Source: an uncultured delta proteobacterium
Lineage (GTDB): Bacteria > Desulfobacterota > Binatia > UBA9968
NCBI GenBank assembly: GCA_963760795.1
Contig: CAVXEP010000004.1
Location: forward strand, 64,001 to 128,000
DNA length: 64,000 bases
Direction of reading: 5' to 3'
The notes beneath the pieces are model-generated. The model saw only the letters and a program-made list of their open reading frames with translations, did not search any database and had not been told where the DNA came from. The translations under genes were made by a program, and so were the position numbers. Of the stretch, positions 1 through 64,000 are shown piece by piece. The stretch's first letter is position 1. Every line of letters begins with the position of its first letter.

Positions 1-115
1 GTAGGATTTGTCACAATCCTAATGGAAAAAATCGCGGTTGTCGACGCGCTCCAGGGCCGGCACGTGTTGACACTACCGGGCCGTCTCATTTACCGTGCCG
101 AACATCGGAGGAATC

Positions 116-1099
116 ATGAAATTCTGGCTCGCATCATTGCTCGCAACCTTAATTCTAGCATCGTCCGCACAGGCACAAACCCTCGATCAACTGATCGCCG
201 GCGCCAAGAACGAAGGCAAGCTGGTAATCTACGCCTCCGCCGCGGCCCAGCAGCTGCAGATGTACATGGCCGCCTTCGGCAAACGCTACCCATTTATCAA
301 GACCGAATACTTCCGCACCGACAAACAGAAACTGGTCACCCGCGTTCTCCTGGAAGAGCAAGCCAAGCAGCGCCTGGCCGACGTGGTTCACACCAGCGTC
401 ATCGAAACCCATATCTTGAAAAAGCGCGGCGCGCTGAGCCGCTACCTGCCGATGGAAGCGGCGTCCTACCCGAGCCAATACAAAGACCCCGAAGGTTACT
501 GGACTTCGGTTTACGCCAGCGGCACGCTGATGGGCTTCAACACCCGCCAGGTCAAGCGCGCCGAAGCGCCGAAGAGCTACGACGACCTCTTGAACCCGCG
601 CTGGAAGAACGCCATCGCCGTCGACAACACCAAGATCGAATGGTTCTCCATGCTGCTCAAGCTCAAGGGCCGCGGATTTATGGAAAAACTCGCGGCGCAA
701 AACGGACCGGTGATGGCCGGTAATACCAATTTGCTTAATCTGCTCGCCGCCGGCGAGTTCGCCATCATGGCCGGAGTGTACGAGTACTCCGTCGATAATT
801 TGAAGAACAAAGGCGCGCCGGTGGACTGGATCGGCCTCGAACCGGTGATCGTCTACACCGTCGCCGCTTCGTTGCCATCGCAACCGGCCCATCCTTTCGC
901 CGCCAAGCTGTTCATCGAATGGCTGCTCACCAAGGAAGGCCAGGACGTGATCAATCAATACGGCCGCGTTCCCATCCGTGACGACATCGACTCGAAATAC
1001 GGCAGGCTTTTAAAGCAACACAAACTACTCATGACCGACGTCGACCTGAGCCAACGCGAAGTCGAAGTCAACGAGATGATCCGGAAGTTGTTCCGGTGA
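116..1099 (+). CDS. ABC transporter extracellular solute-binding protein (Fe3+/AfuA-like family)
   Basis: GGAGG RBS before ATG 116; signal peptide ending AQA; AKNEGKLVIY start and HPFAAKLFIEWLLTKEGQ C-terminal motif. Confidence 0.85.
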   Translation: MKFWLASLLATLILASSAQAQTLDQLIAGAKNEGKLVIYASAAAQQLQMYMAAFGKRYPFIKTEYFRTDKQKLVTRVLLEEQAKQRLADVVHTSVIETHILKKRGALSRYLPMEAASYPSQYKDPEGYWTSVYASGTLMGFNTRQVKRAEAPKSYDDLLNPRWKNAIAVDNTKIEWFSMLLKLKGRGFMEKLAAQNGPVMAGNTNLLNLLAAGEFAIMAGVYEYSVDNLKNKGAPVDWIGLEPVIVYTVAASLPSQPAHPFAAKLFIEWLLTKEGQDVINQYGRVPIRDDIDSKYGRLLKQHKLLMTDVDLSQREVEVNEMIRKLFR

Positions 1100-1103
1100 A
1101 TTC

Positions 1104-1201
1104 TTTTGTGCCCTTTGCGTTCTTTGCGGCCAAACTCCCCATTCCGAACCAGGCCGGTCCCGACCGACCTACTTTGTGAACTTTGTGCTCTTTGTGGTGA
1201 A
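1104..1201. repeat. CTTTGTG/CTTTGCG short tandem repeat tracts
   Basis: CTTTTGTGCCCTTTGCGTTCTTTGCGGC and CTTTGTGAACTTTGTGCTCTTTGTGGTGAA; related tracts near 9090, 12346-12462 and 34705. Confidence 0.7.
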
Positions 1202-1218
1202 TTCCCTGTCTTTCTGAA

Positions 1219-3636
1219 TTGAGGCTCGTCATCGCCACCGAACAACTTCACACCTACTGCGCCATGTGCACGTCGCGTTGCGGTGTCATCGCGACGGTCG
1301 ACGACGGCCGGCTCACGCAGGTCAATGCCGATCCCGATCATCCCAACGGCTGTATTTGCGTCAAAGGCACCGCCGCGCCGGAGATCGTCTACTCGCCGGA
1401 CCGTCTGCTTCGGCCTCTGCTGCGCACCCGCGCCAAAGGCGACCCCAACCCCGGCTGGGTGGAGATCACTTGGAATCAAGCGCTCAGTCTTGCCGCGCTG
1501 CGCCTCAGTGACATCAAAGACAACTACGGCGCCGAAGCCGTGGTGTTTTCGCGCGCAACGACCGCCGGCACCGCTGCCATCGACTTCGACGGCTGGGTGC
1601 AGCGCTTGGCCAATGCTTTCGGCAGTCCGAATTTACTCACGTCGAATCACATCTGCACCTGGAACCGCCGCGTCGGCTCCAAATACACCTATGGCAGCGG
1701 CATACCGCTGCCCGACCTCGACAACACTCAGTGCATGCTCATCTGGGGCATCAATCCACCGGCAACTTCGCCGGCCCAAGCCATGCGCATCACTCGCGCG
1801 CGCAATCGCGGCGCCAAGCTGATCGTCATCGACCCGCGCAAAACAACTCTCGCGGCCAAGGCCGACTGCTGGCTGCGCATTCGTCCCGGCAAAGACGGCG
1901 AGCTGGCGATGGCGATGATCCACGTATTGCTGGAAGAAAATCTGTTCGACGCCGATTTCGCGCGCGCCTGGACCAACGGCCCATTCTTAATTCGCTCCGA
2001 CAACAATCAACTGCTGACGGAACTGGACCTCATTGCCGGTGGCGATTCTCGCACTCATTACGTCAGCGATGAAGGAAGCGGCCGTCTAATCCCGCTTCGA
2101 GCCCAGAGGAGCGCGGGTTTTCCAACCCGCGACAAAAACGCGGACAAGAATGTCCGCGCTCCTATCGAACCAGTAAAGCGCAACGCTGCTCTGTTCGGTG
2201 CATACGAAGTAACGCTCGCCGGCGGCAAGACCGTTACTTGCCGACCTGCTCTTGAAGTCTTGAAAGAAGCTGCCGCCCATTTCGCACCGGAGCGAAGCGA
2301 ACAGATCACCACAGTACCAGCAGCGGAAGTTCGCAGAGCTGTCCGGCTATTCGCCAAAGAAAAGCCGTCAAGCTACTGCACCTGGGTCGGCCTCGAACAA
2401 GACAACGACGCCATGCAAACCAACCGCGCCGTTTCTATCTTCTACGCGCTCACCGGACAATTCGACCAGCGCGGCAGCAATGTGCTATTCGCCACAACAC
2501 CGACGAATCCAATTAACGGCCGCGAGCTACTAGCGAAAGAGCAGGGAAGATTACGCCTCGGCCTCGACAGCCACCCACTCGGGCCACCGGCAGATCCAGG
2601 CTTAGTCCAAGCCGCCGAAGTCTACGACGCGATCCTCACCGGCAAACCGTATCCGGTAAAAGCGGCAGTCTTGTTCGGCACCGATCCTCTCTTAGGCCAC
2701 GGCGACCCGCTGCGCGGCAAAGCCGCCCTCGAAGCGCTCGACTTCTACGTGCACGTCGACACAACGCTAAATCCCAGCGCCCACTTCGCCGACTTGATAT
2801 TGCCGGCAACCACCTGCTGGGAGCGCGAAGCGTTGCTGCCCTTCTCCGAAATCGCCGAGGATACGATGAACTGGGCACAGCTGCGCCCGGCAGTCGCCAA
2901 AGCCGTTGGCGAGTCGCGCTCCGAAGCGGAGATCGTCTTCGACTTGGCCAAGCGTTTGGACCTGACCGAACATTTCTTCGGCGGCAATATCGAAGCCGCC
3001 CTCGCCTATCAACTCGCGCCGTCTGGATTAACGACCGAGCAGCTGCGAGCCAACCCAATCGGCATGCGCGCTTCAGTCTCAACGCGACACAGAAAATATG
3101 CCGAGATCGATACCGTCACAGGGCAGGCCAAAGGGTTCAACACACCGACAGGCAAGATCGAAATCTATTCGACAGCGTTCGCCAACGCCGGCTATCCGCC
3201 CATCCCCCACTTCGAATCGAACGAACCAGAAAACGCCAACTATCCGCTCACGCTGACATTCTACCGCGACATCCACTTCTGCGACCAACAACACCGCAAC
3301 ATCCCACGCCTGCGCCGCGCCTTGCCCGAACCATTCGTCGAAATACATCCGAGCACAGCGGAGGCCAATGGAATTGCCGAAGGTGAATGGATGATTGTGG
3401 AAACCGCGACCGGCAAAGTAAAACTGAAAGCGAAATTCAACGACTCATTACACCCGCATGTCGTCGCCACCGTCTACGGTTGGTGGCAGGGCTGCCAAGA
3501 ACTGAAGCTCAACGGCCACGATCCGTTCAGTGCGAACGGCGCGAATGCAAATCTTTTGATTCCGAACAGGGACAACGATCGGATCAGTGCATCGGTCGCA
3601 CATCGTGGCCAGCGATGTCGAGTGATCAAGCAATAG
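1219..3636 (+). CDS. Molybdopterin (Mo/W-bisPGD) oxidoreductase, DMSO reductase superfamily
   Basis: CAMCTSRC...C [4Fe-4S] motif, KLIVIDPR, ADLILPA..WE, GFNTPTGKIEI, VEIHP; no Tat signal; start uncertain. Confidence 0.9.
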   Translation: MRLVIATEQLHTYCAMCTSRCGVIATVDDGRLTQVNADPDHPNGCICVKGTAAPEIVYSPDRLLRPLLRTRAKGDPNPGWVEITWNQALSLAALRLSDIKDNYGAEAVVFSRATTAGTAAIDFDGWVQRLANAFGSPNLLTSNHICTWNRRVGSKYTYGSGIPLPDLDNTQCMLIWGINPPATSPAQAMRITRARNRGAKLIVIDPRKTTLAAKADCWLRIRPGKDGELAMAMIHVLLEENLFDADFARAWTNGPFLIRSDNNQLLTELDLIAGGDSRTHYVSDEGSGRLIPLRAQRSAGFPTRDKNADKNVRAPIEPVKRNAALFGAYEVTLAGGKTVTCRPALEVLKEAAAHFAPERSEQITTVPAAEVRRAVRLFAKEKPSSYCTWVGLEQDNDAMQTNRAVSIFYALTGQFDQRGSNVLFATTPTNPINGRELLAKEQGRLRLGLDSHPLGPPADPGLVQAAEVYDAILTGKPYPVKAAVLFGTDPLLGHGDPLRGKAALEALDFYVHVDTTLNPSAHFADLILPATTCWEREALLPFSEIAEDTMNWAQLRPAVAKAVGESRSEAEIVFDLAKRLDLTEHFFGGNIEAALAYQLAPSGLTTEQLRANPIGMRASVSTRHRKYAEIDTVTGQAKGFNTPTGKIEIYSTAFANAGYPPIPHFESNEPENANYPLTLTFYRDIHFCDQQHRNIPRLRRALPEPFVEIHPSTAEANGIAEGEWMIVETATGKVKLKAKFNDSLHPHVVATVYGWWQGCQELKLNGHDPFSANGANANLLIPNRDNDRISASVAHRGQRCRVIKQ
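2107..2163. repeat. REP-like inverted doublet inside the CDS (57 nt, in frame)
   Basis: AGGAGCGCGG...CCGCGCTCCT terminal inverted repeat with two internal 8-bp hairpins. Confidence 0.75.
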
Positions 3637-3854
3637 CGGACAGCGTCGAGAGAATGTTAGGCAAGGCGGCGCGGGAACTTGGCGAGCGTGTCGACGCGTT
3701 CGATCTTGCTGCGAAGATCCTAGCTTTCTGGAAAATATCACATTAACTCAAGCGAGACTGATAGCAGCTACCCTGATGCTTAGCCGAGGGCGAGCCTTAT
3801 TATTCAACGATTCCATTCCTGTTGGGGCTCAGCAGCAACTCGTTACCCCATTAA

Positions 3855-4820
3855 TCAGTTTAAGGCCAGAAACAACTCCTCCACCGCCATCTTCTTCGCC
3901 ATCAATCCCTGATCGAGCGAATAGCCGACGAAACGTTCCAGATTGGCGCGGTTGTTTTCCAAACCCAACGGCCAGGGATCACCCAGCAACTTTTCTTCTT
4001 CCTCGAAAGCTTGTCTGCCCCATGCGAGCCACGACCAGTTCGGATCGGCGTAGAACTCGCGGCAGATCTTTTTGGCTTCGCCAAATGCTTTGAACAGGCT
4101 AGAGGCGGCTTCGGGATACTTCTTCAGAACGTCATCTTTGAACGCGACCACATGCATGATCGGAAAGAAGCCGTTCTTTTTGTAGTAGCGCAGGTCGGCG
4201 GCTTTGGGATCGTCGAACAGCCGCTTGATTTTCTTCGAGCCGCGCAGCACCGGCTTGGGCGGGTGCGGCGTCATCATCGCGCTGATCTCGCCCTTCTCCA
4301 GCATGTCGCCGGCGTTGGCGCTCTCCGCCAGCTGCTCGATCTTCACGCCCTTTTCCGGCTCGAATTCGATATTGTCTTTTTTGCTGAGCAGCCAGTGGAT
4401 CTTGCGCCAGGGCACGTCGAATTCACTCTGCAAGTCGCCCTTGGACAGAGTCGCCAGGGTATTTTGAAAACTGTGCAGGCCGACTTTTTTGCCAATCAAG
4501 TCTTTCGGCTCGTTGATGCCGGCGTCGACATTGATCCACATCTGCGAGTGGCTGAACAGCCGGCGCGGGAATACCGGGATCGCCGTGAACGGCATGCCGC
4601 GGCTCTTGGCCATCAAGTACGACGACAGCGACAACTCGGCAACATCGAACTCGGCTTTTTGCAGCATGCGCTCGTGGCGCTCTTCGCCGTCGCGCTGGCG
4701 GTCCGACTGACCGACGATCAGGACATTCAGATCGATGCCTTCCGCCTGCACCGTGCCGTCGAAGAACGGCACATGCCGGTCGTAGTGCGATAAGGCGATA
4801 GTGATTTTCGGATTTGCCAT
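3855..4820 (-). CDS. 4,5-dihydroxyphthalate decarboxylase-like protein (SBP fold, no signal peptide)
   Basis: YDR..P..DG.V, EFDVAELSLSSY, AIPVFP.R.F.HS, FFPIMH, DPWPLGLE.NR motifs. Confidence 0.8.
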   Translation of the reverse strand: MANPKITIALSHYDRHVPFFDGTVQAEGIDLNVLIVGQSDRQRDGEERHERMLQKAEFDVAELSLSSYLMAKSRGMPFTAIPVFPRRLFSHSQMWINVDAGINEPKDLIGKKVGLHSFQNTLATLSKGDLQSEFDVPWRKIHWLLSKKDNIEFEPEKGVKIEQLAESANAGDMLEKGEISAMMTPHPPKPVLRGSKKIKRLFDDPKAADLRYYKKNGFFPIMHVVAFKDDVLKKYPEAASSLFKAFGEAKKICREFYADPNWSWLAWGRQAFEEEEKLLGDPWPLGLENNRANLERFVGYSLDQGLMAKKMAVEELFLALN

Positions 4821-5171
4821 GCGTTTCCTCCAGGATGAACTACATCAGACCATGACCTTCATCGCTTCAATCCGCTAGCAATGCCTCAAGAACAAATAAA
4901 CGTAGCTCGTTTCTGGGGAAGCCTCCAACTGTTCCAGCAACGACGAATCTGGGCACATCGTTCCGAAATAGCAGCTTCAAGAACGGCGCTTGCTCGACTA
5001 GCGTAACGGCTATCGCCGAATGGCCGGCGTAGTTGAAATGATGATCGTTGGTTCTCTTCTAACCTAAGCGGGCATACCGCGGCCGTTGCACAGCCGAGAT
5101 AGAAGTCGGATTGCAATGCGGCTTGGGTTCGAGCTTGCGAAGCGCAGTCTTGACCAGTTGGCCGCTTCGTC

Positions 5172-5348
5172 TCACTTCGATTTGGTCGCTTCCTTAACAG
5201 AATCCACCGCTTTCTCCATCGCTTGACCCGCCTCTTTAGCCGCTTTGTCAATTTCTTTACCGGCCTTCTCCCCAGGACCTTCTTTTTGGCAAGCCGAAAG
5301 AGTCAATCCCAAAAGCACCACGGTAACTAGCAAGTTTAATTTTGACAT
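5172..5348 (-). CDS. Small lipoprotein, 58 aa (below the ORF-track cutoff)
   Basis: AGGAGG RBS; MSKLNLLVTVVLLGLTLSAC lipobox then QKEGPGEKAGKEIDKAAKEAG helical repeats. Confidence 0.85.
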   Translation of the reverse strand: MSKLNLLVTVVLLGLTLSACQKEGPGEKAGKEIDKAAKEAGQAMEKAVDSVKEATKSK

Positions 5349-5417
5349 ATCTGCGCGCCTCCTGTTTATTTTATGGTCATACTACCCATCTCAGAATCCT
5401 GCAATGATCAATTGCCG

Positions 5418-6741
5418 TCAGGCTACTACCAGTAGCTTGGTGAGATCTCGAACGCTGCTTATCGACTCGATGCGACGAACCGAATCGATAATCTGATCGA
5501 CATTATTTTTCCCCAGCACCGGCTCCATCAACCACGCCGCTTTCTTTTCGACTTCTTCCGGGTTCATGGGATTTTCCGGACGGCCGCGGCAGTCGATCAC
5601 ATGCTCGCGCACCATTCCGACCGTCTTTCAGCGTGACTTCGACCAGACCCTGGAATCGATGGCCGGATTTTTCCATCTCGTCGTCGGCAATCAGTTGAAC
5701 TTTTTCCTTGAGCGCCAGTACCCGCGGGTTTTGAAATCGCGCGTAATCATGGGCCATGTCGAAGGTCAGCTTCCCTTCGATCAAGATTGCCGCCACCATG
5801 AACTGCACGTTGACATCAGGCATATGGCGGTTGTTGACCGTGCGCGCGCCGCTCTCGGGAATGCGCACGACCACCTTGCTGATCTCATCGGCATTAACCG
5901 ATTGCTTGGCGAGCATCGCCAAGGTCGCGTCGACAGTCTCCATCATCGGCGAACCGACCGGATATTTCTTGATCAGACAACTGGTGATGGTGAAGCGCTG
6001 GCCGAGCTCGGCGAGAATTTTCGCCGGATCGCAGGGAGCGTAAGTCTTGATGATTCCCTGATCGCCTTCAAGCACGTCACGATTGCCGGTGAAGCCCGAC
6101 TTGATCAAAAGCGCCGCCGTGACACCGTTGCGCGCGGGCATGGCCGCATAGTCGAAGGCTTTTTCGATATGATCGTCATCGCCGACCCAGGCGCGCGATC
6201 CCGACGCTTGTTGCGCCGCATAGGAAATTAAATAACGCATTTGCATGGCATCCAAGGCAGCCAGCGTGCCGGCAGCGGTGGCGCAGCCGAACGTCGCGCC
6301 AAACGTCGTCGATCGCGGCTCGAAAGCTTGATGGAAGCGAAAGCCGATGTCGTACCCGAGTATAACCGCGCGCAGCAAAGCTTCGCCGCCGCGGTTTTGC
6401 GACTCTGCCAGCGCCAGCGCGGCAGGCACGATCGCACAGCCGGGATGAAGCTGACTGTTGGAATCGTCGGTCTCGTCGGCATGCCCCGACATGCCGTTGG
6501 CGAAAGCCGCCATGATCGGCGTCGTTTTGAAATTCGTACCCAGGACGCTGCACTCTTCCCGGCCACCCTGCTCGCGCGCGTGTTGCAGGCCAAGCTTGCC
6601 GGGCTTCAACGTCGATCCGGAGACCACCGCTGCCAGCGAATCCAAAAGATGGCTTTTGCCCTTTTGCACGACATGCGCCGGCAATAGAACCTGTCGCGCC
6701 GCCAACATGTATTCGACTAAGGAATCGATAATTTTCGCCAT
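5418..6741 (-). CDS. MmgE/PrpD family protein, +1 frameshift near 5616
   Basis: ANG..GHA.E.DD, HPG, KKYP; C-terminus RGRPENPM continues in ORF 5418-5615. Confidence 0.85.
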
Positions 6742-6789
6742 GGCGCCTCCAAGAGGGAACCCATACTGGACTACTGAAGTGTCGCCCGC

Positions 6790-6810
6790 CTGTCAACATA
6801 AAGTTGACAG
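6790..6810. promoter_or_regulatory. Palindrome giving back-to-back TTGACA boxes between divergent genes
   Basis: CTGTCAAC-ATAAA-GTTGACAG; weak -10 candidates TAGCGT (+, 18 nt spacer) and TAGTCC (-, 17 nt spacer). Confidence 0.5.
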
Positions 6811-6903
6811 CGATCCATCCTGTGGGTTAGCGTGGCCGCACATTCAGTGGAATAAGCAGCCGTCGAACTAGCACTGCAGTCATCGTTGCAAACGGAGGTT
6901 TCG

Positions 6904-8439
6904 ATGCACATAAGCTCCTGGTGCTCTAGGCGCGGAAAGTTTTTCCATCGTATCCTCATCGTCACCGCGGTTTTTCTCGCGATCGGCACGTCTGCACGCC
7001 TCTCATCCGCCCAGTCGCGCAGCCGAGTCATCGTCGCCCATGGCGTCGGCATTTATTCCTTGAATCCTTATGCGGTCAACACCTCACCGCTGGTAGCAGC
7101 TTGGGGTTCGCTCATGGAATCACTCATCGAGCCGGACTACGAGAAGCGCAGCTACCGCGGCGTGTTGGCCGAATCTTGGCAGTTAAAAGGAACCCGGCTT
7201 GAATTCAAATTGCGCAAGGGAGTGCGCTTTCACGACGGCTCGCCGTTCACCGCCGCCGATGTCATCGCTTCGTTCAAACGCATCCTCACCGACAAGAACA
7301 GTTTGCAAGCGCCCAATCTTGAGAATGTCAAAGACATGGAGGCGCCGGACCCCCATACGGTCATCATTAACTTGAAAAGGCTCGATGCCAACATCCTCGA
7401 GGACATCAACAACCGGGTCATCATGAAGAAAGCGGCAGCGGAAAAAATGGGCGAGGCTGACGATCGGCCCGTCGGCACCGGCCCCTTTAAATTCACCAGT
7501 TGGGAACGCAGCGGCCAATTCGTGATCCGCCGCAATGAGAGCTATTGGGGGCAGCCGGCAAAAATCGACGAAGTGGTTTATAAGTCTATACAAGAAGACG
7601 CGGCGCGCATCGCCGCCCTAGAAGCCGGCCAGGTCGATGTCATCAGCAACATCCCGCCGCACGAAGTCGGCCGTTTGAAAGCCAATCCGCGGCTGCGAGT
7701 TCAACAGGTGCAAGGACTGCGGCCGCTCTTTCTCGTGCTCAGCCCGCACTACAAACCGCTCGATAACCCCAAACTGCGGCGCGCCATGAGTCATGCGATC
7801 GATCGCGAGCGGATTATCAAACATATACTGGAAGGCAACGCCTATCCGTTGACCGGTCTGCTCAGTCCTCAGGTGTTCGGCTACGACTCGGGCGCCAAGG
7901 CCTATGCGTACGATCCGGAAAAAGCCAAGCAACTGCTTGTCGAAGCCGGCTTTCCCAACGGTTTTGAGATCGACTACTTCAGTCCAACCGGCAGATATCC
8001 CAAGGACAAGGAAGTCGCTCTGGTGATTGTCGAACAGCTTTCCCGCGTCGGCATTAAAGCCAATCTCAAGACGCCGGAATGGGCGATTTTCAACACCGAT
8101 TATAAGAAAGGCAAATATCCCATGTACCTGACCGGCCGCGGCAGCCTGGTCGACGCCGACGCGCTATTTCAACAATACTTCAGAACCGGTGTCACTCCCC
8201 GCGTGCTCGGCTACAGCAACCCCAAGCTCGATGAAATCCTCGATCTCGAGCAACAAACCTTCGACAGCAAGAAGCGCGAGAAACTGTTGCAAGACGCGCA
8301 TCGAATAATTCTCGAGGACGCGCCAGCGATTCCGTTATGGAACGCCATGGATATTTACGCCCACCGCGCCGATCTTGTCTGGACCGCGCCGCCGGACGAG
8401 AAGGTTCAATTAAAGCAAGCGAGCTTCAAGACGAAATAG
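6904..8439 (+). CDS. ABC transporter substrate-binding protein, family 5 (peptide/nickel)
   Basis: LAESW, FKLRKGVRFHDGSPFTAADV, GTGPFK, YDPEKAKQLL; GGAGG before ATG 6904. Confidence 0.9.
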   Translation: MHISSWCSRRGKFFHRILIVTAVFLAIGTSARLSSAQSRSRVIVAHGVGIYSLNPYAVNTSPLVAAWGSLMESLIEPDYEKRSYRGVLAESWQLKGTRLEFKLRKGVRFHDGSPFTAADVIASFKRILTDKNSLQAPNLENVKDMEAPDPHTVIINLKRLDANILEDINNRVIMKKAAAEKMGEADDRPVGTGPFKFTSWERSGQFVIRRNESYWGQPAKIDEVVYKSIQEDAARIAALEAGQVDVISNIPPHEVGRLKANPRLRVQQVQGLRPLFLVLSPHYKPLDNPKLRRAMSHAIDRERIIKHILEGNAYPLTGLLSPQVFGYDSGAKAYAYDPEKAKQLLVEAGFPNGFEIDYFSPTGRYPKDKEVALVIVEQLSRVGIKANLKTPEWAIFNTDYKKGKYPMYLTGRGSLVDADALFQQYFRTGVTPRVLGYSNPKLDEILDLEQQTFDSKKREKLLQDAHRIILEDAPAIPLWNAMDIYAHRADLVWTAPPDEKVQLKQASFKTK

Positions 8440-8461
8440 CCCGCGCCGCGTTCAAACTGAT

Positions 8462-9004
8462 TCACGGCTCACGCCGAATGGGATCGATCGCCATGAGCAA
8501 CCGCGCCACCCCCGGCCGGTCGGCTGGATTTTGGCTGCGATGGGCGAAGAGAATATTGCCTTCGCGATCGAGTAAGAAGTCGCCACCGGACTGATAGATA
8601 TCATCACCCCTGTAAGCCTCCTGCCTCATGCCGCCGCGCAAAAGTTTCCAGTACAACTTCAACGCGGCGGGCGAGAATACTTGGAACCACGACAACCGCT
8701 TTAAAGCGAAAGCGTTATACGCCTGGCGCTCGGGGTCGGCGAGCATGATGAACGGCCACCGATGGCGCTGTTGGTATTGCGCCAGCTGCGCCGGCTTAGC
8801 AAACGACACCACCGCAACGACGACGCCGCGCCGGCCGAACTCACCATGTCGTTGCCGCACCTCGCCGAGATGCGCTTGGCAAGGCAGTCAAGCCAGGTGA
8901 CGCAGAAAAATCAGCAGGAGATATTTGTCGAATTGTCCGGCGAGACTGGCCGGCTGGCCGTCGAGGGTCAGCAGCGGCAATTGTGCGAGGTCAATCTTTT
9001 CCAC
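8462..9004 (-). CDS. Selenoprotein: SelL/PRXL2-like AhpC-TSA redoxin with UxxC (Sec39)
   Basis: Frame open from GTG 9004 through TGA 8890-8888: FLRHLA-U-LPC-QAHL; C-terminal QSGGDFLLD..G.I...H.S..PADRP; hairpin after the TGA. Confidence 0.85.
8852..8882 (-). promoter_or_regulatory. Putative bacterial SECIS element
   Basis: TTGCC-AAGC-GCATCTC-GGC-GAGGTGC-GGCAA; G-initiated apical loop starts 22 nt after UGA. Confidence 0.65.
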
Positions 9005-9152
9005 GTCGTACGACAAAATTTGCCTGGCTTATCCATGTGGTGATACCGGAGGGCGACCACAGGGGCGACCCCCTACAGTTCGGATTCCCTTTTGTGAACT
9101 TTGCGTTCTTTGCGGCCAATCATCCGAATCCGTTTCATCTTGGTACAAAAAC

Positions 9153-9183
9153 AAAAGGGGCGCTCCGACCTAGCGCCCCTTTT
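9153..9183 (-). terminator. Intrinsic terminator downstream of the RRM gene
   Basis: AAAAGGGGCGCT-N7-AGCGCCCCTTTT with T-rich tail on the minus strand. Confidence 0.8.
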
Positions 9184-9209
9184 CGTTATAGGGAAATAGT
9201 CACTGAAGA

Positions 9210-9563
9210 CTACCAACGATTGCGGCCACCGCCGCCACCACCACCCCCACCACCGCCACCGCGGCGCTCGCCGCCGCGATCGCCGAAACCACCGCCGCCA
9301 CCGCCGGGACGTCTTTCCTGGGGCCGCGCTTCGTTGACCGTCAAGTTGCGACCTTCGAAGTCGGTGCCGTTGAGGGCTTGGATCGCCTTCTGCGCTTCGT
9401 CCGAGTTGGCCATCTCGACGAATCCGAAACCACGCGAACGACCGGTGAACTTATCCGTGATCACCCGGGCCGACTCCACCGCGCCGTGGGTCGAGAACAG
9501 GTCCTGTAGTTGTGCATCCGTGGTCGCGTACGGCAAACCACCCACGTAAATTTTACTGCTCAT
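9210..9563 (-). CDS. RRM RNA-binding protein with Gly-rich tail
   Basis: RNP2 IYVGGL, RNP1 RGFGFVEM, VNEARP, poly-Gly C-terminus; AGGAG RBS before ATG 9563. Confidence 0.95.
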   Translation of the reverse strand: MSSKIYVGGLPYATTDAQLQDLFSTHGAVESARVITDKFTGRSRGFGFVEMANSDEAQKAIQALNGTDFEGRNLTVNEARPQERRPGGGGGGFGDRGGERRGGGGGGGGGGGGRNRW

Positions 9564-9899
9564 GCTCTCTCCTTTTAAACATCGGTTATGGTCTTTGCCC
9601 TGAGCACTGATCACCGCTGGCAGCAGAACATGGAGGATAGACACGCTCTGGTCGGATTGTCCGCGTGGCACCGAACTGCAAGGTAAGACGCCCTAGACCT
9701 TCAACTTTACTTTTATTTGTCACTATCAGAAGGCCCCATACTGATGTGTAAAAAAAGCTTAACTTAATCGGCCCGCCGCGTGCAAGCCTAAAAAGGGTGA
9801 AATTTTCGCCCCTAAAACCACGGCCAACGGTTGCAGCAGCGGTGATTTTCGTATTAATGAGTTCTAATCTTAAGCGAATTTTACAAGGAGGAGTAGACG

Positions 9900-10655
9900 A
9901 TGTATCAAACCAATGAGTACGAAGGCATGATCGCAGAAACCGTGACCATGCAAGGACATAAAGGCGAAACCATCAATGCTTACATGGCCCGCCCGCTGGG
10001 GTCCGGACCGTTTCCCGGGATGGTCTTGATCCACCATGCGCCCGGCTGGGACGAGTGGTATCGCGAATGCACCCGCCGCTTCGCCCATCATGGCTATGCG
10101 ACGATCTCGCCCAACCTGTACTTCCGCGACGGCCATGGCACGGCGGAAGACGTCGGCGCCAAGGTGCGCGCCGCCGGCGGCATCCCCGACGAGCAGGTGC
10201 TCGGCGATCTCGATGGCGCCAACAAATTGCTGCGCTCCATGCCCTATCTAAACGGCAAGGTCGGCATCTTCGGCACCTGCTCCGGCGGACGCCATGGCTT
10301 TCTCGCCGCATGCCGGACCAAGGGCATCGACGCGCTGGTCGAATGCTGGGGCGGCGGCGTGGTCATGAAGCAAGAAGAACTGACGCCGAAAAAACCCGTG
10401 GCGCCGATCGACTATACCAAAGACCTTTCCTGTCCGATGATCGGCATATTCGGTAACGACGATAAATCGCCGTCGCCGGAACAAGTCAACGCGCACGAGG
10501 CCGAACTGAAGAAACAGGGCAAAAAATACGAGTTCCACCGCTATGACGGCGCCGGCCACGGCTTTTTCTATTACGATCGTCCGGCTTATCGTCAGGAACA
10601 GGCGGTCGATGGTTGGAAAAAGGTTATGGCCTTCTGCGAGAAAAACTTGAAGTAG
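9900..10655 (+). CDS. Dienelactone hydrolase family protein
   Basis: GTCSGG nucleophile motif, FG.DD, GAGHGF. Confidence 0.9.
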   Translation: MYQTNEYEGMIAETVTMQGHKGETINAYMARPLGSGPFPGMVLIHHAPGWDEWYRECTRRFAHHGYATISPNLYFRDGHGTAEDVGAKVRAAGGIPDEQVLGDLDGANKLLRSMPYLNGKVGIFGTCSGGRHGFLAACRTKGIDALVECWGGGVVMKQEELTPKKPVAPIDYTKDLSCPMIGIFGNDDKSPSPEQVNAHEAELKKQGKKYEFHRYDGAGHGFFYYDRPAYRQEQAVDGWKKVMAFCEKNLK

Positions 10656-10672
10656 GCAGCGGAGGATCCATC

Positions 10673-10963
10673 ATGTGTACAAGCATTACCCATCAAGCAA
10701 AAATCTATGGCCGCGGCAAAAGCGGCCAAGAGTGGATTGAGCTCAAAGAGGCCAATGTCTCCTACGATCATCCCTATGGCATGCCGCTCGAACATGCGCT
10801 GAACATCGATTTCGTCGATGAGTCCAAAGGACCCGGGGCGCGTGTCGCCGTCGAGTTGAGCGTCGACGCGGCGCGTCAACTGGTTCAGACCATCCAAGCC
10901 GTGCTCGCTCAAGCCGAGCATCAAGGCGTCTTGGAAGACAAGCACCAAGCGGCCGTCGGTTAG
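10673..10963 (+). CDS. Small conserved protein, DUF6295-like
   Basis: GGAGG RBS; MCTSI start, VSYDHP...LEHALNIDFVDE..GPGARVAVEL. Confidence 0.7.
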   Translation: MCTSITHQAKIYGRGKSGQEWIELKEANVSYDHPYGMPLEHALNIDFVDESKGPGARVAVELSVDAARQLVQTIQAVLAQAEHQGVLEDKHQAAVG

Positions 10964-10979
10964 TTTGACAAACAAATTG

Positions 10980-11011
10980 GGGCGGCGAAGCTAAAAACGA
11001 CTTCGCCGCCC
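10980..11011. terminator. Hairpin, possible terminator
   Basis: GGGCGGCGAAG-N10-CTTCGCCGCCC just after the stop codon; no clear U tract. Confidence 0.45.
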
Positions 11012-11086
11012 TCGTCACCCTTCGCAATCCTTCTCCACTCGCGCTATAGCTGTCGGTAACTTTTCAAATTCATCGATCTCGTCCCA

Positions 11087-12337
11087 TTGGCTGATTCAGA
11101 AGAAATAAATAACCGCGCCGAGGCCGCGCCGACGCGCCCCTGGGCTTCGCTGGCGATCCGCGATTACCGCTTGATGTGGATCGCCAGCGTCTGTAACGCC
11201 GTGGCGATCCAGGTGCGCAACGTCGCCGGGCTCTATCAGGTCTACGAGATTTCCGGGTCGGCATTACAGTTGGGTCTCACCGGCTTTTTCCAAGCGTTCC
11301 CCTTCGTCATATTCGGACTTTTCGCCGGCGCGGTGGCTGACGCTTTCGACCGTAAGAAGCTTCTTGTCGTCACCGTGGCGATCCAGCTGATTCCGAGTCT
11401 TCTGCTCGGCTTCTTGACCATGACCGGGACGATTCAGGTCTGGCATATTTTCACTCTGGGATTTGTCGGCGCGCTGGTCGAAGTCTTCAACTGGCCGGCC
11501 CGTTCGGCGTTGATCCCGCGGTTGGTGCCGCCGTCTTACATGATGAACGCGGTGACGCTGAATACGATCATCATCCAAACCAGCTTTCTCTTGGGCCCGG
11601 CGCTGGGCGGCGTGCTCATCGATCACAGCGGCTTGGTCTTCACCTATTTTCTCACCATCGCCATGTTCATCCCCTCCGGCATCGCGATCTTTTGCATGCG
11701 CACTTCCGGCGTTCCTGAAGGCGAACGGCGCCGGGTCAATCTGAAAAGCATTTTCGAAGGCATCGAGTTTATCTGGGTGCAGCGAATCGTCTTGTCGCTG
11801 TTCCTGCTCGACTTCGGCGTCACCTTGGTGGGATTTTATAAACCAATCCTGCCGATCTTCGCCGCCGATGTTTTCAAGACCGGCGCATCCGGGTTAGGCA
11901 TTCTCTACGGCGCGCCGTCGCTCGGCGCCATCGTCGGCTCGGTCGTCCTATTGATGATCGGCAACGTCAATCGGATGGGAGTCTTGGTCGTGTGCGCCGC
12001 GCTGATCTTTGCCGGCAGTCTGACGCTGCTGGGACTGTCCGATTCGTTTTGGCTGGCGGTGGGCGCGACCTTGATCTTGGGCTTCACCGATTCGGTGAGC
12101 GTGGCGATCCGCCGCACCGTCGTGCAAATGCTCGCCCCCGACGGCATGTTGGGCCGCGCGTCGAGTTTGATCACCGCCTTCGCTCAAGCGACTAATGGAC
12201 TAGGCGCCGTCCTCGCCGGCGTCGCCGCTCAGCAAGTCGGCGCGCCCAACGCGCTGCTGCTCGGCAGCGCGCTCTGCTTCGTCATGATCCTGGGAATCTG
12301 CCTGGCGATCCCGCAACTGTGGCGCTACCGGTCGTAA
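11087..12337 (+). CDS. MFS transporter (EntS/DHA3-like)
   Basis: About 12 hydrophobic segments; GAVADAFDRKKLL motif A. Confidence 0.9.
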   Translation: MADSEEINNRAEAAPTRPWASLAIRDYRLMWIASVCNAVAIQVRNVAGLYQVYEISGSALQLGLTGFFQAFPFVIFGLFAGAVADAFDRKKLLVVTVAIQLIPSLLLGFLTMTGTIQVWHIFTLGFVGALVEVFNWPARSALIPRLVPPSYMMNAVTLNTIIIQTSFLLGPALGGVLIDHSGLVFTYFLTIAMFIPSGIAIFCMRTSGVPEGERRRVNLKSIFEGIEFIWVQRIVLSLFLLDFGVTLVGFYKPILPIFAADVFKTGASGLGILYGAPSLGAIVGSVVLLMIGNVNRMGVLVVCAALIFAGSLTLLGLSDSFWLAVGATLILGFTDSVSVAIRRTVVQMLAPDGMLGRASSLITAFAQATNGLGAVLAGVAAQQVGAPNALLLGSALCFVMILGICLAIPQLWRYRS

Positions 12338-12460
12338 AAAGAAATTGGCCGCAAAGAACACATAGAACTCAAAGAATGATTGCCGGATTGTCGGGGCCGG
12401 TTTTAAACCCGCCCCCGACGATTCTGCATTTCTTTATTGTGAACTTTGCGTCCTTTGCGG

Positions 12461-13705
12461 CTAAACGATCCCCGCGTCTTTGAGCTCTCTCAGCCTCTGC
12501 TTCGACAGCCCCAACTCACCACAGAGAATCTCGTCGTTGTCTTCGCCCAACTTGTGGCCAAGAAAGTCCACCGAGCCGGGGGTAGCGGAGAACTTGGGCA
12601 CGACGTTTTGCACGATCGCTTCGCCCAAGTCCGGATCGGGCACGCGCACCATCGCTTCGCGGGCGCGATACTGGAGATCGCGGAAGGCATCTTCCATGTC
12701 GAAGACGGCGGAATAGGCCACGCCATGCTTGTCGAAATGCTCGATCACCTCGTCGCGGGTATGCTGCTCGATCCAGGCGCCGACGACACCGTTACACTCG
12801 ACGGTATTTTCCACCCGCGCCGAATTGTCGATGAACTTGGGATCGGTGGTCATATCTATGCGGCCGATCGCCTCGGCGAGCCTCAACCAGACGCTCTGCG
12901 TGCTCGCCGCAAGGGTCAAATACTTGCCGTCCTTGGTTTTGAACATCGAACTCGGCGCCACGTAGGCGACGCGATTGCCGGTGCGCTTATGCACGATCTT
13001 CATCTGATCGTACTGGATCGGGTCGAAGTCGAGGAAACGGAAGACCGCTTCATAGAGCGCCAGATCGATCATCTGGCCTTCGCCGCCGCGCAGATCTCGG
13101 TGATAGAGCGCCATCATCACCGACAGCGAACCAAAGATACCGGCAATCAAATCGCCCAGCGGATAACCCGGCGACATCGGCGGGCCGTCCGGTTCGCCGA
13201 TCAGATTGGTCAAGCCGCTCATCGCCTCGGCGACCCGGCCAAAGCCGGCGCGATTTTTATACGGCCCGGTCTGGCCGAAACCGGAAATGCGCAGCATGAT
13301 GATGCGCGGATCGATGGCGCGGATGGCGTCGTAGCCGATGCCCCATTTTTCGAAAGTGCCGGGACGGTAGTTCTCGACGATGACATCGGTGCCTTTGACA
13401 AGTTTTCTAAAGATGTCCGCGCCTTCCGGCTTGCCGAGATCGAGGGTGATGCAGCGCTTGTTGCGCGACACCGACTTCCACCACAGCGGGATGCCGTCCA
13501 TGATCGGTTCGAGCTTGCGCTGGCCGTCGCCGTATTTCGGATGCTCGATTTTAATCACATCGGCGCCAAAGTCGGCGAGCAACACCGTCGCGAAGGGCGC
13601 CGCCACCATGTTGCCGGCGTCGATCACGCGCACGCCTTTGAGGGGTTTGTGTTCGCTCTTTTTGGTCAGAGGAAAATCATAATGTTCTTTCGCGTAATCA
13701 GCCAT
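12461..13705 (-). CDS. Family III CoA transferase (CaiB/BaiF)
   Basis: PLKGVRVID, ADFGADVIKIE, RNKRCITLDL, ENYRPG, SGFGQTGPY, catalytic Asp in LGDLIAG. Confidence 0.95.
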   Translation of the reverse strand: MADYAKEHYDFPLTKKSEHKPLKGVRVIDAGNMVAAPFATVLLADFGADVIKIEHPKYGDGQRKLEPIMDGIPLWWKSVSRNKRCITLDLGKPEGADIFRKLVKGTDVIVENYRPGTFEKWGIGYDAIRAIDPRIIMLRISGFGQTGPYKNRAGFGRVAEAMSGLTNLIGEPDGPPMSPGYPLGDLIAGIFGSLSVMMALYHRDLRGGEGQMIDLALYEAVFRFLDFDPIQYDQMKIVHKRTGNRVAYVAPSSMFKTKDGKYLTLAASTQSVWLRLAEAIGRIDMTTDPKFIDNSARVENTVECNGVVGAWIEQHTRDEVIEHFDKHGVAYSAVFDMEDAFRDLQYRAREAMVRVPDPDLGEAIVQNVVPKFSATPGSVDFLGHKLGEDNDEILCGELGLSKQRLRELKDAGIV

Positions 13706-13839
13706 TTTTTGCTTTGTCCCTCGTTCAGTCGGCCATTTTACGCATAAAAAACCGCGGAAATAAACCAGGCTCGTTTGACGATGCTATCCCGCCTGGCCTA
13801 TATCCAAACGAGCAAAATCTATCGATGGAGGAATAGGCA

Positions 13840-14619
13840 ATGGCAGAACCCGCAAAGGTAGTTACAGGCATCGGCAAAGCCGAATTACATCGCATCCTGG
13901 TGCGCGGCTACGATTTGAATAAGGAGTTGGTCGGCCACATCACATTCACCGGCATGACCTCGCTGATCTTGCGCGGCCGGCTGCCCACCGAGAACGAAGC
14001 GAAAATGTTGGACGCCCTGATGATCATCCTGGTCGAGCATGGCATGGTCTCCCACGTCATCGCGGCGCGCTTGATCTATCACTGCGCTCCGGAAGCGATG
14101 CAGGCGGCCGTGGCCGCGGCGCTGTGCGGCGCCGGCAGCGTCCATTTGGGCTCGTCGGAATGGTCGGCGAAAATGCTCGCCGACGCCCTGCCCGCCGACA
14201 CCAAGAACCCCGAATACGACGAAATCGCCACCAAGATCATCGACGACTACACGGCGCGCAAACAGCGCATGCCCGGCATCGGCCACCGGACTCATGCGGA
14301 AGGCGATCCCCGAGCCGAGACGCTTTTTAACATCGCCCGCAGCACGGAAGTCTACGGCAAATATTGCGAGCTGATTCAGCGGCTCTCGAAACTCTCCAGC
14401 GACCGGCGCAAGCGCTTGATCCCGGTCAACGTCACCGGCGCCATCGCTGCCATCGCCCTCGACATGGGTTATCCCTGGCAGATCTCCAAAGCCTTCGCGC
14501 TGATCGGTCGAACTTTAGGCGCCATCGGTCATATCGCCGAGGAGATCCAAAACCCCATGGCGCCGCAGATCGACCTGGCGATCAAGCAAGCGCTGGTCTA
14601 CGAACCGGTGCGAACTTAG
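13840..14619 (+). CDS. Citryl-CoA lyase / citrate synthase-like protein
   Basis: VRGYDL, EHG, HLG, PGIGH...DPRA, NVTGAIAA. Confidence 0.85.
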   Translation: MAEPAKVVTGIGKAELHRILVRGYDLNKELVGHITFTGMTSLILRGRLPTENEAKMLDALMIILVEHGMVSHVIAARLIYHCAPEAMQAAVAAALCGAGSVHLGSSEWSAKMLADALPADTKNPEYDEIATKIIDDYTARKQRMPGIGHRTHAEGDPRAETLFNIARSTEVYGKYCELIQRLSKLSSDRRKRLIPVNVTGAIAAIALDMGYPWQISKAFALIGRTLGAIGHIAEEIQNPMAPQIDLAIKQALVYEPVRT

Positions 14620-14659
14620 AAGATTTCTTTCGCGATCCATCTTTCGGGACTCGGCTATT

Positions 14660-14739
14660 GTAGAGGCGGACCTATGTGTCCGCCCGCTGCTCATTTCAAT
14701 CGACCCATGAACGGGCAACCACATAGGGTCTGCCTCTAC
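14660..14739. repeat. GTAG-family REP inverted pair
   Basis: GTAGAGGCGGACCTATGTGTCCGCCC ... GGGCAACCACATAGGGTCTGCCTCTAC; relatives at 9051-9076 and 39072-39131. Confidence 0.8.
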
Positions 14740-14807
14740 AAGTCATCACTTTGTTTGCTCCAGTTCCCGGCTTTTTGTTCTAATGCGCCCAGCAAAAGGA
14801 GAAGCGA

Positions 14808-15570
14808 ATGAGTCTACCAAAACATTCTGAGCGCGCGCGTCGATAGGGTCGCCGTGATCACCTTGAATCGTCCGGAGAAATTAAACGCCATGAGCTACGA
14901 GCTCGCCGCCGATCTCGATGAAGAGCTCGGTAATATCGAAGGCGACGACGAAGTCCGCTGCGTCGTGCTCACCGGCGCCGGACCGCGGGCGTTTTCCTCT
15001 GGCGGCGACATTCACCAGATGGTCAAATCGACACCCGAAGAAATGGCTGCGCGCACCGACAAGCGCCGCGAAATGAACTGGCACCTGGCGACCTTCACCA
15101 AGCCGATCGTCGGCGCCATCAACGGCATCGCCTACGGCGCCGGCGCCCAGCTGACGACCATGCTCGACATCCGCATCGGTTGCGAAAACACCGAGATCCA
15201 GTTCCTCGCCGCCAAATACGGCCGAGCCAACTCGACCTGGTCGCTGCCGTTAGTAGTGGGCATGGCAAAAGCCAAAGAACTACTCTTTACCGGCCGGCCG
15301 ATCCGCGCCGAAGAAGCCGAGCGCATCGGCCTGCTCAATCAAGTCGTTGCCAGCTCGCAGCTGCTCGACAGCGCCATCGCCATGGCCAAACAGATCGGCG
15401 ACAACGATCCGCGCATGGTCCAAGGCATCAAGAAGCTACTTGACGACGGCGTCGGCGCCCCCTGGCGCGAGCGTTTCGACGCCGAGCAGAACGCCAGAAA
15501 GAACAAGCTCAAGGCCAACTCGCCGCGCGAAGGCTTCAAAGCATTTCTCGAGCGCAAGGGAATTAGCTAA
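14808..15570 (+). CDS. Crotonase (enoyl-CoA hydratase/isomerase) superfamily protein, +1 frameshift just after the ATG
   Basis: AGGAG RBS and ATG 14808; YQNIL...VAVITLNRPEKLNA, AFSSGGDI, KPIVGAING. Confidence 0.85.
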
Positions 15571-15587
15571 ATGTCACGGTTCGTTTT

Positions 15588-15671
15588 CGTCATTCCGGCG
15601 TAGGCCGGAATCCAGGTTTTATACCAGCGAACCGAGGACGAAGATGGATACCGGCCTGCGCCGGTATGACG
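15588..15671. repeat. CGTCAT..CCAG REP-like inverted pair
   Basis: CGTCATTCCGGCGTAGGCCGGAATCCAG ... TGGATACCGGCCTGCGCCGGTATGACG. Confidence 0.8.
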
Positions 15672-15695
15672 GAGTAAAGATTCAGGAGTAATCCC

Positions 15696-16850
15696 ATGTC
15701 CCTCAGCGTCGCTGAAAACCAACTGATCACCCATATCGGCCCCGGCACGCCCGGCGGCGAAATGATGCGTCGCTACTGGCACCCCATCGGCTTCGCCGGC
15801 GAGCTCAAAGGCCGGCCGCTGCGGCGCCGCTTGCTTGGCGAGGACTTAGTGCTATTTCGCGACGATCAAGGCAAGCTCGGCATTCTCACCCTGCGCTGTC
15901 CGCACCGCGGCACGTCGCTGGAATTCGGTCACATCGAGGACGGCGGCTTGCGCTGCTGCTACCATGGCTGGCTGTTCAGCACCGAAGGCAAGATCTTACA
16001 GATGCCGGGCGAGCCGCCCGACAGCACCTACAAAGACCGGATCAAGCAAAAAGCTTACAAGCTCGAAGAGCTCGCCGGCATGTTGTTCGCCTATCTCGGC
16101 CCGGAGCCGGCGCCGCTCTTGCCGCGCTGGGATGTGCTGGTGCGTGAAGATGGCGTGCGCGCCATGGCCGGACGCGTGATGCATTGCAACTTCCTCCAAG
16201 CGGTGGAGAACAGCGTCGACCAGCATCATTTCAAATGGCTGCACCGCACGCCCAAGACGAGCTTGTGGTCCGGTGAAACGCTGACATCCGATCCGTTCGA
16301 ATTCGGCATCAAAGCGACCTTCACGCGCACCGTCAGCGCAGGCTCGTTCATGACCAAAAGCTTTTTCCTGTTTCCCAACATGAACAAGGTCGGCTATCAC
16401 CTGAACGAAGATCATCCCGCCGCCTTCGCCGCCACCCACGAAGGCTACGAAGCGCTGCGCTGGCGCGTGCCGGTGGACGACACCAACACCATGCACTTCA
16501 CGCTCTACTTCGCGCCGATCGTGAATGGCAAAGTCACGGCGAAAATTCCCAAGGACCAATCCGCCGAAGGCTTGGGCGATAGCGTGCTCGGCAAATACCG
16601 TTGGGACGAAGAGACCGGTTGGATCGCCCGCGGCGATCAAGACCGCTGCGCTCAAGAAAGCCAGGGACCGATCTTCGACCGCAGCGGCGAGCATCTCGGC
16701 GTCTCCGACGAAGGCGTGATTCAACTGCGCCGCATGTTCAGAGAATGCATCGAGGCGGTGCAGAGCGGCAAAGATCCGGTCGGTGTGGTGCGCGATCCGG
16801 TAATGAACAGAATGATCACCATCGTGCCTGGAGAAATCCAGGTCGCATGA
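15696..16850 (+). CDS. Rieske non-heme iron oxygenase alpha subunit (phthalate 4,5-dioxygenase-like)
   Basis: CPHRG...CCYHGW, ENSVDQHHFKWLH, QD..AQESQG, EHLG.SD.GVI. Confidence 0.9.
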   Translation: MSLSVAENQLITHIGPGTPGGEMMRRYWHPIGFAGELKGRPLRRRLLGEDLVLFRDDQGKLGILTLRCPHRGTSLEFGHIEDGGLRCCYHGWLFSTEGKILQMPGEPPDSTYKDRIKQKAYKLEELAGMLFAYLGPEPAPLLPRWDVLVREDGVRAMAGRVMHCNFLQAVENSVDQHHFKWLHRTPKTSLWSGETLTSDPFEFGIKATFTRTVSAGSFMTKSFFLFPNMNKVGYHLNEDHPAAFAATHEGYEALRWRVPVDDTNTMHFTLYFAPIVNGKVTAKIPKDQSAEGLGDSVLGKYRWDEETGWIARGDQDRCAQESQGPIFDRSGEHLGVSDEGVIQLRRMFRECIEAVQSGKDPVGVVRDPVMNRMITIVPGEIQVA

Positions 16851-16884
16851 TACTTGGGTCATGAATGGCGCAATGCTCTTGGAT

Positions 16885-16974
16885 CGTCATACCGGCGCAG
16901 GCCGGTATCCAGGTTGAGGGGTATGGCGGATGGACCCCGGTTTTCACCGGGGTGACGACAAAGCCGGCATGACG
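16885..16974. repeat. CGTCAT..CCAG REP-like pair plus half unit
   Basis: CGTCATACCGGCGCAGGCCGGTATCCAG ... TGGACCCCGGTTTTCACCGGGGTGACG ... GCCGGCATGACG. Confidence 0.75.
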
Positions 16975-17056
16975 GAATGGGACGCGGGCGAATTGAGGTT
17001 TAGATTTTTGAAACCCTCGGCATAGCGGTCAAAACAAATCAAGTCGGAGGAATACT

Positions 17057-18157
17057 ATGAAATCAAAGGTTCATCACAGAGTTTTTCGCGTTAAGCTCTT
17101 ATGTTATTCGCGTTGACCTTGACAAGCGATCCCAAAAAACTCAATCGCGCAAGAAACCTTGGACTCGCTCATCGCCGCGGCCAAGAAGGAAGACGAGCTC
17201 GTGTTTATCGCCGGGACATCGACCTTCGGCGGCCGCAAGGGTCTGGCCGATCTCGAAGCGGCGTTCAATAAACGCTTCGGCACCAAGATGAAGATCAGCT
17301 TCGCCGCCGGCCCGGACATGAACGCCCGCGCGGCGCGCCACATCACTGAGATCAAAGCTGGGCGTAAAGTTTCTTCCGATATATTTCTCGGCTCGCAGTC
17401 GCATCAAGCGCTGCTGCACAAAGAAAACGCCCTTGAGAAAGTGAATTACGCGGGGCTTTTTTCTTGGGTGACCAAAGAGATGGAAATTTTTCCCGGCGAA
17501 ACCGTACTGACTTATACCTCGCCCAACGGCATCGTCTACAACAAAGACTTGATTCCCAAAGACAAAGCGCCGAAAAACTATGCCGACTTGATCGATCCAA
17601 AACTTAGCCCGGCCTGGGCCGGCAAGATCGCCATCCCACCCTATGTCGCCTGGCTCGCCGAGCTTTCGCTGGTTTGGGGTCCGGAGAAAGTGAAGGACTT
17701 CACGCGCAAACTCGTCGGCATCAGCGCCGGGCGCCTGCGTTACAGCGAAGAAGAGCGGGTCGTCAGCGGCGAATTTCCGATCATGGCGAACTTTGGCGAC
17801 GCGTTAAGCGCCATGTGGACCTGGCAGCCCAAAGGGGCGCCGCTAGTCGCCGTCCCCGGGGTCACACCGATCAACACCGATTACTTTCAACTGAGCGCGC
17901 CAAAGAACGCGCTCCATCCCAACTTGGCCAAGCTCTTCGTCGCCTTCATGGCGACCCGAGAGGCCCAGGCGATTCTGCAAAAATATGAATCGCGCAGCTC
18001 CCATCTGGTCGAGGGCACGATCATGCAAAAGTATCTCAAAGAAAACAAAATTGCCGTCCAAGAGCCCAAGCTGTCCATCGGCTATTATCTCAAGGGCGAG
18101 ACTGACGAAGGTCTACAGTTCAAAGAAGAGCTGGCAAAAATCCTCAAAGGCTCATGA
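17057..18157 (+). CDS. ABC extracellular solute-binding protein; signal peptide disrupted by two compensating indels
   Basis: GGAGG RBS and ATG 17057; MLFALTLT lies in a shifted frame; mature part QETLDSLIAAAKKE...HPNLAKLFVAF resembles 116-1099. Confidence 0.8.
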
Positions 18158-18162
18158 CGTGG

Positions 18163-18280
18163 TCGGAAGTCAGAGATCAGAAGTCAGAGATCAGAGGTCG
18201 GAAACTCAGAGGTCCGATCTCGGTGAACGTTGAACTTTTGAACCTTGAACCTTTGAACGAACTTTTCGGAACGTTTTGAA
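18163..18280. repeat. 7-8 nt tandem repeats (TCAGAG type and TTGAAC type)
   Basis: GTCAGAGATCAGAAGTCAGAGATCAGAGGTC and TTGAACTTTTGAACCTTGAACCTTTGAAC. Confidence 0.75.
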
Positions 18281-18303
18281 CGCAGGTAATCAGGAGATCA
18301 GCG

Positions 18304-19437
18304 ATGTTATCGACGGAAGAAAATGAAACCTTAACCCGAGTCGGCCCCGCCACCCCCGCCGGCGCCATGCTGCGGCGCTACTGGTGGCCGGTGGGTTTTA
18401 CCGAGCATGTGCAGATCAAAGGCAGCCCGGTTAGAACTCAACTCCTGGGCGAAGAGTTCGTATTATTTCGCGACGGCGGCGGCCAGCTCGGCATGGTCGA
18501 TCTGCACTGCTCACACCGCGGCACGTCGTTAGAGTACGGCCGGGTCGAAGATCGTGGCATCCGCTGCTGCTACCATGGCTGGCTCTATGACACCAAAGGT
18601 AACTGTTTGGAACAACCGGCCGAACCGGCCGACAGCACGTTCAAAGATCGGATCAAACATCCGGCCTACAAAGTTCAAGAACTGGGCGGCTTCATCTTTG
18701 CCTACATCGGTCCCGATCCCGCGCCGCTCTTGCCGCGCTACGATTTACTGCTTGAAGAAAACGGCGAGCGCGTCATCGGCGCCGGCACGGAATATTGCAA
18801 CTGGCTGCAGCGCGCCGAAAATTCCGTTGACCAGACGCACCTGGTGGCGCTGCACGCGCCCGAGTATCCGCAGATGGCGTTGAAGCGGCCCGAGATCGCG
18901 TGGCAGCAAACCGACTACGGCGCCAAGATCACCATGCATGTGCCGGGTGTATCCAAGCCCAAGCATTCCCACTGGGTATTTCCCTCGCACACGCGCCACA
19001 CCACCGCGCGCAAGGGACGCATCCCCGATCATGCGATCCGTTTTCGCGTGCCCATCGACGACACCAAAACGAGGACGTTCTGGCTGCGCTTCACGCCCCA
19101 CACCGAAGCCGAGCGCGGCCAGCCCTTCGTGCAAAAAACCATCGGCTTCGAGGACGACAAGCCCGGCGCTTATACCAGGGTCGACGACGGCTGGTGGGGT
19201 ATCGCTTCCCATGATCAAGACCGCGTCGCCCAAGAAAGCCAAGGACCGATCTACCAGCGCAGCAAAGAACACCTGGGCGCGTCCGACCAGGGCGTGATTC
19301 TGTTACGCGACGTGATCCGCCAATCGATAGACGCCGTGCAGCAAGGCAAAGACCCCTTCTGGACACTGCGCCAACCCGAGCACAACCAGCGCATCACTTT
19401 CGACGCCAGCATGGCCGAGATCGGCACGCTGGGGTAG
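18304..19437 (+). CDS. Rieske oxygenase alpha subunit (second paralogue)
   Basis: CSHRG...CCYHGW, ENSVDQTHLVALH, QDRVAQESQG. Confidence 0.9.
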   Translation: MLSTEENETLTRVGPATPAGAMLRRYWWPVGFTEHVQIKGSPVRTQLLGEEFVLFRDGGGQLGMVDLHCSHRGTSLEYGRVEDRGIRCCYHGWLYDTKGNCLEQPAEPADSTFKDRIKHPAYKVQELGGFIFAYIGPDPAPLLPRYDLLLEENGERVIGAGTEYCNWLQRAENSVDQTHLVALHAPEYPQMALKRPEIAWQQTDYGAKITMHVPGVSKPKHSHWVFPSHTRHTTARKGRIPDHAIRFRVPIDDTKTRTFWLRFTPHTEAERGQPFVQKTIGFEDDKPGAYTRVDDGWWGIASHDQDRVAQESQGPIYQRSKEHLGASDQGVILLRDVIRQSIDAVQQGKDPFWTLRQPEHNQRITFDASMAEIGTLG

Positions 19438-19530
19438 GTGGATTAAGCGCCGGCAAAGCGCTAGGTTCTCGACTCCACACCGCGGTGAGACGACAATTCC
19501 CGGCAAGTTAAATAAACAAAGGAATTACCA

Positions 19531-19719
19531 ATGAACGAACAAGACGCCATCGAGCGTGCCTACGGCGCAGCCGTCGAAAGTCTGTGCAAGGCATTTTACG
19601 ACGACTTCACCGCGGCGAACGGCAGCCCCAATGCCGAAGCGGGAGCCAAGGAACGCTTTCGCAACGGCATCATACACGCCCGCCAAGCCCACAAGATCGC
19701 CCTAGAACTGTTGCCCTAA
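19531..19719 (+). CDS. Hypothetical 62-aa protein
   Basis: AAAGGA RBS, GC3-rich codons, fills the gap. Confidence 0.6.
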   Translation: MNEQDAIERAYGAAVESLCKAFYDDFTAANGSPNAEAGAKERFRNGIIHARQAHKIALELLP

Positions 19720-19784
19720 CAGATCTCGCAGAGCGAGCCTTTTCGTTCTCTCAACATCAACGAATAAGTGGGGCACCCGCCGAC

Positions 19785-19892
19785 CGTCATTTCCGCGAAC
19801 GCGGAAATCCAGGTGCGGACCATGTCCGTCATACAGTGAAAACGGTATCCAGATGATGATCGGTCTGGATTCCCGTTTGCACGGGAATGACG
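19785..19892. repeat. CGTCAT..CCAG REP-like inverted pair
   Basis: CGTCATTTCCGCGAACGCGGAAATCCAG ... CTGGATTCCCGTTTGCACGGGAATGACG. Confidence 0.75.
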
Positions 19893-19959
19893 GAGAAAGA
19901 AGGATGTGCGGTGTTTGTCGATCTTGAGGCAGGAAATCTACCATCGAATAGTCGATCAA

Positions 19960-20923
19960 CTACTTTCTTTCCGGCGAGAAAAAACTATCCAGCAGCCGTT
20001 TGCGCAGCGCCGCCTCGCCGCCCGGCAGCACATCGAACTTGGTGGTTTGATCGGTCTTTTTCAGAATGCGCTGGCCTTCGGCATCGTCGTGCATGGCGAC
20101 CAACACGTCATTGAGCTGGCCGACAAGCTGCGGCGCAAGATCGCTGCGCACCGAAAGCAGATGGCGCGGTAGTTTGTCGGTGTGCGCCAGAATCACGATC
20201 GCGGATTTTCTTTTTTCATCCAGGCCATTGTAATCATCGTCGCTGATCGCCCCCGCGGCCACTTGTTGGGTCAGCACCGCCTCGATCAGCTTGCTGCGCA
20301 GGTAAGCGAATGAATATTGGATATCCGTCGCTTCCTACGTTCGGATCGTAGCCTTTCTTCTCCACCAATTTGTAACCGTTGCGCGATAGAAACAATTTTG
20401 GCATGAGATAGCCGGAGCTCGAGCCGGGATCTTCAAAGATCATCGTCTTGCCGCGCAAATCGGCAAGCTGCTTGATGGCGCCATCGCGTTTGGTGAAAAT
20501 CAGGCTTTGATACTCCGCCTGGCCGCCCTTCCAGCGCCGCAAAAGCGTCCTACCGGCGCCGTGAACATAGTTGATCGTGTAGGTCGGGTAGACGCTTTCC
20601 ATATAGTAATCCACCCGCCGCTGCTCCAGCAGCCTGGCCAACTCGAATGGCGTCGGCGCGATGACGACCTTGGCGCCGGCTTCCGCACCCGGCGCGATGC
20701 GCCGCGACACATAACGGACAAAGTCGCCGAAATGCTCTTCGATGGCCGACTTGTTGATCTCGGAGACCAAGCCAAGCTGCAGCGCTTTGACTTCATTGTT
20801 CTTTGAACTCTGGCCAATGGCTGCGCCACCGGTCGGGCTCGTCAACGCCAGTGCCAAAGCGAAACCGCAGCGCCACGCTTTCCGGCGAAACATCCCACGC
20901 CGCGCGCCGTCAATCACTGCCAT
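19960..20923 (-). CDS. PhnD/SsuA-type substrate-binding protein, frameshifted near 20295-20327
   Basis: YQSLIF, LADLRGK, DPGSSSGYLMP; C-terminus in ORF 19960-20277 (LPRHLLSVRSDL); start uncertain. Confidence 0.75.
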
Positions 20924-20960
20924 CGGCGCATCGCGCTTGGATGGCGCGATAAATAGATCC

Positions 20961-22147
20961 CTAACTGACATAAACGATATTCGGCACATGTTCGCGTAAC
21001 TCCCCGGCATTGACCAATCGCTCAACCACGTCGACATGAACCAGACGATTGTGCGCCCGATCACGCATCAGGTTGGGCGGATCTTCGCCACGTAAAGCGG
21101 TTTCAATCGCGTTCTTCCATAACTTTCGCACCAGGATCACCCCCCGGTCCGAATGGCCGAGATGCTCGCGGCTGCGATCGACCAGCGAACCTTGACCGAC
21201 CTGGGCGGCATTGTCCTGGCCGTTGATCGACGCCATGTCCCATTGCCGGCGCGTGCCGCGCATCAGCGGCGCCGGTTTGGGCCGCGCCTGTTTCTCTTGG
21301 TTGCCGCGTTTACCATTGGCGTCGGGAAAAAATTTCAGCGTGAAGGTGCGCGTGTTATGGTCGTCGATGGGCATGCGCCAAGCGACGTCAACCATCTCGG
21401 CCAACGGATCGCCGGGCAACGTGCCGCCGTGATGCACCACCATGATCGGCGGGACGTAGGCGACTTCGCGATGCCACTCGGTGCCGGCTTGCGGTCCTTT
21501 GCGCCGGGCGACGTAGTAGGCCATGGTCTCGGTCATCGTCACATTGAAATCCGGCGTCTCCATCCATTCCGGCGCCGCGGGGAAACCATGCACCGCCCGG
21601 CCATGCAGGATCGTCGCATGCACCGGATCGAGGGCGTTCTCGACCTGCTGCATGTAGTTGCACTCACGAACGTAACTGGGAAAGTTCGCTCGCCGTCGTC
21701 ACGCACGAGAAAATGGTAGTTGGGCAACTCCGGCGGCTCGCCTTGTCCCATAAACGCCCAGATCATGCCGCCCAACTCGCGCACTGAATAAGCCTTGAGA
21801 CGAATCTTGTCTTTGAAATTGCTTCCGCCGGCTCGCCGGGCTGCTCCAAACAACGTCCAGTGCACATCGAAAACCCAGCCATGGTAGCAGCAGCGAATGC
21901 CGCCAGCTTCGATCCAGCCATAATCGAGAGACGTGCCGCGATGCGGACAGTTGGGCTCGGTCAAACCGACGCGGCCGAACTCGTCGCGAAACAGCAACAG
22001 CTCTTCACCCAACCAGCGCACCAGTTTGGGCGCGTCGGAACTAATCTCGCTCGACAACCCAACCGGCAACCAATATTTTCTCAAGGTATCGCCCGCCGGC
22101 GTGCCTGGGCCGACTCGGGCGATGAGTTCGTTTTCAGAGGATTCCAT
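20961..22147 (-). CDS. Rieske oxygenase alpha subunit (third paralogue), about three indels; sequence error or pseudogene
   Basis: CPHRG...CCYHGW, ENALDPVHATILH, QDNAAQVGQG; shifts near 21862, 21825 and 21675. Confidence 0.8.
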
Positions 22148-22237
22148 CTTCGCGACCTCGTACCGTTCGCATAACCTGTTTACCCCAGCCTGTCAAAACA
22201 TCGTGGCACAAGCCGCCTAAAGAACTCAATGACTTAG

Positions 22238-22512
22238 TCAGCACGAAGGCACGAAGAGCACGAAGTACGAAACCATTTTTGTCCGAAACCTTCGTGCCCT
22301 TCGTGCCTCCTTCGAAAATACAGGTGAGGGGATGATATCCACAACGAAGAGCCTCCGGAGTTTCGTCATACCCGCGAAAGCGGTATCCAGGCTAATTGGG
22401 CACAGACCAAACCTGGCTTCCCGCGTGCGCGGGAATGACGAGTCGAGGAGGGAGTTCCCTCGATTTTCATTCTCCGTGGGCGTGCGTGAGATCATGATTA
22501 ACTTCGTGGTGA
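22238..22512. repeat. Composite nested repeat
   Basis: CACGAAG-type inverted element with right arm split by about 195 nt that contains a CGTCAT..CCAG pair (22364-22440). Confidence 0.65.
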
Positions 22513-22539
22513 GATGGAATTTTCTCCTAAACGACGATG

Positions 22540-23778
22540 CTACTTATCCAGGGTTTCTTTACTGACAAAAGCGAGAAGCAGCGCCGACAACAAGAGCAGC
22601 GGCGCGTAAACCAAAAACGGCATACCGGGATTGAACGTGTTCGCCAGATAGCCGGCAAAGAGCGGCGCCGCGCCGCTGCCCATCTCAGCGATGGTACGGC
22701 GCAGCGCTTGCAGCCGCCCGCGCACATGGGCCGGCGCGACATCGTAAGTGGACGTCGCCAGCGAGCCGAGGGATAATCCCTGGGCCACACCGACGATGCC
22801 GACAAGCATCGCCAGCTGCATGAAACTCGTGGTCATGGGGATCAAGAAGAAAATCAGCGCCGGGATGGCTGTGCTCGGCACCGTGCACCACTTACGGCCG
22901 ACCCGGTCCATCAAGAAGCCGCCGGGAATCATCACGGCAAAAATCACCATGCCGGATATCGAAAACAGCATGCCGATCTCGCTCGGCGACAGATGCAAGT
23001 AGCGCACCGCGTATAACGGCAGCATGCTTTGAACGATGATACGTTGCGATTGATTGACCAAGGTCGCGAACACGATGGAACAATAGGTCGAACGCAGATC
23101 GACGCGAATTTCCCGATAGAGCAGCGCCAGCGCGCCGATTCTCTGTTTGACGCCGGCGACACTCCAACCGGTCAACCCACCAGCCGCCGGCGCGCGGCCA
23201 TGGGCTTCACCTGGCGAGTCGGTGACCAACAGCCCCAAGAACACCGAGGCCGCACTGACAACCGCGTAACCGACAAATGCCGCCCGGTAATTGAACAGTT
23301 CAGTCAACCAGCCGCCGATAAGCGGGCAGACCGCCGCGCCGATGGTATGGGCGCCATGCAGACTGCTGACAATCCGACCGCGCTGGCCGCGTTGCGCCTG
23401 GTCGATGGCGGCGATTTCCCGGGCCACCGCGCCGAGGGTATCGGTCGCCCCTAAGACAAAAGCGAAAAATACCAGCAACCAAAACCACGCCACCCAAGCG
23501 GCGCAAAACGAAGCCAGCGCAGCAACTAGCGCCGAGCCCACCAAGGCGAAGCGCGTGCCTTTGCGGTCGAGCAACACTCCGCCCAGCACCGTGCCGGCCA
23601 TCTTGCCGAAGGCGAAACCAGTGATCACCTGCGCCGCCCCGCCCGCCGACACGCCAAATTCCCCCGCCAGCACCGGGATCGTCGGAATGATCATCGCCCA
23701 AGCGCCGGAAAAAAAAGTGCTGACGTAGAGTGCGATCAGGCTGCGCAAGCTGGAAGTTTTTTGCGTGACATTAGCCAT
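22540..23778 (-). CDS. MFS transporter
   Basis: GVLLDRKG.R and GFLMDRVGRK motifs; about 12 TM segments. Confidence 0.9.
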   Translation of the reverse strand: MANVTQKTSSLRSLIALYVSTFFSGAWAMIIPTIPVLAGEFGVSAGGAAQVITGFAFGKMAGTVLGGVLLDRKGTRFALVGSALVAALASFCAAWVAWFWLLVFFAFVLGATDTLGAVAREIAAIDQAQRGQRGRIVSSLHGAHTIGAAVCPLIGGWLTELFNYRAAFVGYAVVSAASVFLGLLVTDSPGEAHGRAPAAGGLTGWSVAGVKQRIGALALLYREIRVDLRSTYCSIVFATLVNQSQRIIVQSMLPLYAVRYLHLSPSEIGMLFSISGMVIFAVMIPGGFLMDRVGRKWCTVPSTAIPALIFFLIPMTTSFMQLAMLVGIVGVAQGLSLGSLATSTYDVAPAHVRGRLQALRRTIAEMGSGAAPLFAGYLANTFNPGMPFLVYAPLLLLSALLLAFVSKETLDK

Positions 23779-23895
23779 GATGAAATTTCTTTAGCGTGAC
23801 ATTTTTCGACGCGAATCTACGTAAGGAGTCAGGAGTGAACAGCTGCCCGACGGAGATCGGACACTCACCCCTTACCCTTCACGCCTAACTCTCTT

Positions 23896-25131
23896 CTATC
23901 TTTCCAACGTTTCCCGCCCGGCCAGCGCCAAATAGACCGCGGCGAATAGTAGAATCGGCACGTAAACCAAAAACGGCACGCCGGGATTGAAGCGCGTCGC
24001 CAAATAACCGCCGACCAGCGGCGCGAGAGTCCCGCCCATTTCGGCGATCATGCGCCGGGCCGCTTGCAAACGGCCGCGGGCGTGGGCCGGCACGACGTCG
24101 AACGTCGACACCGACATGGAGCCTAGCGATAGACCGTTGCAAATCCCGGTGAGCGCCAGCATCGCCGCCAACTGCGTGAAACTATCGGTAAACGGGATCA
24201 GCAAAAATGCCAGCGCCGGCAAACCCGTGCTCGGCACGGTGGCCCACTTGCGGCCGACTTTGTCCATGATAATGCCCGACGGAATGATCATGACAAAGAC
24301 GAAGGCGCCGGCGATCGAAAATAGTAAACCCACCTGCGACGGCGAGAAATTGAGATGCGCGCCGGCATAGAGCGGCAACATGCTCTGCAGCGTGATCCGG
24401 TAGGAATGGCTCGCCCAGGTCGCCACCACTAACGCGATATAGGTAGAGCGCAGCCCAGGACGAATTTCCAAGAACAGCGCGCCCAAGCCGCGCACCCGTT
24501 CACCTATGGCAGCGAGCGACCAACCGGTGCGGCCAATAGTTTTCGGCGCGGCGTAATGCTCCGCTTTGGCAACCGGCGCTCCGAACCCAAGCAGCACCGA
24601 CAGCGCGGCAAAAATCCCGTAGGCGAAAAACGCCGCGTGAAAATCGTACTGCTCGGTGAGCACGCCGCCGAGCCATGGGCAGAGCGCCGTACCGGCATTG
24701 TGCGTGCCGTGCAACGTCGACAAGACCCGGCCGCGCTGGTTCTGGCGCGCCAGGTCGACGCCGGCAACTTCACGTCCCAATGCCCAAATGCTGTCACCCA
24801 TGCCCATGACGAAGCAGAAGAATAAGAGCGCCGGCAGCCACGGTAACAGCGCGGCGATGAACGCCGCGGCGCTCACCAGCGCTGCGCCGCCAACCACCAC
24901 CGCGCGCACACCCATCTTATCCAACAGCACACCGCTGATCGGCGTGCCGGTGAAGCGGCCCAGCGCCATCGCCGTGACAATCTGCGCCGCCGCGCCGGGA
25001 GTGACATTAAAATGGCTGGCGAGCACCGGAATGGTCGGAATCACCATGGTCCAGGCCCCGGAGAGCAAACTACCGCCGTACAACGCGCCCAGACCGCGCA
25101 CCGTCGTGTTTGATCGCAAGGCGTCAAACAT
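23896..25131 (-). CDS. MFS transporter (tandem paralogue)
   Basis: GVLLDKMG.R, MDKVGRKWATVPST; colinear with its neighbour. Confidence 0.9.
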   Translation of the reverse strand: MFDALRSNTTVRGLGALYGGSLLSGAWTMVIPTIPVLASHFNVTPGAAAQIVTAMALGRFTGTPISGVLLDKMGVRAVVVGGAALVSAAAFIAALLPWLPALLFFCFVMGMGDSIWALGREVAGVDLARQNQRGRVLSTLHGTHNAGTALCPWLGGVLTEQYDFHAAFFAYGIFAALSVLLGFGAPVAKAEHYAAPKTIGRTGWSLAAIGERVRGLGALFLEIRPGLRSTYIALVVATWASHSYRITLQSMLPLYAGAHLNFSPSQVGLLFSIAGAFVFVMIIPSGIIMDKVGRKWATVPSTGLPALAFLLIPFTDSFTQLAAMLALTGICNGLSLGSMSVSTFDVVPAHARGRLQAARRMIAEMGGTLAPLVGGYLATRFNPGVPFLVYVPILLFAAVYLALAGRETLER

Positions 25132-25194
25132 GGGCCAAATGATTTAGCCCTTGAAGCAGTTTTTGTATCATCGCACTTGGAGTTAAATCAGCAG

Positions 25195-25222
25195 TGTCAT
25201 CCCGAGCAAAGCGAGGGATCTC
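25195..25222. repeat. TGTCAT..GAGC REP-like unit
   Basis: TGTCATCCCGAGCAAAGCGAGGGATCTC; degenerate relatives near 34600-34661. Confidence 0.5.
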
Positions 25223-25241
25223 GTCTTAAAAGCGCCGAACT

Positions 25242-26192
25242 CTATCTTGTCGCAGTCGCATACTTGGAATGTAACTCGCGCAGGAGCAAATCCAGCACCG
25301 GATGGCTGGTATCCTTCGGCAGCTTTTTCAAATCTTCGATCAGCGTACGCAGGCCCGGCGCCTTCTCAGCCAGCGCGGCGATGGCGTCGAAGTAACGGTA
25401 GTAGGCCAGATCATGACTGAGCTTGGCTTCCAACACCGTGCCGCTATGTTGCCCGCGCGTCTGGCGTTCGAACTGGCGCTGATAAGCTGGATAGTTCGCC
25501 AGCCTATTTAAAATTTGCTGCTTGGCGTCGTCGACCTTCGCCGTGGCGAAAATCCGCTGCGCTTCCTCGACCAGCGCGACAAGTTCGCGCGACACTTTGC
25601 GTTCTTCGGCCAGCGACACCAGGGCGTTTTGCAAATCTTTCTCGTCGCCCTTGTGGCGCAAGTACTCGATCACCGCCAAAGAACCGAGTGGCGTGACGAT
25701 CGCCTCCTCGATCTCCCAAGGCAATGCGAAATTGACATCGCCATGCAGGTCTTCATGCAAAATTACTTTCGCCCGCCGCACCAACGCCTCCTCGGCGAAC
25801 CCAGCGGTCGCCACCGAGCGCGGATCGGCGAACTCACTACCTTGGCGGTGATACACGCTGTAGCCGTCGACCAGGTAGACTTGCTCCACCTTGGGCGCTT
25901 CTTTCTCGACATTGAGACCGATGGCCATGCGTATATCCACCGGCCCGCGCAGCGCCAAGGTCCCTTCACGCTGCATCCACAACCACAGCATGGACAGCGA
26001 CGCGCCGCCCTGGGAGGTTCGTCGCAGAGCCTCCGTCGGTTCGATGCCGAGAGTCTTGCCAAAAGCTTTGACATCTTCGATCAGACCGGCGGTCTCGCGC
26101 AGGCGAACAGAGTCGACGGTAGGGGCAATGGTGGAGCAAGACGATAACATCACGATAAAAAGCATCGCAACCGCAAGCCGGCTCAGAATCAT
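25242..26192 (-). CDS. Putative lipoprotein zinc metallopeptidase
   Basis: LSSC lipobox; ILHEDLH (HExxH) with downstream EIEEA. Confidence 0.6.
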   Translation of the reverse strand: MILSRLAVAMLFIVMLSSCSTIAPTVDSVRLRETAGLIEDVKAFGKTLGIEPTEALRRTSQGGASLSMLWLWMQREGTLALRGPVDIRMAIGLNVEKEAPKVEQVYLVDGYSVYHRQGSEFADPRSVATAGFAEEALVRRAKVILHEDLHGDVNFALPWEIEEAIVTPLGSLAVIEYLRHKGDEKDLQNALVSLAEERKVSRELVALVEEAQRIFATAKVDDAKQQILNRLANYPAYQRQFERQTRGQHSGTVLEAKLSHDLAYYRYFDAIAALAEKAPGLRTLIEDLKKLPKDTSHPVLDLLLRELHSKYATATR

Positions 26193-26228
26193 GAGATCAT
26201 CGCGCCGGTGCATTGGAAACGGAACATG

Positions 26229-26304
26229 CTTCGACACGCTCAGCATGAACGGAATAATTACTACCATTTCAAACCCCTCTCCGTCCGTCCTGAGCTTGTC
26301 GAAG
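26229..26304. repeat. CTTCGAC..GCTCAG REP-like inverted pair
   Basis: CTTCGACACGCTCAGCATGAACGG ... CCGTCCGTCCTGAGCTTGTCGAAG; half copy at 31502-31524. Confidence 0.7.
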
Positions 26305-26342
26305 GACTCCGAGAAGGTATTTCACCCGCTTATTGCGAATTT

Positions 26343-27224
26343 CTACGACGCAAATAGCGATGCGATCGGCGCCGTGTGCGGGATCTGCCCGACGTCGACG
26401 AGCAGCTGCATTTCCGCTTGAGCGAGCTTTTGTTCTTTCTCCGTGAAGGTGAACTCGATGCGCGGATAGCGCGCCGAGGCGAGCAGCGCTTCGCGGTCGC
26501 CTTCATAGCGCGTAAGAAATACGTCGGCGACCTCTTCGAGATGCGCTTCACTATAAGCGAAGGACTCGCGGAAAGCTCGCAGCAAAACATCTTTGATGCC
26601 GGGATTGTCGCGCAGCAGATCTTCCCGCGCGGCCACCATATGCTTGATCATCTCGTCGAAACCGGTGAGTTTTTGCCAGGCCTCGCCGTCGGTATACAGA
26701 CAGCGCACACCGGACGCGACCTCGCCGCGAAAAAAGAACTGGTCGAGCAGCACCACCGCGTCCGCCTTGCCGCCCTGCAACACACCAAGGAGCTTTTCCT
26801 GCGGATAACCTTCCCAGCGCAGCTTGTCGTCGTCGAGACCGTAAGCCCGGCGCAAGAGATATTTGTGAATCGCGTGCATGCCTTGATGGGTAGCGATAAG
26901 CCTCCCTTCGAGATCCTTCGGCGTTTGCACCGGGCCATCGGCAAGCACGAAAACGCCATTGCCCTTCAACGTCGACTTCCACTCGGTGGCGAGACCGAGA
27001 ATCGGCGCGCCCTGCAACTTGCGCCGGAGAAAATTCGGCAAATAAAGATTCGCCGCCTCAACGTCGCCATTAATCAGCGCGTCCTCCTGCTCTTTGCTCG
27101 GCGGATCGGGCAGCTCGATGACTTTCATGTTGATGCCGTCCGCCTTCACCTTGCCGATAGCCAAGGCGTAGTAGGTGCGGAACATGCAGAAGCGGTTACG
27201 GTAGTGGGCGAAGGTCAAGTCCAT
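26343..27224 (-). CDS. MqnA/MqnD-like SBP-fold protein without signal peptide
   Basis: MDLTFAH...YYALAIGKV resembles the MqnD N-terminus; PKDLEGR.IA, GKADAVVL; the upstream ORF extension is repeat DNA. Confidence 0.6.
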   Translation of the reverse strand: MDLTFAHYRNRFCMFRTYYALAIGKVKADGINMKVIELPDPPSKEQEDALINGDVEAANLYLPNFLRRKLQGAPILGLATEWKSTLKGNGVFVLADGPVQTPKDLEGRLIATHQGMHAIHKYLLRRAYGLDDDKLRWEGYPQEKLLGVLQGGKADAVVLLDQFFFRGEVASGVRCLYTDGEAWQKLTGFDEMIKHMVAAREDLLRDNPGIKDVLLRAFRESFAYSEAHLEEVADVFLTRYEGDREALLASARYPRIEFTFTEKEQKLAQAEMQLLVDVGQIPHTAPIASLFAS

Positions 27225-27284
27225 GAAAATGCCTTGTGCGAGTCTTTTCGCGGTGCGAAGGTGGTCGAGAGCAATATACTTTTC

Positions 27285-27358
27285 GTTCAACGGTTCAAGG
27301 TTCAAAGGTTCAATGTCAGAGAAGACCGGGCCGAACGTTGAACTTTTGAACATTGAAC
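27285..27358. repeat. GTTCAA/TTGAAC inverted tandem arrays
   Basis: GTTCAACGGTTCAAGGTTCAAAGGTTCAA ... TTGAACTTTTGAACATTGAAC. Confidence 0.75.
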
Positions 27359-27364
27359 AGCAGT

Positions 27365-28603
27365 TTATGTTTTTGCTACTTCTTCCTTTTTCCGGTTACA
27401 AATATCCAGCGCCGCCATGGCGTAGACTTTCGTGCAGTTCACCATGTTCGAGATGCCGACGCCGCGGCGCACGCCGGTGGGCGAATCCCACTCCTCGCCC
27501 GCCTTGGTCTCGGTCGGATCGACCAGATGGGTGCCGAAACCGGGACCGTAGGTGATCGCCGGCACGCCGTATTGGGCGATGCGCGAGCCGTCGCTGGTGA
27601 TACCGTAACGAATCGGCTTGGCGTAGGGCACCGGTCCTTTGAATACCGTGCGATGGGCGCTCTCCATCACTTTCACCAACGGTTCGCTCTTGGAGATCTC
27701 ATAGCCGGGGGTGGTGAGATAGAGTTCGACGCGAATGTCCAGGATATCGCTCTCGCGTTTGCGCACTCGCTCACAGACCGCTTCGATGTCGCGCTTGATC
27801 GCCAACGGCACGGCGCCGGGGAGCATCTTGACGATGACGAAGATGTCAGTCGTCGGCCGCGTGCCAGGCTTGAATGCATTGCCGCCGTCGATGGCGCCGA
27901 TCTGCACGGTGGGCAGCATGAACTTGTGGGGATTTTTGCGCTGGTATTCTTTCTCCCAGTCTTGAATCGCTTGGGCAACTTTGCACGCGGCGAGCACGAA
28001 CTTGGTCGCCTTGCCGTCGACGCTCACCCGCGCCCAGAGCAGACCGGAGTTGCCGATTTGCAGTTGCAAGCCGGTGGGCTCGCCGATGATGCACATGTCC
28101 GCCATCACGCCATGGTCCATCAAGTAGCGCGCGCCGACGCCGGCGCCGCGATACTCTTTGCCATGGAAGCGGCCGATTTGCGCCTTTTCGATTTCGCCGA
28201 CAACACCGGAGATAATCAAATCGCCCTTGAGTTTCGCGCCGGCTTTTTGCAGCGCCGACACTGCTTCGATGTAGCAGGGAAACGCCGCTTTCATGTTGAC
28301 CAAACCGCGGCCGTAGATGCGGTCCTCGTCGACCACGGTCTCCTGCGGCGCGTCGAAGTGATCCATATGCGCGTTGAACATCAAGGTCGCGCCGCCGCCC
28401 GTGCCTTTGAGCGTGCCGATGACATTGGGCCGGCCGTCTTCGACATATTGATACTCGACTTTCATGCCGAGTGTTTCGAACTCGCTGCCGAGATACTTGG
28501 CGACGTTCTCCTCGCCGCCGGTGATGCTGACGATGTTGGCGAGATTGCTCGCCATCTCGACTATGCGCTCGCGGTCGACCTGGTCCAAAACTTCTTGCTG
28601 CAT
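27365..28603 (-). CDS. M20/M25/M40 metallohydrolase (ArgE/DapE-like)
   Basis: GRPNVIG, FNAHMD, IYGRG, IGEPT, YGPG. Confidence 0.85.
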   Translation of the reverse strand: MQQEVLDQVDRERIVEMASNLANIVSITGGEENVAKYLGSEFETLGMKVEYQYVEDGRPNVIGTLKGTGGGATLMFNAHMDHFDAPQETVVDEDRIYGRGLVNMKAAFPCYIEAVSALQKAGAKLKGDLIISGVVGEIEKAQIGRFHGKEYRGAGVGARYLMDHGVMADMCIIGEPTGLQLQIGNSGLLWARVSVDGKATKFVLAACKVAQAIQDWEKEYQRKNPHKFMLPTVQIGAIDGGNAFKPGTRPTTDIFVIVKMLPGAVPLAIKRDIEAVCERVRKRESDILDIRVELYLTTPGYEISKSEPLVKVMESAHRTVFKGPVPYAKPIRYGITSDGSRIAQYGVPAITYGPGFGTHLVDPTETKAGEEWDSPTGVRRGVGISNMVNCTKVYAMAALDICNRKKEEVAKT

Positions 28604-28711
28604 GGGAAGCTCCTATTAATTGTTGGAAATTGTTAGGTCGTGAAACAATTTTTGTATCACAGCCGTTCGGCGAGTGACAACAAAGCCGATAAAATTCTCG
28701 CGAGCCATTCG

Positions 28712-28750
28712 AAAATCTCCCTTTTTAAAGGGAGATTTAGAGGGATTTTT
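28712..28750. repeat. CCCTTT..AAAGGG repeat family
   Basis: 28716-28750 matches 51432-51466 at 34 of 35 nt. Confidence 0.75.
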
Positions 28751-28831
28751 CCTGCCTAGCGCGATTTGAACCAAGCGCCGACGAAATGGCCGCGAAACTA
28801 ACGAGCCCGACTCAAGAATCAGGACTCTATA

Positions 28832-29845
28832 TCACGGCAGCGGGCAAGGCCGCGTCAGCCGATTGATCTGCGGAATCACCTCAGCGCCGAAACGCTCGAT
28901 GGTTTCTAAAGTAAAGCGCGGGTCCATGCCCGGCCAGTCGACCATGAACCACATCACCTCGGTGTTGAACTCCTCGTAATAGGACATCACTTGGTCGACT
29001 ACTTCCGCCGGGCTGCCAAGAATCAAGCGGTCGCGTTTCAATTCGTCGAACTTGAGATCGTAGCGTTCGCCCGGCTGGCCCCATTGCTGGTAACGCAAGT
29101 AGCGCCGCTCGTAACCTTCGCGGATACGATCTTCAGCTTCCCGCGTGCTGTCGGCGATGCACAGATCGCGAAAAATAAACAAGCCTTTGTACGGCCGACC
29201 CTGCTTCTCCAGCGCCGCTTTGTAGACCGGCAACGCTTCGCGCAAGAAGCCCTTGGAGTGGCGCCGGCTGGCGATCCAGTGGTCCGCCACCTCCGGCACT
29301 TTGGCGACGGTCCTGACCGAATCGGCGCCGAGCAAGATCGGCGGACCGGGAACCTGAACCGGCCTGGGCGCCATCGTCACTTTGTCGAGATGGAAATACT
29401 TGCCATGAAAGGTCACGGCGTCGCCGGTCCAAAGCCGGCGGATAATCTCGACACTCTCGACTAACCGGCCGCGCCGCTCGCGGAGATCGATGCCGAAGGA
29501 TTTGAACTCGCTTTCGCGATAACCCTGGCCGACGCCGAAGAGAAGTTTGCCGCCGGATAGATTGTCCAGCGTAGACATATATTCGGCGACCATCACCGGA
29601 TGATGCAACGGCAACAAGAAAATCGAAGTGCCGACGTACATGCCCGGCACCCGGCCGGCCAGATAAGACAGCAACGGTAGCGACTGCAAGATCGCCGCAT
29701 CCGGCCCGGTGAGAAAATGCTGGGCGACGAACAGCGCCTCGAAATTATTTCGCTGCGCCACCTGCGCCCGCTCGACAACCTGCTCACACACCTTCGCCGC
29801 CGGCAAATCCGACGGGTAACTGCCAAACTCAAGTCCGAATCGCAT
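28832..29845 (-). CDS. LLM-class (luciferase-like) flavin-dependent oxidoreductase
   Basis: LLPLHHPV.VAE...LDNLSGG...GVGQGYR, PRPVQ.PGPPI, GSPAEV. Confidence 0.9.
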   Translation of the reverse strand: MRFGLEFGSYPSDLPAAKVCEQVVERAQVAQRNNFEALFVAQHFLTGPDAAILQSLPLLSYLAGRVPGMYVGTSIFLLPLHHPVMVAEYMSTLDNLSGGKLLFGVGQGYRESEFKSFGIDLRERRGRLVESVEIIRRLWTGDAVTFHGKYFHLDKVTMAPRPVQVPGPPILLGADSVRTVAKVPEVADHWIASRRHSKGFLREALPVYKAALEKQGRPYKGLFIFRDLCIADSTREAEDRIREGYERRYLRYQQWGQPGERYDLKFDELKRDRLILGSPAEVVDQVMSYYEEFNTEVMWFMVDWPGMDPRFTLETIERFGAEVIPQINRLTRPCPLP

Positions 29846-30252
29846 AGTTAACTATCTCCTCACGATAATCTTTGCCCACGTAAGGACCATGCTGCGCGCC
29901 GCGCGACAAGTCAAACCAGGTAATGGCGCGCAGAAATATTTCACGGCCGCCGCGATTAGCGCGTTCGATCATCCTTCCTGAATTACGCTCTCGATAGGAA
30001 TTGGCATGGATTGCGAAGGTGTACTGTCGGGTGTCCCCACGCCGTCCTTACAGTTGCGTGAACCGCGCGAGCAGACAAAACTAGGGGTGTTCAGACTTTT
30101 ATGTTACGACGAACCTATAAGATTAAAGTCCGCCCCTTATCCCTAATGACCCGATCCCTTGACGTGGTACACGTCTTTGAACGTGCACTGCCTGGAAAGC
30201 CTGCGCACGGCCAAGAGCTGACCGTGGCAAGAGTTCTCCGATCGCCGGCTTT

Positions 30253-31242
30253 CTAACTGCGTAGGTTCGCGCTTTCCAGCGCCTTTGGATTCACGACATT
30301 GATTGGTTTGCCGGCCGCGTAAGCGACGATCTGGTCGAAGATGTCTGAGAATTGAACTTCGTACTCGTCCCGAGTGACATAGCCAATGTGCGGCGTGCAC
30401 ACGACGTTATCCATCGCGAACAACTGATAACTCGTGTCGTGTACCGGTTCTTCTTCATAGACATCGATGGCGGCCATGCCTGGATGCCCGCTTTTCAGAG
30501 CGGCAATCAATGCGCCGGGCTCGACCAGCGGGGCGCGGCTGGTATTGACCAGCAAGGCCGTCGGTTTCATTCGCGCAAGGTCTTCTGCGCTCACAATGCC
30601 GCGCGTGCCTTCGACCAGGCGCATGTGGAGCGAAATTACGTCGCACCCCGAAAAGAATGACTCCTTACTGGGCGCTACGGCATAGCCGTCGCTTTGCGCC
30701 CGCTTAAGCGAGGCCTCGCGCGCCCACACCAATACGTTCATCCCAAACGCCTTGCCGTAACCCGCGACGGCGCTGCCGATCCTGCCGTAGCCGTAGATTC
30801 CCAGTGTCTTGCCGTGCAGGCTGTTGCCGACGCCAATCTGCCACTTTCCCGCCTTCAGGGCGGATATCTGCTGCGGCAGCTGGCGCATCGCCGCAAGCAC
30901 CAGCGCCCATGTAAGTTCCGCGGCGGCATACGACGGCGTGCCCGGATGCTGGCTCGAGGAAACTATGACGCCGAGCCGCGTGCAAGCCTCGATGTCGATG
31001 TGCGGATAGACGCTGCGCTGACTGATGAGCCTGAGCTTGTCCAGTCGATGCAGCAGCGGCGCGCGAATCTCGGTTCGCTCGCGTATCAGCACCAGCACTT
31101 CGGTATCCCGTAATCGTTCGGCCAGCGCATCGACATCCTGGACGTGATCGTTCCAGATTTTGATTTCGTGGCCTGACAATTTTTTGAAGCAGTCGAGCGT
31201 GCGAAGCGTGTCGTGATAGTCGTCAAGAATGGAGATCTTCAT
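30253..31242 (-). CDS. D-2-hydroxyacid dehydrogenase family protein
   Basis: [34 protein letters not shown]. Confidence 0.92.
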
Positions 31243-31671
31243 AGCTTCTGGTGCTCCCGACGTGCAGGATAATATTAGAAAAAACTAGCCCTTCAAACTT
31301 ATATTTCATGTCCATCTTATAGGAACATGTTGAAGTAAAAGTTTGACCCTAAGGTCGGTCGAAAATGTGCTACGAAGACACGACATTAGCACAGGACCAA
31401 CTACTGGCGGTGCCCGACGGCCCAAGCCGATACGCGGCCACAACTCGGTCGTCGTGTTTGCGTTGCCGTCGTGGTTGCTGAAAAAATAATATCCGAACAT
31501 GCTTCGACGAGCTCAGCATGACCGGAAATTTCTCGTCGATTTAGAATGTTATTGACTGACTCGATGGACAAACTGTCAGACCGTCGCGTTCACAGGAAGA
31601 ATTTCAGCGCCTGACAGCCTTTTGTCCACTTAGGCAAAACCAGTCCCTTACTCCCTCTAGTGAATTCTCGA

Positions 31672-31983
31672 TCACGCTAACCAACACCGCTTTAGGCAAA
31701 CGCCGACTTCGACCTCGCGCACTTCCATCTTGGCGACGTTACCGCCGAGTTTCACTCCGGCGGCGGCCACTGCGGCTTGGAACTCCTTGCCCTTGGCTTC
31801 CATCTCCGCCTTGTCTTTGTAGTTGCGCACCCAGATGAATTCGTTCTGCGGCCGGTTCACCCAGCTACCGACGATGGGCACGCCGATCTTTTGGTGCAGC
31901 GTGATGATGTCATCCTTGAAGTGCTTGAGGAAATTGTCCATCTCGCCTTTGTTGATCGTGTATATGCGAATCTGCGATATCAT
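31672..31983 (-). CDS. NIPSNAP family protein
   Basis: GGAGG RBS; QIRIYTINKGEMDNF, EFIWVR; last codons may be frameshifted (VESAFA-stop if one G is removed). Confidence 0.75.
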   Translation of the reverse strand: MISQIRIYTINKGEMDNFLKHFKDDIITLHQKIGVPIVGSWVNRPQNEFIWVRNYKDKAEMEAKGKEFQAAVAAAGVKLGGNVAKMEVREVEVGVCLKRCWLA

Positions 31984-32330
31984 TTTGCGTTCCTCCAATT
32001 TGTTTAGGTTTTCCACCGCTCGGACGGCACGCCCTGGAACCTACCCGAGTGGATCGCCTTCAGTCAAGATCAATCGGCCCTTTCGTTAGTTAAATCGCTC
32101 TCCAGCTAATCGAGCCGTGAATTATTTACCGCTCTGTAAAAGTGCGTGCCTTGATGATTGGGTTTATTTCTTAGCTTGCTGCTTCAAACACGCTGTTGCA
32201 TCGTTGTGATTCCCCTTTGACAGCCGTCGCCAACTATAATAAGGATCTATTGCTTTCACTTTTGCCAGCCAGCGAGTCGGTGACGCTCGCAAGCCAGCGC
32301 TCAATTCAGGATTACTATTAGAGGTTGATA

Positions 32331-33386
32331 ATGCACATCGGGCTTTTCTCGAATGGTGAGCGACGCAATCAGGTAGCTCGGATCAGCTATGAGGAAGATC
32401 TGCACGAGGTCATCGTCGCCGATGAACTCGGCATCCAGGAAGCTTGGATCAGCGAGCACGGAACTTTCGTCGGTTATCAATCTCCCGATCAGCTTCCCTG
32501 CGCGGATCCTTTTATTTGCCAGGCCGCCGCGCTGACCAAGCAAATCCGCATGGGGCCGGGCATCCGTCCATTACCTTACTTTCACCCGCTTCAGGTAGCC
32601 ACCGACGCCGCCGTATGCGACCATTTGACTAACGGCCGCTACATGGCCGGATTCGGCGTCGGACTTGGCAGCAAGACACCTCAACGGGGACCATTGCCGG
32701 GTGATCAGCGCGCCATGGTTCGCGAAGCCATCGATCTTATTCTCACCGCGTGGACCGCAACGGAGCCTTTCGATTGGCACGGCGAGTTCTGGCAGGGAGA
32801 GAAGTGGCATATTATCCCGCAGCCGTTAACCAAGCCGCACATGGAGGTGGGAATCGCCTGCTCGCGCAGCGAGGGAACGTTGGATTTGACGGCGCGCAAT
32901 GGCTTTATCCCGCTTATAAGTTGGCTGCCGCCGCCCAAGCAGCTCAAAGACATGATTGAGATCTACCAGCGCGCCGGCGAAGAAGCCCGTCGCGACGCGC
33001 CCCGCAGCCGCGTTCGCGTTGCCCGCATGGTTTATGTGACCGAATCGGTAAAAGAGGCGAAACGCGATCTGCGCGATATTGATCTGGGCGCGGCCAAGGT
33101 AACCGGGCGCCTCAATCACTACATCCCGGCTGGGGCAACGCGCGACGATCTGACAATGGAGTACATGATCGATCGCGGCGTTTTTTTCTGCGGCGACGCC
33201 GATACGGTATACGACAGCATCAAAAACTTGTACGACGAAATCGGCGGCTTTGGCGTCTTGTTGCTGCTCGCCGGCAAGGACTGGGGAACGCGCGAACAGC
33301 GTGAGCGTTCGATGCGCCGATTCATGGCTGAAGTGGCGCCGCGCTTGGCAAATCTGAACGCGGATGCTGTGTCCCCTACTGCATGA
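32331..33386 (+). CDS. LLM-class flavin-dependent oxidoreductase
   Basis: AWISEH, LPYFHP..VA, DHLTNGRY..GFG.G, SMRRFMAEVAP. Confidence 0.9.
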   Translation: MHIGLFSNGERRNQVARISYEEDLHEVIVADELGIQEAWISEHGTFVGYQSPDQLPCADPFICQAAALTKQIRMGPGIRPLPYFHPLQVATDAAVCDHLTNGRYMAGFGVGLGSKTPQRGPLPGDQRAMVREAIDLILTAWTATEPFDWHGEFWQGEKWHIIPQPLTKPHMEVGIACSRSEGTLDLTARNGFIPLISWLPPPKQLKDMIEIYQRAGEEARRDAPRSRVRVARMVYVTESVKEAKRDLRDIDLGAAKVTGRLNHYIPAGATRDDLTMEYMIDRGVFFCGDADTVYDSIKNLYDEIGGFGVLLLLAGKDWGTREQRERSMRRFMAEVAPRLANLNADAVSPTA

Positions 33387-33568
33387 ATATATGCGGCGTG
33401 TGGACGGCAGCGGTGCAACGGGCACGCCCCGAATACGGTCAAGTTCCAACTCCGCCTGATCCGCTGACTCGGTGAGAAACGCACAAGGACAAACGGACGG
33501 GCCCGCCAAGAGCGATCGTGCAGGACGGCGTGCCCGAGCAAGACCCGCAAGGATGAAGGGAGGCGACG

Positions 33569-34075
33569 ATGGACGACCTATTCGATTACATATCCGTCAA
33601 CACGTACTGGACGATCTTGCTGATCATCCATGGACTGTTGGCGGTCGCTCTGCTCGGCGCGCTCACCCATCAGGCGATGTCGGTGCTCATACCGGTGCGC
33701 CACGCGGCGGCAAGCGCCGGTTTCGTCACCCGCTTCCGCGCCGTACCGGGCGCGGGCTACGCCGCCGCGGTCTGCGTGCTATGGATCGTGACTTTCATCT
33801 TCGGCGCATGGATCTACACCAAGTACCGCATCTACGTCCGCGTTCCGATCGAGCAGGAAGGCTTCTGGAAGACACAGGGCTTCTTCGAGATGAAGGAACA
33901 CCTCGCCACCATCGGGCTCGGACTGCTGCCGATCTATTGGTACCTCTGGAAGAATTCCCAGCACGCGGACTACGACAGCGCGCGTAAATGGGTGACCATG
34001 TATCTCGCCGGGGGGTGCTGGTTTAATTTCCTGGTCGGTCATATCGTCAACAACGTCAGGGGATTTGGCTCATGA
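33569..34075 (+). CDS. Hypothetical 4-TM membrane protein, His-rich
   Basis: GGAGG RBS; IIHG...LTHQ, MKEH, VGH in or next to hydrophobic helices. Confidence 0.75.
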   Translation: MDDLFDYISVNTYWTILLIIHGLLAVALLGALTHQAMSVLIPVRHAAASAGFVTRFRAVPGAGYAAAVCVLWIVTFIFGAWIYTKYRIYVRVPIEQEGFWKTQGFFEMKEHLATIGLGLLPIYWYLWKNSQHADYDSARKWVTMYLAGGCWFNFLVGHIVNNVRGFGS

Positions 34076-34464
34076 GCAAACCAAGCAACACCGCGCCAGA
34101 CGGCAGCGCGTCTAAATCTCTGGCTTCGTCCCCGGCGTTCAAGACCTTCGCCACCGTGTTCGGCTTCACCGCAGCAGCGCTCTACGTGGCCTGTGACATG
34201 ATGGGCTGGCCGCTGTTCTCCTATCATCCCGCAACCGACCGGGTGGAGCTGTTTTATGCGCGGCCGCGCCAGGGCGAAGGCCCGGTCATGTACTGGTACG
34301 GCTGGACGGCTACGTCGATGCTCGGCGCCGCTGCGCTCGGCCTGCTCGCTACACTCCTGCCGCAACAGGTCGCCCGAAAAATCCCGCTGGCCCTCGTCTG
34401 GATCGTCCCAGTGCTGGCGATTCCGCTGCTGTTCTATTCACTGATGCCGTTCTGGACGAAGTAG
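34072..34464 (+). CDS. Hypothetical membrane protein
   Basis: ATGA start/stop overlap with the upstream gene; about 3 TM; WPLFSYHP and GPVMYWYGW. Confidence 0.75.
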   Translation: MSKPSNTAPDGSASKSLASSPAFKTFATVFGFTAAALYVACDMMGWPLFSYHPATDRVELFYARPRQGEGPVMYWYGWTATSMLGAAALGLLATLLPQQVARKIPLALVWIVPVLAIPLLFYSLMPFWTK

Positions 34465-34804
34465 CTGCAACAGATGATTGATGGGCGGTCGGACTTTTCC
34501 CAATGTCGCCCGCTTGTTCCGCCGCAACGCCGGCACTATTTTCTGAAAATATTGATTTTTTCTACGTAGCTGCCTAGCGCCCGACCTATTTCCGCAGTCC
34601 TGACATCCCGTGCGAATGCGAAGCATCTAAAAAAGGACTTCTCTCTGCGTTCGCAATGACATCGCCTTCCCCTTGTGCCTGCGCGGGAGATATTCGATTT
34701 CCCTTTTGCGCCCTTTGCATTCTATGCGGCCATTCTTCTTTCCGGTTGCAGTTCTTCCGCGCTAAGCTCTCTGCGGTTAATACTCCGATTCCGAATTCAT
34801 ACGG

Positions 34805-34833
34805 TTGACGCCTTCAACCATTTTGCCTAAATT
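34805..34833 (+). promoter_or_regulatory. Sigma70-like promoter, near-leaderless transcript
   Basis: TTGACG-N17-TAAATT ending 9 nt before ATG 34843, no RBS. Confidence 0.55.
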
Positions 34834-34842
34834 GTGGCCTCG

Positions 34843-35422
34843 ATGAAAATTGCTTTGGATATCGACGGTGTGCTGGCGGATTTCGTCACACCGTTTTTGC
34901 AACTGCTCGAACAGCGCGTCGGCGGCCCGTCCATCGACCCGGCGTCGATCACCGATCCCAACTTTCAACATCATCCGTTTCTGACCAAGGAACTTATTTA
35001 CGACTGCATGGTCGACACGTCCTACGATGCCGAGTTTTGGCGCTTGCTCTCGCCGCTGCCGTCGCAGCAGCAATGGCAAGCGCTCAACCAGGTGAGCCGC
35101 GACAACGAAGTGGTCTTCATCACTCACCGTTGGGTGCGCGACACCTACGACATCAACCACGTCACTTGCGACTGGCTGCGCCGCCATGGCATCGACAATC
35201 CCGGTGGTCCATTTCACCCAAGAAGTAAAATCACAGCTGGTGCGGAAACTAGCGGTCGAGCTGTTCGTCGACGACCGCCACGAAAACTGCGAAGACGTGG
35301 CGACGCAAACCGAGGCCGTGGTCATGATGCCGCACCGGCCATACAACCGAGCATTCACCCATCCGAAAGTGCAGCGCATCCAGGATTTAAGCGAACTGTT
35401 CGGCTATCTTTCAAACAAGTGA
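34843..35422 (+). CDS. HAD-superfamily NT5C-like nucleotidase, +1 frameshift near 35200
   Basis: ALDIDGVLADF, FITHR, K...LFVDD, PYN. Confidence 0.8.
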
Positions 35423-35446
35423 GATTGCAGCGACGGAGGAGATCTC

Positions 35447-36196
35447 ATGGGAAGCATCGATAATAAAGTAGCCATCGTCACCGGCGGTGGCGGCGGTATC
35501 GGCGGCGCCATCGTCCACCGCTTCGCCCGCGAAGGCGCCAAGCTCGCGGTCGCCGATATAAACCCGCAGGCGGCCCAAGCGCGCGTCAAAGAGGTCGCCG
35601 ACCGCGGCACCGACGCCATCGCCATCACCAGCGACGTGACCAACAAGAAATCGGTGCAGGACATGGTCACGGCGACCGTCGACCGCTGGGGCAAGATCGA
35701 CATCCTGGTCAACGTCGCCGGCGGCGCCCAGCGCAAAAACGTCGTCGACATCACGGCTGAAGACTGGGACCATGTCGTCAACATGAATTTGAAATCGGTA
35801 TTTCTCTGCTCCCAGGCGGTGCTGCCGACCATGCTCAAAGCCAAGTACGGCAAGATCGTCAGCATCTCGTCGATTTATGGATTCGCCGGCAATGCCACCA
35901 GGTCGAGTTACGCCGCCGCCAAAGCCGGCGTCGCGGTATTCACCAAATCTCTCGCCCTCGAACATGTCAAAGACGGCATCAACATCAACGCCATCGCGCC
36001 GGGCAGGATCGAAACTCCGGCGGTGCGCGGCCACTACTCCGACGAAGCCTGGGCCGCCGCCGAAGCGCAGATCCCCATGGGCCACACCGGCAAACCGGAA
36101 AACATCGCCAGCGCCGCAATCTTTTTGGTCCAGGACGAAAACAACTACATCACCGGGCAAACGATCCATGTCAATGGCGCCTGGCTGAACTGGTAG
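35447..36196 (+). CDS. Short-chain dehydrogenase/reductase (FabG-like)
   Basis: TGGGGGIG, NVAG, YAAAK, YITGQ. Confidence 0.92.
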   Translation: MGSIDNKVAIVTGGGGGIGGAIVHRFAREGAKLAVADINPQAAQARVKEVADRGTDAIAITSDVTNKKSVQDMVTATVDRWGKIDILVNVAGGAQRKNVVDITAEDWDHVVNMNLKSVFLCSQAVLPTMLKAKYGKIVSISSIYGFAGNATRSSYAAAKAGVAVFTKSLALEHVKDGININAIAPGRIETPAVRGHYSDEAWAAAEAQIPMGHTGKPENIASAAIFLVQDENNYITGQTIHVNGAWLNW

Positions 36197-36208
36197 AAAA
36201 GAAACAGC

Positions 36209-36303
36209 CGTTCAAAGTTCAACGGTTCAAGGTTCAATCACGTGCTCGGAACAGTCCGGGGAAGTCTCTGACCTTGAACGTTTGAACCTTTGAACCTTGA
36301 ACA
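36209..36303. repeat. GTTCAA/TTGAAC inverted tandem arrays
   Basis: GTTCAAAGTTCAACGGTTCAAGGTTCAA ... TTGAACGTTTGAACCTTTGAACCTTGAAC. Confidence 0.75.
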
Positions 36304-36327
36304 CCGACGACGAAGGAGGAGTAAATC

Positions 36328-37053
36328 ATGTACGGATGGAGAGTAAGAATCGGACATGTCGCGCCATCGCGCGGCGACACGTTGGTCTATGAGTTTTATC
36401 AGATGTTGCCGGCGGGCTTCATGATGCTCAACAGCACCGGCACGATCCGCCAGTTGGTCGATGCCGACCTGGAAAGACAGCTGCAGAGCATCGAAGCAGC
36501 GGCGGCTGATCTGGTCGACAACAAGTGCGACTCGGTGATCATCGGCGGTTCGCCGTTGTTTACCAAGCTCGGTTACGGCAGCGATATCGAGATGGGCAAG
36601 CGGCTGAGCGACAAGTACGGCGTGCCGGTGTCACCCGGCATCACCGGCGAAATCGAGGCGTTGAAATCCCTCGGCCTCAACAAGCTCGTCGTCGCCACGC
36701 CCCACGAGGACACGCTCAACGAGCGCATGAAGGCGTTTCTCGAAGCCTCAGGCTTCAAAGTCTTGAAGATCCAAGGCTACGGCGTGCGCAAGAACGCGGA
36801 CATTACCGACATGGACGAGCACGCCGCCTACAAGATCGCCAAGCGGCTCTACGAGTCGGCGCCGGAAGCCGACGGCGTCTTCGTCCCCTGCCCGCGCTGG
36901 CCGACCATCACCGATGTCGACCTGCTAGAGCGCGAAATCGGCAAACCGGTGATCACCAGCTCCCAGGCTTATATCTGGCACGCCTTGAAGATGGCGAGGG
37001 TAAAGCAAGAAGTCAGCGGCTACGGCAGGCTGATGGCGTCGCTGGCGAACTGA
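36328..37053 (+). CDS. Asp/Glu racemase superfamily protein (maleate isomerase / arylmalonate decarboxylase-like)
   Basis: RIG...PS, ALKSLG..KL.VATP, ADGVFVPC, LE.EIGKPVITS.QA..W. Confidence 0.85.
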   Translation: MYGWRVRIGHVAPSRGDTLVYEFYQMLPAGFMMLNSTGTIRQLVDADLERQLQSIEAAAADLVDNKCDSVIIGGSPLFTKLGYGSDIEMGKRLSDKYGVPVSPGITGEIEALKSLGLNKLVVATPHEDTLNERMKAFLEASGFKVLKIQGYGVRKNADITDMDEHAAYKIAKRLYESAPEADGVFVPCPRWPTITDVDLLEREIGKPVITSSQAYIWHALKMARVKQEVSGYGRLMASLAN

Positions 37054-37076
37054 TTGCCGATTGAACCGAAGCAAAC

Positions 37077-37111
37077 ACAAAGGGCGAGTGAATGATTCAC
37101 TCGCCCTTTGT
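37077..37111. terminator. Perfect palindrome between convergent genes
   Basis: ACAAAGGGCGAGTGAAT-G-ATTCACTCGCCCTTTGT (17-bp arms). Confidence 0.7.
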
Positions 37112-37140
37112 TTCGCAATAACTTTGATCTGGCTGAGCTG

Positions 37141-37866
37141 CTATCTCTTCTGGCTGCCGAACACTTCCTTCAATAAATCCGTCACCCGCGCCGCCGGATT
37201 GGTTCTGATCTTCTTTTCTTCCTGGGCGACCACGAAGAAGATGCCGTCGGTGGTCTTCTCGGTGACATATTGGTTCACGTCGAAGGCGATATTCTTGGAG
37301 AACGGCACGTCTTTATACTTGCCGACCAGGGCATTGTACTGCTGGTTGACACCGACCTGATTCATCACGTCGGTGACCGACGGCTTGAACGCCGTCTGCA
37401 GCTTTTTCGAAGTCTTCCCTTTGAAATAATCCGTCGCCGCCGTGTCGCTGCCGTCCAAGATCTTGCGCGCATCGTCGAAGCTCATCTCGCCGATGGCGCC
37501 CCAAAAAATATCTTTCGCGAAGGGCACAGCCTTTTCCGCCGCCCGGTTCATGCCGACGATGAACTCGTCGATCTGCGGCCCGTAGCCGACCAGACGCAGC
37601 GGTTGCTCCATGGTCTGCAACTGTTTGGGCATGAGAATCTTGATCGCTTTATTCATTAGAAAGCCGTCGACGGAACCCGTCTGTTGCACTGCGTTCTCAG
37701 TGCCGACCTTGAGCGCCTCCTGCAGACCGGAGCCGACCTTGGCGTCGCTCAAACCGCCGACGCTGGGCAGCTTACCGCCAAAATCCTTCAAAAGTTTATC
37801 GAACTGCGCCGCCGCCGGATGCGCCGCCAATAAGAAAAACAGGACCGTCAGCCACCCTTTGATCAT
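37141..37866 (-). CDS. DUF4197-like exported protein
   Basis: Signal peptide; [45 protein letters not shown]. Confidence 0.85.
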
Positions 37867-37916
37867 TTCCGTCTCCTGCGACGCTGTTCGGAAACCGAAT
37901 CGGTTGGACCACGGCG

Positions 37917-38318
37917 CTACAAAAGCTCCTTCGAGCGGCGCGGCGAATCGAGAATATCGCCCAGCTTAAAATCGTTGATCGCCGCGGCGAAACCGGCGTC
38001 GATAATCAAATTGATAATCTCCTCTTGAGCGTCCCGCGGCGACAAGCGAAACGCCGTGCGCAACGGCGGGATCGCCTTGCGCCATTTGCTCTGGCTCAGA
38101 TAGGCGCGGCCAAGGTAGAAAAAAGCCTGTCCGTCCCTTGGATTGTCATGGGTCGCATCCTCAAGATAGGGAATTGCCTCGGCGAAGCGGCCCTGCTGAA
38201 AAAGTGTCAAACCGGTGTCAAAAACGTCGCGCCGCGAACCCCAGCGGTCCATGGACGAACAAGACGTGAGGAATACCAAACCTAAGGCGATGCCCACCAT
38301 GGCGAGACGATTGCTCAT
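37917..38318 (-). CDS. TPR-repeat lipoprotein
   Basis: LTSC lipobox; G..LFQQGRFAEA and AFFYLGRAY TPR units. Confidence 0.8.
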   Translation of the reverse strand: MSNRLAMVGIALGLVFLTSCSSMDRWGSRRDVFDTGLTLFQQGRFAEAIPYLEDATHDNPRDGQAFFYLGRAYLSQSKWRKAIPPLRTAFRLSPRDAQEEIINLIIDAGFAAAINDFKLGDILDSPRRSKELL

Positions 38319-38348
38319 TGGACGCACCCTCCTATTGGCATTAGACGC

Positions 38349-38393
38349 AAAAAAGCCCCAAATCTTAGCGGACCAGCCAAAATTGGGGCTTTT
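38349..38393. terminator. Terminator-like hairpin after grxD
   Basis: AAAAAGCCCCAA...TTGGGGCTTTTT with a long loop. Confidence 0.55.
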
Positions 38394-38395
38394 TC

Positions 38396-38719
38396 TTACT
38401 TCGCAAAAGCGGCTTTGAGCAGCGGCTCGAGCTCGCCGCGCTCGTGCAGCTCGTGCAGGATATCGCAGCCGCCGACGAACTTGCCGTCGATATAGACCTG
38501 CGGAATGGTCGGCCAGTTCGAGTAGCGCTTGACGCCATCGCGCACCGCCGGGTCGGCGAGCACGTCATCGCTGGCGAATGGCAAGCCATAGGACTTGAGA
38601 ATCTCCACAGTGTGGGCCGAGAAGCCGCACTGAGGGAAATCCGGCGTGCCCTTCATGTAAACCATGACTTTGTTGTTCTTAACTTTCTCGTCAATCTTGC
38701 TGATCGCATCTTCTGCCAT
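38396..38719 (-). CDS. grxD: Monothiol glutaredoxin Grx4
   Basis: MKGTP.FPQCGFS, WPTIPQ, GGCD. Confidence 0.95.
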   Translation of the reverse strand: MAEDAISKIDEKVKNNKVMVYMKGTPDFPQCGFSAHTVEILKSYGLPFASDDVLADPAVRDGVKRYSNWPTIPQVYIDGKFVGGCDILHELHERGELEPLLKAAFAK

Positions 38720-38747
38720 AAAAAAACTCTCCTTATAACGTTTGGAA

Positions 38748-39002
38748 TTACGTTCCCAGCTTTTCCCACTGGGCCGGACTATAGGTCTTGAGGGACAGCG
38801 CGTGAATGCGCTGATCGGCCAATGGCTCCTTGAGCACCTCGTTGACCATGCGGTGTTGTTCGAGCAACCCTTTGCCGTCAAAGGCCTCCGATACGATAAT
38901 GACTTGCCAATGATCGCCGCCGCCGGTCAAATCCTGTGTTTCGACCAGCGACACCGGCAGTCCTTTGGACAAAGTGTCTTTGATTTCGTCAGGACTAATC
39001 AT
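38748..39002 (-). CDS. bolA: BolA family protein
   Basis: GGGDH...IVSEAFDGK..LEQHRMV, IHALSL. Confidence 0.92.
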   Translation of the reverse strand: MISPDEIKDTLSKGLPVSLVETQDLTGGGDHWQVIIVSEAFDGKGLLEQHRMVNEVLKEPLADQRIHALSLKTYSPAQWEKLGT

Positions 39003-39071
39003 GGAGAAATCTTACCGGCAACCAAGCCCGCTTGCAACCGTCGGGTAGCCGTTCAGTTTCACCAGAAAACC

Positions 39072-39131
39072 GTAGGGGCGATCCTGTGTGGTCGCCCGTC
39101 CGAGAGGGCAGACACACAGGTCTGCCCCTAC
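39072..39131. repeat. GTAG-family REP inverted pair
   Basis: GTAGGGGCGATCCTGTGTGGTCGCCC ... GGGCAGACACACAGGTCTGCCCCTAC. Confidence 0.8.
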
Positions 39132-39192
39132 GTTGATGCGTCGTAGAACCAAATTGAAGATTTCCAACCGGTGCAGCCGCCCACGACAATTC

Positions 39193-39696
39193 CTAACCCA
39201 CCGGGCCTTCGTAGTCCGGCCGGACTTTGCGCAGCATGGCGCGCAGATCGGCGCGCAGTTCGTCGAGAGTCGGCCGGCCGACAAACCAGTAGCCGTTGTA
39301 AAGATTGTGGATCGTCAGGTCCGGCATCAGCGCGAACGTATGCGGCATGGCCGTCACCCCCTTGCTTTTGGAGGTCTCGGTCATGTCGAGCAGCTTGACG
39401 ACCTTGCGCTCTTGATCGCTCAGAAATGGATACTGCGCGCCCAAGCCGGTGCGAAAGGCATCGTTGATTTCCGGCGAATCGACACAGCAGACCGCGAGAT
39501 GGCAATAGTTTACCGCCAGCTCCCTTTGCAATTCTACGTATTGGCGCAACTGCACCTGGCACTTGCCTCACCAGTAGCCGCGGTAAAAAGCCAGGATGAA
39601 GGGAAACTTGCCGACCAGCTCGGACAATTTCACGGACTGTCCGTCGTGGTCGGGTAACTCGATGTCGGGAAACTTCTGACCGATCTTGAGATTCAT
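39193..39696 (-). CDS. Selenoprotein: peroxiredoxin-like redoxin (AhpC/TSA) with UxxC (Sec43)
   Basis: AGGAGG RBS, ATG 39696; IGQKFPDIELPDHDG..VKLSEL...LAFYRGYW-U-GKC; TGA 39570-39568 in frame; YPFLSD downstream. Confidence 0.88.
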
Positions 39697-39741
39697 ACTA
39701 CCTCCTTTGGTTTAGGCACGGCATGCGAGTTGGCGTCGACG

Positions 39742-40758
39742 CTACTGATATCGTTTGGCCATCTCAGTAAAGAAGCCTTCTTTTTCCAATTGCTGCAGCA
39801 AGCTTACATCGACGAACTGTTCCGGCTTGGCGGTTTTGGCCTGAGCCACCTTTGGCGCCAACTCGTCGAGCAGATACTGAATGCCTTTCAACGTCGGATA
39901 GGGCCGCTTGGCGACACTCTTGGCGAACCAGTCATAGGTCGCGTCCAACACTTCCTGATCGTTGGTGCGCATGTACTTGGCGGCGATGCGCTTGGACTCG
40001 TCCTTATTCTTACCGATAAAATAAATCGCCTCGACATAGGAGCGCAGCGCGCTCAGAACGGTGTCGCGCTGGCTGCGGATGAAGCCGCGCGAAGTCGCGA
40101 AGCCATTGCCCTGCACTTCGATGCCGAGTTCGAGCATGTCGTAAACTTCGATCAAACCCTGCTTTCTCGCCCGCGGGGTCTCGGACGGCGTGAGAATCGT
40201 CGCTTCGATCCGCCCAGCTTCCACCGCGGCGAGCCGCTCCATGGTCGGGCCGGCAACGACCAGCGCGACATCTTTGCCGGCTTCGAGATTGAACTTTTTC
40301 AGCAAGATCAGGGCGGCGTTATGGGAGGCCGAGCCAAAGCCGCTGACACCCAATCGTTTACCCTTCAGTTGTTCGACCCGCGTAATCGCCGGCTTGGCGA
40401 CGACAGAATAATTATAAGCCGATTCGGACGAAGCGATCAAAACAATATCGTGACCCTGCAGGCCGGCCGGCACCACGGTGCCGATATTGACGATCGGCGG
40501 ATCGCCGGCGACCAGCGCCTGCGTCGCCATTTGGCCGCCGCGAAAGAATATCACTTCGGCATCGAGTCCGTGGCGCCGATAGATGCCGGCATCCTTGGCG
40601 ATCCAAATGTGAATCTGATTGTAAGAGATCGCCGGATAGCCGATCTTGATCTTCTTCAGTTCTTGACCGTCGACCTTGGCGCCGACAAACAATTGTAAGA
40701 TCAATAGGGCAACAAAAAAATGAGTCTTCACAGGCAGGCCACTCGTTTCTGGAATCAA
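39742..40758 (-). CDS. ABC substrate-binding protein, NitT/TauT (SsuA/THI5-like)
   Basis: WIAKDAGIY..HGLD, LKGKRLGVS..GS, FVD.SLL..LEKEGF; start uncertain (GTG 40731 possible). Confidence 0.88.
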   Translation of the reverse strand: MIPETSGLPVKTHFFVALLILQLFVGAKVDGQELKKIKIGYPAISYNQIHIWIAKDAGIYRRHGLDAEVIFFRGGQMATQALVAGDPPIVNIGTVVPAGLQGHDIVLIASSESAYNYSVVAKPAITRVEQLKGKRLGVSGFGSASHNAALILLKKFNLEAGKDVALVVAGPTMERLAAVEAGRIEATILTPSETPRARKQGLIEVYDMLELGIEVQGNGFATSRGFIRSQRDTVLSALRSYVEAIYFIGKNKDESKRIAAKYMRTNDQEVLDATYDWFAKSVAKRPYPTLKGIQYLLDELAPKVAQAKTAKPEQFVDVSLLQQLEKEGFFTEMAKRYQ

Positions 40759-40846
40759 TAGCAGATGTCCATGATGTCGGGCATCGGTTCACGTGATTTT
40801 CGCGGACGGTCAAATCTAACGGATAACCTCCTGAGCGTCAATTGGC

Positions 40847-41284
40847 TTAGCGGTCTTTCGCTGCCAGGACTTGCTGCCCCCTCGGCGCGCGGTCTTTCGC
40901 GCTGCCTAACGACCGCCGGGCGGAAAGCATTAGGCCAAGCGCCGCGCCCAAGACGTTGCAACCAACGTCGGTGGCGGACGGAAATCTGCCGTGTGAGTAA
41001 ATTTGTAAAAACTCGGCCAATGTCGAAAGCAGCGTCGCGCCAACGAGCACCCAGAGCTGCTTTTTTCCAGGCAAAAGAGCGGAGAGAAATCCGCCGGCGA
41101 AATAGCCCAATGGGACAAAAAGCGCGACATTGGCGGCGATGTCCAACCAGTCCAACCGATGGCCGTAGAATGGTACCCACTGAACCCGACCCCAATGGGA
41201 ATGACCGACGAAATTGGACCAAGGCAACAGAGTCGCCGCCAGTACCGCGGCAATCGATGCGAGCAAGCCGCTGAAGCTCATCAC
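40847..41284 (-). CDS. VanZ family protein
   Basis: D..ANVALFVPLG, EFLQ, R.PSATDV..N.LG. Confidence 0.85.
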   Translation of the reverse strand: MMSFSGLLASIAAVLAATLLPWSNFVGHSHWGRVQWVPFYGHRLDWLDIAANVALFVPLGYFAGGFLSALLPGKKQLWVLVGATLLSTLAEFLQIYSHGRFPSATDVGCNVLGAALGLMLSARRSLGSAKDRAPRGQQVLAAKDR

Positions 41285-42021
41285 GAATTTTCTCGCCAGT
41301 CACGCGCGTTCAACGCCTGGCCGGTAACCCGTCGCGATTCATCCGATGCCAGGTAGATGAAAATAGGCAGAACCGATTCCGCCGTCGGCAGCGTCGACGG
41401 ATCTTCTTGCGGATATGCCGCCGCTCTCATGCCGGTTCGCGTTGGCGCCGGATTGACCGAATTCACTCTAATCCCGCTAGCTTTAACTTCATCCGCGAGC
41501 ACCTGGGTAAATCCCTCCAAGCCGGCTTTCGCGACCGCATAGGCGCCCCAACGCGCCTTGCCAAGCCGTGCAACGCCGGAAGTCAGGTTAATGATCGAGC
41601 CGCCCCGGCGCGCTAACATCCCCGGCAAAACTTCGCGGGTAATAAAAAACTGCCCATTGAGATTGATCCGCAAGACTTCCTCCCACTCGGCGATCGGATA
41701 ATCGGCGATCGCCACCCGCGGTCCGAGGATGCCGGCGTTGTTGACCAAAATATCGATGGCGGCGAATTTCGCCAGCGCGGCAGCGACGATGCGCCGCACG
41801 TGCCTAGCGTTGCCGATATCGCCCGGGGCACCAGCGATCTCGCCACCGGCTTTTTGAATCTCCGCCACCGTGCGATCAATGGCTGCCGGGTTGCGCGCGC
41901 AGATAAACACTTGGGCACCTTGATCCGCATAGGCCGCGGCGATGGCACGGCCGATACCACGGCTGCCGCCGGTGATCAGCGCGACCTTGCCGAGGAGTTT
42001 TTTATTGCCGCTGCTTGCCAT
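41281..42021 (-). CDS. Short-chain dehydrogenase/reductase (YciK-like)
   Basis: TGGSRGIG, NNAG, WGAYAVAK, RT.MRAAAYP.ED. Confidence 0.9.
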   Translation of the reverse strand: MASSGNKKLLGKVALITGGSRGIGRAIAAAYADQGAQVFICARNPAAIDRTVAEIQKAGGEIAGAPGDIGNARHVRRIVAAALAKFAAIDILVNNAGILGPRVAIADYPIAEWEEVLRINLNGQFFITREVLPGMLARRGGSIINLTSGVARLGKARWGAYAVAKAGLEGFTQVLADEVKASGIRVNSVNPAPTRTGMRAAAYPQEDPSTLPTAESVLPIFIYLASDESRRVTGQALNARDWRENS

Positions 42022-42053
42022 CGTTTCGTCGCTATAACATAGTTGAAGAGTTC

Positions 42054-43064
42054 ATGACATCGTGGCAACCGCACCAGCGACTCCTCCTCTACCTGTTGCT
42101 CGCACTCGCCCTCGCTTGCGTCATCAGCCCTGTCCTATCCCTGGGCGCCGACTGGTTCATGACCCAGTGGCCGGCGCTAATGCCGCAGCGCATTCCGTTC
42201 CATCGCACCTTCGATCGCGCCTTCATGATTTCCGGTATCCTGCTGTTCATCGTTGGCCGGCGCGCGCTGATTCCCGCGCAGTTGAAAGAGCTGTGGCGGG
42301 TCGGCGCTGCTACCGCGCGACGAGATTTCGCCGCCGGCCTCGGCTTGGCGTTGGCTTCAATGCTCTTGGTCGTCGCCGCGATGACCGCGGCCGAAGTCTT
42401 TACGCCGTTCTTTCGGCTGACAAGATCGGTCGCCATCGGACGAGTTGCCAGCGCCGCGGCGGCGGGAATATTTGCCGGCGTGTTCGAGGAAATATTTTTT
42501 CGCGGCATCTTGTTCATGGGACTACGCGCCCATAGCTACAAGGTCCGCGCTTATCTCCTGGCCAACTTATTTTATGCCGCGCTCCATTTCGTCAGACCGG
42601 GCGATGCCTACTTTCTCGACAGCCTCGACCTCGGCGCCGGCTTCCGCCATTTGGGGTACACCTTCACGCCATTTCTCGACCCGCTGTCATTGCTGCCCGG
42701 CCTGATCGGACTGCTACTCGTCGGCGCCGTATTATCATTTGCCGTGGAGCGCGCCGGCAATTTGTATCTCGCCATCGGCTTGCACGCAGGATGGGTGTTT
42801 AGCTTAAAAACTTTACGTGTCTTCGGCGACTTCCAACGCGATGGATTAGGCTGGCTCTTCGGCTCCAGCGATCCGAAACTCGTCAGCGGCGTAGCCGCCT
42901 GGGCAGCGATCCTATTGGCCGGCGTAGCGGTATATTACTTGACTAAAAGCCGCGCCGTCCGGTCAAACGATCTGCCTCGCGCAGCAGCGGCCTTATCTTC
43001 TCGGCGATACGCTGCCCCATCAAGCGATAGCCCGCGCCGTTGGGATGGATCGGATCGCTTTTGA
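42054..43064 (+). CDS. CPBP (Abi/CAAX) intramembrane metalloprotease
   Basis: EEIFFRG, FYAALH, IGLHAGW. Confidence 0.85.
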   Translation: MTSWQPHQRLLLYLLLALALACVISPVLSLGADWFMTQWPALMPQRIPFHRTFDRAFMISGILLFIVGRRALIPAQLKELWRVGAATARRDFAAGLGLALASMLLVVAAMTAAEVFTPFFRLTRSVAIGRVASAAAAGIFAGVFEEIFFRGILFMGLRAHSYKVRAYLLANLFYAALHFVRPGDAYFLDSLDLGAGFRHLGYTFTPFLDPLSLLPGLIGLLLVGAVLSFAVERAGNLYLAIGLHAGWVFSLKTLRVFGDFQRDGLGWLFGSSDPKLVSGVAAWAAILLAGVAVYYLTKSRAVRSNDLPRAAAALSSRRYAAPSSDSPRRWDGSDRF

Positions 43065-43596
43065 GCTTGGCGTCGGTAAGAATTCCTTGCATCACCTGGG
43101 GCATGTAAAAGGCGCCAAGCTGCTTAGCCGCCTCTTCGTAGATCGGGCTGTATTCATCGGTAAATATCCCAAGCCGCATGCCGGCGATCGCCACCATGGC
43201 GCCTTGAGCCTGTATGCGCCGCACCAGCTCTGCTAAATTTTTCTTCGTCTCCGCGCGTGGCACCTGGCGCAAGAAATCGTTGCCGCCCAATAAAACAATC
43301 ACCAGCCGCGGGTTGCCGTCGAGGACTTCCGATAACCGCGCCAGGGCCAGCGCCGTGGTGTCGCCGCGCCGGCCACGGTTAAGCACCGGAAAGGCCAGTT
43401 CGCGCGACAGCACCGACGGATAGTCTTCGCCGCCATCGGCACCGACGCCTTCGGTCAAGCTGTCGCCCAAGCAGACGATCGCCTCGTTGGTCGATCGCAA
43501 GTTACGCACGCTGTCAAAGCTGTCGCCGCCACAAGCGAGTAACGCGATGGCGACGAAAACGTAAGCGGCGGCGCGCAACACCCTTCGCTTGGTCAT
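42943..43596 (-). CDS. SGNH/GDSL esterase (TesA-like) lipoprotein
   Basis: LLAC lipobox, GDSLT, GGND, DPIHPN..GY. Confidence 0.92.
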   Translation of the reverse strand: MTKRRVLRAAAYVFVAIALLACGGDSFDSVRNLRSTNEAIVCLGDSLTEGVGADGGEDYPSVLSRELAFPVLNRGRRGDTTALALARLSEVLDGNPRLVIVLLGGNDFLRQVPRAETKKNLAELVRRIQAQGAMVAIAGMRLGIFTDEYSPIYEEAAKQLGAFYMPQVMQGILTDAKLKSDPIHPNGAGYRLMGQRIAEKIRPLLREADRLTGRRGF

Positions 43597-43639
43597 GGCC
43601 GGGACAGTCTTCGCCGAATCGCGGAAGCCGCGCAAAGCG

Positions 43640-45031
43640 TCATAATTTAAGCAACAGATCGCTCAGCTCTCGGGTCAAGGATAACTGTTCCAAATGCTGC
43701 ACCGCGTCGAGAACTTTTTCGACTCGGTCCATCGGTAGTGCCAGCTTGGCGTTGGCGCGGAACTTCGCCTCGATGTCGGAGGGCGGCAGCGGGTCTTCAA
43801 AACCGCCGCGCGGATGGGGCTGGTTCTCTTCGAGCACAGTGCCATCGTCGAGAAAGACTTTGACATGGCCGGAAAAATGGCGCGGGTAGTCGATGGTCGG
43901 ATCGAGTTCGTAGCGTACTTTAGCCGCGAGACGCAGGACTCCGGCGTCGTGAATCGCTTCGTCGGTAAACTCCTCCAAGCCGGCTCGCCCGTGCACTAAC
44001 ATCACCGCGATGCTGTAGGGCAGACTGAACTTGGCGCCATAGGAACTGATCGGCTGCCGTTTGTCAGCCAGCGGCTCCCACAGCCGATGCACCGGTCCTT
44101 CCGCGGTGCGGCACACGACTTCTCTTATCCGCTCCGGCGCCGGCCCATGCTGCTGTTTAATCTTGAGGGCGCAATCCATGTAGGGATGGGAGATCGAACC
44201 GCAGGGATAAGATTTAAAAGTCAGCTTGGGAATCTCCCAGACTTTGCCGAGCTCGGTTATTTTCTCATAGCGATAATCGTTCTTGCCGCCGAAGGTCGGG
44301 AAAAAACCGTTGGTGCCTTCGAAAACTTTCGCCGGTCCGCGAAAGCCTTCCTGGGCCAAGAGCGTCGCGATGACGCCGCCATGGGCGGACCAACCCGGGT
44401 GCAAACGCTTGGTCCAGGTACCGTCGGCCAAGTACTCGATAATGCCCGAGCTCTGGCTGCCGCATAGTCCGAAGGCATCGATCCATTGCGGCAGGCTGAG
44501 GCCGTAGAGCCGGCCCGCCGCTGCCGCGGCGCCAAAAGTCGAGCAGATCGCCGTCGGATGAAAACCGCGGGCGTGAAATTTTCCCGGCGCCACCAGACCG
44601 ATTTTACACAGCACCTCGGTACCGACGATGGCTGCTGCCAACAACGCCGCACCGCTAGCCGCGGTTTCTTCCGCCACCGCGAAGGCGGTCATCCAGGCGC
44701 AAGCACCGGTGTGGACGATCGCCTCTTCCAAGGTGTCGTCGTAATCCAGGCCATGGGCCAGGGTGCCGTTGGCGATCACCGCATTGGCCGCCGCCACCCG
44801 GTGCGGCGAACCGATAATCGCGCTATCGCCCGGGCCGCCGAGTTTCTTGGCCACCTGGGTGACCATCGCGCCGAAATCCATGGTCGAGGACGCCAGCGCG
44901 ACGCCGAGAGTATCGAGAAACACCAGCTTGGCTTTCTCGATCACCGCCGGCGGCACATCGACAAGCTTCAAGTCGCCGGCAAATTTACCGATCTGTGCAG
45001 AATATGAATCCACGCGGGCGAATCTCCTCAT
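43640..45031 (-). CDS. MmgE/PrpD family protein
   Basis: NGTLAHGLDYDD, GFHPT, KRLHPG, KSYPC, AKFSLPY; start uncertain. Confidence 0.92.
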   Translation of the reverse strand: MRRFARVDSYSAQIGKFAGDLKLVDVPPAVIEKAKLVFLDTLGVALASSTMDFGAMVTQVAKKLGGPGDSAIIGSPHRVAAANAVIANGTLAHGLDYDDTLEEAIVHTGACAWMTAFAVAEETAASGAALLAAAIVGTEVLCKIGLVAPGKFHARGFHPTAICSTFGAAAAAGRLYGLSLPQWIDAFGLCGSQSSGIIEYLADGTWTKRLHPGWSAHGGVIATLLAQEGFRGPAKVFEGTNGFFPTFGGKNDYRYEKITELGKVWEIPKLTFKSYPCGSISHPYMDCALKIKQQHGPAPERIREVVCRTAEGPVHRLWEPLADKRQPISSYGAKFSLPYSIAVMLVHGRAGLEEFTDEAIHDAGVLRLAAKVRYELDPTIDYPRHFSGHVKVFLDDGTVLEENQPHPRGGFEDPLPPSDIEAKFRANAKLALPMDRVEKVLDAVQHLEQLSLTRELSDLLLKL

Positions 45032-45115
45032 TACGCTTTACAGCGCTTTTTCTACCATGCTACTTTCGAGCGAAGCTACACTTCGACCATCGCACGCGCA
45101 ACCTGGGAGATTCAA

Positions 45116-45953
45116 ATGGAATGGCACAGCATCCTGATCGGGCCGCTCACTCTCGCCCTCGGCGTCTTGCTTCTGCTCATCTGCTTAGCGGGATTTCTCT
45201 GGTTGACCGGCAAGCTCGAAGGCTACGATCCGATCAATGAATTGCTCATGCGCGACAACGCGGCGCTTGGGCTTCGCTATGGCCTCTTTGCTCATCGCCG
45301 TGGTTTTCTCCCTGCTGGGAATTTTTGACCGTGGCCAAGGCGACTCAGGCGCGGCGGATTTCTCAGTCCATGCAATTTTGGCAACCTTGCTTATTTACAT
45401 TTCCCGTTTCTTAAACGACTGGTTCATCCTCTATCATTTCAGCAACAACCGCGAAGTGATAGAGGAGAAAAATGTCGCCGTCGCGCTCGTCGAAGGCGCC
45501 ACCTACATGGCCAGCGCCTATGTGATCGGCGGCGCGTTTTACGACTGGGAAAGCGGGCTGTTGACGGCGCTCCTATGGTTTATCATCGGCCAACTATTAT
45601 TGGTATTTCTCGCCCTGCTCTACCGCGCCGTGGCGCACGGCGCCGACAAAGCCCTCGACGATCAGAATCTCGCCGTCGGCATTTCACTGGGCGCGTTTCT
45701 TCTCGCCGGCGGCATGATTTGCGGCACGGTGATCAGCGGCCCTTCCGCCGGCTGGCGCAATGACTTGCTCATCGTCGCCGCCTATCTCGCCACCTGGATC
45801 GTCACCATGCTGGCGGCTCATTGGCTCTCCGACCGGCTGGTGTTTCGCACCGCGCGCATGGCCGACGAAGTTACCGAGCAGCGCAACATCGCCGCCGCCC
45901 TGTTTAAAGCGGTGATCTTTATTTCGGTAACGTTAGGCTTCACCCACGGATGA
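45116..45953 (+). CDS. DUF350-type membrane protein, +1 frameshift near 45291
   Basis: Repeated N.A.A/G segments (DNAALG, KNVAVA, QNLAVG, RNIAAA) between TM helices. Confidence 0.75.
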
Positions 45954-45959
45954 TTCGCG

Positions 45960-46316
45960 ATGAAGAAATCCGCCAAGGTCACCGTTGCGTTTCTGTCATC
46001 CGTCGCCAGCGCATTCATGAACGGCTGCGGCGACGACGGCGACTGGGTCGAAGCCAAACGCTGCGTCAATAACAGCAACGTCGTCGTCGAGGACAGTTGG
46101 TGCGAAGATCCCGCGCGCAGCTCGGGCCGCACCGGCGCTGGTTATCATTCCTACTACTACGGCGGCCGCGGATACTACCCCGGCGACGTCGTTAGCGGCG
46201 GCGGTCATGTGCCGCAGAGCGGCGTCAACTACCGAAGCGCTAGCCAGGTGCCGCGCGGCGGCTTCGGCGCCACCGGGAAGGCATTCGTCAGCCACGGCGG
46301 TTCCATCAGCAGTTAG
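45960..46316 (+). CDS. YgiB/DUF1190-like Gly-rich putative lipoprotein
   Basis: MNGC after a hydrophobic leader, Cys pair, YYYGG, C-terminal RGGFGATG. Confidence 0.7.
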   Translation: MKKSAKVTVAFLSSVASAFMNGCGDDGDWVEAKRCVNNSNVVVEDSWCEDPARSSGRTGAGYHSYYYGGRGYYPGDVVSGGGHVPQSGVNYRSASQVPRGGFGATGKAFVSHGGSISS

Positions 46317-46336
46317 CTATTTGCCAATACGGATGT

Positions 46337-46416
46337 TCACCACGAAGGCACGAAGGACACGAAGGTTTCAGATATATAAATTTCCGAACTTCGCGATCTT
46401 CGTGCCTTCGTGGTGA
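46337..46416. repeat. CACGAAG-type inverted element
   Basis: 19-bp perfect arms TCACCACGAAGGCACGAAG / CTTCGTGCCTTCGTGGTGA. Confidence 0.8.
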
Positions 46417-46431
46417 GAGAGAATTTTGCGC

Positions 46432-47574
46432 ATGAAACGAATTAGTACCACACCGCGTCAAGATTGGGAGAAAAAGGTCGAAGAGATCGGCCTGATTTAC
46501 CATCATACCGCGGGGCAACCCTACTGGAACGAGTCGGCGTACTATTCGTTTCGCTCTGCTGAAATCGACCGCATCGAAGTGGCCAGCAACGAACTGCATC
46601 AGATGTGCCTCGAAGCGGCACAGCATGTCATCGACAACAACCGCTTCGGCGAACTTGGCATTCCCGCCGTTGCGGTTCCATTCATCAAGCTAGCCTGGGA
46701 GGACGAACCGCCGGCGCTCTATGGTCGCTTCGACCTCGCCTATGACGGCGAGCAGCTAAAGTTACTGGAATACAATGCCGACACGCCGACCGCGCTGGTC
46801 GAAGCCGCGGTCGCCCAGTGGTACTGGCTGCAAGAGCGTTTCCCCGATCTCGATCAGTTCAATTCCATTCACGAAAAGCTTTTGGCCAAGTGGCAAGAGT
46901 TGAGGCCCTATCTGGCCAATCCCATGCATTTCACTTACCTGCCGCCGCCCGACGTGGAAAACAGCGAAGACCTGATGACGGTAACCTACCTAATGGATTT
47001 GGCTGGCCAGGCCGGTATCGAAGGCTCGCTGGTCACTATTGACGAAATCGGTTGGGACACCGAACGAAGCACGTTTGTCGACCAGGCCGAAAAGCCGATC
47101 CGCAGCATCTTCAAGCTCTACCCCTGGGAGTGGCTATTGCGCGATCGCTTCGCCGAACATTTTTTCGCGTCTTATAACTTGACCCAATGGGTCGAGCCGG
47201 TCTGGAAGATGCTGTTATCGAACAAGGGGATTCTACCGATTCTGTGGGAATTGTTCCCGCATCACGCCAATCTGTTGGAGTGTTATTTCACCGGCCCGAA
47301 GCGTTTAAACAATTACGTCAAAAAGCCGCTGCTGTCACGCGAGGGCGCCAACTTGTCGTTTCACCATGGCGCCGTGGTTGAGGAAACCGGCGGTCCCTAC
47401 GGCGAGGAAGGTTTCATCTATCAAGCCACGGCCCGTATCGCGAACTTCGACGGCGCCTTTCCGATCATCGGCAGTTGGATAATCGACGGCGTCGCCGCAG
47501 GTATCGGCATCCGCGAATCGGACACCCGGGTTACCAACAACTTGAGCGCCTTCGTGCCCCACCTATTCGAGTAG
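46432..47574 (+). CDS. Glutathionylspermidine synthase family ATP-grasp protein (YgiC/YjfC-like)
   Basis: YWNESAYY, GRFDL, LEYNADTPT, QFNSIHE, FKLYPWE, KP..SREG.N, F.PH. Confidence 0.93.
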   Translation: MKRISTTPRQDWEKKVEEIGLIYHHTAGQPYWNESAYYSFRSAEIDRIEVASNELHQMCLEAAQHVIDNNRFGELGIPAVAVPFIKLAWEDEPPALYGRFDLAYDGEQLKLLEYNADTPTALVEAAVAQWYWLQERFPDLDQFNSIHEKLLAKWQELRPYLANPMHFTYLPPPDVENSEDLMTVTYLMDLAGQAGIEGSLVTIDEIGWDTERSTFVDQAEKPIRSIFKLYPWEWLLRDRFAEHFFASYNLTQWVEPVWKMLLSNKGILPILWELFPHHANLLECYFTGPKRLNNYVKKPLLSREGANLSFHHGAVVEETGGPYGEEGFIYQATARIANFDGAFPIIGSWIIDGVAAGIGIRESDTRVTNNLSAFVPHLFE

Positions 47575-47602
47575 CCTAGCCGGCGCCAAATCACGCAACC
47601 CG

Positions 47603-48073
47603 TCATGCCGCCTCAAACAGCGGTTCATGCCGCTTCGGCGCGGGAATCGCCATCACCGGACAAGGCGCATGGGCGATCACTTTCTCCGTGACGCTGCCGA
47701 GCAGTATGTGATCCAGCCCGGTGCGCCCATGGGTCGACATGATCACCAGATCCACCGCTTCACGGCCGGCGAGATCGGCGATGTTCACATGGGCCGCGCC
47801 CAGTTCGACCTTCTGGCGGACCTCGACTAAATTCATCAACGCAGCGAACTTCTCTCGCAGGAATTTGTCCAGGAACTCCGTCTGTTCGGCCATCAAGGTG
47901 CGCACCGGACCGAGATTTTCATGTTTGCCGAACCAGTCGTTACCCATGTCAACGACATGAAGCACGATCAGCTCCGCGCCCGCGTCATGAGCGCTTTCAA
48001 AAGCGCGTTGCAGACCGACACAGGACAAGTCGGAATAATCCGTCGGCGCCAATATCTTTTTTATCTTGCTCAT
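47603..48073 (-). CDS. Universal stress protein
   Basis: ILAPTDYS, MSTHGRTG...LGSVTEKV..APCPV. Confidence 0.92.
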   Translation of the reverse strand: MSKIKKILAPTDYSDLSCVGLQRAFESAHDAGAELIVLHVVDMGNDWFGKHENLGPVRTLMAEQTEFLDKFLREKFAALMNLVEVRQKVELGAAHVNIADLAGREAVDLVIMSTHGRTGLDHILLGSVTEKVIAHAPCPVMAIPAPKRHEPLFEAA

Positions 48074-48126
48074 ATTCTCCTCCTGCGAACTACCACGTTA
48101 GTCAGTCCAGATGCATCCAATGGCGA

Positions 48127-49030
48127 TCACGCGGCGTGAACCACCAGCACCGGCTCCTCCGCATGACGCACCACCTTCTCGGTGACGCTGCCGAGCGCCC
48201 AACGTGCCGCTCCGGATCTGCCATGGGTAGACATCGCCACCAGCGCATCAGGCAGCTTATTGGCGTAACGCACGATCTCCTCGGCGTCGGATCCCGCCAA
48301 CGCCGCCCACGTTACTTTGGTTAGCCCCGACGCCCTAAGCGCTTCCGTCTTTTTCTTGAGATACCCTTCCACGTCTTCCCTCAGGTCGCGCAGCATCTCG
48401 TCATAGTTGGGCAGATAGTCTTCGCTGCCGTAATACGCCGCTGCCGCGAGTTCATAGGCGCGACAGAGAACGATCTCGAGGTCGAGCTGTTTAGCGACTT
48501 CACACACCGTGGGCAACACCGACTCCGCTAACTCAGATCCGTCGAGGGGCACGACGATGGATTTGATGGCGGCCGGCGGCGCCGCCGGCGCCGCTTCACT
48601 GGCGCGCACGAGAAATAACGGCGTGGTCGTGCCGCGCAGCACCTTTTCCGCCACGCTGCCCATCATCCAGCGGTTGATGCCCGAGCGGCCATGGGTCGCC
48701 ATGGCGATCAGTGTGCCTTTCTCCGCCTCAGCTCTTTCAATGATCACATCAGCTGGCCGGCCTCTTTCCACCTTGCAACTCACAGGTAAACCGCCAAACG
48801 TCGCGGCGATTTCGTCCAAATGCTCCCGGCTCGCGCTTTCGCCCTCGGCGATGATCGTGTCCAGATAGCGCGCCTTGTCAGCTGCGATATGCGCCGTCGC
48901 TGCGCCGATGTCGACGACTTCCAGGAGTTCAATGGGCAGCTTCAGTGTACCGGCCAAGATGCGCGCAAACGGCAGATACTCGTTCGGCAGTCTTCGAACC
49001 ATCCAGCGGGATCAATAACCTTGAATACAT
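48127..49030 (-). CDS. Tandem-domain universal stress protein, +1 frameshift near 48977
   Basis: MYSRLLIPLDGS from ATG 49030; two THGRSG...GSV.EKV motifs. Confidence 0.85.
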
Positions 49031-49311
49031 TGCCAGCCCCTTTTCGCATAAGCTTCTCAACTGGATGACGGCGCAACTAGCATGCCAGCGGCCAGACCTG
49101 AGAACACGGGTGTAATCGGGCGAGTGTTTTTCAAAGATGGGAAAACATCGAGTTAATTCTCGCAGGAATGGGAACGGTAGGAGCCTCAATCCGAACCGCG
49201 AGGCGGTCGGCTGGCCGCCTTGAAGACAACGGGCTACACCCTCATTCCCGCTCAGGCGGAATTCAGGTGTGTGCCGTTGAAATATCTCGGCGACAGGCTC
49301 GCGAGAGCCGT

Positions 49312-50072
49312 TCATGCTACTTTCGGCGCTACCTGTTCCATGAAACGCCGCATCGAGACACGAGCTTGTGAGTCGCTTAATCCGCCCAATGCGAAGTTGC
49401 CTGCCAGATCAGTCAAGCAGAACCGTCGCGCACATAGGCCACATGGTCGCGTACTTCTTCGGCGCTGTGAGCCGCTTCATAGCCGCTCGATGCTTATCAT
49501 GGCTGCGATACGACTCAGGATCGGCCATGCCGGGAGTCAGACTGTGAGCGACCTGCGCCGCCGAATGATACTCGTGCAGTCCATGTGCCGCCGCCGCGCG
49601 CGCCTCGGCGGAATTTTCACCGACGTACGCGTGATAGACGCCGAGCACTCGCGCCGTCGCCTGATCATATCCCGCCAGCCCGCCGAGCAGCGAAGTACGC
49701 CTGCATTTCCCCGCGCAGCTCTTCGACCTCGTTTAGAAACGGGATCAGCATCATGTGAAATCCCTGTGCGCCCGAGTATTCGAAAGACTCCACCGAGGTC
49801 GTCGCCGCCATCCACACGGTGGGGTGCGGCTCTTGCACCGGCCGCGGCAAGACTTCCACCCCATGAAAATTGTAAAAGTGCCCCTGATGATCGAGCTTCG
49901 GCTCACGCCACGCCTTCAGCACGATGGCGAGATTCTCTTTGAAGCGGTCGCGCAATTCGTCTAGCAGGATACCGCCATACGCGGCCTGATCGATCATAGT
50001 ACGAAAGCGCATGGCGCCTTCGCCACGCGCGGCGGGCAACGACGAGGGTAGATAAAAAAGTCCGTAGCTCAT
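49312..50072 (-). pseudogene. Decayed LLM-class oxidoreductase
   Basis: PRPVQEPHP.VW and SMRRFMEQVAP present; EH and LD.LS.GR regions missing; several frameshifts. Confidence 0.8.
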
Positions 50073-50326
50073 GGCCGGACCTTATGTCAGCGCGCTGGTG
50101 ATGACAAGATGAAATCCACTGGGGATAAAAGTTGACTTAATGCTAACTTATCTGATACAGGCCGGTACAATCTGTTGTCGTAACCGGGGAACGGCTTTTG
50201 CAGTGAGAATCTGTCCTGCGCATGCTCGGTCGGGCGCTCGGCTGTATTACCGCCACCGCGCTCTGGAAAATAAATTTCGATCGCTTTGTTCCGCTTGCGA
50301 GCGGCACACATGAAAGGAGAAATGCC

Positions 50327-51274
50327 ATGCAGAGATCCGTGGGCGTTTTGGGGTTCCTCTTTCTTGCCACTGCGCTGGCAGGAACTGTGTCCGCGGCCGA
50401 TCTCAAGTTAATGACCGGACCGCAGGGCGGCGCCTGGGTGCCTCTGGGCGGCCAGCTCAAGGACATGTGGGAAAAGGCGATTGCGAATACATCGGTACAG
50501 GCGCTGCCGGGCGCCGGCATCGCCAACGTGCGCGGCATCGAGGAAGGCAAGACCGATGTCGGCTTCGGCAATTCGATTTCGACCGTCGATGCGATCGCCG
50601 GCAAGCCGCCGTTCCCTAAGCCGCACGCCAACGTTTGCAACGTCGCGACGCTTTATCCGCAATATTTCCAGGTGGTCGTGCGCGCCGATGCCGGCGTCAA
50701 CGCGATCAAGGACTTCAAGGGCAAGGCGATTGCCGCCCAGCCGCGCGGCAACACCGCCGAGGAGATCACCAAGCAGCTCTTGCAGGTAAACGGTCTCACC
50801 TACAACGACGTCAAGATGAGCTTCGTGTCCTATACCGATGCCGTCACTCAAGTGCAGGATGGGCATGCGGTCGCTTTCACCGCCGGGACGACCATTCCCT
50901 CCAGCGCCGTGATGGACCTTGCTAGTTCGCGGGAGGTGAAGCTGATCGATCTCGCCAATCAGCTTGAGGCGATGAAGAAGCTCAATCCCGGCTACACGCT
51001 CAATACCATTCCCAAGGGCACCTATCCGAAGCAGGACAAGGACGTGCAGGTGATCGGCTATGCGACCCACATCGTCGCCTCCTGCAAACTGCCCGAAGAC
51101 ACGGTCTACGGCATGACGAAGACCATCGCGCAAAACACCCAACTGCTCTCCGCCATCGTCAAAGACATCAGGGGACTCACCGCGAAGGGAATGGCCGAGG
51201 ACATCGGCGTGCCGTTCCACCCTGGCGCGGCCAAGTTTTACAAAGAAGCCGGCGTCACCGTGAAGGTGAGATAG
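50327..51274 (+). CDS. TAXI-family TRAP transporter solute receptor
   Basis: AGGAG RBS; signal peptide; TGPQGG.W...G, LYP, PFHPGAAKFYKE. Confidence 0.92.
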   Translation: MQRSVGVLGFLFLATALAGTVSAADLKLMTGPQGGAWVPLGGQLKDMWEKAIANTSVQALPGAGIANVRGIEEGKTDVGFGNSISTVDAIAGKPPFPKPHANVCNVATLYPQYFQVVVRADAGVNAIKDFKGKAIAAQPRGNTAEEITKQLLQVNGLTYNDVKMSFVSYTDAVTQVQDGHAVAFTAGTTIPSSAVMDLASSREVKLIDLANQLEAMKKLNPGYTLNTIPKGTYPKQDKDVQVIGYATHIVASCKLPEDTVYGMTKTIAQNTQLLSAIVKDIRGLTAKGMAEDIGVPFHPGAAKFYKEAGVTVKVR

Positions 51275-51388
51275 CCCGACCGGCGACGCCGACGCGCTCC
51301 CGCGCGTTTGCGCACTGCGACGATGCCCGGTCGTGGGATCTACGTCAACGTCAGTTTCACGTGAGTGAATTGATCTCAAGAGTTATCC

Positions 51389-51466
51389 AAAAATCCCCCT
51401 TCCCCCCTTTTCCAAAGTGGGGAATTGAAAGTCTCCCTTTGTAAAGGGAGATTTAGAGGGATTTTT
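51389..51466. repeat. CCCTTT..AAAGGG inverted pair
   Basis: AAAAATCCCCCTTCCCCCCTTTTCCAAAG ... TCTCCCTTTGTAAAGGGAGATTTAGAGGGATTTTT. Confidence 0.75.
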
Positions 51467-51520
51467 GATTCGGCTCACGACGACTTTGACGGGACCCTGA
51501 GGGAGAATCGGATAGCTCAG

Positions 51521-53404
51521 GTGAATAAGATCGACTTCAGTTACGCGGGCGTGATTCGTCTCGCCGTGACGGTGAGCGCCGTCGCGATGGGCCTCTATCA
51601 CATGTGGGTGATCGTCGCCGGCCAGCCGGAAGCGATTATCTTCCGCGGCACCCACCTGCTCTTTGCGCTGATTCTGGTCTTTCTAATTTATGGCACCCGC
51701 GTAAATATCCAAAGGCCGATTCCGAGCCTTTTCGACTACACCTGGCTCGCCCTCGGTGTCGCTTCACTGGTCTACCTGTTCATCAATTACGAATACGTCG
51801 TCACGCGCATCTATTACATCGACGCGCTGACGCCGGCCGACATGATCTTCGGCGCGATCCTGCTCGTGGTCGTCACCGAAGCGACCCGCCGCTGTGTCGA
51901 CCTGTCGCTGCCGGTCACCTCGATTCTGTTCCTCCTGTACGGACTGTTCATTGCCAAGCTCGAGCCAATGCGCATCCTCGATCAGCTCTACATGACCACC
52001 GAAGGGGTTTTCGGCCAGGCGCTCGCGGTGTCGGCGTCGTTCGTGATTATCTTCGTCGTGTTCGGCGCTTTTATGGAGCGCACCGGCGTCGGCCAATTGT
52101 TCATGGACTTTGCCATGGCGCTTACCGGCCACAGCGCCGGCGGTCCCGGCAAGGTCTCGGTGATCAGCTCGAGCCTGTTCGGCACGATCTCCGGCAGCGC
52201 GGTCGCCAACGTCATGGTCGACGGACCGATTTCGATCCCGCTGATGAAACGCTCGGGCTTTCCGCCACACTTCGCGGCCGGCGTCGAGGCCACGGCGTCG
52301 ACCGGTGGCCAGATCATGCCGCCGATCATGGGCGCCGCCGCGTTCGTGATGGCGGAGTTCTTGGCCGTCCCTTACAGCCAGGTGGTGATCTGGGCGATCA
52401 TTCCGGCGATTCTCTACTACGTCGCCTGCTTCGCCGCGGTTCATTTCGAGGCCAAACGTCGCGGCATCGTCGGCGTGCCCCGCTCGGAGCTGCCGAAGCT
52501 GCCGGGCGTCATAGCCGAGCGCGGACATCTCTTCCTGCCAATCGTCATTCTGTTAACCGTCATGTATTCTGGCTATAGCGCGCCGCTTGCAGCCCTCGCC
52601 GGCACGGTCGCCTGCTTCCCGGCGGCCGCGCTTCGCAAGTCGACGCGCGTCAACGTCAGGCCGTCGATTGTCATAGAGGCGATGGTGGACGGCGCCAAGA
52701 ATTCGCTCGCGGTCGCGCTGGCCTGCGCTTCCGCCGGCATCATGATCGGCGTGGTGACGCTGTCGGGCCTGGGCATCGTATTCACCCAGTGGGTGGTCGC
52801 GCTGGCGCAGGACAGCCTGTTCATCGCGCTCTTCATGACGATGCTTGCCGGCATCGTGCTCGGTACCGGCCTGCCGACGACACCTTCTTATATTCTCCTT
52901 ACCGCGTTGCTCATCCCCGCGATCATGAAGCTCGGCGTGATCGAGCCGGCTGCCCATATGTTCGCTTTCTATTACGCGATTCTCTCGGCGATCACGCCGC
53001 CGGTGGCGCTCGCCGTGTTTGCCGCGGCCGGACTGGCGAAAGCGGATATGTGGGAAAGCGGCTGGGCCGCCATGAAGGTCGGCGCCGCCGGCTTCATCAT
53101 CCCGTTTATGTTCGTCTATCAGCCGGCGCTGTTGATGATCGGCGACTGGCCGACGATTATCTGGAGCTTTTCGACGGCTTGTGTGGGCATCGCGCTATTC
53201 GCTGGCGGGCTGCACGGTTATTTCATCACCGCCGCTTCCTACCGGCAGCGCGCCTTACTCACCGCCGGCGGGATATGCCTGGTTTTTCCTGGGATCTGGA
53301 CCGATCTTGCCGGAGCCGGCTTCGCGGCCATCGTCATCGTGAGCCAGCTCACCCGGCGCCGCGCCGCCGGCAGCCAAACCGTTAAGCAAGCACAGCCGCA
53401 ATGA
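51521..53404 (+). CDS. TRAP transporter fused 4TM/12TM permease
   Basis: SGSAVANV, EA.ASTGGQIMPPIMGAAAF, ITPPVALA; start approximate because the ORF start at 51425 lies in a repeat. Confidence 0.92.
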   Translation: MNKIDFSYAGVIRLAVTVSAVAMGLYHMWVIVAGQPEAIIFRGTHLLFALILVFLIYGTRVNIQRPIPSLFDYTWLALGVASLVYLFINYEYVVTRIYYIDALTPADMIFGAILLVVVTEATRRCVDLSLPVTSILFLLYGLFIAKLEPMRILDQLYMTTEGVFGQALAVSASFVIIFVVFGAFMERTGVGQLFMDFAMALTGHSAGGPGKVSVISSSLFGTISGSAVANVMVDGPISIPLMKRSGFPPHFAAGVEATASTGGQIMPPIMGAAAFVMAEFLAVPYSQVVIWAIIPAILYYVACFAAVHFEAKRRGIVGVPRSELPKLPGVIAERGHLFLPIVILLTVMYSGYSAPLAALAGTVACFPAAALRKSTRVNVRPSIVIEAMVDGAKNSLAVALACASAGIMIGVVTLSGLGIVFTQWVVALAQDSLFIALFMTMLAGIVLGTGLPTTPSYILLTALLIPAIMKLGVIEPAAHMFAFYYAILSAITPPVALAVFAAAGLAKADMWESGWAAMKVGAAGFIIPFMFVYQPALLMIGDWPTIIWSFSTACVGIALFAGGLHGYFITAASYRQRALLTAGGICLVFPGIWTDLAGAGFAAIVIVSQLTRRRAAGSQTVKQAQPQ

Positions 53405-53713
53405 GTCGGCGCGTACGCCCTGCTCCTTAGCACCAGCGCCGCCGGTCATGACCATGCCAAATGAATTAACCGAATCGAAATCCCCGCGCGGTCGATGGCG
53501 AATTAGCCACTTCGGAGTTTGGCAACAGGAATTCGATGATAAGAAGAAAAACGGTCCTTCCTTTAGTTTATAGCACGCCGGCACCGATACGATCTTGCGC
53601 TCCTCGTCCCATTCTCGGTCTTTGAAGCGCGAAGTACGCAACCCAGTGTTACCATTCAAGCAATTAAATGATCCTGTAATCTTCGCGAAGCAAATATTGG
53701 CATCGGGCGTCGT

Positions 53714-54433
53714 TCAGTTTTCCCCCGCCACCCCCAGAAACTCGCTATCGAGCGCCACTTCCTGCACCGAGCCATGGACTGCGCGCATGCTGTAAGCCCG
53801 CGCGCCGCGCTTGGACGCGATCACTTTATGAATCTCACTGCCAATGAAATGCACGCCGGTCCAGTCTTCGATGGCGACACCGGCGGCGATTTCACCGGCG
53901 GTCAACAACTTATGCAACGACGGCCGGCGCTGCGCTTCGCCGTCGTAGTGCGGACAACAACTGCCAGGAAGAAAACCCAGACAGTCGAGCGGCCGTAGTC
54001 CGTCGGAAAAAGAATCGGTCAACCCCTGCTCGAACCAGCAGATCGCACCGGCGCTCACGCCGGTGAGCACGATGCCGGATTGCCAGGCCTCGCGGAGTAT
54101 CTCGATGGCGCCCCAATCGCGCCACACGGCGATCAAGCTTTTCGTGTTGCCGCCGCCGACGAAGATGACGTCCTGGTTGAGCAGGAACGAGCGCAAGTCC
54201 GGCGTCCGCTTGAAAAACGTCAGCACCGAAGGTTGGCAGCCAAGCTTTAAGAACGCGGTATAGAAACTGGCGACATAATGATCCGGCTCGCCGCTCGCCG
54301 TCGGGATGAAGCAGACGCGCGGGTTGTCCGATCCGCTTTGCCGAATGACGTATTTCTCCAGTTCAAGATTCTCTGCATCCCGGTAAAATCCGCCGCCGCC
54401 GATGGGAATGATCTGTTTGGGTTTCTCCGCCAC
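53714..54433 (-). CDS. Peptidase E (S51) family protein
   Basis: IGGGG, FIPTAS, VGGGNT, GVSAGA, PHYD. Confidence 0.9.
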   Translation of the reverse strand: MAEKPKQIIPIGGGGFYRDAENLELEKYVIRQSGSDNPRVCFIPTASGEPDHYVASFYTAFLKLGCQPSVLTFFKRTPDLRSFLLNQDVIFVGGGNTKSLIAVWRDWGAIEILREAWQSGIVLTGVSAGAICWFEQGLTDSFSDGLRPLDCLGFLPGSCCPHYDGEAQRRPSLHKLLTAGEIAAGVAIEDWTGVHFIGSEIHKVIASKRGARAYSMRAVHGSVQEVALDSEFLGVAGEN

Positions 54434-54449
54434 TCTCTCTCCTCTGCTG

Positions 54450-55758
54450 CTAATACAATTTCACACGCCCACTTCCCTCCGCCCCAATTGTCGACGCCGC
54501 CGATGATCATATCGCGCGCGTCGAGTGTCAAAGCATTGGACGCCGGCGTCGTCGGAGCGCCGGGATAGGTCAAGACACGAATATCGCGGTAGGGACCGAT
54601 GACTTTCTCCGCCGCGGGTAATTCGATCCAGCGATCGCGGCTGCCGGTGCTGACCACGGCGTCCGCTTCAGCGGCGTAGAATAGCAGCGGCGAATCGACA
54701 CCGTCTTTGCCGCCGTACTCGTAAGTGACGAGAACGGTTTTGATGCCGAGCCCCTCGCAGGCGCGAATCGTCAACATCATCTCGACGAAGGCATTGCCCG
54801 AGCCGAGCCAGGTTAGCAGCACCGCGTCGGCGCCCAAACTTTGCGCCAACCGCGCCGCGTTGTGGGCAACGACTTCTTTGGCGTGATGGGTCTCATAGGA
54901 GATGCGCTCTATGATGACGCCGGCAAAATCGACATTGCCCGCCGCTTGCTCGCGGCACAAGCCCAGCGCCAATGGGTGATTCTGCCAATCCCAGGTCGTC
55001 GGGTAATAGCCGATGCCGCGGGTGGTGTTCATGGTCATCGCGCCGTCGAATAATTCATTGGGGTTGAGTGCCGTCGGCAACGACTCGCGGATCGGCAGGC
55101 CATAGTAACTCACGCCGGCATGGGGCTGCTGCGCTTGGGTGATGCAGCCTTGAATCAACACCACCCGTGGCCGCGCGCTGCGCTGCGCCGGCGATGAGAA
55201 AATCTCCGTGCGCGCAGCGGTCAGTCCTTTGGTCGTTTCGGCGAGCTTGCACGCGACTTGATAGGCCGCGTGCTGAATCGCCTGGTGCGCTTCCAGTTCG
55301 CCCAAGCCGGCGCGAATTTCCAGGCTCAACACCAGATGGCGCAGCCCGCTAAAGCGCGATGCCGCCGCGCCGGCGCCCCACATGTCGAGGATGGCGCTGC
55401 GCTGCACGCCGGTGCCGGCGCGAATCGTGCCCTCGTACGCCGCGGCAGCGAGCACGGCCATGCCGGAAAGCCGATGGGTTACACCATCGCCCACCGTCAC
55501 CACCGGACCGATCACGCCGGGAAATACTTGCGCGTCATTATCGAACTTGACTCGCGGCTCGATGACATCGCGGATGCCGGTGACCCGCACCGGTTCGCCC
55601 GGCGACACCACGTCTAGTTGCGCACTGTCAATGCGCGCATCTTGGCGCACCAGCCGAGTCAGATCCTCACGGTCAACTTCCAACAGTTCATCGTGATAAC
55701 CAGATACGCTACCGAGGCGAATCTGCCGCACCGGAAATTCTGCCAAGGTAAGTTGCAT
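54450..55758 (-). CDS. Glycine/sarcosine/betaine reductase component B partner subunit (GrdE-like), copy 2
   Basis: PGE.VRVTGIRDVIEPRVK, G.G.THRLSG, NPNE.FDGA, QNHP, GIKTV; likely +1 indel in the last codons (CELY-stop at 54450 parallels CAAY-stop of copy 1). Confidence 0.85.
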
Positions 55759-55852
55759 GGAGTTTTTCGCTTGGAAACGATAGGTAGCGCGAAGCACAAC
55801 CGATCCGATTTTGGAACCTGTGGAACCGTTGGAACAATTGGAACGTGTTTTT

Positions 55853-56851
55853 TTATTGAAACAGCCCGTCCTTCTCCAACTTGCGCACGATTGAATCGTC
55901 GACGATATTAGCGGCCTTGAGCTGGCGAATTTTTTCATTGCCGAGGCCGAGCAGACGAATCGCGTTGTTGATCCCCTCGGGATTCGGGAACGCGCGCCGC
56001 TCATAGACATTGCGAATCACTTCGTACCCCTCTTCCGCTTCCTCTGGCCGGACGATCTGCAAATTTTTCGTCAGGGTCGCGACCACCGCACCCTTATTGG
56101 ATGGGCGCTGAATGAAAGCGATCGCTTCGACTAAAGCGCGGATCACTTTCTCCGCCGTGGCAGAGTTCGAGTTCAAATAACTTCGGCGCGCTAAAATCGC
56201 CGTGCTCTGAAACGGCACGCCGAGTTTGGTCAGGTCCGCCATCACACGAAAACCCTGCTTCTTGAGCATGGTCGCATAGGCGTAGCCGGCGTAAGTCGCG
56301 TCGATACTGCCCAACATCAAGGACTGCACCATCACGGATTCATCGCCAACGATGCGCAGGTTGATGCCGTCCCGTTTAGGATCGAGTCCCCAGTGTTCGA
56401 GCACCAGCTGGGTGATCATCCAGACGCCGCCACCGATGCTCTGGATACCGATGTTCTTGCCCTTCAAATCGGCCGGCGACGCAATCGCCGGCGACGCCAC
56501 CATGGTGCCGTTGAGTTTGTTGGCCAAGCCGGCGATGAAAGCCAGGTCGAGGCCGTTGGCGATGGCGCCGAGCACGGAGCCATTGGCCGACCCCGAATAG
56601 AACTGCGCCTCGCCCGCCGATAGCGCCGACAACGCCACCGCGGCGTTGCGCATGAAGATCAGATTCACATCCAGATCGTACTTGCGAAAGAAGCCCTGAT
56701 CCCGCGCCACCAGCAAAGCGCCGGCGCCGCGCTCGTTGAGCGACGCGTAGGCGATGACGATTTTGCTCGGCGCCGTGGCCGCGCCGGCGAACTCCATCGT
56801 CGCGAGTAAAGCAATTAATTGCATCGCAATAGCCGTTGCCAGTCTTTTCAT
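55853..56851 (-). CDS. ABC substrate-binding protein, NitT/TauT (SsuA/THI5-like)
   Basis: Signal peptide; VARDQGFFRKYDLD, DLKGK.IG.QSIGGG.W. Confidence 0.88.
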   Translation of the reverse strand: MKRLATAIAMQLIALLATMEFAGAATAPSKIVIAYASLNERGAGALLVARDQGFFRKYDLDVNLIFMRNAAVALSALSAGEAQFYSGSANGSVLGAIANGLDLAFIAGLANKLNGTMVASPAIASPADLKGKNIGIQSIGGGVWMITQLVLEHWGLDPKRDGINLRIVGDESVMVQSLMLGSIDATYAGYAYATMLKKQGFRVMADLTKLGVPFQSTAILARRSYLNSNSATAEKVIRALVEAIAFIQRPSNKGAVVATLTKNLQIVRPEEAEEGYEVIRNVYERRAFPNPEGINNAIRLLGLGNEKIRQLKAANIVDDSIVRKLEKDGLFQ

Positions 56852-56867
56852 CTTCGCTCCGTTTGCA

Positions 56868-58172
56868 TCAATAAGCGGCGCAGTTCCAGCCGCCGCGGCC
56901 CCAATAATCGACGCCGCCGAGAATCATGTCGCGGGCGTCAAGCGTGAACGGGCCCCGCGCCGAAGTTAGCGGCGCGCCCGGATAAGTCAACACTTTGATT
57001 TCCTCGTAGGGACCGACAATTTTTTCCGCCGCCGGCAGTTCGATCCAACGATCGCGGCTGCCGGTGCTGGTCATGGCGCTCGCCGCCGGCGTGTAAAACA
57101 GCAGCGGCGAATCGACGCCGTCTTTGCCGCCGTATTCGTAAGTGACCAAATTGGTCTTGATGCCGCGCCCCTCGCAGGCGCGCAAGGTCAGCATGACATC
57201 GACAAAGGCGTTGCCGGAACCGATCCAGGACAGCAGCGCTGCATCGGCGCCCAGCATGGTCGCCAATTGCGCGGTATTCTGGGCGATCACTTCTTTGCCA
57301 TGAAAGGTATCGAAGGCGATGCGTTCGAGGATGACACCGAGAAAGTTGACGCTGCGGCGATGCGCGCGATAGAGCCCGAGCAGCAACGGATGATTCTGCC
57401 AATCCCAGGTGACCGGGAAGTAGGCCAGGCATCGAGTGGCGTACATGGTGAACGCGCCGTCGAGAAACTCATTGGGATGCACCGTGGTCGCCAGCGAGTC
57501 GCGGACCGGCAGGCCGAAATAGCCGACGCCGGAGTGCGGATTGCCGGCATCGGTCAAACAGCCTTGAATGAGCAGGACACTTGGCAGCGTCGGATCGGCG
57601 CCGCCTAATTCAAAGACCTCGATTTGCGCCGGACTCAATCCAAGCGTCACTTCAGCCAGGCGCTTGGCGGTTTCTAAAGCGGCACGCTGAATGATTGTGT
57701 GCGCGGCGAGTTCCGACAACCCCTTCGCCAGGCGCAGATTCAGAACTAATCCGTTGAGCCCGCTGAATGACGACGCCGCCGCGCCGCCGCCCCACATATC
57801 GAGGATCGCGCTGCGCTGCACGCCGAGCCCGGCGCGCACCATGCCCTCGTACTCGGCCGTGACGAACACAGCCATGCCGGAGAGCCGATGTGTCCGGCCC
57901 TCCCCGACCGGCTGCACCGGCCCAAGCACGCCGGGAAACACTTGCCCCGAGCCGCTCACTTTGACGCGCGGCTCGACGACATCGCGGATGCCGGTGATGC
58001 GAACTTTATCGCCGGGTGAGACGACATCGAGCCAGGCCGCCGCGATGCGGCTCTCCTGCAAGACCGATTGCTCGATGGCCGACTTGTCAACGGTCAGCTG
58101 CCCAGCGGCGTAGTGAAACCGATCGGCGAGCTTGATGCTCGCCACCGGAAACTCCGCCAACTCAAGACGCAT
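56868..58172 (-). CDS. Glycine/sarcosine/betaine reductase component B partner subunit (GrdE-like), copy 1
   Basis: MRLELA, PGDKVRITGIRDVVEPRVK, GEGRTHRLSG, HPNEFLDGA, QNHP, GIKT. Confidence 0.88.
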   Translation of the reverse strand: MRLELAEFPVASIKLADRFHYAAGQLTVDKSAIEQSVLQESRIAAAWLDVVSPGDKVRITGIRDVVEPRVKVSGSGQVFPGVLGPVQPVGEGRTHRLSGMAVFVTAEYEGMVRAGLGVQRSAILDMWGGGAAASSFSGLNGLVLNLRLAKGLSELAAHTIIQRAALETAKRLAEVTLGLSPAQIEVFELGGADPTLPSVLLIQGCLTDAGNPHSGVGYFGLPVRDSLATTVHPNEFLDGAFTMYATRCLAYFPVTWDWQNHPLLLGLYRAHRRSVNFLGVILERIAFDTFHGKEVIAQNTAQLATMLGADAALLSWIGSGNAFVDVMLTLRACEGRGIKTNLVTYEYGGKDGVDSPLLFYTPAASAMTSTGSRDRWIELPAAEKIVGPYEEIKVLTYPGAPLTSARGPFTLDARDMILGGVDYWGRGGWNCAAY

Positions 58173-58230
58173 GGATAATTCCTAGACAAATACCGCAACG
58201 CAGGAATACTCCTACCAAGGTGCTCATAAC

Positions 58231-58319
58231 ATCCCCCTTTGAAAAAGGGGGACCGAGGGGGATTTGAAGTTTACGAGCATGAGAAAATCCCCCCTTCCCC
58301 CCTTTTTCAAAGGGGGGAT
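58231..58319. repeat. CCCCCTTT..AAAGGGGG inverted pair
   Basis: ATCCCCCTTTGAAAAAGGGGGACCGAGGGGGATTT ... AAATCCCCCCTTCCCCCCTTTTTCAAAGGGGGGAT. Confidence 0.8.
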
Positions 58320-58395
58320 AAACTCAACGAACTTATAGGTCATCATCGTAAACGGATGAACGAACACGAGCCGCGAACACGATCACGACTCCCCC

Positions 58396-59736
58396 TCACG
58401 CGCTCGTCGCGATCTTCGGCGTGAACACCGTCGACGATTCGACCTTCGCCTCAAGCGCCTTCAGTGCCGTCGAGACAATCTCGCGGCGCAACTGCGCGTC
58501 CAGCGCGGCGGGCAAGCTTGGATCGCCGCAGGGGTGCGGGATCGATACGCCTTTGACGATACGGCTGGCGCCCACCTGCTCCGCCACCGGATACATCGCA
58601 CTGATCATCGCCACCGGAAGTTTCGCTCGATCGAGTTCTTTGCTAATCACAGCGCCGCTGCGACTACAGGTGCCTCAAGTTGCCACCAGCAAGACCGCTT
58701 CGACGCCGTCCTTTTTTAGATCGGCGGCGATCTCCTGGCCGACCCGGCGCATCACCGCCGGCGAGCCCTGGTTGCCGGGGATCACGTAATAAGCCGGATA
58801 GAGTTTGCCCCGGCCGATCTTGCCGTCGGCTTCCAAAGACCGCAGCGCATCGAGGGGCATGCCGTAGTGCGGGTTTTGATTCATAAAGGCGACGTTGTAA
58901 CCGCCATGCACCGCTTCCCACTGGCCCGGCTCCAACGCTTTCAGCTCGGAGAAATTATATTTACGCCAAAATGTATTGCGATAGGTTTTGAAGCCGTCGG
59001 GATTGCCCCAGGGCACCACGCCGCCGGTGCAAATCACCGCCAAATTGGCCGCGGCGGTATCGGCCAGCGCTGCCGCCGGCTCGACTTTGTCCCAAACCTC
59101 CATGGGGATCTCAGTGGTGAAGGGCTTGCCGTCGATCTTGGCGAGCAACATTTCGATGGCGCGATCCGCGCCGCTCTTGTCGACGCGCACCAGCCGGCGA
59201 ATGCCGCGCGGCAAATATCCCTCGTCCGCCGCCGGCCCGATCTCTTCGCCGTTGGCCAAACGGCAGGCGAAGGTTGCCAGCGCCGCCAGCGCGCGCGCCA
59301 TGCCCGACGCGGTTTCCGCCGTCGGCAGTAAAAACACTTTGTCGTTGTGATTGTCGCGGTAGACGCCGACGCCGGGGTTTTCCGGCTCCATGCCGGTGAC
59401 GCAGCGCATGTCAAGCTTCTCGCTCACCGCCTGGCAAATATCCACGCAGGCGAGCCCATAACGCCCGGCGTTAAACGCCGGACCGGCGATAACCACATCT
59501 GGTTTTTGTTTTTCTAATTCGGCGGTAATGGCCGCCAGCGCGTCGTCTTTGTGTTCATGAAAATAATTGTCGCCAAAGTAAAGCGTCGCGACCACCTGGC
59601 CGCGCTCGGCCAGCTGGGTTTGCAGACCGCGAGCCGCCCCCGCTGCGCCGTCGGCGACGGCGACAGCGATATCGGCCTTGTCCTCGCCGCCGATGCCGGC
59701 GAAAAACTGATTAAGGATATGAACGATGCGGATCAT
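58396..59736 (-). CDS. grdB: Glycine/betaine/sarcosine reductase family selenoprotein B (446 aa, Sec354)
   Basis: NQFFAGIGGEDKAD, GDNYF, AGPAFNAGRYG.AC, GM..ENPG, HGGY, VLLVAT-U-GTC; TGA 58677-58675 in frame with IPHPCGDP downstream. Confidence 0.93.
58644..58666 (-). promoter_or_regulatory. Putative bacterial SECIS element of grdB
   Basis: TAGTCGCAGC-GGC-GCTGTGATTA, 10-bp stem with 2 G-U pairs; loop starts 19 nt after UGA. Confidence 0.7.
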
Positions 59737-59782
59737 GATTTATCCCTCCATCGACGGCTGGTTTAGCGCCACCGCCGTAAAG

Positions 59783-60784
59783 TCATTGCGTCTCCAACTT
59801 GCGTGCGATGCGATCGTCAACCAGATCTTCCACTTTTAGCTTGGTGTACTTGGGATCGACTTTACCCAGCACCCGCAAGGCGTTTTGCATGCCCTCGCGG
59901 GTTGGTGCGATGCGCCGGTCGTAGAGCAGCCGCATGCGTTCGTACAAGTCATCGGTGTTATCGTTGGGCGATAGCCGCAACCATTTACGAATGCTGCGCA
60001 CCACCGCCGCTTGATTGCTTTTGTCCCGGACAAAACTGTTGGCCTTGATGAAGCCGCGCAAAGTCTTCTCTACTACGTCCGGCGAGCTGGCAATAAATCC
60101 CCGCCGCGCCGCCAGCCCGGTTCCCTGGTATGGAATGTTGAGCGCCGTCAAATCCGCCAACAGCCGACCGCCGCTGCGTTGCAAGGCAGAATTATAGGCG
60201 TAGCCCCATACCGAGCCATCGATCAGCCCGGCGTTTAATGATTGCACCAGCACCGACTGGTCGCCGATCACCCGCATCTGAATCTTATCGCGCTCCGGGC
60301 TCAAGCCCCAGTGATCCAACGTCATCATGACAAACATCCATATGCCGCCGCCGATGCTTTGCACGCCGAGCGTCTTGCCTTTCAAATCCTCGGGCTTTTG
60401 GACTTTCGATGAGACGTAAAAGTAACCGTCCAGTTTATTGATCATTCCCGCCACCCAGACCAGATCGAGCCCGCTTGAGATGGCGCCGAGAGCGGAACCG
60501 GTGGCCGACACGGTGTAGAACTCGGCTTCGTTGGCGGCCATCGCAGCCACTGCCACCGGGCCCGTGTTTACCTGAACCAGGTCTGCGTCCAAGCCCTGCT
60601 CTTCGAAGAAACGTTGATCCTTGGCGACAAAGAACAGGCCCATGCGCTCGCTGAAGTCGGCATAGAGGATGCGCACGCGCTTATTGGGCGCCGGCGTCGC
60701 CGCCAGCGAAGTGCCGAGGCAACAAACGAGCCATACCGCCGCCATCGCGCCGGCGGCGAATTTAACCCAGGTCGTGTGCATCAT
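59783..60784 (-). CDS. ABC substrate-binding protein, NitT/TauT (SsuA/THI5-like)
   Basis: AAGGAG RBS; signal peptide; VAKDQRFFEEQGLD, DLKGK.LGVQSIGGG.W; paralogue of 55853-56851. Confidence 0.88.
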   Translation of the reverse strand: MMHTTWVKFAAGAMAAVWLVCCLGTSLAATPAPNKRVRILYADFSERMGLFFVAKDQRFFEEQGLDADLVQVNTGPVAVAAMAANEAEFYTVSATGSALGAISSGLDLVWVAGMINKLDGYFYVSSKVQKPEDLKGKTLGVQSIGGGIWMFVMMTLDHWGLSPERDKIQMRVIGDQSVLVQSLNAGLIDGSVWGYAYNSALQRSGGRLLADLTALNIPYQGTGLAARRGFIASSPDVVEKTLRGFIKANSFVRDKSNQAAVVRSIRKWLRLSPNDNTDDLYERMRLLYDRRIAPTREGMQNALRVLGKVDPKYTKLKVEDLVDDRIARKLETQ

Positions 60785-60870
60785 CGCTGGCTCCTTTCCG
60801 GCCGATTCGTCGATCCCCATGACCATGTAGCGCGCTTCCTTGAATAACTCCACCCGGTGTAAAATTGCAA

Positions 60871-61764
60871 TCACTGTTTCAGCGCACCGAGAGCGATTAG
60901 CGTCTGCTTCACGTCTGCAAGCGCCTCAGCCGTCAGCGGCGCTTGCGGCGGCAACGGCGCGCCCACCGCGTAACCCTGAAGTTCGAGGGCGCCTTTGATG
61001 CAGGCGGCGAGATTGTATTTGGCGAAGGCCTGGTTGAGCGCCCACAGCGGCCGCTGCAACTCCATCGCTCGCGTCCAATCGCCGCGCCGGCAAGTCTCGT
61101 AAAGCGCAACACTCTGGCGCGGCGCGACACAGGCCGGCCCCGCCATCCAACCGACACCGCCGATCAACATGACCGTGGCGGGAATATGCGCCGACGCGGC
61201 AAAGACCTTCATCCGCCCCTGCACTTGATTCAGAATCGACAGGAGCCGGCCGGTATTGTTCGATGCGTCTTTGATATAACCGATGTTGGGAATCTGACTG
61301 AGCCGGTCAATCACCGGCAGGGTTAAATCGGAGCGCTGAAAGGTCGGATTGGTGTAAAGCACCACGGGGAGCGAAACTGCATCGGCAATCGCCTTGAAGT
61401 AATCGAACACGCCGCCGTCCGAGAGCGGGAAATAGGCTTCGAGAATGGCGAGAATGCCGCTCGCCCCCATCTGCGCGAACTCCCGCGCCTGCGCCGTCGC
61501 ATCCGCGATCGTCGTCGATGCCACCCCCGCCACCACCGGCACCCGCCCGCGCGCCGCCTCAATGACGACTTCAACCACCCGCCGCCGCTGCGCCCAGTTT
61601 AGATAGGCAAACTCACCGGTCGAACCGAGCGGCGTCAGGCCATGGACGCCGGCTTTAATAAGATCGTCGCACAGGCGCGCCAGAACATCGCTCTTGACGG
61701 CACCCGAGGAATCGATCGGCGAAACAAGATAGGGGAAAACGCCGTGGAAGTCGGGAGTTGCCAT
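60871..61764 (-). CDS. DapA/NanA (dihydrodipicolinate synthase) family aldolase/lyase
   Basis: GSTGEF, LYTNP, Schiff-base Lys in IKDAS. Confidence 0.9.
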
Positions 61765-61807
61765 AATAGTCGTTGAACCAACGACGGTGATTTTTTTACC
61801 GGTTCGG

Positions 61808-62359
61808 CTAACCGGCGAGCCAGCGCAGTATCCGCAACCCGAGAGCGCCGGCCAATAGGGTCAACATGCCGAACGTCGGGTAGGCAGTTAAGCCAAACCC
61901 GGTTGCGCGCCCAGCGGCGCCGCGTTCGTAACCGCTGGCGAAAAGAATGCGGCCCACGACAAATAGTACCGCGGCCACCGGAATCGCCCGTAGCCAACTA
62001 TGCGGCATGACCGCCGCCCAAATCAAATAAGCGGCGACGGCAAGCACAGACTGCTCCAAGGTATTCTGCAAAATCGCCCGAAGCACCAACATGCGCGAGG
62101 TGCCGATAGTGAGCCCGCTGCCGTCGATATCTTCCGGCGTAGAGAATCGATGGTTCGCCACCCGCATGACCGAAATCATCAGAGTGAGGATCGGCAGCAC
62201 AGCCCACCGCAATCCCCATGCGAGTCGCGCCGCCGGTTCGTCCACGGGCAGCGCGCTTACAGGAATCAAGAACGTAACCCCGCACATGGCAAGCACCGCA
62301 CTTGCCACGGCGGGAATGACGCCGCGCACCACGCCTTTTTGCTTTTCGCTTAATTCCAC
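61808..62359 (-). CDS. MAPEG family membrane protein
   Basis: [20 protein letters not shown]; 4 TM. Confidence 0.75.
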
Positions 62360-62412
62360 TTCGGCCGCAACGCCAAATCTTTGAACCGCAAATTAATCTC
62401 GATGGACAATTG

Positions 62413-62859
62413 TCATCGGGGCAGCGGTGACGAAAGCTCATCCAGTTCTTCCATCTCTTCTGCCGCATCGACAATGCTTTTCGTCCCGGTACAAATGCCG
62501 CTTTGAATATGCTTTTGCTCGGCTGCGACGTAAACCAGGTATTCTTTCTGCTCCTCGAACGGGAATCCGCACCCCTCTCCGGTAAGCCGCGTGACGACAA
62601 CGGTAGTCTCGGCCGCCGCGCCTTTCCACTGTTTCAATATTTCGAACTTAACTCGATGAGCGCCGGTGCGAGTGAGACCTATCCAATCCAAAGTTGGAAC
62701 ACTGATCTTGACGACTCTGCCCTTAAACACCACCGTAGACTGCTTCAACGCCTCGGCGGTTGTCGCCGGCGCGCTACAACTGCAGGCCCGGGCCGATCCC
62801 GTATGGCTGAAGTAAAAGACCAACGCACCGATAATGATTAGTAATTTGGCTGGTCTCAT
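62413..62859 (-). CDS. Exported TIMP/NTR-like protein
   Basis: Signal peptide ending ARA then CSC; VFKG.V, WKG, CGF.F...EYLVY, C..T. Confidence 0.7.
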   Translation of the reverse strand: MRPAKLLIIIGALVFYFSHTGSARACSCSAPATTAEALKQSTVVFKGRVVKISVPTLDWIGLTRTGAHRVKFEILKQWKGAAAETTVVVTRLTGEGCGFPFEEQKEYLVYVAAEQKHIQSGICTGTKSIVDAAEEMEELDELSSPLPR

Positions 62860-63130
62860 AACGCCTCGAAGGTTAACAAAAAGAATGCGCATTTTACACC
62901 TTAAAAACTGTCTTTTTAGAGAGCGCCACGACGACGACGCTCAACCGATCGGCGCAGCCACGCCGCGACTTGGGACGGCGCGGCGGCGAATTAGTGATGA
63001 ACTCCAACCCGGAGCGTCCCGCCATCTGATGACATCGCTTAGTTTTTTCAGTAGAGTCCCACCATGGCAGGCGACCCTGGGCGAGTAGCGTCACGGCGCC
63101 GGCTTGGTTGGATTACGGGAGGCGATTCAT

Positions 63131-64000
63131 TTGGAAACCGCGGCGCGTGAATTTCAGATCATGGTCAAGACTGTCGGGGCGATTTGCAACCTCGACTGTC
63201 ACTATTGCTATTACCTGGAGAAAGAGGATCTCTATCCCAAAGGCTCCAACTTTCGTCTCGACGACAAGACACTGGAAACCTACATCGAGCAGCATATCAA
63301 AGCGACGCCGGGGGAAACCGTCAGTTTCTCATGGCATGGCGGCGAGCCGACCTTGCTCGGCGTCGAGTTTTTCCGCAAGGCGGTGGATCTCCAGAAAAAG
63401 TATCTGCCGTCGAACAAAAAGATCATCAACGGCATCCAGACCAATGGCACGACCATCGATGATGAATGGTGCGAGTTCCTGGCCAAAGAGAATTTCTACA
63501 TTGGCCTGAGTCTGGACGGCCCGCGCGAGCTGCACGACCACTACCGCGTCACCAAGGGGCAGAAGACGACGCACAAACAAGTCGTCCAAGCCTTTCACAT
63601 GCTGCGCAAGGCCAAGGTCCACGTCGACCTGCTGTGCGTCGTCCACGATGTCAACGTCAAACATCCGACCCAGGTCTACCGCTATTTCAAAGAGATCGGC
63701 GGGCAATATCTGCAATTCCTGCCGCTGGTCGAAAAAACCGGCGACCCGAACAATCCGGTGCACCAGCGCTCGGTGCCGTCGGCTGCTTACGGCAAATTTC
63801 TGAGCACGATCTTCGACGAGTGGATGCGCCACGACATCGGCAAGGTGTTTATTCAGCTCTTCGATGAATCGGTGCGGCCGTTCCTGGGCATGGAGCACGC
63901 GTTGTGCATTTATCGCGAGACCTGCGGCGACGTGCCGGTGGTCGAGCATAACGGCGACTTTTACTCCTGCGACCATTATGTCTTGCCCGAATATAAAATC
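63131..64000 (+). CDS. Radical SAM anaerobic sulfatase maturase (anSME) family, runs off the window end
   Basis: GGGAGG RBS, TTG 63131; CNLDCHYCYY, WHGGEPTL, QTNG, SLDGP..LHD..R, YSCDH; absent from the ORF track because it has no stop. Confidence 0.9.
   Translation, partial: METAAREFQIMVKTVGAICNLDCHYCYYLEKEDLYPKGSNFRLDDKTLETYIEQHIKATPGETVSFSWHGGEPTLLGVEFFRKAVDLQKKYLPSNKKIINGIQTNGTTIDDEWCEFLAKENFYIGLSLDGPRELHDHYRVTKGQKTTHKQVVQAFHMLRKAKVHVDLLCVVHDVNVKHPTQVYRYFKEIGGQYLQFLPLVEKTGDPNNPVHQRSVPSAAYGKFLSTIFDEWMRHDIGKVFIQLFDESVRPFLGMEHALCIYRETCGDVPVVEHNGDFYSCDHYVLPEYKI

Follow-up and report, generated by a model that had tools for sequence, protein, structure and literature searches.

A GrdB-family selenoprotein gene with two GrdE-like partner genes in an oxygen-respiring soil bacterium of the Binatia

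Clostridial Grd systems consist of GrdA, one of the subunits GrdB, GrdF or GrdH, one of the partners GrdE, GrdG or GrdI, and GrdC, GrdD and TrxAB. Passages of one review give UxxCxxC at the selenocysteine (Sec) as a Grd feature and show that PrdAB, of the same family, can do without GrdA (PMC13188914). Passages of a study that includes the far system of Cloacibacillus porcorum describe many bacteria as having several protein B complexes that feed one A/C system, and predict that the unlinked farEB feeds such a system as well (PMC10838667).

Here we compare with these systems a locus in a 64,000-nucleotide stretch of DNA (the window) from an uncultured, oxygen-respiring soil bacterium of the Binatia whose genome encodes three heme-copper oxidases. 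The reference Grd loci were those of Acetoanaerobium noterae (L115), Peptoclostridium acidaminophilum (L113 and L125) and Enterococcus gilvus (L114). We consider it probable that the locus is the substrate-specific "protein B" half of a split, GrdD-less Grd-family system.

Gene content of the locus

Analysis of open reading frames (ORFs) and Pfam domains revealed the same seven-gene cluster, in the same order and place and all on the minus strand, that an earlier note on this DNA had reported (Table 1). The order SBP1-GrdB-GrdE1-SBP2-GrdE2 is kept in related loci L025, L031, L043 and L045 and partly kept in L029, L042 and L088.

Table 1. Features of the locus, with window coordinates and a supporting model or search
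Feature	Position	Strand	Evidence
S51 peptidase	53714-54433	(-)	Peptidase_S51 (PF03575), 178 bits
GrdE-like 2	54247-55758	(-)	Gly_reductase (PF09338), 288 bits
SBP2	55853-56851	(-)	NMT1, 79 bits
GrdE-like 1, 434 aa	56868-58172	(-)	Gly_reductase (PF09338), 284 bits
Dispersed palindromic repeat element	58221..58319	.	blastn
GrdB, 446 aa	58396-59736	(-)	GRDB (PF07355), 391.5 bits
SBP1	59783-60874 ORF; likely gene 59783..60784	(-)	NMT1, 61 bits
DHDPS-like	60871-61764	(-)	DHDPS (PF00701), 186 bits
MAPEG-family membrane protein	61808..62359	(-)	PF01124, 34.6 bits
Radical SAM/SPASM protein, anaerobic sulfatase maturase type, 425 aa	63131..64000, past window end	(+)	TIGR03942

Each GrdE-like partner gene is preceded by its own gene for a periplasmic substrate-binding protein of the NMT1/SsuA type. 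SBP1 lies in an ORF that reaches to 60874; the gene probably begins at the ATG at 60784, with a signal peptide after it. Besides NMT1, Pfam gave SBP1 a weak OpuAC match, and TauA was its sole PDB match; relatives also have SBP1 ahead of GrdB. SBP2 has a signal-peptide-like N-terminus, precedes GrdE-like 2 and is kept between both partners in L025, L029, L031, L042, L043, L045 and L088. The outer genes of the cluster are more variable. The DHDPS-like protein is of the class I aldolase type, with 3eb2, a "putative DHDPS", as its closest structure (441 bits); as a bona fide DapA it was rejected, scoring 153 bits against a TIGR00674 cut-off of 206. Its gene is present in L025, L026, L028, L031 and L043 and absent in L045. 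The last gene of the cluster encodes a PepE/cyanophycinase-like S51 peptidase and is found behind GrdE2 in L043 and L045 and absent in L025. The MAPEG gene lies between the DHDPS-like and maturase-type genes, a position that it also has in L043; its product is an uncertain member of the Grd system.

The 223-base spacer between GrdB and GrdE1 contains a dispersed palindromic repeat, for which blastn found 19 further matches on 10 contigs. Contigs of the RNA library have breaks here at 58232 and 58265, and one contig leaves out 58174-58374.

Elsewhere in the window, Pfam confirmed Rieske and luciferase-like oxygenase domains, where the earlier note had recognized Rieske and flavin oxygenases. 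The window was checked for thioredoxin and prdC by a Pfam scan of ORFs of at least 110 aa, so that a short thioredoxin could be missed; the scan gave one glutaredoxin and two AhpC/TSA redoxins with in-frame TGA codons.

The GrdB selenoprotein, its partners and the maturase-type neighbor

GrdB carries Sec354 (U354), encoded by a TGA at 58675-58677 within the motif ATUGTCSRS (UxxCxxS), and ends at a second TGA (58396-58398). Because the first TGA is in frame in all 71 related genes and is followed by about 92 conserved codons, it is not there by chance; the genome also encodes tRNA-Sec and SelB. The UxxCxxS motif is kept in 70 of the 71 relatives, whereas the canonical UxxCxxC, present in six of six reference proteins, is absent from the window GrdB (UGTCSRS). 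With 458 bits for TIGR01918 and about 36-42% identity to the reference proteins, GrdB belongs to the family but reached none of the three equivalogs: it scored 423.7 bits for glycine (GrdB; cut-off 602.2), 426.8 bits for sarcosine (GrdF; cut-off 800) and 397.9 bits for betaine (GrdH; cut-off 775), while control proteins passed at 946, 854 and 812 bits, respectively. Published GrdB and GrdF motifs failed on it and passed in four of four controls. In the tree, it falls in a clade of its own (support 100/100), outside the glycine, sarcosine and betaine reductase clades. Equivalogs, motifs and tree thus bear out the description of this GrdB as non-canonical in the earlier note, and we infer that its substrate is one other than glycine, sarcosine or betaine. 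The genome holds five GrdB and seven GrdE-like genes in all.

The combination of one GrdB with two GrdE-like partners, also noted earlier, is kept in relatives. GrdE1 and GrdE2 orthologues form separate groups (SH-aLRT 99 and support 100, respectively) that are not each other's nearest kin, and each partner belongs to an old paralogue lineage of its own. They differ at the processing site, where reference proteins read SGN/CV and the canonical Cys is Cys242 of C. difficile GrdE. GrdE-like 1 has Thr246 at the place of the pyruvoyl-forming Cys and a Cys248 two residues later, and scored 199 bits for the GrdG model (cut-off 780). In GrdE-like 2, Cys is lacking both at the site and around it (TTRGIGY), and this partner is therefore expected to need no pyruvoyl group, as with GrdI or FarE. 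None of 85 Binatia GrdE-like proteins has Cys in the canonical column (T in 61, L in 11, M in 7, others in 6). The Cys248-type residue was found in 12 of 84 GrdE-like proteins, namely all eight sequences of the GrdE1 group and those of L027, L028, L030 and L090, the last of which groups elsewhere in the tree and comes without upstream flank for checking its neighbors. The GrdE-like 2 ORF starts upstream at 56010, with homology beginning at the ATG at 55758. Its homologous end lies near 54457; an additional G near 54466, absent from three of three aligned relatives, is the only reason why the ORF continues to 54247 and overlaps the S51 gene by 69 codons.

A fold model of GrdB with GrdE2 scored 0.93, compared with 0.17 for the best of three controls. 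That mark was attained for solved complexes in 116 of 157 cases and for mismatched pairs in 2 of 215, a calibration that is only rough here because we used our own alignments and three chains. Contact agreement between runs was at least 89% and partner pLDDT at least 88, and a sequence search found no solved relative. The model supports binding of GrdB to GrdE-like 2; because models of this kind also accept near relatives of a true partner, its support does not extend to the use of both partners in the cell. Residues 246-248 are absent from its confident GrdB contacts.

Divergent from the Grd cluster lies a maturase-type gene, without a second copy in the genome, that continues beyond the window as far as genome position C4:128405. 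Its product scored 476.5 bits for TIGR03942 (cut-off 349.45), and orthologues with 95-97% identity carry Radical_SAM and SPASM Pfam domains. The gene is upstream and divergent in all eight close-subclade loci with enough flank, although the intervening genes differ (in L042 the distance to grdB is 280 bases), and it is beside no locus at 60-70% identity. It is a conserved divergent neighbor of exactly the close GrdB subclade, which we report as new. No sulfatase gene lies near it; four sulfatase-family genes are found on contigs C15, C17, C32 and C34.

GrdA, GrdC and GrdD, and the competing readings

Whole-genome HMM searches placed the sole GrdA and GrdC on another contig (C13), unlinked to the locus, and in agreement with the earlier note no grdA, grdC or grdD was found in the window. 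The grdA gene (C13:157087-157515) has an in-frame TGA in CFVU (CxxU), and its product scored 172 bits in Pfam and 179.7 bits for NF040748 (cut-off 130). The adjoining GrdC scored 538.8 bits for NF040746 (cut-off 450). For GrdD, the best score in this genome, which is 89% complete, was 24.5 bits against a cut-off of 350, for a model that gives control GrdD proteins 581 and 549 bits. In the 132 genomes searched, GrdD was above cut-off in none of the 101 from Binatia and was not detected at E<=1e-6 in any of the 31 with the window GrdB clade. The earlier proposal of a system without GrdA, GrdC and GrdD is thus upheld for GrdD and contradicted for the other two. The same note would have given up its reading for a complete grdA/C/D set elsewhere and a GrdB nested among characterized enzymes; we found GrdA and GrdC elsewhere, no GrdD, and a GrdB outside the characterized enzymes.

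Sec-GrdA is present in 30 of the 31 genomes holding the window GrdB clade, the exception (G118) giving no GrdA match. Full-length GrdB occurs in 11 of 101 sampled Binatia genomes, ten of which have GrdA with GrdC beside it, while the remaining one (G081) has neither; as these genomes are kin, the counts of joint presence are less independent than they look. In 11 of 69 related loci, GrdC comes immediately after the GrdB/GrdE genes, and L052 has the order SBP-GrdE-SBP-GrdE-GrdB-GrdE-GrdC-GrdA. The genome's own GrdC shares only about 45% identity with the GrdC that is linked with the window GrdB clade in relatives. Moreover, in G047 a GrdC-GrdA pair adjoins a GrdB of another clade, the type encoded on C13/C20 of our genome, so GrdA and GrdC could serve that clade only.

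The last point is among the arguments for the reading of the earlier note, here taken further, in which GrdB and a partner would cleave the substrate completely, as the D-proline reductase PrdAB does, with Cys357 of UxxC resolving the selenoether, a thiol redoxin re-reducing the Se-S bond, and GrdA and GrdC serving other GrdB clades only. We regard such a GrdA-independent reductase as unlikely. The PrdAB precedent and the lack of grdA or grdC within 50 kb of the locus are in its favor, as is the presence of UxxC in 70 of 71 clade members when the other GrdB clades of the genome are without that Cys; these observations have to be set against the near-constant company of GrdA, the loci in which GrdC, and in L052 also GrdA, is contiguous with genes of this very clade, and low scores for PrdB (TIGR04483, 75.8 bits versus 300) and PrdA (TIGR04480, 34.6 bits versus 700). 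The window does offer a glutaredoxin and two Sec-redoxins, but the latter, which the earlier note had named as recycling UxxC proteins, are 19 and 50 kb away and of a known selenoprotein type, and we found no support for that role. Far less probable still is the reading as protein B of an ordinary glycine, sarcosine or betaine reductase, encoded at a distance from the rest of its operon. The Pfam and TIGR01918 matches would fit it, as would the names "glycine reductase" and "betaine reductase" that JGI gives to close relatives; opposed to it are the equivalog scores and motifs that fail where controls pass, the separate clade, two partners without the canonical Cys, and the failure to find GrdD in this or the other searched genomes.

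A further idea, compatible with the split system that we prefer, concerns the maturase-type enzyme, which might turn Cys248 of GrdE1 into formylglycine. The carbonyl would replace the missing pyruvoyl, so that amines, primary or secondary, would go to partner 1 and a substrate with no need for a Schiff base to partner 2. For the related far system, a passage of PMC10838667 raises the formation of formylglycine by a radical SAM enzyme encoded in the operon. Here, the maturase-type protein passes an equivalog cut-off as sole copy and adjoins no sulfatase gene, its linkage holds in every informative locus, Cys248-type partners are found in the linked subclade, and at least seven FGE-family genes of the genome could serve sulfatases in air. 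We nevertheless find the idea doubtful. The subclade is essentially one lineage, and the co-occurrence is therefore close to a single evolutionary event. The context of Cys248 (CLAYF) is without the Arg of C/S-x-P/A-x-R, a motif found in full in none of GrdB, GrdE1 and GrdE2. The Cys-type sulfatase candidates of the genome (CMPNR, CTGSR) could be served by the enzyme. In the GrdE2 model, residues 246-248 make no confident contact with GrdB.

A possible pathway and its relation to known systems

In the split system, the two periplasmic NMT1-type proteins would take up two related small substrates. In the cytoplasm, GrdB may pair with either of the two GrdE-like proteins in turn, with specificity set by the partner, and Sec354 would attack the carbon next to the leaving group to form a selenoether. 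The bound group would pass to the unlinked selenoprotein GrdA (CxxU) and be resolved by GrdC, and GrdA would be re-reduced by a thioredoxin-type system. In the absence of GrdD, acetyl phosphate made by that subunit is probably not the form in which the acyl product leaves; hydrolysis and transfer to CoA are among the alternatives. That transfer to GrdA would have to proceed with the changed motif UxxCxxS may count against this scheme. New at this locus are the two-partner layout and the maturase link.

Among described proteins, the neighboring radical SAM/SPASM protein resembles anSME in passing the equivalog and differs in that no sulfatase gene adjoins it. PrdA/PrdB is likewise a Sec enzyme of the same superfamily; unlike the short PrdB, the window GrdB is full length (446 aa), and GrdA co-occurs with its clade. 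Fluoroacetate reductase FarE/FarB (PMC10838667) is alike in several respects: its protein B module is unlinked and is predicted to supply a shared GrdA/GrdC, its B subunit does not have the conserved Cys pair, its partner is no proprotein, and there is a radical SAM gene in its neighborhood. Its host is a strict anaerobe with GrdD, and the window partners scored 100.2 and 99.8 bits for the FarE model NF053623 (cut-off 675). Betaine reductase GrdI has SGSFM where GrdE has SGNCV; like GrdE-like 2, it is without the processing Cys, and thus no pyruvoyl group is expected. GrdH, however, keeps UxxCxxC and stands in an operon with grdA, grdC, grdD and trx, and the window GrdB falls outside its clade.

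In contrast to clostridial Grd systems, this one has UxxCxxS, two partner genes per GrdB that are without the canonical Cys, periplasmic SBPs instead of BCCT-type transporters, unlinked GrdA and GrdC, no GrdD found in its genome or in the 132 relatives searched, no trx genes at the locus, and a host with heme-copper oxidases. Both combine a GrdB-family subunit that contains Sec with a partner of the GrdE family, and they have in common a Sec-GrdA (CxxU) and a GrdC in the genome, and several protein B modules per genome.

Gene layout and the selenocysteine codon

Open reading frames, named by Pfam and NCBIfam, bore out the minus-strand cluster of seven genes at 53714-61764 that an earlier note on this DNA had described.

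Genes of the Grd (glycine/sarcosine/betaine reductase) locus and its divergent neighbour
Gene	Position	Strand	Remarks
Radical SAM/SPASM protein	63131 to past window end (C4:127131-128405)	upstream, divergent	TIGR03942-type anSME (anaerobic sulfatase maturase) equivalog
DHDPS-family gene	60871-61764	minus	Pfam/NCBIfam
NMT1-type binding protein SBP1	59783-60874	minus	likely start 60784, then signal peptide
GrdB	58396-59736	minus	TGA read through at codon 354 (ATUGTCSRS); second TGA is the stop
GrdE-like 1 (GrdE1)	56868-58172	minus	Pfam/NCBIfam
NMT1-type binding protein SBP2	55853-56851	minus	Pfam/NCBIfam
GrdE-like 2 (GrdE2)	homology from 55758	minus	Pfam/NCBIfam
S51 peptidase	53714-54433	minus	Pfam/NCBIfam

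The gene for GrdE2 overlaps the peptidase gene solely through a single additional G near 54466. That base is missing in all three aligned relatives, and a mistake in the assembly or a change of very recent date probably accounts for it. Among relatives' loci, the DHDPS-like and S51 genes are variably present; we discarded them as substrate clues because both vary even among close relatives and their nearest structures are uninformative. In the locus of the closest relative (L045:7556-8749), a MetE C-terminal-type (cobalamin-independent methionine-synthase-like) gene and an extra NMT1 binding-protein gene occupy the DHDPS-like/MAPEG place between the maturase gene and SBP1. Convergent with the end of the Grd cluster is a TAXI-type TRAP transporter (50222-53404, plus strand) that combines an NMT1_3 binding protein with a fused DctQM-like permease.

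The spacer between grdB and grdE1 holds a palindrome roughly 90 bases long (58221-58319) with paired CCCCC..GGGGG hairpins, for which the genome has another 19 matches, spread over 10 contigs. Contigs of 150-490 bases from four RNA-library runs (three studies), mostly 95-99% alike to the locus, cover parts of every gene and the flanks too; they break at or skip the palindrome, indicating that strains differ there. Since RNA libraries can hold DNA, such contigs cannot show a transcript and give a weak hint of transcription. An Rfam search over 53000-64000 returned two matches only, both at chance level.

The in-frame TGA of grdB is kept in all 71 related grdB genes recovered and the motif U-G-T-C-(S/T)-R-S in 70 of them, with the frame conserved for about 92 codons past the TGA. 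Both tRNA-Sec and SelB are encoded in the genome. A 12-bp hairpin begins 7 nt past the UGA; its 69-nt fold energy is no better than that of shuffles (z 0.23), so the selenocysteine (Sec) assignment rests on conservation of the TGA and not on a SECIS fold. Among the matches listed for the GrdB protein (at least 120), nearly all are 353-aa sequences from metagenomes that end at the Sec codon, and none is a characterised reference.

Distance from characterised Grd enzymes

Reference GrdB-type proteins were taken from annotated plasmid and chromid records and confirmed by NCBIfam: the glycine-type GrdB of A. noterae (946 bits) and Photobacterium (610 bits), the sarcosine-type GrdF of P. acidaminophilum (854 bits for the first of two copies, the second being named from the record), and the betaine-type GrdH of A. 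noterae (812 bits) and E. gilvus (798 bits). Against the glycine, sarcosine and betaine equivalogs, the window's GrdB scored 424, 427, and 398 bits, below the respective cut-offs of 602, 800, and 775. It also failed the published GrdB and GrdF motifs (those of PMC9751293), which all four controls passed. In a 36-row maximum-likelihood tree it fell among 25 Binatia-type sequences that form one clade (100/100), apart from another in which the six references (96/85) join the genome's own C13/C20-type paralogues (98/91). Scores, motifs and tree agree with the earlier description of the module as non-canonical.

Whereas the Sec motif is TSTUGTCTRCGA (UxxCxxC) in all six Grd references, it is UxxCxxS in the window's clade; the genome's other GrdB paralogues carry UGTSTRS or UGTGTRS at this position. 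The partner subunits differ as well. PMC9908766 identifies Cys242 of C. difficile GrdE, by mass spectrometry, as the pyruvoyl-forming cysteine. The processing site reads SGN|CV in the GrdE and GrdG references, the cysteine being replaced in GrdI (SGSFM), and none of the 85 aligned Binatia GrdE-like proteins has the cysteine (T in 61, L in 11, M in seven, others in six). Sequence comparison found no solved structure for GrdB or GrdE1. As far as sequence can tell, an ordinary glycine, sarcosine or betaine reductase is excluded.

Unlinked GrdA and GrdC genes, GrdD and the host genome

The 6.58-Mb assembly (35 contigs, even G+C of 56-58%, 89% complete) carries three genes for heme-copper oxidase subunit I and a single one for acetate kinase. 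Oxygenase genes attributed to the window are indeed present, three of Rieske type and two luciferase-like. The genome carries five GrdB and seven GrdE-like genes, with frame breaks in two sets, a grdB/grdE pair on the window's own contig (G000:C4:155424-157977) and a lone grdE-like gene on contig C7 (G000:C7:96546-97725), which are either pseudogenes or products of single-base assembly errors as at ~54466.

The claim that GrdA, GrdC, and GrdD are absent holds within the window, and no GrdD was found elsewhere in the genome, but for GrdA and GrdC it fails genome-wide: on contig C13, a GrdA gene with an in-frame TGA (CFVU) adjoins GrdC (539 bits, cut-off 450). The genome's best GrdD match reached 24.5 bits where the cut-off is 350, a level also seen in the E. 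coli and B. subtilis controls, while GrdD of Acetoanaerobium (581 bits) and Photobacterium (549 bits) demonstrated that the model works. Of 101 genomes sampled from the class, 11 hold a full-length GrdB and 10 of these a GrdA with GrdC beside it; GrdD exceeded the cut-off in none of the 101. A second sample comprised 31 genomes with a GrdB belonging to the window's clade, roughly half being single-chromosome assemblies; Sec-GrdA is encoded in 30, and none has GrdD at E<=1e-6.

These counts bear on the earlier idea that the system operates by a GrdA-independent, PrdAB-like mechanism. The UxxC motif is invariant in the window's GrdB clade, the locus is unlinked to GrdA and GrdC, and the GrdB beside grdC-grdA in a relative's genome (G047, one block grdC-grdA-grdE-grdB) belongs to the other clade, all of which would suit such a mechanism. 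However, Sec-GrdA accompanies the window-clade GrdB almost without exception, and in 11 of the 69 related loci GrdC directly follows the GrdB/GrdE genes, so we regard GrdA independence as unlikely. One locus, L052, reads SBP-GrdE-SBP-GrdE-GrdB-GrdE-GrdC-GrdA, and another relative's genome, G055, has the order grdB-trx-grdC-grdA. Most economically, the locus can be read as supplying the substrate-specific half of a split Grd system that uses one GrdA/GrdC pair in common with the genome's other protein B modules. Sharing of A and C among protein B modules is described as common, and predicted for unlinked far genes, in PMC10838667.

The neighbours of grdC-grdA in eight genomes were rejected as a stand-in for GrdD, since conservation there does not extend past the genus: the window's own genus has a HAD hydrolase, G047 a DUF255 thioredoxin-like gene and G055 a thioredoxin. 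A DUF255/DsbH-type thioredoxin-like gene lies beside the C20-type grdE/grdB pair (L020:9249-9680, on the genome's contig C20) and beside grdC in G047 (L105:12348-13847), and is a candidate reductant for these two grd systems. The window also contains two AhpC/TSA-family redoxin ORFs on the minus strand, one at 39196-39711 (in-frame TGA 39568-39570, UxxC motif FYRGYWUGKC) and one at 8465-9028 (in-frame TGA 8888-8890, FLRHLAULPC). Both probably belong to a known selenoprotein type, the Sec-containing peroxiredoxin-like proteins; neither shows linkage to the Grd locus, and the recycling role once proposed for them is not supported.

Partner subunits and the maturase neighbour

The pairing of one GrdB with two GrdE-like partners, pointed out earlier, recurs in relatives: the order SBP1-GrdB-GrdE1-SBP2-GrdE2 is kept in loci L025, L031, L043, and L045 and partly in L029, L042, and L088, and loci further removed carry between one and three GrdE-likes for each GrdB, with a binding-protein gene often preceding each of them. 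NMT1/THI5-type genes are massively expanded, with at least 150 in the genome (461 candidates, 150 scored, all above the Pfam cut-off), and a binding-protein gene beside any given gene is therefore not rare. For this reason we argue the association of binding protein and partner from gene order kept in relatives, not from adjacency alone. A quick tree of 46 rows places GrdE1 and GrdE2 in separate groups (support 99 and 100) that are not mutual closest kin, and spreads the three partners each of L052 and L081 over three different groups, which argues for old, diverged lineages rather than a fresh duplication. Such divergence fits different specificities.

We modeled GrdE2 with GrdB split at the Sec codon into two pieces, giving three chains with our own alignments. 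The model scored 0.93 (best of three controls, 0.17), a mark that 116 of 157 solved complexes and two of 215 mismatches attained; this calibration holds only roughly given the alignments and three chains. Runs agreed in at least 89% of contacts, with partner pLDDT of at least 88. The model supports binding of GrdB to GrdE2; it is no proof that both partners are used, since close cousins of a true partner also pass.

The divergent radical SAM/SPASM neighbour scored 476.5 bits on the anaerobic sulfatase maturase equivalog (cut-off 349.45) and is the sole copy in the genome. No sulfatase gene lies beside it, the genome's four sulfatase-family genes being on other contigs. An anSME-type gene is the divergent neighbour in all eight close-subclade loci with enough upstream sequence, although the intervening genes differ, and in L042 it lies 280 bases from grdB; it occurs in none of the loci at 60-70% identity, within their flanks. 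The same subclade has Cys248 in GrdE1, two residues past the canonical site, a cysteine present in 12 of 84 GrdE-likes. In PMC10838667, a radical SAM enzyme of a far operon is raised as the maker of a formylglycine carbonyl. Taken together, the subclade-wide neighbour, its co-occurrence with Cys248 and this precedent suggest the hypothesis that the maturase makes formylglycine on GrdE1.

A fuller account would have this dedicated maturase install formylglycine at Cys248 in place of the lost self-made pyruvoyl, one selenoprotein serve two partner/binding-protein cassettes of different chemistries, and GrdA and GrdC, without GrdD, release the two-carbon product along a path that bypasses acetyl phosphate made by GrdD. 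Against formylglycine on GrdE1, the co-occurrence of maturase and Cys248 amounts to nearly one evolutionary event, the CLAYF context is without the Arg of the sulfatase motif, and the genome holds Cys-type sulfatase candidates and at least seven FGE-family genes. That all these parts combine in a formylglycine-dependent Grd-type selenoenzyme of an oxygen-respirer appears quite improbable to us. If true, it would be a new cofactor solution for Stickland-type reductases and a new role for them, in assimilation and not fermentation. The conserved maturase neighbour makes the carbonyl question directly testable by mass spectrometry.

Full-text searches of the open-access literature gave, among the papers listed, none on Grd-type genes in Binatia/Binatota or on GrdD-less systems and, judged by title or abstract, none on a grdB/grdE system of aerobic, soil or metagenome-assembled kind. 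New in the window is the kept layout of one GrdB, two partners and two binding proteins, together with the maturase neighbour. Were substrates found, the locus could reveal a new route for breaking C-N or other leaving-group bonds in soil organic matter and a reason for aerobes to retain costly selenoproteins; it would also offer a way to test partner-set specificity and the long-standing question of which carbonyl group Grd enzymes use. Textbooks present Grd-type reductases as enzymes of strict anaerobes, for which glycine, sarcosine or betaine is a source of ATP. In this case their selenium chemistry is found in a widespread, uncultured, oxygen-respiring soil lineage. Stripped and rearranged, this version gives each selenoprotein as many as three partners, every one with a binding protein of its own; it lacks both GrdD and the pyruvoyl cysteine and carries a modified Sec motif.
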